Of a DNA stretch of 32,000 nucleotides, positions 1 to 32,000 are shown in pieces. The notes beneath the pieces were generated by a model. The model did not search any database. It was given only the letters and a program-made list of their open reading frames with translations, and was not told the DNA's origin. Numbering within the stretch: the first letter of the stretch is position 1; each line of letters begins with the position of its first letter. The DNA lies in assembly GCA_964347045.1 (NCBI GenBank), contig CAYFXC010000001.1, positions 219,256 through 251,255 on the forward strand, written 5' to 3'. Made by a program: the position numbers and the translations under genes. This DNA comes from an uncultured archaeon. Lineage in GTDB: Archaea; Asgardarchaeota; Hermodarchaeia; Hermodarchaeales; Hermodarchaeaceae.

Positions 1-633
1 TCCTCTTTTTCGTAATTGTTGGGCATTAAAGGAAGTGAATTCCATTTCGTTTAAATTTATAAAATCAATACCAATCTCATCTAGTCGCCGAAACATGTCC
101 TTAAGCTGTTCTAGCATGCTAGGAATAATCGGGATTTCAATGCCAAGCTGTCCACGACCTTTCATTAATTTCTGTAATTCTTGGTAATCTTTTCCGACCT
201 CAAAGCGATGGAGTCGTAATTCATCTAACCCTGCATCTAAAAGTTCCTTTACTACGTCAAGAGGAACGGGTTCAAGACCAGTATACAAATGGATATGAAA
301 TGCTTCTCCAAATTCATTTTTGAATGCGCGAATGAATTTCAATGTTCTTTTTAATTTTAACAGCGGTTCACCACCAGTGATTCCCATTCCTGTGGCATTA
401 ATCATATGCGCTTCAGCTATTGCTTGTTCAACGGCACCTATCTCAACTTCATTGGCGAAAACAACATCTCGATTATGTCGTTCCTCAGATATTGGACAAT
501 AATAACAATCCTTTGAGCAGTTACCAGTGACAAAGAGTACGAGTTTAGCACCCTTCATACACTGACGACAACCCTTTGTAAGGCGTCCAATATACGGAGA
601 ATTTCCATGTGAAAGGTGGATATCGCGGACCAC
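1..633 (-). CDS. radical SAM domain protein (N-terminal ~211 codons; gene runs off the window start)
   Basis: Absent from the ORF track because it is truncated. GTG start (rc of 631-633) lies 6 nt after the stop of the upstream gene. Hand translation: VVRDIHLSHGNSPYIGRLTKGCRQCMKGAKLVLFVTGNCSKDCYYCPISEE...GMGITGGEPLL. It has a CxxxCxxC cluster motif (CSKDCYYC) and a GGEP motif. Confidence 0.8.
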   Translation of the reverse strand, partial: MVRDIHLSHGNSPYIGRLTKGCRQCMKGAKLVLFVTGNCSKDCYYCPISEERHNRDVVFANEVEIGAVEQAIAEAHMINATGMGITGGEPLLKLKRTLKFIRAFKNEFGEAFHIHLYTGLEPVPLDVVKELLDAGLDELRLHRFEVGKDYQELQKLMKGRGQLGIEIPIIPSMLEQLKDMFRRLDEIGIDFINLNEMEFTSFNAQQLRKRG

Positions 634-639
634 ATCAGT

Positions 640-1353
640 TCAACCCTTTTGCACTCGACGGCGGACGACAGGATCGCGATCGCTAACGTGTTTAAGAACA
701 GCTTCAAAGGTGTCCTCAGGAGCCAGTTGGCGCTTCAGGTACACTCCAGTGCGACCGACTTCGTCCCGACGCATTAGAATTTTGACTCTTTCTTTGACGA
801 TTTTAAGACTAACGCCAACTTTCTTTGCAACAATCAGTTCATTTCCAATAACTGGTGTTTCAACGTGTCCTTTTTCGGTTGGTTCAATTAGAATTAGACG
901 TTTGTCTACACCTGGGACACGTATTTCCTTTTGGAGATCTGATTGATTAAGACATCCACCGAACTGATAAAATTCAAGTTCAATCGGGGCAGGGCTTGTT
1001 AGAGGAAACGTCACCACAGAATTGTTGGGCAAATATATGTGGGCTTTAATAGCGTGAAATGGGGTTGCGTGTACTAGCTCTCGGTGGGTTATCTGGTAAC
1101 CGGCCTCTGTTAATGCAAACTCAACAGAAAACGAGGGTATGACCCTTGGAAGGTAAACGTCGATATCACTTTGTTCAGTAACATCGCCTCTACAAATACT
1201 GCCATGGATTAAGGGGTCAACTCCAATGAGTTTCAATGTGTCCATGATTTCAATGGCTTGTTGTCGTAATTTGGCGAGATGAGACCACCTTTCTTTGGAA
1301 TATATGACATCATGGCTTCCAGTATCCCGGCGGGTTGTTTTCTCTCGGGGCAT
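640..1353 (-). CDS. nucleotidyltransferase domain protein (Pol beta superfamily-like), function unknown
   Basis: 237-aa ORF with HGSICRGDVTEQSDIDVYL, matching the GS-x(n)-D-x-D minimal NTase signature. Tightly coupled to the downstream radical SAM gene. Confidence 0.55.
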   Translation of the reverse strand: MPREKTTRRDTGSHDVIYSKERWSHLAKLRQQAIEIMDTLKLIGVDPLIHGSICRGDVTEQSDIDVYLPRVIPSFSVEFALTEAGYQITHRELVHATPFHAIKAHIYLPNNSVVTFPLTSPAPIELEFYQFGGCLNQSDLQKEIRVPGVDKRLILIEPTEKGHVETPVIGNELIVAKKVGVSLKIVKERVKILMRRDEVGRTGVYLKRQLAPEDTFEAVLKHVSDRDPVVRRRVQKG

Positions 1354-1365
1354 TCTATATCGATC

Positions 1366-1692
1366 CTATTCAGGGGTTCTAACAGTCTCTTCAATCCATT
1401 GAAGGTAGGGCTTATGACCTTCTTGGATTTCGATTCTGACTATTTCAGGGACCTCATAGCTATGCATGTTTAGCACGGTTTCTCTTAGTTGGTTAAACAT
1501 GTCTTTTCTTGTTTTTATTAAGAGCAAAATCTCGGCATCTTCTACGATTTCTCCTTTCCAAGAATAAATCGATTTTTGGGGAATCATTCCAACACATGAT
1601 GCAAGCGAGTCTTTAACCAGTTTACGTCCAATCCTTTTGGCTTCATTCATTTTACCTACAGTAACGAATACAATACTGTACTGAGATGACAT
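1366..1692 (-). CDS. cutA: CutA1 divalent-cation tolerance protein family
   Basis: 108 aa. Typical CutA pattern: VFVTV...A..I...LV...LAACV...SIYSWKGEI...E..LLIKT...HSYEVPEI. Confidence 0.85.
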   Translation of the reverse strand: MSSQYSIVFVTVGKMNEAKRIGRKLVKDSLASCVGMIPQKSIYSWKGEIVEDAEILLLIKTRKDMFNQLRETVLNMHSYEVPEIVRIEIQEGHKPYLQWIEETVRTPE

Positions 1693-1810
1693 GGTTTCAC
1701 GCTCACCAATCGAGCCCCTGCCGTATCTCTTAAAAGCTTCTCTCTCATCGGTGCATCAAACATTTATACTCAATCCTTAAACTGTGGGCATTATCGAGGC
1801 GACATGTCGG

Positions 1811-2998
1811 ATGCTACAATTCGAATTCCTCCTTCCTTTACTTCCATGGCTTCTCATTCTAATGGCATGGATGATAATCATTGGACTCGCCTCAGTCTTC
1901 AAGTTAGAAAAATATGGGGTTGAAGTCGGTCCCTTCATGCTTTTTGCACGAACAGAACGGTTCAACAACTTATTAGATTGGATCGGAAGATGGCATCCTC
2001 GCGCGTGGCGCTACATTTGGTCATTTTTCATCGGTGTCGCTTTCTTTTTCTCATTATTTGGGTTCTACTTCTTGGGATCAAATGCTTGGGAATTTATTAA
2101 AGCGCTCTTGGGGCAACCCGCTTCTCCAGGACCGGTAGCTCCTCTCATTCCGGGTCTCACCATGTCTTACAATTTCTTTTTGATGATCCTTTTTCCTTTA
2201 ATTGTTGCAGTCATTGTTCATGAGCTCGCTCATGGAATTGCTGCCCGTGCTGACAACATTCCTGTTCAAAGTTCAGGGCTCTTCGTATTTTTGGTCTTTT
2301 TCGGGGCATTCGTGGAACCCGATGAAGAATATGTTAAAATTAAAACTACACGGCGACAACGGGCTCGGCTTTTTGCTTCTGGTTCAGGTGCCAATCTTGC
2401 TGTTGCTGCAATCGCATTGATTCTCCTCATTTTTGTAATTATTCCTATCCCTAGTGGAGCGCTCATTAATAGTGTCGTTCCAGGCAGTCCAGCGGACGGT
2501 GTGCTTGCTCCTGGCATGGTTATCATCGAAATGAATGATACAACTATTCAAACTAACCAAGATCTTAGTGCTTTCATGCTAAATGCAAGTCCTGGTGATT
2601 TGGTGATATTCACAGTGCTAGAAGGCACAATTCCGCTTGTAGTTGGTGTGAATCCCACTAACGCATCGCTTCCCTTTATCGGGATTTTCATACGGACATA
2701 TGTTCCACTGGCTTATCCATTTAGCCTTCTCGGGCCGACATTAGGTACTCAGTTCTACGAAAGTCTAACTTGGTTCTTCATGATTACGCTCAGTCTTGCA
2801 ATTATTAACCTCTTGCCTGTTCCTCCGTTAGATGGTGACAGACTTTGGAAAGATCTCATTGATGTCACAATCTCTCTTGAGCGAAGAGGTGGGAAAGCCC
2901 TCTTGTGGGGTCTCCGAATCACTGCACTTACCATTCTTGCTCTTAACATTATATTCACAATTCTCACTCCCGGCCTTCTTGCTTGGTTCTTTCGGTAA
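1811..2998 (+). CDS. site-2 protease family (M50) membrane metalloprotease with PDZ domain
   Basis: HELAHG zinc motif, multiple TM segments, PDZ-like middle region and C-terminal NLLPVPPLDG motif. ORF opens at 1784 (GTG). ATG 1811 is preferred because a TATA-like TTTATAC sits at about 1762. Confidence 0.85.
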   Translation: MLQFEFLLPLLPWLLILMAWMIIIGLASVFKLEKYGVEVGPFMLFARTERFNNLLDWIGRWHPRAWRYIWSFFIGVAFFFSLFGFYFLGSNAWEFIKALLGQPASPGPVAPLIPGLTMSYNFFLMILFPLIVAVIVHELAHGIAARADNIPVQSSGLFVFLVFFGAFVEPDEEYVKIKTTRRQRARLFASGSGANLAVAAIALILLIFVIIPIPSGALINSVVPGSPADGVLAPGMVIIEMNDTTIQTNQDLSAFMLNASPGDLVIFTVLEGTIPLVVGVNPTNASLPFIGIFIRTYVPLAYPFSLLGPTLGTQFYESLTWFFMITLSLAIINLLPVPPLDGDRLWKDLIDVTISLERRGGKALLWGLRITALTILALNIIFTILTPGLLAWFFR

Positions 2999-3020
2999 AT
3001 GAATGGAAATTTATTACTAA

Positions 3021-3989
3021 ATGCGCACAATCAATATGACGTTTATGACGAATGAATGTACCATGTGTGGGGCCACTTCGATTATTTCTCGACCATATTC
3101 AGGTGAGGTACTCTGTGAGAGGTGTTTTCGCGAATCTGTTATCAACGCTATTCGGATGGCTATTTCGAAATTCAATATGCTGCAACGAACAGATCGAATC
3201 GCCGTTGCTTATTCGGGTGGCAAAGATAGTACTGTGCTCTTGGCGGTTCTTGTGGAAATCCAACAGCGGTTTCCTGAATCGGAAGTAATAGCAATTACTC
3301 TTGAAGAAGGGAGTAAACATGACCGTGATCGTCAAAAGGTGTTACGAACCGTGACGAACACGCTCAACGTCGAACATGTGACTTCCTCATATCACGACCT
3401 GTTTTCACTTACCCTGGATGAGGTTGCCACACAAACCCAAGCCATGCAATCACCCCTTTCCCCTTGTGCATATTGTGGAACTCTTCGGAGACAGGGATTA
3501 AATTTACTGGCTCGAAAAATCCAGGCTGACAAACTTGCTTTAGGACATAATCTTGATGATGAAATTCAATCGATGCTTATGAACCTCATCCGTGGAGATT
3601 TGCTACGCCTATCACGAATTACGCCCTATCTTAAAGGAGTTCCCGACTGGCTAATCCCTCGTATTAAACCCATGTATCACCTCCTTGAAAGTGATATTGC
3701 CTTATTTTCACAATTACTTGGATATCCCATATACCATCCTCCATGTTCCTACAAAGAAACATCTTTACGCTCAGAAATACGGAAGTGGCTCAACACCTTC
3801 GAAATCGAACATCCAGGATCCAAATACAACCTACATGCAACCATCATGAAAATCATCGAATCCCTTCAAAATGATGAAGAGGCTCCATATCAGAAGTGTC
3901 AGGTTTGTGGTGAAATCACCTCTCAGCGAGTCTGCGCAGTATGTCTTCATAGAGAAACCCTTGGATACTCATCTACAAAAAAGGGGTAA
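3021..3989 (+). CDS. PP-loop ATPase, tRNA 2-thiolation protein of the TtuA/Ncs6 (NcsA) family
   Basis: SGGKDS PP-loop, N-terminal CxxC...CxxC and C-terminal CxxC...CxxC zinc-finger pairs. True start may be ATG 3045 (MTNECTMCG). Confidence 0.8.
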   Translation: MRTINMTFMTNECTMCGATSIISRPYSGEVLCERCFRESVINAIRMAISKFNMLQRTDRIAVAYSGGKDSTVLLAVLVEIQQRFPESEVIAITLEEGSKHDRDRQKVLRTVTNTLNVEHVTSSYHDLFSLTLDEVATQTQAMQSPLSPCAYCGTLRRQGLNLLARKIQADKLALGHNLDDEIQSMLMNLIRGDLLRLSRITPYLKGVPDWLIPRIKPMYHLLESDIALFSQLLGYPIYHPPCSYKETSLRSEIRKWLNTFEIEHPGSKYNLHATIMKIIESLQNDEEAPYQKCQVCGEITSQRVCAVCLHRETLGYSSTKKG

Positions 3990-3990
3990 A

Positions 3991-4342
3991 GGGTGGACGG
4001 AAGCCCCGACGGTCGTCAACCCTCACTGATGCCGTACTCACCGCTAGGTCTCAGACCCGGATCTCGGAAGCATCAACAGTACAGGTTTACGCTGCTCCCT
4101 CCCGGGTCTCGCTGGGTTCACCTGATAAAGACGATTCAGCCCTTCCTACGAAAAGCCTACCGCCACCAGCGATCCTCCGAGGCGGATCGTCACTGCCTTG
4201 AACAGTGAGTCGTACAACAGGTCAGAAAGCCTAACGTCGGCATTCAGCCCGCCGTAGAGAGCATCTGCGGTACAGGGGAGCCTTAGCCAGCCCGTAGCGG
4301 TGCTGCGGGACTTCTAGCCCCCCGCCTAGGCTCACCGTCCAA
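3991..4342 (-). ncRNA. rnpB: RNase P RNA (archaeal type)
   Basis: GC-rich, non-coding stretch of about 350 nt. Ends pair (GGACGG / CCGUCC, P1). Minus-sense GAAGUCCCG (rc of 4306-4314, CR-I-like AGAAGUCC) is fully complementary to CGGGGCUUC (rc of 4000-4008), which lies just 5' of the P1 3' strand; this is the P4 pseudoknot geometry. GAGUACGG...CAGUGAGGG and GGUGAACCC / GCGUAAACC resemble conserved RNase P segments. TATA box about 22 nt upstream. Confidence 0.7.
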
Positions 4343-4362
4343 TCAGCTCACACACTCTCGCG

Positions 4363-4370
4363 ATATTTAA
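4363..4370 (-). promoter_or_regulatory. TATA box (TTAAATAT, minus sense) for RNase P RNA
   Basis: AT-rich octamer about 21-25 nt upstream of the predicted 5' end of the RNase P RNA. Confidence 0.45.
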
Positions 4371-4373
4371 CCT

Positions 4374-4877
4374 TTACTTAGTCCGCCCTTTTGAGCGCCA
4401 AATTTGGATAATGTATAGTGGAATTGCAACTATGAAACATACGATGCTGAAGAATGTGATTGTCGAATAGGATGCGAACCCTAGGAATGGATTTCCCAAT
4501 ATTGGCCAAAATGGCTGCATTTCGGGGTATAAGAGCGCATCTAATACAATATGTGAATACGCGCCAATGAGCGTGGCTACGGTGATATTTAGCGGAGAGG
4601 CGATTTGAGGAAGGAGAAAGGCTGTCATTATTTTTTCCAAAACGCCTCTGAGAAGGAAAATTCCCACTGCCATAAGTAGAGCTGCTATTGTCGCTCCCAA
4701 GAATGTATGAAAGAATAAATGCAGCACCGGTGAATCGAGAAGAAGAAAGGTTAGTGGTTCAAGGTCAACGATGATACTCCCAAACAAGATGTTGGGGAGG
4801 AACAAAAATGGAAAGAAGATCAGTCCAATCAAGAGGCTCGGACCCAGGTGGAAGGGAGTAAACGGCATGAAGTACAA
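4374..4877 (-). CDS. polytopic membrane protein, function unknown (possibly membrane-bound metal-dependent hydrolase-like)
   Basis: 167 aa, about 5 hydrophobic segments, N-terminal PFTPFHLGP motif and a later HIVLD. No confident family assignment. Confidence 0.45.
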   Translation of the reverse strand: MYFMPFTPFHLGPSLLIGLIFFPFLFLPNILFGSIIVDLEPLTFLLLDSPVLHLFFHTFLGATIAALLMAVGIFLLRGVLEKIMTAFLLPQIASPLNITVATLIGAYSHIVLDALLYPEMQPFWPILGNPFLGFASYSTITFFSIVCFIVAIPLYIIQIWRSKGRTK

Positions 4878-4911
4878 CTCTGGAATACTATTACTGAAAT
4901 TAGGTGAAGAA

Positions 4912-4997
4912 TGGCGCCGAGGACGAGATTTGAACTCGTGAGTCCTATGGACACAGACTTAGCAGGCCTGCTCCCTACCAGGCTAGGATACCTCGGC
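4912..4997 (-). tRNA. tRNA-Ser (GCU), no intron, CCA encoded
   Basis: Hand-folded: acceptor GCCGAGG/CCUCGGC, anticodon arm CAGGC-CUGCUAA-GUCUG, long variable arm UGUCCAUAGGACUC, T-loop UUCAAAU, discriminator G. Confidence 0.9.
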
Positions 4998-5036
4998 ACT
5001 GACTGTTTGCTTGTAGAAGTTGCCTTATTAAAAACA

Positions 5037-5459
5037 TTATGATGATCTGTTCTTGAAGACAGAGCGGAAACTGTAGTCAGGAATAGCGATAATGAAGATG
5101 GTGAAGACAATTCCAATTATACCATCGATGATTCCAAGAATAAGAAGGGCTGGAGGTAATCCAAATAGAATGTAGTATACTAAAATTGTGAAGGCAATTA
5201 AGCGGCCAGGTGTGTTTGCAACAGGTATTATGATGTACTGATCGAGATTTCTTGATGCAACTAATAATGCGATTCCAAAAGCGAGTAGAAATGCTCCAAT
5301 AATTTGTAAAAGTGCTCCTGAAAGTATTGTAATGGGATAGTCTAGAAGAATTGATACTATCGATGAACCAAAGAGAAAGATCACGGCTAAAACGATATCA
5401 TATAGTCCTGAGAAAAGGACAAACCGGGCAAACCACTTTTTCATGTTCATGGGCTCCAC
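5037..5459 (-). CDS. small integral membrane protein, function unknown
   Basis: 140 aa with four hydrophobic helices. No recognisable motif. Confidence 0.5.
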   Translation of the reverse strand: MEPMNMKKWFARFVLFSGLYDIVLAVIFLFGSSIVSILLDYPITILSGALLQIIGAFLLAFGIALLVASRNLDQYIIIPVANTPGRLIAFTILVYYILFGLPPALLILGIIDGIIGIVFTIFIIAIPDYSFRSVFKNRSS

Positions 5460-5512
5460 GAAAAAAGCCTGTAGACAAAGTCTTAGTTAGGTTATTGTAA
5501 AAAAAGGTTCTT

Positions 5513-5621
5513 TGGTGGGCCGAGAGGGATTTGAACCCTCGACCATCGCGGTGTAAGCGCGATATCATAGCCTTCTAGTCTAAAAGGGAAAAACCCATGA
5601 AGATAGCTAGACCATCGGCCC
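5513..5621 (-). tRNA. tRNA-Val (UAC) with a ~31-nt intron in the D-loop, CCA encoded
   Basis: Acceptor GGGCCGA/UCGGCCC, anticodon arm UCGCG-CUUACAC-CGCGA, T-arm GAGGG-UUCAAAU-CCCUC. The D-loop is interrupted between AGCU and AGGCUA by about 31 nt (about 5574-5604). The exact junction is ambiguous because of GCUAU direct repeats. Confidence 0.85.
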
Positions 5622-5688
5622 AACCTGTGGTGAGATGTTTAATAGCTCCATAAAAAGCTTCTCGAAGCCAAATTAGTAGTAAAAAAAA

Positions 5689-6210
5689 CTAATTGTGATC
5701 GATTTCTTGTTCAAGGACTTGAATCTGCTTTCTAAGCAAATCGATGGTTTGAATATTTTCAACATGAACGAGTTGTCCGTTGCAAATTGGACATTTGAAG
5801 GCATTTGTCATGGCTTCTTCAAAGGTGTGTCGAGGACATCCATTTTTGTGGCAGTGATAAAATGTATTTTCCGTTTCGAATTGGAGTCGTTGCTTTAGCT
5901 TTTCAAGTACCCTGGTTTTTTTCGCGTGGAGAAGACCATGAATGCGCTCGGGTTCTAATATCCAATAGTAGACAAACCATCCAGTTTGTTTATCGCGGGT
6001 ACGGCGATATGACGCTAAATGAAGATCATAGAGCTTGTAGAGGATTTTCCGAACGGTGTTTAGGCGCATGCCTGTATCGTTAGCAATTTCCTCATCAGTC
6101 GTTTCTTCATCCTCTTTCAAACGCGTAACTACTTCAAATGCGTCTTCACCGGCGAATTCAATGACAACCTGCCTAATTAGCGTCTCACGTCCGGGCATAG
6201 ATTTACACAT
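5689..6210 (-). CDS. tfe: transcription factor E (TFE, TFIIE-alpha homolog)
   Basis: 173 aa. N-terminal winged-helix region (ANDTGMRLNTVRKILYKLYD), then a CxxxxC...CxxC zinc ribbon (YHCHKNGC...FKCPIC). Confidence 0.85.
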   Translation of the reverse strand: MCKSMPGRETLIRQVVIEFAGEDAFEVVTRLKEDEETTDEEIANDTGMRLNTVRKILYKLYDLHLASYRRTRDKQTGWFVYYWILEPERIHGLLHAKKTRVLEKLKQRLQFETENTFYHCHKNGCPRHTFEEAMTNAFKCPICNGQLVHVENIQTIDLLRKQIQVLEQEIDHN

Positions 6211-6283
6211 AATCTAATCTTGCATCGAATATAGACCTTTTTGTTTAACAAAGCAAATTCCAGAATTGAATCGCTTGAAATTG

Positions 6284-6832
6284 TTAATCGGATTCAGTTA
6301 CGCGTTTTCCATGGGGGGTAGGTTCAATTTCGAGTGTAGCGTCAGGAAATTTTCTATGAAGTATTTGTCCTTCAAAGAGTCGGTCCAAAAAAACGGACAG
6401 TGCTGCAACTTCGCTATGGGGTTGATGACCAATTGCAACATTATAATCAGCCAATCGAAACACATCAATGGGTACTTTGGGACCTCCTACAACAATGAGT
6501 TTTGGGTGGGGTGAAGTGCGTATTTGGGATATCACATCATCCACATGAAGTCCGTACATGGTGAGGTGAATGATGTCACCTCCATCTTTCTTCCATGAGC
6601 GAATCCGTGTTTGCCATTTTACTCCTGTAATTACTTGGAAACTTCGGTTTCCCCATTGTGAAGATACTCTATGTATTGTTTCTGGGATGTTGGGGTCTTG
6701 TAATCCTGATATCCAAAATTCTGTTGCACCAAATGCCCGAGCGACTAACCCTACATGGGTTGTAAGGCGTTTATCACGTTCAGGGCGATGATCCAGCTTT
6801 AACACAACAATTTGTAATTCTGCTGGGTTCAT
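6284..6832 (-). CDS. trm56: tRNA (cytidine56-2'-O)-methyltransferase aTrm56 (SPOUT family)
   Basis: N-terminus VVLKLDHRPERDKRLTTHVGLVARAFGA matches the conserved aTrm56 signature (LGHRxxRDKRxTTHVxLxARAFGA). 182 aa. Confidence 0.8.
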   Translation of the reverse strand: MNPAELQIVVLKLDHRPERDKRLTTHVGLVARAFGATEFWISGLQDPNIPETIHRVSSQWGNRSFQVITGVKWQTRIRSWKKDGGDIIHLTMYGLHVDDVISQIRTSPHPKLIVVGGPKVPIDVFRLADYNVAIGHQPHSEVAALSVFLDRLFEGQILHRKFPDATLEIEPTPHGKRVTESD

Positions 6833-6878
6833 GTGAGTTTCATGTCCGTCAAATTCTTTGAATAATATTTAGGAAATA

Positions 6879-7385
6879 TTAGGAGGAGGTTTTTTTCCGC
6901 TTTATCTGAACAACATCCCCTAGAGTAGCTGAACTCTGGGAAGGTACAGGTGAAAGATCAACTGACTCCGCTTCTTCAAGCAGTGTTAACTTGAATAAGC
7001 GCTCTAATTTTCTGGCTAAAGCTATTGTGGGGGTCATCTTGCCATTCTCGACTTTCGTTATCACTGAAGTTCTTTCATGAAGTTCCCGAGCTACTTCTTT
7101 TTGAGACATCCCTCTCTGCTCACGTGCTTTCCTAATCAATTTTGTAAAATCTTCTACTGGAACCAATTCACGACGCTGAGCTCGAGGTGGTCCACGCCTA
7201 ATTTCACGATCGATATAAACGGGGTGACGTATTGGAGGAGTTAAGGAATCAAATCTAGGCTTTTTCTTGCGATGGACTGGTTCTCCTAATTGGGCGCATC
7301 GACTACACGCATGGAGATGTGCACCCTCAAGGGCGATTTCTCTGGTTGAATGACATTCACGACCACATATTTCGCAGGTTGGCAT
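6879..7385 (-). CDS. mbf1: archaeal multiprotein bridging factor 1 (aMBF1): zinc ribbon plus HTH_XRE
   Basis: MPTCEICGRE...CSRC zinc ribbon, C-terminal HTH (GMSQKEVARELHERTSVITKVENGK). ORF opens at 7412, but ATG 7385 gives the canonical MxxCExCG start. Confidence 0.85.
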   Translation of the reverse strand: MPTCEICGRECHSTREIALEGAHLHACSRCAQLGEPVHRKKKPRFDSLTPPIRHPVYIDREIRRGPPRAQRRELVPVEDFTKLIRKAREQRGMSQKEVARELHERTSVITKVENGKMTPTIALARKLERLFKLTLLEEAESVDLSPVPSQSSATLGDVVQIKRKKTSS

Positions 7386-7526
7386 ATTGCTTCTTCGCCA
7401 CCATGCTATCATTTACCCGCCAATATCTAAAAAATTGTTTATATTCTAATTATCTCTCAGAAGGTTTAAAACCAGCAATGGAGGAATAAAAAAAGCTTTT
7501 AGCGCGTTTGACTCAGAGAGTTTGCA

Positions 7527-8732
7527 ATGACCGATTCAACAGATCTCCGAAAGAAAGCGGTCTCTTCCGAGGATTATTTGAGCCTAGCTGAGCGAACAAT
7601 TCTGTTGGAACAACGCGTTCGAGAACTTGAGCTAGAAAGAGAACAAATAACAGCGGAACGTACTCGCCTAGAAAACGAAGTTAGGATTCTTCAGGCGGAA
7701 CTCAATAAATTACGACAACCTCCATTAGTCTCGGCTACTGTAGTAGATGTTCTTGACGACGGAAGAGTTATTGTGAAAAGCAGCACCGGACCACAGTTTG
7801 TTGTGAATTATCCCGAATCGATAATCGGAAGCCAGCTTGAATCGGGAGCCAAAGTGGCACTGAACCAACGCACTCTTGCCGTTGTTGATGTTTTACCTAT
7901 CTCCATCGACCCCTTTGTTCAGGCCATGAATGTTGAAGAAAGTCCTGATGTTACTTATGATGATATTGGGGGGTTGGAAGAACAGATTGAAGAAATCCGT
8001 GAAACCGTTGAACTCCCTCTTCTTCATCCCGAACTCTTTGAAAAGGTTGGTATCGAACCACCAAAGGGTGTTCTTCTCTGTGGTCCACCAGGAACAGGGA
8101 AAACATTACTAGCGAGAGCCGTTGCACATGAAACGATGGCGACATTCATTCGGGTAATTGGATCTGAACTTGTCCAAAAGTTCATAGGTGAGGGTGCAAG
8201 AATCGTAAGAGAAATCTTCTATATGGCTCGTAAACGAGCACCCAGTATAGTATTTATTGATGAATTGGATGCCGTTGCGAGTCGACGTCTCGATATTGCC
8301 ACAAGCGGGGATCGAGAAGTACAAAGGACACTCATGCAACTTCTGAGTATGCTTGATGGTTTCGATCCGCGAGGTGATGTACGCATTCTTGCTGCTACAA
8401 ACCGTCCTGACATCCTTGATACCGCCCTTACCCGACCTGGGCGATTTGATCGCATTATTGAGTTCCCATTTCCTGACAAAGAAGCTCGTGTACAAATTTT
8501 TAAAATTCATATGCGAAATATGAATGTTGAAGCGGATGTGGATATGGGTAAGCTTGCTTCAAAGACCTCTGGAGCCTCAGGAGCCGATTTGAAGGCAATC
8601 TGCACTGAAGCAGGAATGTTTGCAATTCGTGAACTGCGTGATGTTGTCTGCAGAGAAGATTTCAATAAAGCGATAAGTAAAGTTTTAGGCGCGATTGGTG
8701 ACCGGGGCGACACGACAGACATTTATGGATAA
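7527..8732 (+). CDS. pan: proteasome-activating nucleotidase (PAN, AAA+ ATPase)
   Basis: N-terminal coiled coil, OB region, Walker A GPPGTGKT, Walker B IVFIDELD, second region of homology, C-terminal hydrophobic-Tyr-X (IYG). Confidence 0.95.
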
Positions 8733-8772
8733 GTTGTTTTACAAAAGACGAGGCGAGTCACGTCGCAAATCA

Positions 8773-9242
8773 ATGAAAAACTTTACCGAATTAGGGGAAT
8801 TGCTAACTATCAATTCAGTGCACCAATTGGACATATACTGTTTCCGGACGAATGTAAGGTTGAGATTTCTAAGAGTTCGGGGCGTATTCGTCGAATTACG
8901 TTTAACTCAAAGATTCTAGCTACTGTTAGAGCTCATGATGGATTTATTGTTCTTACAATTGAAGGTGGACAAAGGCTACATCAAACGGTCCCTTTTCCTA
9001 AATTAAGAGTCGTAGTGCATCAAGAAGTTGCTCAATTTATTGCTGAAGGACGCAGCGTCTTTGCTAAACATATTAAATCGGTGGATTCTCAACTTCGTGC
9101 GGGTGATGAGATATTAATTGTTGATGAACAAGATCAGCTTCTTGCAGTGGGAAAAGCCAATCTTAGTCCCCAGGAGATGCTTGAACTTACTCATGGAGTA
9201 GCTGTTAAAACGCGTCATTCAATTAAAAAACAAAAAACCTAA
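8773..9242 (+). CDS. PUA domain protein (pre-PUA plus PUA, about 156 aa) with a start-codon/frameshift problem
   Basis: The frame of ORF 9015..9242 (PUA: GRSVFAKHIKSVDSQLRAGDEILIVDEQDQLLAVGKA) stays open back to 8733. There it encodes the conserved N-terminal part (KLYRIRGIANYQFSAPIGHILFP...) but has no ATG/GTG/TTG before 9015. The only nearby ATG (8773) is in the +1 frame, just before an A5 run. Confidence 0.6.
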
Positions 9243-9291
9243 ATTAGTACAGTCAATTATGCGATTCGGCAAAAAGTATGAGGGATAACCA

Positions 9292-9684
9292 TTGGTAAAG
9301 GTAAAGAAAGTAAAATCGAAGAAGCGATCAATGGAACGCCAAATGCGCCGAATGGGCGTTGATTTTCAACAACTGGAAGACGTAACTGAAGTTCTCATTC
9401 GGTTTCCTGACAAAGAACTAGTTATCCCTCAAGCCCAAGTGCTAGTGATGCAAGCTCAAGGTGAGGATATCTACCAAATAGTGGGCAAATCAGAGGAAAG
9501 GAGCCTAACAATCTCTGCCGAATCAGAAGAAGGTGCTCCGGTGACTACCTTCCAAGCATTTACTGACGAAGATGTCCAGCTTGTGGCTAGTCAGGCAAAT
9601 GTTTCAGAAGACGAAGCCCGTGAGGCTTTACGCACGGCAGAAGGTAATCTTGCTAAGGCCATTATAATTCTGACTGAGAAATAG
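9292..9684 (+). CDS. nac: nascent polypeptide-associated complex protein (archaeal NAC, NAC plus UBA domains)
   Basis: RQMRRMGVDFQQLEDVTEVLIR NAC domain and C-terminal UBA (EDVQLVASQANVSEDEAREALRTAEGNLAKAI). TTG at 9292; the alternative ATG 9331 is equally plausible. Confidence 0.85.
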   Translation: MVKVKKVKSKKRSMERQMRRMGVDFQQLEDVTEVLIRFPDKELVIPQAQVLVMQAQGEDIYQIVGKSEERSLTISAESEEGAPVTTFQAFTDEDVQLVASQANVSEDEAREALRTAEGNLAKAIIILTEK

Positions 9685-9690
9685 CCCTAT

Positions 9691-10344
9691 TCAAGTGTCT
9701 TCTTTTCGTTCTAGCATAGCCTTTACTCGTTTCATCCGGAAGAGATCCTCTCTTTCTTGTTCTTCCAGCATAAGTTCAATATATCGAATTGTGTTGTTAA
9801 TTCGCGGAAGTACTAAATAGTTGAGTGCATTTACTCGGCGTTTTGTCTTTTCAATTTCTGCAGCAAGCCGCTTGACAGTAGCTTCGATTTCAGCTAGTCT
9901 AACAACTTTATCGAGAGCTATTCGCACTTTTTGAGCGGCTTTATCAACAGTGGATGATGTTCCCGCTAAACTGTAGTGTAATTGTACTGTTTCTTCTTGT
10001 TCAGTGATTCTAAAGATTGGAACTGAAACACCCATGGTATTTCGTGTTTCTACCTCAAAATCTAGGGGGCTTTTAGCCCCTAAAGCTAGTTCTTCGAGTT
10101 TAGCTCCGCCCTCAACTAATTTTGCATTCATTAATGAAGTAAATGCCTCCGCAAGGGTCGTTTCCATTTCTTCTCGATGTTTTTTCGCTTCCGACAATAT
10201 TGCAAAGAATTCACGAACAAGTGCATCTTGTTTTTCACGGAGGAGTTCATAGCCTCGAGCCGCTAGCTCGCGACGTTCTTTGAGGGTGAGTAATTCCATC
10301 CGTGTCGGGCGAACACCCGCGATGATTCCTGCTGCTTCAGACAA
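9691..10344 (-). CDS. atpD: A-type (A1A0/V-type) ATP synthase subunit D
   Basis: 217 aa. RPTRMELLTLKERRELAARGYELLREKQDALVREF and the C-terminal coiled coil are typical of AtpD/NtpD. Confidence 0.85.
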   Translation of the reverse strand: MSEAAGIIAGVRPTRMELLTLKERRELAARGYELLREKQDALVREFFAILSEAKKHREEMETTLAEAFTSLMNAKLVEGGAKLEELALGAKSPLDFEVETRNTMGVSVPIFRITEQEETVQLHYSLAGTSSTVDKAAQKVRIALDKVVRLAEIEATVKRLAAEIEKTKRRVNALNYLVLPRINNTIRYIELMLEEQEREDLFRMKRVKAMLERKEDT

Positions 10345-10353
10345 GGTGATCCC

Positions 10354-10641
10354 TCAAGGAAGTAATGCGAAGACTCCTACGACCCAAATGAGAATTGCCG
10401 CAACAACAATAAGCCATTCAACTAACAACCTGCGGGTCCTTTCAGGATTTTCACTCATTAGTCCGGTCATCCCAAAACAAAGCCCACAAATCAGTAAATA
10501 CGCGAGAAGAATTATTGCTGCTGATTGGTCCCATGGAATATCCAAAGCTAGGTTTGTTATGGCGACGAATCCTGCTCCAATTAGGAATAGAATTCCAACG
10601 ACTTGCAAAATACGAATAAGCTTTACGTTCGTTTCAGCCAC
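10354..10641 (-). CDS. small membrane protein, function unknown
   Basis: 95 aa with three hydrophobic helices. Ends 10 nt upstream of atpD, same strand. Confidence 0.4.
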   Translation of the reverse strand: MAETNVKLIRILQVVGILFLIGAGFVAITNLALDIPWDQSAAIILLAYLLICGLCFGMTGLMSENPERTRRLLVEWLIVVAAILIWVVGVFALLP

Positions 10642-10731
10642 AACTACACGCTCTCTGTAATGATAAGGATGAAGCGAAAATGCGGGGGCTCGCTATTTAA
10701 GCATTGCTGACTTGACAGGGTCTCTTCACAA

Positions 10732-12037
10732 TTATAATTCGTCAAAAGTGTGAATGCGCATTTTCGCTGGTTTCTTAACAATATTACCCACTCGTACTCC
10801 GATTATTAATTCGATGCCGCGATTTTCTGCGATGTCAATAAGTCGTTGGGTCACAACGCCATCTAATATGAGGACTTTTGCTTTTTTGAGTTCTTGTAGT
10901 TCGTTTGCTAGCTCCCCAACATGAGTTTCTTTGAGTTGTTTGAAGTCATCATCCAAAATAACAGACATCATCGTCTGCTGAATTTTTTCAGCTGAGCTAA
11001 GGATGGGTTTTGGTAAACCCAAATCTTTTACCATAGGTTCGGGTTTTTTAGCCGGCTTTGTTCGCGTAGGAGGACGCGTCTTCTTAGGACGCGATTCCTT
11101 AGGTTTTTTGGCTGGAGCCCTACGAGTGCGCTTCTTTTCTTTTACTTTATCCGGCGTGGAGGGTGTTTTGCTTTTAGGTCTTCCAATAACTTGTACAGAT
11201 GGAACCTTATTTCGGAGGGCTTTTGTTACTTCTTTATGTGTTAATTCTTCGACTTCTCTTCCTGTTGGTGCACGTGCCACATAATCGACTTTAATAACTT
11301 GTGAGAGCTCTTTGAAAATCAGGTCTCCTCCACGATCTCCGTCTAAGAATGCAATAACGGTTTTATCCTTTGCAATGTCTGCAATTGATTTTGGAATCGA
11401 TGTTCCCTCGACGGCGACAGCATTTTTAACACCTGAGCGTAGAAGGGCGAGTACGTCAGCACGTCCTTCCACAATAATGATGGTGCTTGAGGTTTTTGCT
11501 TCTGGCCCAGCGGGAAGTTTTTCTTTCCCAAGTTTAATAATCTCTGCAGTACGTGCCTCTCGTAATACTGTATCTGTCATTTCTTGGGAATCAGGAGAAA
11601 TTTCTCCTTCCCAATCACGAAGGAGATCAACTGCACGATCAATGATTTGTTTACGCTTCTCTTCTCTGACATCCTCTACTTTTTCGAGACTGATTTTAGC
11701 AGCACACGGACCAACTCTATCAACTGTTTCAATTGCCGCTGCAAGAATTGCAGTTTCTGTTCTATCAAGACTACAAGGTATTGTGATGGTACCTTGTGAT
11801 TTTCCACTTTCAGTATGAAGTTCAACTTTTATTCGACCAATTCGCCCCGACTGTTGTAATTCCCTTAGGTCCAAATCTTCACCGATTACCCCTTCACATC
11901 TATGATATGAAGTGTAGGCCCTCTGTTTGACCAAATAGAGCACCTACCACATCGGGGGTTTCAACTACTCCATCTATTTCGATTTTTCCACGAATACAAT
12001 ATTTTGTGGTTCCAGTACTTTCCGCATTTGCTCCCAT
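10732..12037 (-). CDS. dnaG: archaeal DnaG (Toprim primase-like, exosome-associated); reading frame broken by a 28-nt insertion
   Basis: ORF 11900..12163 carries [34 protein letters not shown] 10732..11943 continues with [21 protein letters not shown]...[11 protein letters not shown]..., a Toprim domain ([10 protein letters not shown]...DGDRGGD) and a Lys/Pro-rich linker. Start is placed at ATG 12037 ([13 protein letters not shown]) with an AAAATATC TATA-like box about 35 nt upstream. Confidence 0.85.
11887..11914 (-). repeat. 28-nt palindromic insertion flanked by TA/TA inside dnaG
   Basis: Minus sense CACTTCATATCATAGATGTGAAGGGGTA. It contains a 9-bp hairpin CTTCATATC-ATA-GATGTGAAG. TA at 11887-88 repeats the flanking TA at 11915-16. 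Removing it restores the dnaG frame. Confidence 0.7.
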
Positions 12038-12175
12038 AATCGCCACCTTGTGAAAGTTATTTGTGATATTTTTGGTGTTGGCGTTTGAAACGACGAACGC
12101 CATTTTAGTATGATTTGCGATATTGATTAGATAATATGGTAAGCGTGATGTAATTAGCCACACGAGGAAACTACA

Positions 12176-12595
12176 TTAAAACTTTGTGCCTTTCGAAGGT
12201 TTGTCTGTTTGTTTTAGGCCTTCTATCACACGAACTCGCCAAGTAAAGGCTCGCTTAAGCTGATATCTTTCTCGATGAAGTATAGTCACACCACGACCTT
12301 CTAGCTGTTTAATTAAATGCCGTGTTAGTTGTCCTCCCCGTCTATCAAAATCAAATAAAATGAGCACGCGACGAGAATTTGATAGTTGATCTGCTAAACT
12401 AACTATATTATGTCCGGCCATAGCATATATTGGTCCTGTTAATCCTAGTCCACGTAGCGCTGTAATATCCTTAATACCTTCCACAACAATTGATATACCA
12501 TCATCAGAGAGTTCAGTTAATAATCGCAGCCCTCTTTCAAAACGCTCTTCTAATTTTTCCTGTTTCGATCGAGTCGCTTTTCGTTGTGGACACAT
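12176..12595 (-). CDS. small Toprim domain protein (RNase M5 / small primase-like family)
   Basis: 139 aa. IVVEGIKDITALRGLG (Toprim Glu) and LILFDFDRRGGQL (DxD) motifs. Confidence 0.7.
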   Translation of the reverse strand: MCPQRKATRSKQEKLEERFERGLRLLTELSDDGISIVVEGIKDITALRGLGLTGPIYAMAGHNIVSLADQLSNSRRVLILFDFDRRGGQLTRHLIKQLEGRGVTILHRERYQLKRAFTWRVRVIEGLKQTDKPSKGTKF

Positions 12596-12670
12596 AAAAG
12601 TCGCCTAATTTACTGCTTAGGGTACCATTCATCCTTATTCATATTTGTTAAGACACCTAATGCGGTGTAC

Positions 12671-12678
12671 TTTTATAT
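12671..12678 (+). promoter_or_regulatory. TATA box (TTTTATAT) upstream of tyrS
   Basis: Consensus-like archaeal TATA about 30-40 nt upstream of the GTG codons at 12708 and 12717. Confidence 0.5.
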
Positions 12679-12716
12679 CACACAGAATAAGCCCGAGTCA
12701 CAAAGAAGTGTTATCT

Positions 12717-13814
12717 GTGAAAAATCTTCCATCCAGCGTTGAAAAAATTGCACGGCACACCCAAGAAGTGCTAACTATCGAGGATTTAACAGATATCTTC
12801 AATCGCCAAGAGAAGCCTCGTGGCTACATAGGTGTTGAACCCAGCGGGCTATTTCACATTGGCTGGATAGGTTGGGTACAGAAGCTAAATCAACTTGTAA
12901 ACTTAGGAGTTCGAATGGAAATTCTCCTTGCTACTTGGCACGCTCAAGTTAACGATAAACTTGGCGGGAACATCGAGAGAATTCGGCGATGCGCTGATTA
13001 CCTCCGTCATTCTTTTGTTGCCCTTAAAGTAGATACTACTAAAGTTCACATTATAACGGCTGAAGATTTAATGCGTCGAATTGAGTATTGGGAGAAGGTT
13101 CTTCGGGTTGCAAAAAATCTAACTCTCGCTAGGGTTCGACGCTCAACCGACATAATGGGTCGTACCGAAGAAGAAGCCGCGATTGATTTTTCCAAGCTAA
13201 TCTACCCCCTTTTACAGGTAACAGATATAATCGATCAAAAATATGAAATCTGTCTATCAGGAATGGATCAAAGGCGGGCACACGTCCTAGCGCGCGAAGT
13301 GGCTGATAAAATGAAGCTAGAGTGGAAACCAATTGGGATTCACATGCCGCTTCTTCCGGGACTCACTGGAACAGCCCGTATGGATGTCACCTCTGAGTTT
13401 TTAGCACAAGATGTAGCTATTGATATTAAGATGTCAAAGTCAAAGCCCGGTGATGCTATTTTCATACATGACTCAACTCGAGAGATCAAACGGAAAATTA
13501 AGAATGCCTTTTGTCCAGCTGGAGAGGTAGAAAATAATCCCATTCTAAATTATATCCGCAACATCCTTTTCACACAAGATGATTATACCTTACATATTGA
13601 ACGAGCAGAAAAATACGGGGGACCCTTGAGCATCACAAGTGCTGATGAACTCGAATCATTGTATGCTGTTGGAGCTATCCATCCCTTGGATCTAAAGGAA
13701 GCTGCAACAAAAGCCTTTTCTGATTTTCTTGAACCGGTAAGAAAATACTTTGAGCAGAATCCCGAGGCAAAGAAATTATATCAGGAAATTGCGGAATATC
13801 AGATAACGCGATAG
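12717..13814 (+). CDS. tyrS: tyrosyl-tRNA synthetase (archaeal type)
   Basis: GVEPSGLFHIGW (HIGH-region variant), KMSKSKP, and strong resemblance to archaeal TyrRS in NAFCPAGEVENNPIL and AEKYGGPLSITSADELESLYAVGAIHPLDLKEA. ORF opens at 12645 (TTG). GTG 12708/12717 is preferred because of TATA position. Confidence 0.85.
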   Translation: MKNLPSSVEKIARHTQEVLTIEDLTDIFNRQEKPRGYIGVEPSGLFHIGWIGWVQKLNQLVNLGVRMEILLATWHAQVNDKLGGNIERIRRCADYLRHSFVALKVDTTKVHIITAEDLMRRIEYWEKVLRVAKNLTLARVRRSTDIMGRTEEEAAIDFSKLIYPLLQVTDIIDQKYEICLSGMDQRRAHVLAREVADKMKLEWKPIGIHMPLLPGLTGTARMDVTSEFLAQDVAIDIKMSKSKPGDAIFIHDSTREIKRKIKNAFCPAGEVENNPILNYIRNILFTQDDYTLHIERAEKYGGPLSITSADELESLYAVGAIHPLDLKEAATKAFSDFLEPVRKYFEQNPEAKKLYQEIAEYQITR

Positions 13815-13823
13815 CTTATGGGT

Positions 13824-14687
13824 TTAGCAGTCGAAAATTTGGACATCAAGGACAAAATGATCGTATCTTGGATTATAAGTCTTAATCTTTCGGGAATTTA
13901 CTACTTCAACCCGCCGCTTCATCAATGAGGCGATATCTTCAATTTTTAAAAAAATTTCAGTGGCAAAATCATTCTTAGAACCAATTTCATGAATATGCAT
14001 CATTCCCTCAGAGTGAACGCACTGTATTCCAGCTTCCAGATACTTATCTGTTCCTTGAATTAAACCCATGATGACCCGATCTGCTTTGCCTTGACTGATA
14101 GTTGGCGCTATTAGGCGGGTATCTCCAAAATATGTTCGGTAAATCTCAGTGACATTGTTGGTCTGAATATTCTGTTTAAGATAGTGAAAAGCTTCAGGGT
14201 TCCATTCAATCGCATGAATAGTCTTGGGTCTTGCATGCACAGCCATGGGTAATGACAACTGTCCAATACCTGCAAACATATCAACGACCAATTCACCAGA
14301 CCCAATTTTGCTCATGCGAAGGCGTTCTCCTTTATTTCCAACAGAAAACATTACTTTCATTGGGTCTATATGAAAAACCACTTTATTTTCTCTGAAGACT
14401 GTTTCTGTTTGAGGTGAACCCGCAATCAGTTCGACTGCAGGTTGTCGATAAGGTCCTGCGATGGCTGCTGTTCGTCTCAACACTGATCGGATTTTTTTAC
14501 TATACTGCAACGTGATTTGCCCAATTACTTCCTTGTACTTTTCAATTCGTGGATCTAACCATAAGATGGCCACATGCCCCAAAATGCGAATACGGCGAGG
14601 TAACAGCTCGGACGGAATTAGCTCATCAAGCTCGGTTTCAAGGAACTGATAAAACGTCTGACGGCGACGACGGGGTATTTTCTTCAC
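13824..14687 (-). CDS. class I SAM-dependent tRNA methyltransferase, Trm5/Taw2 (Met-10+) family
   Basis: 287 aa. FSVGNKGERLRM and VVDMFAGIGQLSLPMA (SAM motif I) are typical of Trm5/TYW2-like enzymes. m1G37 versus wyosine-pathway role cannot be decided from here. Confidence 0.75.
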   Translation of the reverse strand: MKKIPRRRRQTFYQFLETELDELIPSELLPRRIRILGHVAILWLDPRIEKYKEVIGQITLQYSKKIRSVLRRTAAIAGPYRQPAVELIAGSPQTETVFRENKVVFHIDPMKVMFSVGNKGERLRMSKIGSGELVVDMFAGIGQLSLPMAVHARPKTIHAIEWNPEAFHYLKQNIQTNNVTEIYRTYFGDTRLIAPTISQGKADRVIMGLIQGTDKYLEAGIQCVHSEGMMHIHEIGSKNDFATEIFLKIEDIASLMKRRVEVVNSRKIKTYNPRYDHFVLDVQIFDC

Positions 14688-15067
14688 CTGAACGTTGATG
14701 ATTCGAAGAAGTGGTGGGTCGCACCTGCTCTGCTGACCGATACACTAACGCCCCGTCATCATTGGTGGGCGGAACGCCTTTTTCCTCTGACAGGTCCTCT
14801 CTTAATATGTCGGGCATGATGAGTGGTTTGCGACCCGGCGTTGAAGTGTGGACATCGTGGGTTGCCCCCACAGTCACCTCTTGACGACCCGTCATAGATC
14901 ATGCAGGAGCCTGTCACATGCCGCATAACCTTCAACGCTGCTCCAGTGTTGCCACAAATTTGCACGAATCCTCATCAGAACGAATTCTTCGGGTTCGTCC
15001 TCGATGGTGGCTAATATCCTTTCATTGCAACTATCAGAACGGAAACGGCGCCTCAAAAACGCTTTCA

Positions 15068-15634
15068 CTATTGCCTTGAAACCCCATGGTAAATGATTCG
15101 ACCATCTCGGTCGATTTGTCCGGCTCGTATTCGAGTTGACGAAATGGAAATCTGATCTTCTGCTTTCACCATTGTTAATACAGCGATGTGTAAAAGCGGC
15201 AAATCATGCTCGCGACGGATTTCATTGATTTCTTTAGCGACGGGACAGGTTTCTTCACTGACCACAATCAGTTCGAGTTCGGGCATTGTAATGGAAGGTC
15301 CATATTTGTTGTGTAACGGTCGGATGATATATCGTCCGGTGTAACTCTCTGCATTTAACCATTTTTCAAGTTCATTTTTCCGTTCATCATAACTTGCTAT
15401 GATTTTCCAATCAGGTTTGTGCTTTACCATGTCTTGGGTCGTTAATCCAATAAGAACCTGTTTACCTAGCTCGAAGGCACGACGGAGAAGCGTCCTATGA
15501 CCTTTATGTAATTGGTCAAAAGTTCCACCAATGGCCACCCATTCATATGGTTCCTCAGACAAGACGCACTCCTCATGTCTTGCATAAGTGTTCAGCTGAA
15601 AAAGGTTTAGCACATGCCACGATTCGAATACCAC
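15068..15634 (-). CDS. phosphopantetheine adenylyltransferase, archaeal type (cytidylyltransferase fold)
   Basis: VAIGGTFDQLHKGHRTLL (GxFxxxHxGH) and ISSTRIR motifs. 188-aa ORF; the true start may be internal. Confidence 0.75.
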   Translation of the reverse strand: MVFESWHVLNLFQLNTYARHEECVLSEEPYEWVAIGGTFDQLHKGHRTLLRRAFELGKQVLIGLTTQDMVKHKPDWKIIASYDERKNELEKWLNAESYTGRYIIRPLHNKYGPSITMPELELIVVSEETCPVAKEINEIRREHDLPLLHIAVLTMVKAEDQISISSTRIRAGQIDRDGRIIYHGVSRQ

Positions 15635-15642
15635 ATACGATT

Positions 15643-16749
15643 CTATGCTATTCCGATGGTATTTCCAATACCTGCAATGATGACTGTGTCGCCTTTCTTG
15701 GTGCGTAACAGAACTGCGTTTTTCATTCTTTCAACCACTTTGGGTACTGCATCGACGAGAGATTTTTTCATTGGGGCAAGGGCGTCTTCTAAGGCTTCTT
15801 TAATAACAATTGCATCAATGGGAATTTCGTGTTTGACACCTGAATCTTCCATCTTGAATTTCTCTGGTCCAGGATCACCAATAGCTGCACCAACACCTTC
15901 AATCACTTGTCCCGTCTCTTCTCCTTCAAGTTTCAAGCCGGCATCAACTGTGATGATCCGTGCAACTTTACCCTTTTTTCGTTCAACAACCCTCCGGATA
16001 CCTTCACCTGGTTTACCAACCTGGCTTCCATATCCTTTGGCCCGAATAAACCACAAAGTGCGTCCTTCAAATTGACCTGATAGGGCAACTGTATGTTGTG
16101 CTATTTCTTCTGGTTCACCCGCATTAATTTCTCGCGCAAAGTGAGCAACTGCTAATGGTCCCATCCCATCTCCGATAGGTTTCCCATCTGCGAAAGCACG
16201 GGTTGCTTCAAAGTATGCTTTTGCCATTTGAATAATCATCGGGAGTTGCATCTGCAACTGCATAGTATAGTAAATACTCTTCGTTTTTTTACCTAACAAA
16301 TAGAAATGGCGGACAATCCGATATACCTGATTTAGTGCCATAGCACCTGAGAGTACAGCTTCAGCATTAGCCTGTTGTTCTGGTGACGCCTTCGGGGCAA
16401 TCCTTGCGACTTGATCTTCATATCGCGTGGTTCTTACATCAAGCACATGTTCTAATCTTTGCAAAACACCTGCGGGATCAACATTTACTGGCTCGATGAC
16501 GAAAAATTCCATGAAATCATCAACCGTTGATTTGACATCTTTTTCGTCGACTTTTAAATCTTTGAACGCTTTAGTTGCAATGTTCTTTCCCTGTTTAGCC
16601 AAGACTTCAAGCTGTCTAAGCCCGGCTTCTGCTTGACGTTGCCAAATGTAGGACTGCAGCCGGGTTCCATACAGATAAATGAAAATGAAAAAGATTAGAA
16701 AAATAACTTGGAAAATCCAATTGAAATCGCCAAGGGGAACTTGTAACAT
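15643..16749 (-). CDS. conserved archaeal membrane-anchored protein of unknown function (DUF1512-like)
   Basis: 368 aa. One N-terminal TM helix followed by a soluble domain. Length and architecture fit my recollection of the archaeal DUF1512 family; not verified. Confidence 0.45.
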   Translation of the reverse strand: MLQVPLGDFNWIFQVIFLIFFIFIYLYGTRLQSYIWQRQAEAGLRQLEVLAKQGKNIATKAFKDLKVDEKDVKSTVDDFMEFFVIEPVNVDPAGVLQRLEHVLDVRTTRYEDQVARIAPKASPEQQANAEAVLSGAMALNQVYRIVRHFYLLGKKTKSIYYTMQLQMQLPMIIQMAKAYFEATRAFADGKPIGDGMGPLAVAHFAREINAGEPEEIAQHTVALSGQFEGRTLWFIRAKGYGSQVGKPGEGIRRVVERKKGKVARIITVDAGLKLEGEETGQVIEGVGAAIGDPGPEKFKMEDSGVKHEIPIDAIVIKEALEDALAPMKKSLVDAVPKVVERMKNAVLLRTKKGDTVIIAGIGNTIGIA

Positions 16750-16851
16750 TGTTCATCACGTGTTTATGCTAGTGTCGGAACGGTTTCAACGCGAAATAAA
16801 AACCTTTGCTTACTGTCAACCTGAAACGATTAAGTTGGTGAAAGGAAAAGA

Positions 16852-16973
16852 AGTGGCGCAGTTCACACTTTTCCCGACACCTCTCGGATATCAGTACTCA
16901 GCGCGACGAAACCGGCTTAACTTCCGGGATCTGACGAGACCGGGTGTGGCCCAGCTTCTATGACCGCGCCACC
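16852..16973 (-). rRNA. rrf: 5S ribosomal RNA (unlinked to 16S/23S in this window)
   Basis: Minus sense GGUGGCGCGGUCAUAG...CCCGGUCUCGUCAGAUCCCGGAAGUUAAGCC...GCGCUGAGUACUG...GGGAA...CUGCGCCACU. A 10-bp helix I joins the ends, with the conserved GAUCCCGGAAGUUAAGC and GAGUACUG blocks. 122 nt. TATA upstream, T-rich tract downstream. Confidence 0.9.
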
Positions 16974-16992
16974 CAGCACACTTCTCCCCCGC

Positions 16993-17000
16993 TATAAAAA
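16993..17000 (-). promoter_or_regulatory. TATA box (TTTTTATA, minus sense) for 5S rRNA
   Basis: Lies about 20-27 nt upstream of the 5S 5' end. Confidence 0.5.
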
Positions 17001-17026
17001 TGTTGTGAACTCTTAGATGAGAAAAG

Positions 17027-17103
17027 TGGTGGGCTGGCCGGGATTTGAACCCGGGACCACGAGGTCCCAAACCTCGCATCATACCGAACTAGACTACCGG
17101 CCC
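17027..17103 (-). tRNA. tRNA-Pro (UGG), no intron, CCA encoded
   Basis: Anticodon arm CGAGG-UUUGGGA-CCUCG, T-arm CCGGG-UUCAAAU-CCCGG, acceptor GGGCCGG/CCAGCCC (C5-A68 mismatch). Confidence 0.85.
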
Positions 17104-17168
17104 AGCATTGAACATGGGATACTAAAGAGAGTTGAAAAACCTTTGCACAATTTAGCTCTTCCGATACC

Positions 17169-17831
17169 CTAACCTCCCGCCAATCGTTCAAACCGAAACC
17201 GAATGTAATAGTACGGCTTCCCCTCCGTGAAATTGACCTTCGGAGGCCTTGCAATAATCCCGAAATGCTTCTTCAAAAGACCCACAAGCTCATTCAGAAA
17301 CCCCCTGTCCTTCTGCTTCAACTGCACTCTCTTCTTATCAATAAAACCATCCGCATCAATTAACCCAAACATATAATGCTTAAAGAGCGAAGCATCATCT
17401 GCAATCAACGCAGGAACCCTAATATTTCGTTTCTTTCCTGATTGAAAACCCAAAGCAATGAAAAAGAAAAAAACCGCCGCACAGTTGATATTGATAGCGT
17501 AACAATTCTTCTTTCTTTTATCTCTATGAATGCGTGGCTGATAATGAAAGAGCTCTCGGATTAGAACTGATAACTGTTCCATGTAATTTTTCCGACCCAC
17601 AACATTTACTCGATAATAGTACCCCCCTATCTTGCGTTTACACTTGTTCAGGTTACCATCACCCGCAACAACACCAGCAAAATATGCAACTTTTTCGCAA
17701 AGTTTCGGGATTTTTATTCGTGTTTTTTTTGTGCAAATAAAGTCATTCTGAATTCTATGCCATACACGAGCTTCACTCAGAGCCTGCGAAATTACATTTA
17801 CATCTAAACTCTTCATTCCAACAGTTTGCAT
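17169..17831 (-). CDS. LAGLIDADG homing endonuclease family protein (two-motif, monomeric type), free-standing
   Basis: 220 aa with two LAGLIDADG motifs: YFAGVVAGDGNL and YMFGLIDADGFI, about 100 residues apart. Basic, Lys/Arg-rich DNA-binding-like regions. Confidence 0.85.
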   Translation of the reverse strand: MQTVGMKSLDVNVISQALSEARVWHRIQNDFICTKKTRIKIPKLCEKVAYFAGVVAGDGNLNKCKRKIGGYYYRVNVVGRKNYMEQLSVLIRELFHYQPRIHRDKRKKNCYAININCAAVFFFFIALGFQSGKKRNIRVPALIADDASLFKHYMFGLIDADGFIDKKRVQLKQKDRGFLNELVGLLKKHFGIIARPPKVNFTEGKPYYYIRFRFERLAGG

Positions 17832-17862
17832 CTAAAAATATCTAAAAACCCATTAACTGAAA

Positions 17863-17937
17863 TGGAGCCTCCGCCGGGATTCGAACCCGGGACCACTGGC
17901 TTACAAGGCCAGAGCACCACCACTATGCTACGGAGGC
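17863..17937 (-). tRNA. tRNA-Thr (UGU), no intron, CCA encoded
   Basis: Acceptor GCCUCCG/CGGAGGC, anticodon arm CUGGC-CUUGUAA-GCCAG, T-arm CCGGG-UUCGAAU-CCCGG, discriminator U. Confidence 0.9.
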
Positions 17938-18057
17938 TTAATTTCAGTTATACATACACGGTTGATTAATGATTCGGAGGGAATCAGGGTATTGTGGGTT
18001 GCTTACGGAAATGGCTAAAAAATGTTTTTATGGTTAGGAATGATGCTGGTCGTGTGT

Positions 18058-18606
18058 TCAAGGGGTTGAATGTGTAAGTGTTCCTTCGCGAACGCACACG
18101 TGGGTGGTGTTTGCTGGGGGTGTTTGGAGAGCTTTTCGTAAGAAGGCTGGGTAGAGGGGGCAGGTTTCGAGTGCGGTTAATGGATACCACTTGAAGATAA
18201 TGGTATGTCCGTTTTCTTCTCCGAGAAATGTCTCCTGTTCGTAAAGCGGCGAGGGTTCGGGAAACCGACACAGGTAGTAGAACCCAATCTCATGAGATGG
18301 CGTTAGGAATATCGGGTGGGTTGGGCCTGATCCTTCTTCATGCTGAAAGAAGTTTTCTACAACCCATAGGAGTCGTTCAATTTGGACGGGGCTCTTGGTC
18401 TCCTCGAGCATCTCGCGTTTCAGTGCCTGCTCCGTAGTTTCCAGATGTCGTACTCGCCCTCCAGGGAGCGCCCAGAAATCCCATCCCTCTACTTGGTGTA
18501 GCAACACACGATTGTCTTGGAAGACCACACCAGCGGTACGTAACATGAACCGCCCTGTTCCAACTGGAAAGAAAATCATGGCGTCCAAGAACTGTAGGCA
18601 TCTCAT
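18058..18606 (-). CDS. NUDIX hydrolase
   Basis: Nudix box GGRVRHLETTEQALKREMLEETKS (Gx5Ex7REUxEExGU). The probable real start is the internal Met (MLRTAGVVFQ, about 18546). Visibly GC-richer than its neighbours. Confidence 0.8.
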   Translation of the reverse strand: MRCLQFLDAMIFFPVGTGRFMLRTAGVVFQDNRVLLHQVEGWDFWALPGGRVRHLETTEQALKREMLEETKSPVQIERLLWVVENFFQHEEGSGPTHPIFLTPSHEIGFYYLCRFPEPSPLYEQETFLGEENGHTIIFKWYPLTALETCPLYPAFLRKALQTPPANTTHVCVREGTLTHSTP

Positions 18607-18709
18607 ATTTCTTTTGTCTTTGACTGCTATCTCCTGAGTTGGGGAATTATTTCGTGCGCGATGTGTTCAACTTTGGGAAATTGGAAGTCGGTTAAGAACA
18701 TGAGAAAAA

Positions 18710-18820
18710 TGGTGCGGGGGCCGGGCTTCGAACCCGGGAACTCCTACGAGACAGGATCTTAAGTCCTGCGCCTTTGACCAAGCTTGGCTGTGGGGTCACT
18801 GTGGTGGGTGATACCCCCGC
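18710..18820 (-). tRNA. tRNA-Leu (UAA) with a 23-nt intron after position 9, CCA encoded
   Basis: Acceptor GCGGGGG/CCCCCGC, D-arm GCCAAGCUUGGUCAAAGGC, anticodon arm CAGGA-CUUAAGA-UCCUG, long variable arm, T-loop UUCGAAG. The insertion UCACCCACCACAGUGACCCCACA (about 18789-18811) lies between U8A9 and G10. Confidence 0.85.
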
Positions 18821-18990
18821 GGCTTAGTCATGTGGGGCGCTGACCCTTGGACACGCCCCCGCATTTGTGTTGGGGTGACAAGGTTGTTTTGGTGCTTAAA
18901 ATTGCTTCGTGTGGCTGCTTGGAGCGCGGTTTGTGATTTGGAGGCGTTCTGAGAATAATGCTTAAAAGGTACGGGCGGTGGTTTAGTGCT

Positions 18991-19172
18991 GCCGAGGTAG
19001 CTTAGCCTGGTTGAGCGCCAGACTTGCAGCTACTTAAGTAACAAGGGTGTAACTCATAGGGCTTTGCCCCAGGGTCAAGATTTGATGATTGCTGGCGCAC
19101 CGGAGAAATCTGGAGGTCGCGGGTTCGAACCGAAGTCGGGTGGATTTCGCGGAACGCCCGCCCTCGGCACCA
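18991..19172 (+). tRNA. tRNA with anticodon UGC (nominally Ala) carrying two introns; isotype uncertain
   Basis: Acceptor GCCGAGG/CCUCGGC, discriminator A, CCA. D-arm GCUU-AGCCUGGUU-GAGC. Anticodon stem CCAGA/UCUGG with loop CUUGCA|79-nt intron (19029-19107)|A. T-arm GCGGG-UUCGAA|26-nt intron (19130-19155)|G-CCCGC with a good BHB. There is no G3-U70 pair. Confidence 0.7.
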
Positions 19173-19185
19173 TTGACGTTGCTGG

Positions 19186-19262
19186 GCCTCGGTGGCATAG
19201 CATGGTAGCGCATCGCCTTGGTAAGGCGAGGGTCGCGGGTTCGAATCCCGCCCGAGGCTCCA
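19186..19262 (+). tRNA. tRNA-Thr (GGU), no intron, CCA encoded
   Basis: Acceptor GCCUCGG/CCGAGGC, anticodon arm UCGCC-UUGGUAA-GGCGA, T-arm GCGGG-UUCGAAU-CCCGC, discriminator U. Confidence 0.9.
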
Positions 19263-19373
19263 CTCTCTTACGGCCTAATAGAATTCTTTATTTCCAAGAC
19301 TGTGATGAATTTTTAAGGGTCGGGATGGTTGAAGTGCTATGCTCGCTTTAGTGTTGTCAGGTGACTTAGGTTG

Positions 19374-20057
19374 ATGGTTGATGAGGAAAAGCGGTTTGCT
19401 GCTGAAGCTGCGATAAACCATGTTTCTGACGGTATTTGTCTAGGAGTAGGCACAGGATCTACGGTTGAGATATTCATCGATTTATTAGTTGAAAAAATCG
19501 CCACGGAAAACATTACTTTAACGGCGGTTCCTAGTTCGTATGCTACTCAGTTGCGCCTGCACGATGCTGGAATAACTACCGTACCACTTGGTGCTGTCAC
19601 TAGCTTAGCCTGTGCAGTGGATGGTGCTGATGAAGTGGATGCAAAACTTGCCCTGATTAAAGGCGGTGGAGCAGCACTCCTACGCGAAAAAATCTTAGCT
19701 GAAGCCGCAAACCAAGTTGTCATCATCGTTGATAGTGCTAAACTCGTGGATAAACTTGGAACTAGGATGCCAGTTCCAGTTGAAGTGCTTCCTGATGCCT
19801 TGGCGCTGTCAATGGATCGGATTCAACGCCTTGGTGGTTCACCAATGCTTCGACAAGGTGAAAGAAAGGCGGGACCAGTTATCACTGATAATGGTAATTT
19901 CATTTTGGATGTTACGTTTCAAAAAATTTCTGATTCAAGGAAGTTAGAGTCTCAACTAAATGCAATACCTGGCGTGATTGAAAATGGTCTTTTTCCAACA
20001 CAAGCTGATGTTGTCTACGTGGGCCAAGCGAAAGGTGTACAATTACTTGAAAGATAA
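19374..20057 (+). CDS. rpiA: ribose-5-phosphate isomerase A
   Basis: GVGTGSTV, DGADEVD and KGGGAALLREK motifs. About 227 aa. Confidence 0.9.
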   Translation: MVDEEKRFAAEAAINHVSDGICLGVGTGSTVEIFIDLLVEKIATENITLTAVPSSYATQLRLHDAGITTVPLGAVTSLACAVDGADEVDAKLALIKGGGAALLREKILAEAANQVVIIVDSAKLVDKLGTRMPVPVEVLPDALALSMDRIQRLGGSPMLRQGERKAGPVITDNGNFILDVTFQKISDSRKLESQLNAIPGVIENGLFPTQADVVYVGQAKGVQLLER

Positions 20058-20105
20058 ATCGAAACATGCATATAGCATCAGGTTCTCTCCAAACTAGGAA
20101 GGTTT

Positions 20106-20226
20106 GGGCCCGTGGCCAAGTCGGATAGGATCTTCCCCCGGAGAAGGCGCCAGCCTCCTAAGCTGGAAATCCCGGGTTCGAAAGTGTTCATTGAATTTGA
20201 CGCCGAAATTCCCGGCGGGCCCGCCA
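20106..20226 (+). tRNA. tRNA-Arg (CCU) with two non-canonical introns (D-loop about 17 nt; T-loop 27 nt), CCA encoded
   Basis: Acceptor GGGCCCG/CGGGCCC, anticodon arm CCAGC-CUCCUAA-GCUGG. The D-loop is interrupted at about 20128-20144. The T-arm is CCGGG-UUCGAA|intron 20183-20209|U-CCCGG, with a textbook helix-bulge-helix-bulge-helix. Confidence 0.85.
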
Positions 20227-20242
20227 TTCTATTACCCACGCG

Positions 20243-20842
20243 TCATTTATTTGCAACAATATCGGCAGGTGATACAAGATAATAGGTTGTTTCTCCTTGC
20301 CGATCTAATACAGCCAGCATCAGTTTCTTGCGGTTTCGTTTCGCCTGTTTGCTAAATGCCTCTAGCTGTCCTACCTTCAGAGGTGATCCTTCTGAGATTG
20401 CGCAGACAAAGTATTTTGCTGTAGCTTCGTTGAGTTTTGCTCCCCGTGGGTAAACTCGAAACAATAATCCTTTCCCATATCCTGTTCGAACCACATATCC
20501 ACGGCTTCGTAAATCACTATAGACAAGAAAACGAGTCCAAAGCCCAGGACGGTTCTTCGCTAAGCGTTCAAGTAATGCCGAAAAATCAAGGATTTCGCCT
20601 TGTGCTTCGCTCACCTCAATCCGCTGGCGTCTCACTAACAATAAGGCTTCTTCCGGTTCAAGCGTTAACTTTTGTTCATCTTTCAATGTTCCATAATAGC
20701 CCGCTTCATATAATACGGGGGCATATTCACCTTTTATACTGACTTTTCCCCGTGTTAATATTGCCTGAATAGGTTCGTCGGGAAGCTGAGAGTGCTCTTC
20801 TTCTGACGAAGGTGGTTCCTGTTTCTTTTTTATCATTAACAT
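20243..20842 (-). CDS. endA: tRNA-splicing endonuclease (EndA) family protein lacking the catalytic His
   Basis: YSDLRSRGYVVRTGYGKGLLFRVYPRGAKLNEATAKYFVCAI...NRKKLMLAVLDRQGETTYY aligns by eye with M. jannaschii EndA YKDLRTRGYIVKTG..DFRLYERGANIDKEHSVYLVKV...VRKKLLIAIVD. Tyr and Lys of the triad are present. His is replaced (EATAKY versus KEHSVY), and the C-terminal domain has no His at all. Confidence 0.75.
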   Translation of the reverse strand: MLMIKKKQEPPSSEEEHSQLPDEPIQAILTRGKVSIKGEYAPVLYEAGYYGTLKDEQKLTLEPEEALLLVRRQRIEVSEAQGEILDFSALLERLAKNRPGLWTRFLVYSDLRSRGYVVRTGYGKGLLFRVYPRGAKLNEATAKYFVCAISEGSPLKVGQLEAFSKQAKRNRKKLMLAVLDRQGETTYYLVSPADIVANK

Positions 20843-20905
20843 TCACCATTATCTGAAGCGACAAGAAGCGAAGCTATATAACATTCTTCCCGTTTCACTG
20901 ACTTG

Positions 20906-21394
20906 ATGACATCTTGGAAAAAACGTCTTACCCAAGCCTTCCGCCAAGCATCCAATATTGCAATCCTTGGAATTGGAAATGATCTCAAAGGCGATGATGG
21001 CATCGGACCCTACGTAATCGAACAACTCCAAAACCGTAATCCCCCCCATATCGAGCTTATTAATGCAAGCACTGTTCCCGAAAATTTCATCAGTCATCTC
21101 ATCGAATCAAATCCCCAACTCATCCTACTCCTCGATGCCGCCCTAATGCAGACTGAACCAGGAACCATCAAACTCATTGATAAAGATACCATCGGAGGCA
21201 TTGTCTTTTCATCACACCAACTACCCCTTTCCTTCTTTATCGAATACTTAGAAAACAATATTACCACAACCATCCTCATCCTCGGTATCCAACCCTTCAC
21301 AGACGAATTCGCTCAACCCTTCTCTGAACCCGTCCAAAAAGCCGCTTCAGAAATCATCACCATGCTTTCCCGGCTTTTCACCAAAACCCTTTGA
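20906..21394 (+). CDS. hydrogenase maturation endopeptidase (HycI/FrhD/HyaD family)
   Basis: ILGIGNDLKGDDGIGPYVIEQL N-terminal signature, with later D and H residues (LLLDAA..., SSHQLP). 162 aa from ATG 20906. Confidence 0.75.
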   Translation: MTSWKKRLTQAFRQASNIAILGIGNDLKGDDGIGPYVIEQLQNRNPPHIELINASTVPENFISHLIESNPQLILLLDAALMQTEPGTIKLIDKDTIGGIVFSSHQLPLSFFIEYLENNITTTILILGIQPFTDEFAQPFSEPVQKAASEIITMLSRLFTKTL

Positions 21395-21435
21395 AAACTC
21401 TTATAAGCTATACCTTCAAACCTATTTTTCGCAAT

Positions 21436-21567
21436 CCCGGCGTAGCTCAACCTGGTAGAGCGTCTGGCTGTAGGTATACACCGCACCCTGAGCCACACGG
21501 CGATGACTCGGTGTCAACCAACGCAGATACCAGATGGTTCCTGGTTCAAATCCGGGCGCCGGGACCA
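21436..21567 (+). tRNA. tRNA-Tyr (GUA) with a 55-nt canonical (37/38) intron, CCA encoded
   Basis: C1-G72 acceptor CCCGGCG/CGCCGGG (archaeal Tyr identity). Anticodon stem UCUGG/CCAGA, loop CUGUAG|intron 21474-21528|A. The central 4-bp helix CUGU/GCAG and the 3-nt bulge AUA are present. Confidence 0.9.
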
Positions 21568-21618
21568 ATCCTTCCAGAAAAACCTTTAAATTCGCCCAAA
21601 TAACCCTCAAACCACTGC

Positions 21619-21726
21619 GCCCGTTTAGTGTAGCCAGGTCTATCATCTGGGACTGTCAAGGGTCTATGAAACTCATAGAGCTGCGGATCTCCTAGGACTC
21701 GGGTTCGAATCCCGGAACGGGCGCCA
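21619..21726 (+). tRNA. tRNA-Asp (GUC) with a 30-nt canonical (37/38) intron, CCA encoded
   Basis: Acceptor GCCCGUU/AACGGGC, D-arm GUGUAGCCAGGUCUAUCAU, loop CUGUCA|intron 21659-21688|C, T-arm UCGGG-UUCGAAU-CCCGG, discriminator G. Confidence 0.9.
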
Positions 21727-22058
21727 CTTTTCCTTTTGTTCAGCTTCAACGGAGGGTTTTGTGGTTTTTTTATGAGTTTCTGTGGCGTTTAATCGAAAGC
21801 TTAAAAAGGCGTTTGTACATTGTCGCCTTAACTCCGCAGACGGTCTGCTTCGCTGGAGCGACGGCTGGTTTGGCGCCGCATGTTTCTGCCTGGGCAAAAA
21901 TTGCTGATGAGACGATGTACTCGCTCTGGTTCATGGGACACAGGGTTCCAAGTTTCTCATGCGGACTATAGCTATATGGGCTCATGGAAGTATGATGCCG
22001 TCTGGTGAGGGTAGGGTTACCGTCGCAAATTGAGCAGATTCGTCTCTGAGGGTAGAAT

Positions 22059-25000
22059 ATGGCACTTACGTCTGAAGATCGTTGGGCAGTTATGAAATCC
22101 TTTTTTCTGTCGAAGGGGTTAGTCCGTCAGCATCTGGACTCGTACAATCATTTTGTTGAACGGCGTGTTCAACAGATTGTTAGTGATGTAGGAAAAATCG
22201 AGCCAGATATTCCGAATTATTATGTGCGCTTAGGACGTGTTGAAATTCAGAATCCCTCCGTTCGGGAAGCTGATGGGTCAGTTCGGAATATTGCTCCAGC
22301 AGAAGCACGGATTCGAAACCTAACCTATTCTTCTCCAATTTACTTAGAAATGACTCCTGTTTATCGAGATGAGAAAACAGGGATGGAATATGATGAGGAA
22401 ACTACAAGCGTTTATGTAGGTAGGCTTCCTATTATGCTCAAATCCGCCTTTTGCCGCCTTTCAGCCATGACACCTGAAGAACTCGTTGAAGCTGGTGAAG
22501 ACCCCAATGATCCCGGTGGGTATTTCATTATCAATGGATCTGAAAGAGTACTTGTGACTCAGGAGGATCTTGCACCTAATCGGATTCTCATTGAAGAAGC
22601 TACGAGCAGCAGTGCGTGTACGCACATGGCAAAGGTGTTCTCGACTGCAAGGGGATTTCGGGCACCTGTTACAATGGAGCGGCGAGCGGACCATACGTTC
22701 CGTGTATCATTTCCTTCTGTGCCTGGAAAGATTCCTTTAGTGGTGTTAATGCGGGCATTGGGCTTAGTGACAGATCGTGAAATTGTCGATGCTATTACTG
22801 ATGATTCTACTCTTGCTCAAGAATTAATTCCAAGCTTTCATACGGCTGAATCGTTAGTAGCTCCGAAGGATCCCAAAGCTACTCGTGAAAATGCGCTAGA
22901 CTATATCGGTAAGCGAGTTGCGGTGGGTCAAACTAAGGATTACCGTCTTCGCCGTGCGGAACAAGTACTGAATCGTTATCTTTTGCCGCATATTGGTACC
23001 GATTCAGGGGCAGCGGTCAATAAGGCTCATTATGTTGGTCAAATGACTCAACGGCTCTTAGAACTTAGCGTTGATCGACGTCATGAGGATGATAAGGACC
23101 ATTATGCTAACAAACGGTTGAAACTAGCCGGAGATCTACTTACAAGCCTTTTCCGTGTGGCTTTTCTCAACCTCTGTCGTGACATCAAGTATCAACTTGA
23201 AAGAACTGCCACACGAGGACGCAAACCAAATATCAAAACGGCTGTTCGTGCTGACGTTATCACTGAAAGGCTTCGTCACGCCCTGGCTACAGGTAATTGG
23301 GTTGGCGGTAAAGCAGGGGTCAGCCAGCTCCTTGATCGCGTTAACTATATGTCTTCTATTAGCCATCTTCGCCGCGTCGTGTCTCCTCTCAGCCGAAGTC
23401 AACCACACTTTGAAGCTCGAGACCTTCATCCCACCCATTGGGGCAAAATCTGTCCTAACGAGACTCCCGAAGGCCCCAACTGTGGTCTTGTGAAAAACCT
23501 TGCTTTGATGTCTTACATTTCAGTTGGTTCTGATGAAGCCGAGGTGGAAGAAGCGCTTTTATCACTAAAAGTTCAACCAATTGATGCTAAATCCAGTTCA
23601 ACAAAAAAGGGCACTTATGTCTATCTGAACGGCCGCTTTGTAGGTAACCATGTACAACCTGAATTGTTAGTCACCCGGCTTCGTGATCGACGCCAACGAA
23701 ATGAACTTAGCGATCAAGTAAATTTAGCCTTCTACCCTGATACAAATGAGGTCCAAATCAACTCTGATGCAGGTCGAGTTCGACGACCTCTAATCATTGT
23801 CAAGGATGGTGTTCCACTACTTGAGAAACAACATGTGGAGCGCGTCAGGAATCGAGAAATCTCTTGGGATGACCTCGTGAAAGCAGGAATCATGGAATAT
23901 CTTGATGCGGAAGAGGAAGAGAACACCCTTATTGGCATGGATCTTGCTGATATTACTCCAGAACATACTCATCTTGAAATTGTACCTGAAACAATTCTAG
24001 GAATTTGCGCTAGTCTTGTACCCTTTGCTGAACACAACCAGTCACCACGCAACACGTACGAAGCCGGAATGGCTAAGCAAGCCCTCGGACTTTACTCAGC
24101 CAACTTCAGTCTTCGCGTTGACACACGTAGCCATATTCTGCACTATGTTCAAAGCCCGATAGTTACAACTCGACCCATGGAAGTAATCGGTTATCTTCGG
24201 CGTCCAGCGGGACAAAACTTCATTGTCGCAATTCACTCATTCCAAGGATACAACATTGAAGACGCACTTGTTATTAACAAGGCATCCATTGAAAGAGGAA
24301 TTGCTCGGTCATCGTTTTTCCGAAGCTATGACGCCGAAGAAAGAAAGTACCCCGGTGGACAAGAAGATAAATTCGAAATTCCTAGTCGGGAAGTCCGAGG
24401 ATATCGTGCATCAGAAGCCTATCGGTTATTAAGCGAAGACGGCGTCATTGAACCTGAATTCCAAGTGGGTGGTGATGAAATTCTCATCGGACGCACCAGC
24501 CCCCCACGGTTCTTAGAAGAATATACTGAACTTGAAGTTCCAGGACCCAAACGACGCGAAACATCAGTTAGTCTTCGCCATGGAGAACAAGGAACAATCG
24601 ACAAGGTTCTCATTACAGAAACAATTGATGGCAACCGGCTCGTCAAAGTCAAAGTTCGAGATGAACGCATACCCGAGTTAGGAGATAAGTTTGCTAGTCG
24701 TCATGGCCAAAAAGGCGTCATTGGCCTCCTTGCACCACAAGAAGATATGCCTTTTACGGAAACCGGGATTGTTCCTGATCTTGTAGTTAATGCCCATGCC
24801 TTTCCCAGTCGAATGACTCTCGGTCAAATCCTTGAATCAATGGGCGGAAAAATTGGTTGTTTACAGGGACAATCGGTTGATGCCACACCATTCTCAGTTT
24901 TTTAATGATACGGCGACCACCGAGATCTACACGAACTTGGCTTCAAATATAGTGGACGAGAGACCATGTACAACGGCGTAACTGGTCACAAATATGATGT

Positions 25001-25421
25001 CGACCTCTTCGTAGGTGTCGTCTATTATCAGAAACTCCACCATCTTGTTGCAGATAAAATGCATGCTCGCGCACGCGGTCCAGTGCAAATATTGACCCGG
25101 CAACCAACAGAAGGACGTGCACGAGAAGGTGGGTTACGTTTCGGTGAGATGGAACGAGACTGTCTTATCGGTCATGGAGCTGCATTACTTCTTCGCGAAC
25201 GACTCTTGGAAGAATCTGATAAATACATAGCAATGGTTTGTGAAGAATGTGGCATGCTTGCTGAATACGATCGAAATCGCGATCGATACCGCTGCCGGGT
25301 TTGCGCACCCAAAACAACAACAATTAGCAAGGTTGAGATGTCATATGCCTTCAAACTCGTCTTGCAAGAACTCATTTCTCTTGGTATATGGCCTCGGCTG
25401 AAACTTACAGATCGAACATAA
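22059..25421 (+). CDS. rpoB: DNA-directed RNA polymerase subunit B (unsplit); apparent break at 24903-24965 is caused by adapter sequence
   Basis: ORFs 22059..24905 and 24966..25421 are in the same frame and together give about 1120 aa. Conserved blocks: [74 protein letters not shown], and the C-terminal Zn motif CEECG...CRVC. Confidence 0.9.
24904..24932 (+). other. Illumina P5 flow-cell adapter sequence (AATGATACGGCGACCACCGAGATCTACAC): non-biological contamination
   Basis: Exact 29/29 match to the P5 adapter as I know it. It creates in-frame TAA TGA stops inside rpoB. Confidence 0.9.
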
Positions 25422-28093
25422 TGATGGAAAAGGAGGAAGTAATAATTTCACACCCGCTCAAACAGGTTGGAAGTGTCTGGTTCGGACTACTATCTCCTGA
25501 GATAATTCGAAAAATGAGTGTAACGCAGGTAATTACTGCTGACACATATGACGAGGATGGACTCCCCATTTCATCTGGGCTAATGGATCCCAAACTAGGA
25601 ACCATCGAACCCGGTCAACGGTGTAAATCCTGCGGGAACCGCGTCGGTGAATGTCCAGGTCACTTTGGGCACATTGAGCTGGCTCGTCCAGTTGTGCATG
25701 TTAGCTTTGCCAAACAGATTAAAAAATTCCTCAAGGCACTCTGTCGACGCTGTGCTCGATTAAAATTAAAGGAGGATTCTTGGCAAAAATTCAAAGAAAA
25801 GATGGATGCTAACTTCGAAAAGTTTACCCATCTTAACCAAGAAATTGCTGACGAAGTCCTCAAAGAAGCTGGAAAAGCTACGACTTGTCCCCATTGTGAA
25901 GCTGAACAATATAAGATTAAGTTTGAAAAACCCACCACTTTCTACGAAGAGAAAATGGAAGGTAGCGTACGTTTAACACCTACCGATATACGTGATCGTC
26001 TGGAACGAATTTCGCCTGATGACAGCTTCCTTATGGGAATCGATACGCGGGTTTCTCGTTCTGAATGGATGATATTAACAGTTCAACCCGTACCTCCTGT
26101 AGCCGTGCGACCATCCATTACATTAGAGTCGGGAGTAAAGTCCGAAGACGACCTCACCCACAAACTTGTCGATGTAATCCGGATTAATCAACGACTCCGA
26201 GAAAACATCGAAGCGGGTGCACCCCAGTTGATTGTTGAAGACCTTTGGGAACTACTTCAGTATCACATCACCACCTATTTCAACAATGAAGTCTCCGGTA
26301 TTCCTCCTGCTCGTCATCGATCTGGACGCGCCTTACGCACCTTAGCCCAGCGATTAAAAGGCAAAGAAGGTCGATTCCGAAGTAATCTCTCTGGAAAACG
26401 AGTTGATTTCTCAGCCAGAACGGTAATTTCACCTGATCCCAATCTATCTATAAACGAAGTTGGGGTTCCCTCTGAAATTGCTAAAACCCTAACGGTTCCT
26501 GAACGCGTCACTGAATGGAACATTGAAGACATGCGCGAACTCGTCCTTGAAGGCCCTCAAGGCTATCCCGGATGTAACTATGTCGTTCGTCCTGATGGTA
26601 AACGAATTGACCTACGGTATGTAAAAGACCGTAAGACAAATGCGGATGGCTTAGCACCCGGTTATATTATCGAAAGACATCTCAGGTCAGGTGACATCGT
26701 CCTTTTCAACCGTCAACCATCACTTCATCGCATGTCGATTATGGCCCATGAAGTTAAGGTAATGAAATACCGCACATTCCGGCTTCACCTAGTAGTCTGC
26801 CCCCCCTATAATGCAGACTTTGATGGAGATGAAATGAACCTTCATGTACCTCAAAGTGAAGAAGCACGAGCTGAAGCCCGAATCCTTATGCTTGTCCAAG
26901 AACAAATTCTAAGCCCGCGTTATGGCGGCCCAATCATAGGCGGTATTCAAGATTACATCTCATCTGCGTTTCTTCTTACCCGAAAGAATTCTGTATTTAA
27001 CAAGCGTCAAACTTGTCAGCTGTTAGCTTCAGCTGGTTACAGGGAAGATCTCCCTCCACCAACTATTATCGATCCAGAGCCAATGTGGACCGGAAAACAA
27101 ATTTTCAGTATGACTCTACCAAAGGGATTAAACCTATCACTAAAAGCCCGGATCTGTCAAAAATGTGATACTTGTCAAAAAGAACAATGCCAACATGATG
27201 CCTATGTACTTATCCGCGATGGACAACTCCTCTCAGGAGTAATTGATAAGAAAGCAATTGGCGCAGCACAACCTGAAAGCGTTCTACACCGAATCGCCAA
27301 AGATTATGGAAACTCTGCTGCTCGTAGATTCTTGGACGCCATTTGTCCATTACTTGTTGTTCTCATAACTAATATGGGCTTCAGCATGGGCATCGATGAC
27401 GTCATTCTAACCCCAACGGCAATTCGACAGATTGAACAGATTCTCACCGACGCAGAAACTGAAGGTAGTCAACTAGTTCAAATCTATGAAGCGGATGAAC
27501 TTCAGCGACTCCCAGGACGGTCTATTGAGGAAACCTTCGAAATGAAAATGATCGAAATTCTTGCACGTGCTCGTGACGAAGCTGGAGAAGTAGCCGAGCA
27601 GCAATTAGGACTTGATAAACACGCGGTAATAATGACCGGTACAGGTGCGAAAGGCAATCCTCTCAATCTTGCCCAAATGGCTGCTAGCGTCGGACAGCAA
27701 GCCGTACGTGGTCAGAGGATTTCTCGGGGATATCGAAGGCGAACTCTACCCCACTTTATTCAAGGCGATTTATCTCCGCAAGCACGAGGATTTGTAGTTG
27801 CCAGCTATCGAAAGGGATTGAATCCAATAGAGTTTTTCTTCCATGCCATGGGTGGTCGAGAAGGCCTAGTGGATACAGCAGTCCGTACTAGCACCAGTGG
27901 ATACATGCAACGCCGACTCATCAACGCTCTTCAAGATATTAAAGTCGAATATGATGGAACTGTAAGAAATTCATCAGGTGAGATTATTCAATTCAAATAC
28001 GGTGAAGATGGCGTCGATCCAGCTCGAAGTGACCACGGCAAAGCGATAAACCTAGATGTCATTATCGAACGCGTCTTAAGTGAGGAGAAGTGA
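25421..28093 (+). CDS. rpoA1: DNA-directed RNA polymerase subunit A'
   Basis: Zn motif CKSCGNRVGECPGHFGHIELARPV, catalytic NADFDGDEMNLH, bridge-helix region. ORF opens at 25388, but ATG 25421 overlaps the rpoB stop (TAATG) and gives MMEKEE. Confidence 0.95.
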   Translation: MMEKEEVIISHPLKQVGSVWFGLLSPEIIRKMSVTQVITADTYDEDGLPISSGLMDPKLGTIEPGQRCKSCGNRVGECPGHFGHIELARPVVHVSFAKQIKKFLKALCRRCARLKLKEDSWQKFKEKMDANFEKFTHLNQEIADEVLKEAGKATTCPHCEAEQYKIKFEKPTTFYEEKMEGSVRLTPTDIRDRLERISPDDSFLMGIDTRVSRSEWMILTVQPVPPVAVRPSITLESGVKSEDDLTHKLVDVIRINQRLRENIEAGAPQLIVEDLWELLQYHITTYFNNEVSGIPPARHRSGRALRTLAQRLKGKEGRFRSNLSGKRVDFSARTVISPDPNLSINEVGVPSEIAKTLTVPERVTEWNIEDMRELVLEGPQGYPGCNYVVRPDGKRIDLRYVKDRKTNADGLAPGYIIERHLRSGDIVLFNRQPSLHRMSIMAHEVKVMKYRTFRLHLVVCPPYNADFDGDEMNLHVPQSEEARAEARILMLVQEQILSPRYGGPIIGGIQDYISSAFLLTRKNSVFNKRQTCQLLASAGYREDLPPPTIIDPEPMWTGKQIFSMTLPKGLNLSLKARICQKCDTCQKEQCQHDAYVLIRDGQLLSGVIDKKAIGAAQPESVLHRIAKDYGNSAARRFLDAICPLLVVLITNMGFSMGIDDVILTPTAIRQIEQILTDAETEGSQLVQIYEADELQRLPGRSIEETFEMKMIEILARARDEAGEVAEQQLGLDKHAVIMTGTGAKGNPLNLAQMAASVGQQAVRGQRISRGYRRRTLPHFIQGDLSPQARGFVVASYRKGLNPIEFFFHAMGGREGLVDTAVRTSTSGYMQRRLINALQDIKVEYDGTVRNSSGEIIQFKYGEDGVDPARSDHGKAINLDVIIERVLSEEK

Positions 28094-29308
<1,215 letters not shown>

Positions 29309-29512
29309 TCGAACGGCTTCAGGGGGATTTCCTTTAAATAAAATATATCATGCACATCACTAGAACTGCTACAGACTGTGCATAGAACTTAAAAGGGAGC
29401 GTTAAAATCTGCCAGCGATGCACCTCTATTCCGGAGCCCTTATATGTGACGATAGATAGCAACTTCGTTATAAGATGAATTGCGAATAAAAACATAAAAA
29501 AAGTGATACTTT

Positions 29513-29821
29513 ATGGATGCAGAAACTGCAATACGATTGGCTGTGAAATCCGGTAAAACGGTGTTCGGTGCTGACCGAACGCTACACTTACTTCGAACCG
29601 GATCTCCTCGTGTGGTTATTCTAGCGGCAAATGCGCCTACTAATGTGATTGATGAAATCGATTCGCTAGCAAAAACAAACCAAATACCGATTCACCAATT
29701 TCGAAGTAATAGTTGGGATTTGGGTCAAATATGTGGGCGTCCACATATGGTAGCAGCTATGGCTGTTTTAGAACCTGGTGACGCTGATATTACTGTTTTA
29801 ACTGGGGCTGGCAAGAAGTGA
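29513..29821 (+). CDS. rpl30e: 50S ribosomal protein L30e
   Basis: 102 aa. AIRLAVKSGKTVFG...VVILAANAP...IPIHQF matches the L30e/L7Ae-fold pattern and sits in the expected operon position. Confidence 0.85.
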   Translation: MDAETAIRLAVKSGKTVFGADRTLHLLRTGSPRVVILAANAPTNVIDEIDSLAKTNQIPIHQFRSNSWDLGQICGRPHMVAAMAVLEPGDADITVLTGAGKK

Positions 29822-30285
29822 CCACATCTGACATCAAACTAAACATCGAAGAAATCAAGCTGATGGCGCTATTTGGTGACATCACGGGTGCTGAAGTCAG
29901 AGACTGCATCGTTGATCAAGACGGAGAACGTATAATATTCGTGGTCAGTCCTGGGCATCTTGGGCTGGCCATTGGTCGGCGTGGTATGACAATCAAACGA
30001 GCCCGTACTATGCTCAAACGTGACATTGATGTTGTCGAAGACGCAGACACACCTGAAACATTTGTACGAAATGCATTAGCTCCAGCAAAGGTTACCACAG
30101 TCATTGTCCAAGAACAATCAAAGAGCCGCCGAGTTGCCGTTGTGACAGTGAACACCGAAAATCGTGGTCGAGTTATTGGAAGAAATGGTCGCAACATCGA
30201 ACGTGCACGGCTTCTCGCAAAACGCCATCACGGCATTGATGCTATTATCATCGCTGAACCTACACCAGAAACTCAGGGCGAATGA
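29818..30285 (+). CDS. nusA: archaeal NusA-like transcription termination/antitermination protein (two KH domains)
   Basis: GTG start overlaps the rpl30e stop (GTGA). ERIIFVVSPGHLGLAIGRRGMTIKR and NRGRVIGRNGRNIERARLLAKRH KH motifs. NALAPAKV block. Confidence 0.9.
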   Translation: MTTSDIKLNIEEIKLMALFGDITGAEVRDCIVDQDGERIIFVVSPGHLGLAIGRRGMTIKRARTMLKRDIDVVEDADTPETFVRNALAPAKVTTVIVQEQSKSRRVAVVTVNTENRGRVIGRNGRNIERARLLAKRHHGIDAIIIAEPTPETQGE

Positions 30286-30367
30286 TAACATCAACCGATA
30301 GATGGCAAAAGTTTTAAGCTTCTTCACGGAATCGCAGCACCCTGAATATTTACGAGGTAAAGTGAGA

Positions 30368-30811
30368 TTGCCCGGATCAAAATCGCCATCAGGAGAATTT
30401 GCTGGCCGAACGCTGAAGAAGAAACGGAAAAAGCTCCGATGGAAAGACCGATACTATAAGCGGCGAATGCTTCGCCTTGATGTGAAAGCAGATCCACTTG
30501 AAGGAAGTCCACAAGCACGTGCTATCGTTTTAGAAAAAGTGGGAATTGAATCAAAACAGCCCAATTCGGCAATTCGTAAATGTGTTCGAGTACAACTAAT
30601 TCGTAATGGTAGACAAATTACTGCCTTTCTTCCTGGTGATGGCGCGCTCACATATGTCGATGAACACGACGAAGTTATCGTTGAAGGAATTGGTGGCTCT
30701 CGAGGAAGAGCATTTGGCGACCTTCCGGGTGTTCGTTGGAAAGTCGTAAAATGCAATGGTGCTTCCTTGGAAGCGATGATAATTGGTAAAGTCGAAAAAC
30801 CGCAACGCTAA
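30368..30811 (+). CDS. rps12: 30S ribosomal protein S12 (uS12)
   Basis: [19 protein letters not shown] and VEGIGG motifs. ORF opens at ATG 30302, but the TTG at 30368 gives the canonical archaeal N-terminus [20 protein letters not shown] and has an AGGT Shine-Dalgarno-like element about 10 nt upstream. Confidence 0.85.
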
Positions 30812-30830
30812 CCAAAGGAGAAGATAAACT

Positions 30831-31469
30831 ATGTCTGCCGAATCACCCCCTGAGACAACAAAGCTCCCCGAAATCAAGATATTTGGCCGCTGGGAAACAA
30901 AGGATGTTGAAATAAACGACCAGGGCCTTGCTAAATACATTAGCCTTAAACCTGTTATCATTCCCCATACCTTCGGTCGTCATGAGCATCGTCGATTCGG
31001 TAAACGACAAGTTCCCATTGTGGAACGCTTTATCAACCGACTTATGACTCCTGGATGGGCTAGTCGACGTAGTCAAAGTGCCCGACAATCTGGACTCATT
31101 ACAGGCAAGAAATCAACTGCGATTCGAATTGTTAAATCTGCATTTGAAATCATACACTTACGCACGAATCAAAATCCTGTTCAAATTCTAATCCACGCAA
31201 TTGAAAATGCTGCACCTCGTGAAGAAACTACTCGAATATCATATGGGGGAATTAGCTACCACACTGCTTGTGATGTTGCACCTCTTCGACGCATCGATCT
31301 CGCGCTCCGCTTTATCTCAGAAAGCATCTGGCGTCGCAGCTTCAGTACTATCGAAGCAATTGAAGAGATTATTGCCGATGAGCTCATCGCCGCAGCTAAC
31401 CGCGATTCTCGTAGTAATGCTGTTCGGCGAAGAGAGGAAAAAGAACGGATGGCACTCTCAGCACGATAA
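30831..31469 (+). CDS. rps7: 30S ribosomal protein S7 (uS7)
   Basis: 212 aa. NPVQILIHAIENAAPREETTRISYGGISY and RRIDLALR blocks, C-terminal ERMALSAR. GGAG Shine-Dalgarno-like element upstream. Confidence 0.9.
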   Translation: MSAESPPETTKLPEIKIFGRWETKDVEINDQGLAKYISLKPVIIPHTFGRHEHRRFGKRQVPIVERFINRLMTPGWASRRSQSARQSGLITGKKSTAIRIVKSAFEIIHLRTNQNPVQILIHAIENAAPREETTRISYGGISYHTACDVAPLRRIDLALRFISESIWRRSFSTIEAIEEIIADELIAAANRDSRSNAVRRREEKERMALSAR

Positions 31470-31590
31470 ACTGTTTCTTGTCTTCTTCGGGGAACCCACA
31501 ACGCCAAAACAGTTTTATACGTCCCTCTTGAAGTGCCTTCACCTGCATATTTTATGCCAGCTTAAATTATTAAAAACGAGTTGAACAACA

Positions 31591-32000
31591 ATGTCCGAAA
31601 AGAAACCCCACATTAACCTCATCATCATTGGACATGTCGATCACGGCAAATCCACATTGATGGGGCACATGCTCTATAAAACTGGGGCTTTATCAAAACA
31701 AGAGATGGCAAAGCTCGAGAAGCTGGCCGAAGAGATGGATCGAGGATCCTTCAAGTTCGCTTACGTGATGGACCGTCTTAAAGAAGAACGGGAACGTGGT
31801 CTAACTATTGATCTTGCGTTCCGCCGATTTGAGACTCAGAAACACTACTTCACGATTATTGACGCTCCGGGTCACGCTGACTTCATTAAGAATATGATTA
31901 CCGGAGCCAGTCAAGCTGATGCTGCAATTCTAGTGGTTTCAGCGCGTAAGGGTGAGTTTGAAGCTGGCGTGGGTGCTGGTGGTCAGACGCGCGAGCACGC
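31591..32000 (+). CDS. tuf: translation elongation factor EF-1alpha (aEF1A), N-terminal part; continues beyond the window
   Basis: Hand translation [32 protein letters not shown]...[17 protein letters not shown]...[30 protein letters not shown] (G1-G3 GTPase motifs). Confidence 0.95.

Follow-up and report, generated by a model that had tools for sequence, protein, structure and literature searches.

A probable relaxed bulge-helix-bulge intron interrupting dnaG in a Hermodarchaeia-like Asgard clade

Marck and Grosjean are said to have described, in 2003, archaeal tRNA introns with either strict hBHBh' or relaxed HBh' and hBH forms of the bulge-helix-bulge (BHB) motif, and a BHB intron in the pre-mRNA of crenarchaeal cbf5 was reportedly found by Watanabe et al. 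in 2002. The cbf5 pre-mRNA introns of Desulfurococcales and Sulfolobales are 16–44 nt long and mostly form unconventional BHBs (Yokobori et al. 2009, PMC2738675; for the definition of the motif see PMC6379350). They are cut by a hetero-oligomeric EndA endonuclease, as cDNA and in vitro cleavage experiments have confirmed, and the motif rule places the cut between the second and third bulge nucleotides (PMC2738675). In a 2020 paper, BHB motifs are still cited for one archaeal mRNA only, cbf5, and one Haloferax mRNA substrate is added (PMC7714728). The mRNA of Haloferax volcanii HVO_1309, processed by the archaeal splicing endonuclease in vivo and in vitro, resembles the case described below in this respect, but it represents another gene, that of a euryarchaeon, and the text consulted does not describe it as containing an ORF-interrupting intron (PMC7714728). 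In eukaryotes, HAC1/XBP1 splicing offers a further likeness: spliceosome-free cuts at RNA structures, joining by a tRNA ligase, and a change of frame (PMC13149111); it differs in the endonuclease, IRE1, in the stem-loop motif recognized, and in being regulated by stress. No report of an intron in dnaG, or of a BHB intron in an Asgard mRNA, was found in the literature searched, the coverage of which was incomplete, making this an absence of evidence only.

The dnaG gene considered here is located on the minus strand of a 32-kb stretch of DNA (the window, i.e., the whole sequence analysed), which also carries genes for an archaeal SRP RNA, 5S rRNA, tRNAs, and RNA polymerase subunits. It is an archaeal dnaG broken at ca. 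11886–11914, within the motif FGQTEGLLGxxLDLRELQ. Read on the minus strand, the N-terminal ORF continues as ...GGT GCT CTA TTT GGT CAA ACA GAG GGC CTA CAC TTC ATA TCA TAG, while the downstream ORF picks up at ATC GGT GAA GAT TTG GAC..., in a different frame. Removal of the 28 nt at 11887–11914 gives a single 425-aa protein, which contains Toprim domains and matches the NCBIfam equivalog NF003108 over its full length with 517 bits (cut-off 300). The insert comprises a 9-bp hairpin with a 3-nt loop and in-frame TAG and TGA codons, and is flanked by TA; the 28-mer with its hairpin occurs once in the 32-kb window, the chance expectation being 0 matches. The original prediction of an interruption inside a conserved motif is confirmed by the ORF ends and the change of frame, and the hairpin, the loop, and both stop codons that it described are all found in the sequence. 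The interruption is very likely a pre-mRNA intron with a relaxed, tRNA-type BHB, removed by the endonuclease and rejoined by a ligase, as in crenarchaeal cbf5.

The resemblance to cbf5 extends to several features. The predicted intron is short and lies in a protein-coding gene (28–31 nt in dnaG versus 16–44 nt in cbf5), its BHB is unconventional and relaxed with predicted cuts between the second and third bulge nucleotides, and its single site is conserved throughout a lineage. Like the cbf5 hosts, that lineage may have a hetero-oligomeric EndA of broad specificity, and the host gene functions in RNA metabolism, archaeal DnaG being an RNA-binding exosome subunit (PMC7667871). The two cases differ in the host gene and in the lineage, which is Asgard (Hermodarchaeia-like) and not Crenarchaeota; moreover, cbf5 splicing was established by cDNA and in vitro cleavage, whereas that of dnaG is predicted. 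With archaeal tRNA introns (PMC6379350) the dnaG intron shares the 4-bp central helix and the 3-nt bulge geometry, and the tRNA-Asp gene in the window has, by hand reading, an analogous helix H, CUGU/GCGG, with G-U pairs and an intron hairpin. Unlike the tRNA introns, the dnaG intron lies in the coding region of an mRNA, and the exon-exon helix, which the anticodon stem normally provides, is almost absent.

The predicted intron is 28 nt long (11886–11913; minus strand, as are all dnaG coordinates below), its sequence being ACUUCAUAUCAUAGAUGUGAAGGGGUAA, and the RNA around it is laid out as ...GAGG GCCU ACA CUUCAUAUC AUA GAUGUGAAG GGGU AAU CGGUG.... The end of exon 1, GCCU (11916–11919), would pair with GGGU at the 3' end of the intron (11888–11891) to form the 4-bp central helix H, with the pairs G-U, C-G, C-G, and U-G; 98.6% of its cells in the alignment are paired, and its 3' strand is identified by both alignment pairing and RNAalifold. 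On the 5' side, ACA (11913–11915; invariant in 18 of 18 sequences), enclosed by H on one flank and by hairpin h' on the other, would bulge out, with the 5' splice site between 11914 and 11913. The hairpin h' (11892–11912; 9 bp, CUUCAUAUC/GAUGUGAAG, loop AUA), whose helices 3 and 4 are paired in 100% and 93.3% of cells, would serve as the flanking helix, and AAU (11885–11887), on the relaxed side of the motif, would hold the second cleavage site, between 11886 and 11885. In the relatives this trinucleotide is AAU or AUU, and beyond it there is either one invariant G-C pair or a 2-bp exon-exon helix turning the bulge into a 2x2 internal loop. The central 4-bp helix and the 3-nt 5' bulge with helices on both sides, as in archaeal BHB introns, are present, while the second 3-nt bulge closed by an outer helix h, as in strict hBHBh', is lacking. 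As modelled, the dnaG motif fits the relaxed HBh' class only, its outer exon-exon helix being weak.

The BHB cut rule applied to this fold gives the intron ACUUC...GGGGUAA (11886–11913) and the predicted mature mRNA GGC CUA C|UC GGU GAA GAU, coding for G L L G E D. Exon 1 (11914–12037), with the ATG at 12037–12035 and a GGTGG motif 5 nt 5' of it, would accordingly encode MGANAES...FGQTEGL and supply the first base, C, of a split Leu codon, and exon 2 (10732–11885, stop codon included) would begin with UC GGU GAA GAU... and contain the Toprim domain. In each of the 17 sequences tested, whose introns measure 28, 29, or 31 nt, this cut restores the frame and GLLGED, and GLLGED/LLG is the most frequent form of the motif among other archaea. 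The 28-nt deletion originally proposed does restore a single DnaG ORF, but the L-I-G junction it creates is probably wrong: it gives LIG or LFG, inconsistently within the clade, while the BHB cut gives L-L-G throughout, and the variation (AA or AU) affects the two bases of the second bulge that lie on the intron side. Folding by hand at those earlier boundaries, where the TA repeat allows three equivalent 28-nt deletions, yielded helix H with none of them. The earlier view that no convincing BHB can be folded across the junctions does not hold, since one does fold with the boundaries moved 1 nt toward the 3' end, and RNAalifold agrees independently.

Pairing, a slide control, and RNAalifold were all performed on an alignment of 18 sequences. 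In the proposed structure 97.2% of the cells are paired, compared with 37–55% when the 3' partners are slid by 1–3 columns. Pair 17-52 of helix H is G-C in 10 sequences, G-U in 7, and unpaired in 1; in the hairpin, pair 32-43 is U-G in 9, U-A in 5, C-G in 2, and unpaired in 2, and pair 33-42 is A-U in 14, G-C in 2, G-U in 1, and unpaired in 1. Helix H shows G-C/G-U and C-G/U-G variation, and double-sided covariation is confined to pair 33-42; the sequences are closely akin in the dnaG region, so that much of the conservation of pairing could reflect shared ancestry. RNAalifold, given no structure, returned the same 4-bp H, 3-nt bulge, and hairpin, together with a weak helix between the exons (13-14 paired with 55-56, and 5-7 paired with 57-59). 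The BHB core is part of the minimum free energy (MFE) fold in three relatives (L111, L003, and L118); the window sequence has its MFE, -18.4 kcal/mol, in a slightly different fold and reaches -17.9 kcal/mol with the BHB core enforced. The loop is hypervariable, with variation in every column (ATA, GCT, GTT, GGGT, GGC, GGT, AGT, ACA, ACT, TCC, CCT, and others). A scan of the whole window for minimal BHBs gave ca. 3,900 occurrences per 8.9 million position/length combinations (ca. 4e-4), and at this rate one would not be expected by chance in the exact frame-restoring place and next to a 9-bp h'. When the window was scanned for other frame-restoring introns, the matches merging two ORFs lay mostly at gene ends, and dnaG alone was convincing.

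The same interruption is found in close relatives and is absent elsewhere among the loci compared. In species-representative genomes, 80 archaeal dnaG loci were compared; in 73 of them the distance from the F of FGQTEG to the D/E of (D/E)LDLR is exactly 30 nt, and four more, unpaired by the search pattern, read through in one frame, bringing the uninterrupted loci to 77. Only L001–L003, three close relatives (one of them Hermod_124), span 58, 58, and 59 nt, with inserts of 28, 28, and 29 nt at the identical position. A clade-specific metagenome scan and contig look-ups brought the number of distinct junction sequences to 18, the insert measuring 28, 29 (L003), or 31 nt (L111); the alignment with dnaG of close relatives, proposed originally as a check, shows it at the same site in these sequences. 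These sequences come from independent assemblies and belong to one Hermodarchaeia-like Asgard clade, with DnaG 61–99% identical; some of the genomes have a frame offset of +1, and another has +2. Synteny is kept around the gene: TYW2/Trm5, TyrRS, a small Toprim protein, a 47–49-aa orphan ORF, the "dnaG" ORF, a 94-aa ORF, AtpD, NAC, and a PUA protein. It is worth mentioning that one metagenome contig, L086 (ca. 1392–1440), matches L084, L085, and L087 exactly around the intron, and upstream its start-codon region ...GGTGGCGATTATGGGAG is joined straight to ...ACCCCCGATG, most of exon 1 being gone and the remainder out of frame; this contig was probably collapsed in assembly or is a chimera.

The protein databases mirror this distribution. 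All 53 protein clusters 63–99% identical to the repaired DnaG are devoid of the N-terminus (64–94% query coverage, 331–443 aa), whereas almost every homolog of at most 55% identity (labelled Loki-, Jord-, Frey-, Baldr-, Odin-, and others) has the full length. In the close relatives the spurious N-terminus, ...RAYTSY(H/Q/R)..., is the insert translated in the downstream frame. Every recovered database DnaG of the clade is mis-annotated in this way, the entries being 331–411 aa long with the N-terminal part missing, and the 47–49-aa orphan ORF is called upstream of the truncated DnaG in all the public assemblies of the clade examined (L111–L118 and the window).

The pattern of substitutions differs between codon positions and between exons and intron. 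In exon 1, read in the spliced frame, the variable sites at codon positions 1, 2, and 3 number 10 of 38, 9 of 37, and 35 of 37 examined, and in exon 2 they number 16 of 50, 7 of 51, and 49 of 51; near-neutral sites are ca. 95% variable in this sample. These counts show strong purifying selection on both exons when they are read in that frame. Within the intron 15 of 28 columns are invariant, whereas in the adjoining exons this is true of 4 among 88 third-codon positions (Fisher p = 3e-8), and the synonymous exon positions of the motif (the A in CUA, the C in CUC) do not vary either, which indicates that the intron is constrained as RNA and not as protein. Among the explanations listed in the original prediction, a tiny RNA-level intervening sequence is the one favoured by conserved structure, restoration of the frame, and selection.

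Removal of the intron would require two activities. The splicing endonuclease EndA would cut each bulge between nucleotides 2 and 3, and an RNA ligase of the RtcB type would rejoin the exons, ...GAGGGCCUAC being joined to UCGGUGAAGAU..., i.e., ...GGCCUAC|UCGGUG..., the predicted product being the 425-aa DnaG. A protein search with the junction-spanning peptide returned no joined product from the clade. The window does contain an EndA-family (tRNA intron endonuclease) gene coding for 199 aa (20243–20842, minus strand), with the N- and C-terminal domains of the family (Pfam PF01974 and PF02778). The catalytic His of M. jannaschii EndA (PDB 1A79) is presumably that of ...KEHSVY..., and the aligned protein from the window has Thr (...EATAKY...), which suggests a non-catalytic, structural subunit of beta type. 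Such a subunit would be consistent with a heteromeric enzyme, and the protein is a candidate subunit of the intron-cutting enzyme; the catalytic alpha subunit is not encoded in the 32-kb window, and an RtcB ligase gene was not located. An (alpha-beta)2 EndA with an L1 loop, a feature that has been linked to recognizing relaxed BHB motifs, is reported for Asgard archaea (PMC5829648).

Three tRNA genes in the window also contain introns. Those of tRNA-Tyr(GUA) (21436–21564, plus strand; ca. 55 nt) and tRNA-Asp(GUC) (21619–21723, plus strand; ca. 30 nt) are located in the anticodon loop, with the central helices, determined by hand, CUGU/GCAG and CUGU/GCGG, respectively; the tRNA-Tyr intron seems to have no adjacent h' helix. 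The third, of ca. 31–32 nt with approximate splice sites, lies at a non-canonical place, in the D-loop region of tRNA-Val(UAC) (ca. 5520–5622, minus strand). This gene is missed by ARAGORN and matched by Rfam at model positions 8–63 only, but ARAGORN calls a tRNA-Val once 30–36 nt are deleted. A tRNA intron in the D-loop would imply a broad specificity of the endonuclease. Just upstream of tRNA-Pro (17027–17103) and 5S rRNA (16853–16971) there is a free-standing ORF (17169–17831, minus strand) with a LAGLIDADG-like domain (PF14528), located outside any obvious intron or intein.

A different reading of the locus is that the gene is truly split, coding for a peptide of ca. 45 aa and a C-terminal protein of ca. 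380 aa, with the hairpin acting between the two cistrons as a regulatory or stability element. In every relative the gene callers predict two ORFs, and in most sequences the N-terminal frame stops inside or just past the insert, as would be expected of two genes; but the C-terminal piece has no conserved start, the callers choosing variously GTG, TTG, or ATG, or a start inside the motif. Furthermore, the motif that is broken midway here runs uninterrupted in 77 other archaea, the cut defined by the structure restores frame and motif exactly in every sequence, and a simple spacer fails to account for the constraint on the nucleotides of the bulge and helix H. A split gene is quite unlikely.

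Translational recoding, by ribosomal bypass or by a frameshift across the hairpin, is very unlikely. Bypass is known from phage T4 gene 60 and from the yeast mitochondrial "byp" elements, and an insert that is short, forms a hairpin, contains stop codons, and lies in an essential-looking ORF bears a superficial resemblance to them. However, the original remark that matching take-off and landing codons are absent proved right, an upstream CUA being opposed to a variable GUA, GCA, or GAA downstream. Inserts of 28, 29, and 31 nt produce unequal offsets, and with +1 and +2 in different genomes the data are incompatible with a fixed ribosomal frameshift; nor was a fixed offset combined with a slippery site in an open frame overlap, as in programmed frameshifting, found here, the insert of L001 having stops in both frames and leaving almost no window for a frameshift. 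Finally, the nucleotides that are conserved are those of the BHB.

It is highly improbable that the insert is a miniature mobile element or the footprint of a transposon at TA, which could at most be the origin of the intron. The palindromic core and the flanking TA of the window sequence point that way. A covariance model, R1, of the 35-nt core scores 58 bits at 11885–11919, the hairpin read on the opposite strand being the only other match in the window above 12 bits; on the gene strand, across 86 kb of related loci, it finds just one match per dnaG locus, with 32–62 bits, L111 being matched even though it was left out of model building. The search for further copies suggested originally has thus revealed none beyond the dnaG site, either in the 32-kb window or in the 86 kb of related loci, while a MITE would be expected in multiple dispersed copies with a conserved duplication. 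The TA flanks noted originally do exist, but they are not conserved: the second copy is CA in 10 of 18 sequences and AA in 1 of 18, so it is not a target-site duplication. The position is, moreover, orthologous throughout a deep clade. With one copy per locus, none elsewhere, and an unconserved TA, neither the element nor the excision footprint offered in the original prediction is retained.

An assembly or sequencing artefact or a decaying pseudogene, both also raised originally, has a practically negligible probability even though the same window holds one proven artefact (an Illumina adapter in rpoB), for the insert occurs at the same site in 18 distinct variants from independent projects and assemblers, in conserved synteny, which excludes assembly error and a recent pseudogene, and both exons have third-codon positions near saturation and positions 1 and 2 conserved. 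The artefact in question affects rpoB (22059–25421), where an in-frame TAA TGA at 24903–24908 results in apparent ORFs of 948 and 151 aa. The sequence at 24904–24932 (plus strand) is an exact 29-nt Illumina P5 adapter, AATGATACGGCGACCACCGAGATCTACAC, substituting for a coding sequence of equal length, and the relatives L119 and L120 are uninterrupted at this site (SGKKLE(T/N)MFQ(D/E)L, the same length). A 15-nt mini-intron was considered for rpoB and ruled out by the exact P5 adapter and the normal coding sequence of the relatives; the rpoB split is an assembly artefact, not an intron. The presence of an adapter in rpoB shows that oddities of a single assembled genome need comparative support, which the dnaG intron has and the rpoB split lacks.

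The pre-mRNA intron in dnaG, if fixed across an Asgard lineage, would make dnaG the second gene family with a BHB intron in archaeal mRNA and, as far as could be found, provide the first such mRNA intron in the archaeal group closest to eukaryotes. What is new is the host gene and the Asgard lineage, BHB introns in archaeal mRNA being already known from cbf5. It may be proposed, by analogy and as an unlikely extension, that the intron is a retained control point, the full-length DnaG being gated by EndA and the ligase in the manner of HAC1/XBP1 splicing. If so, the unspliced mRNA would give the 45-aa peptide only, and the strong conservation of the intron in a class-level Asgard clade would reflect regulation, beyond the need to stay cleavable. 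For annotation, a check for BHB introns should be built into the gene finders and "pseudogene" filters applied to Asgard genomes. The dnaG intron bears on RNA processing in Asgard archaea and offers a simple, natural test substrate for any action of Asgard EndA and RtcB on mRNAs.
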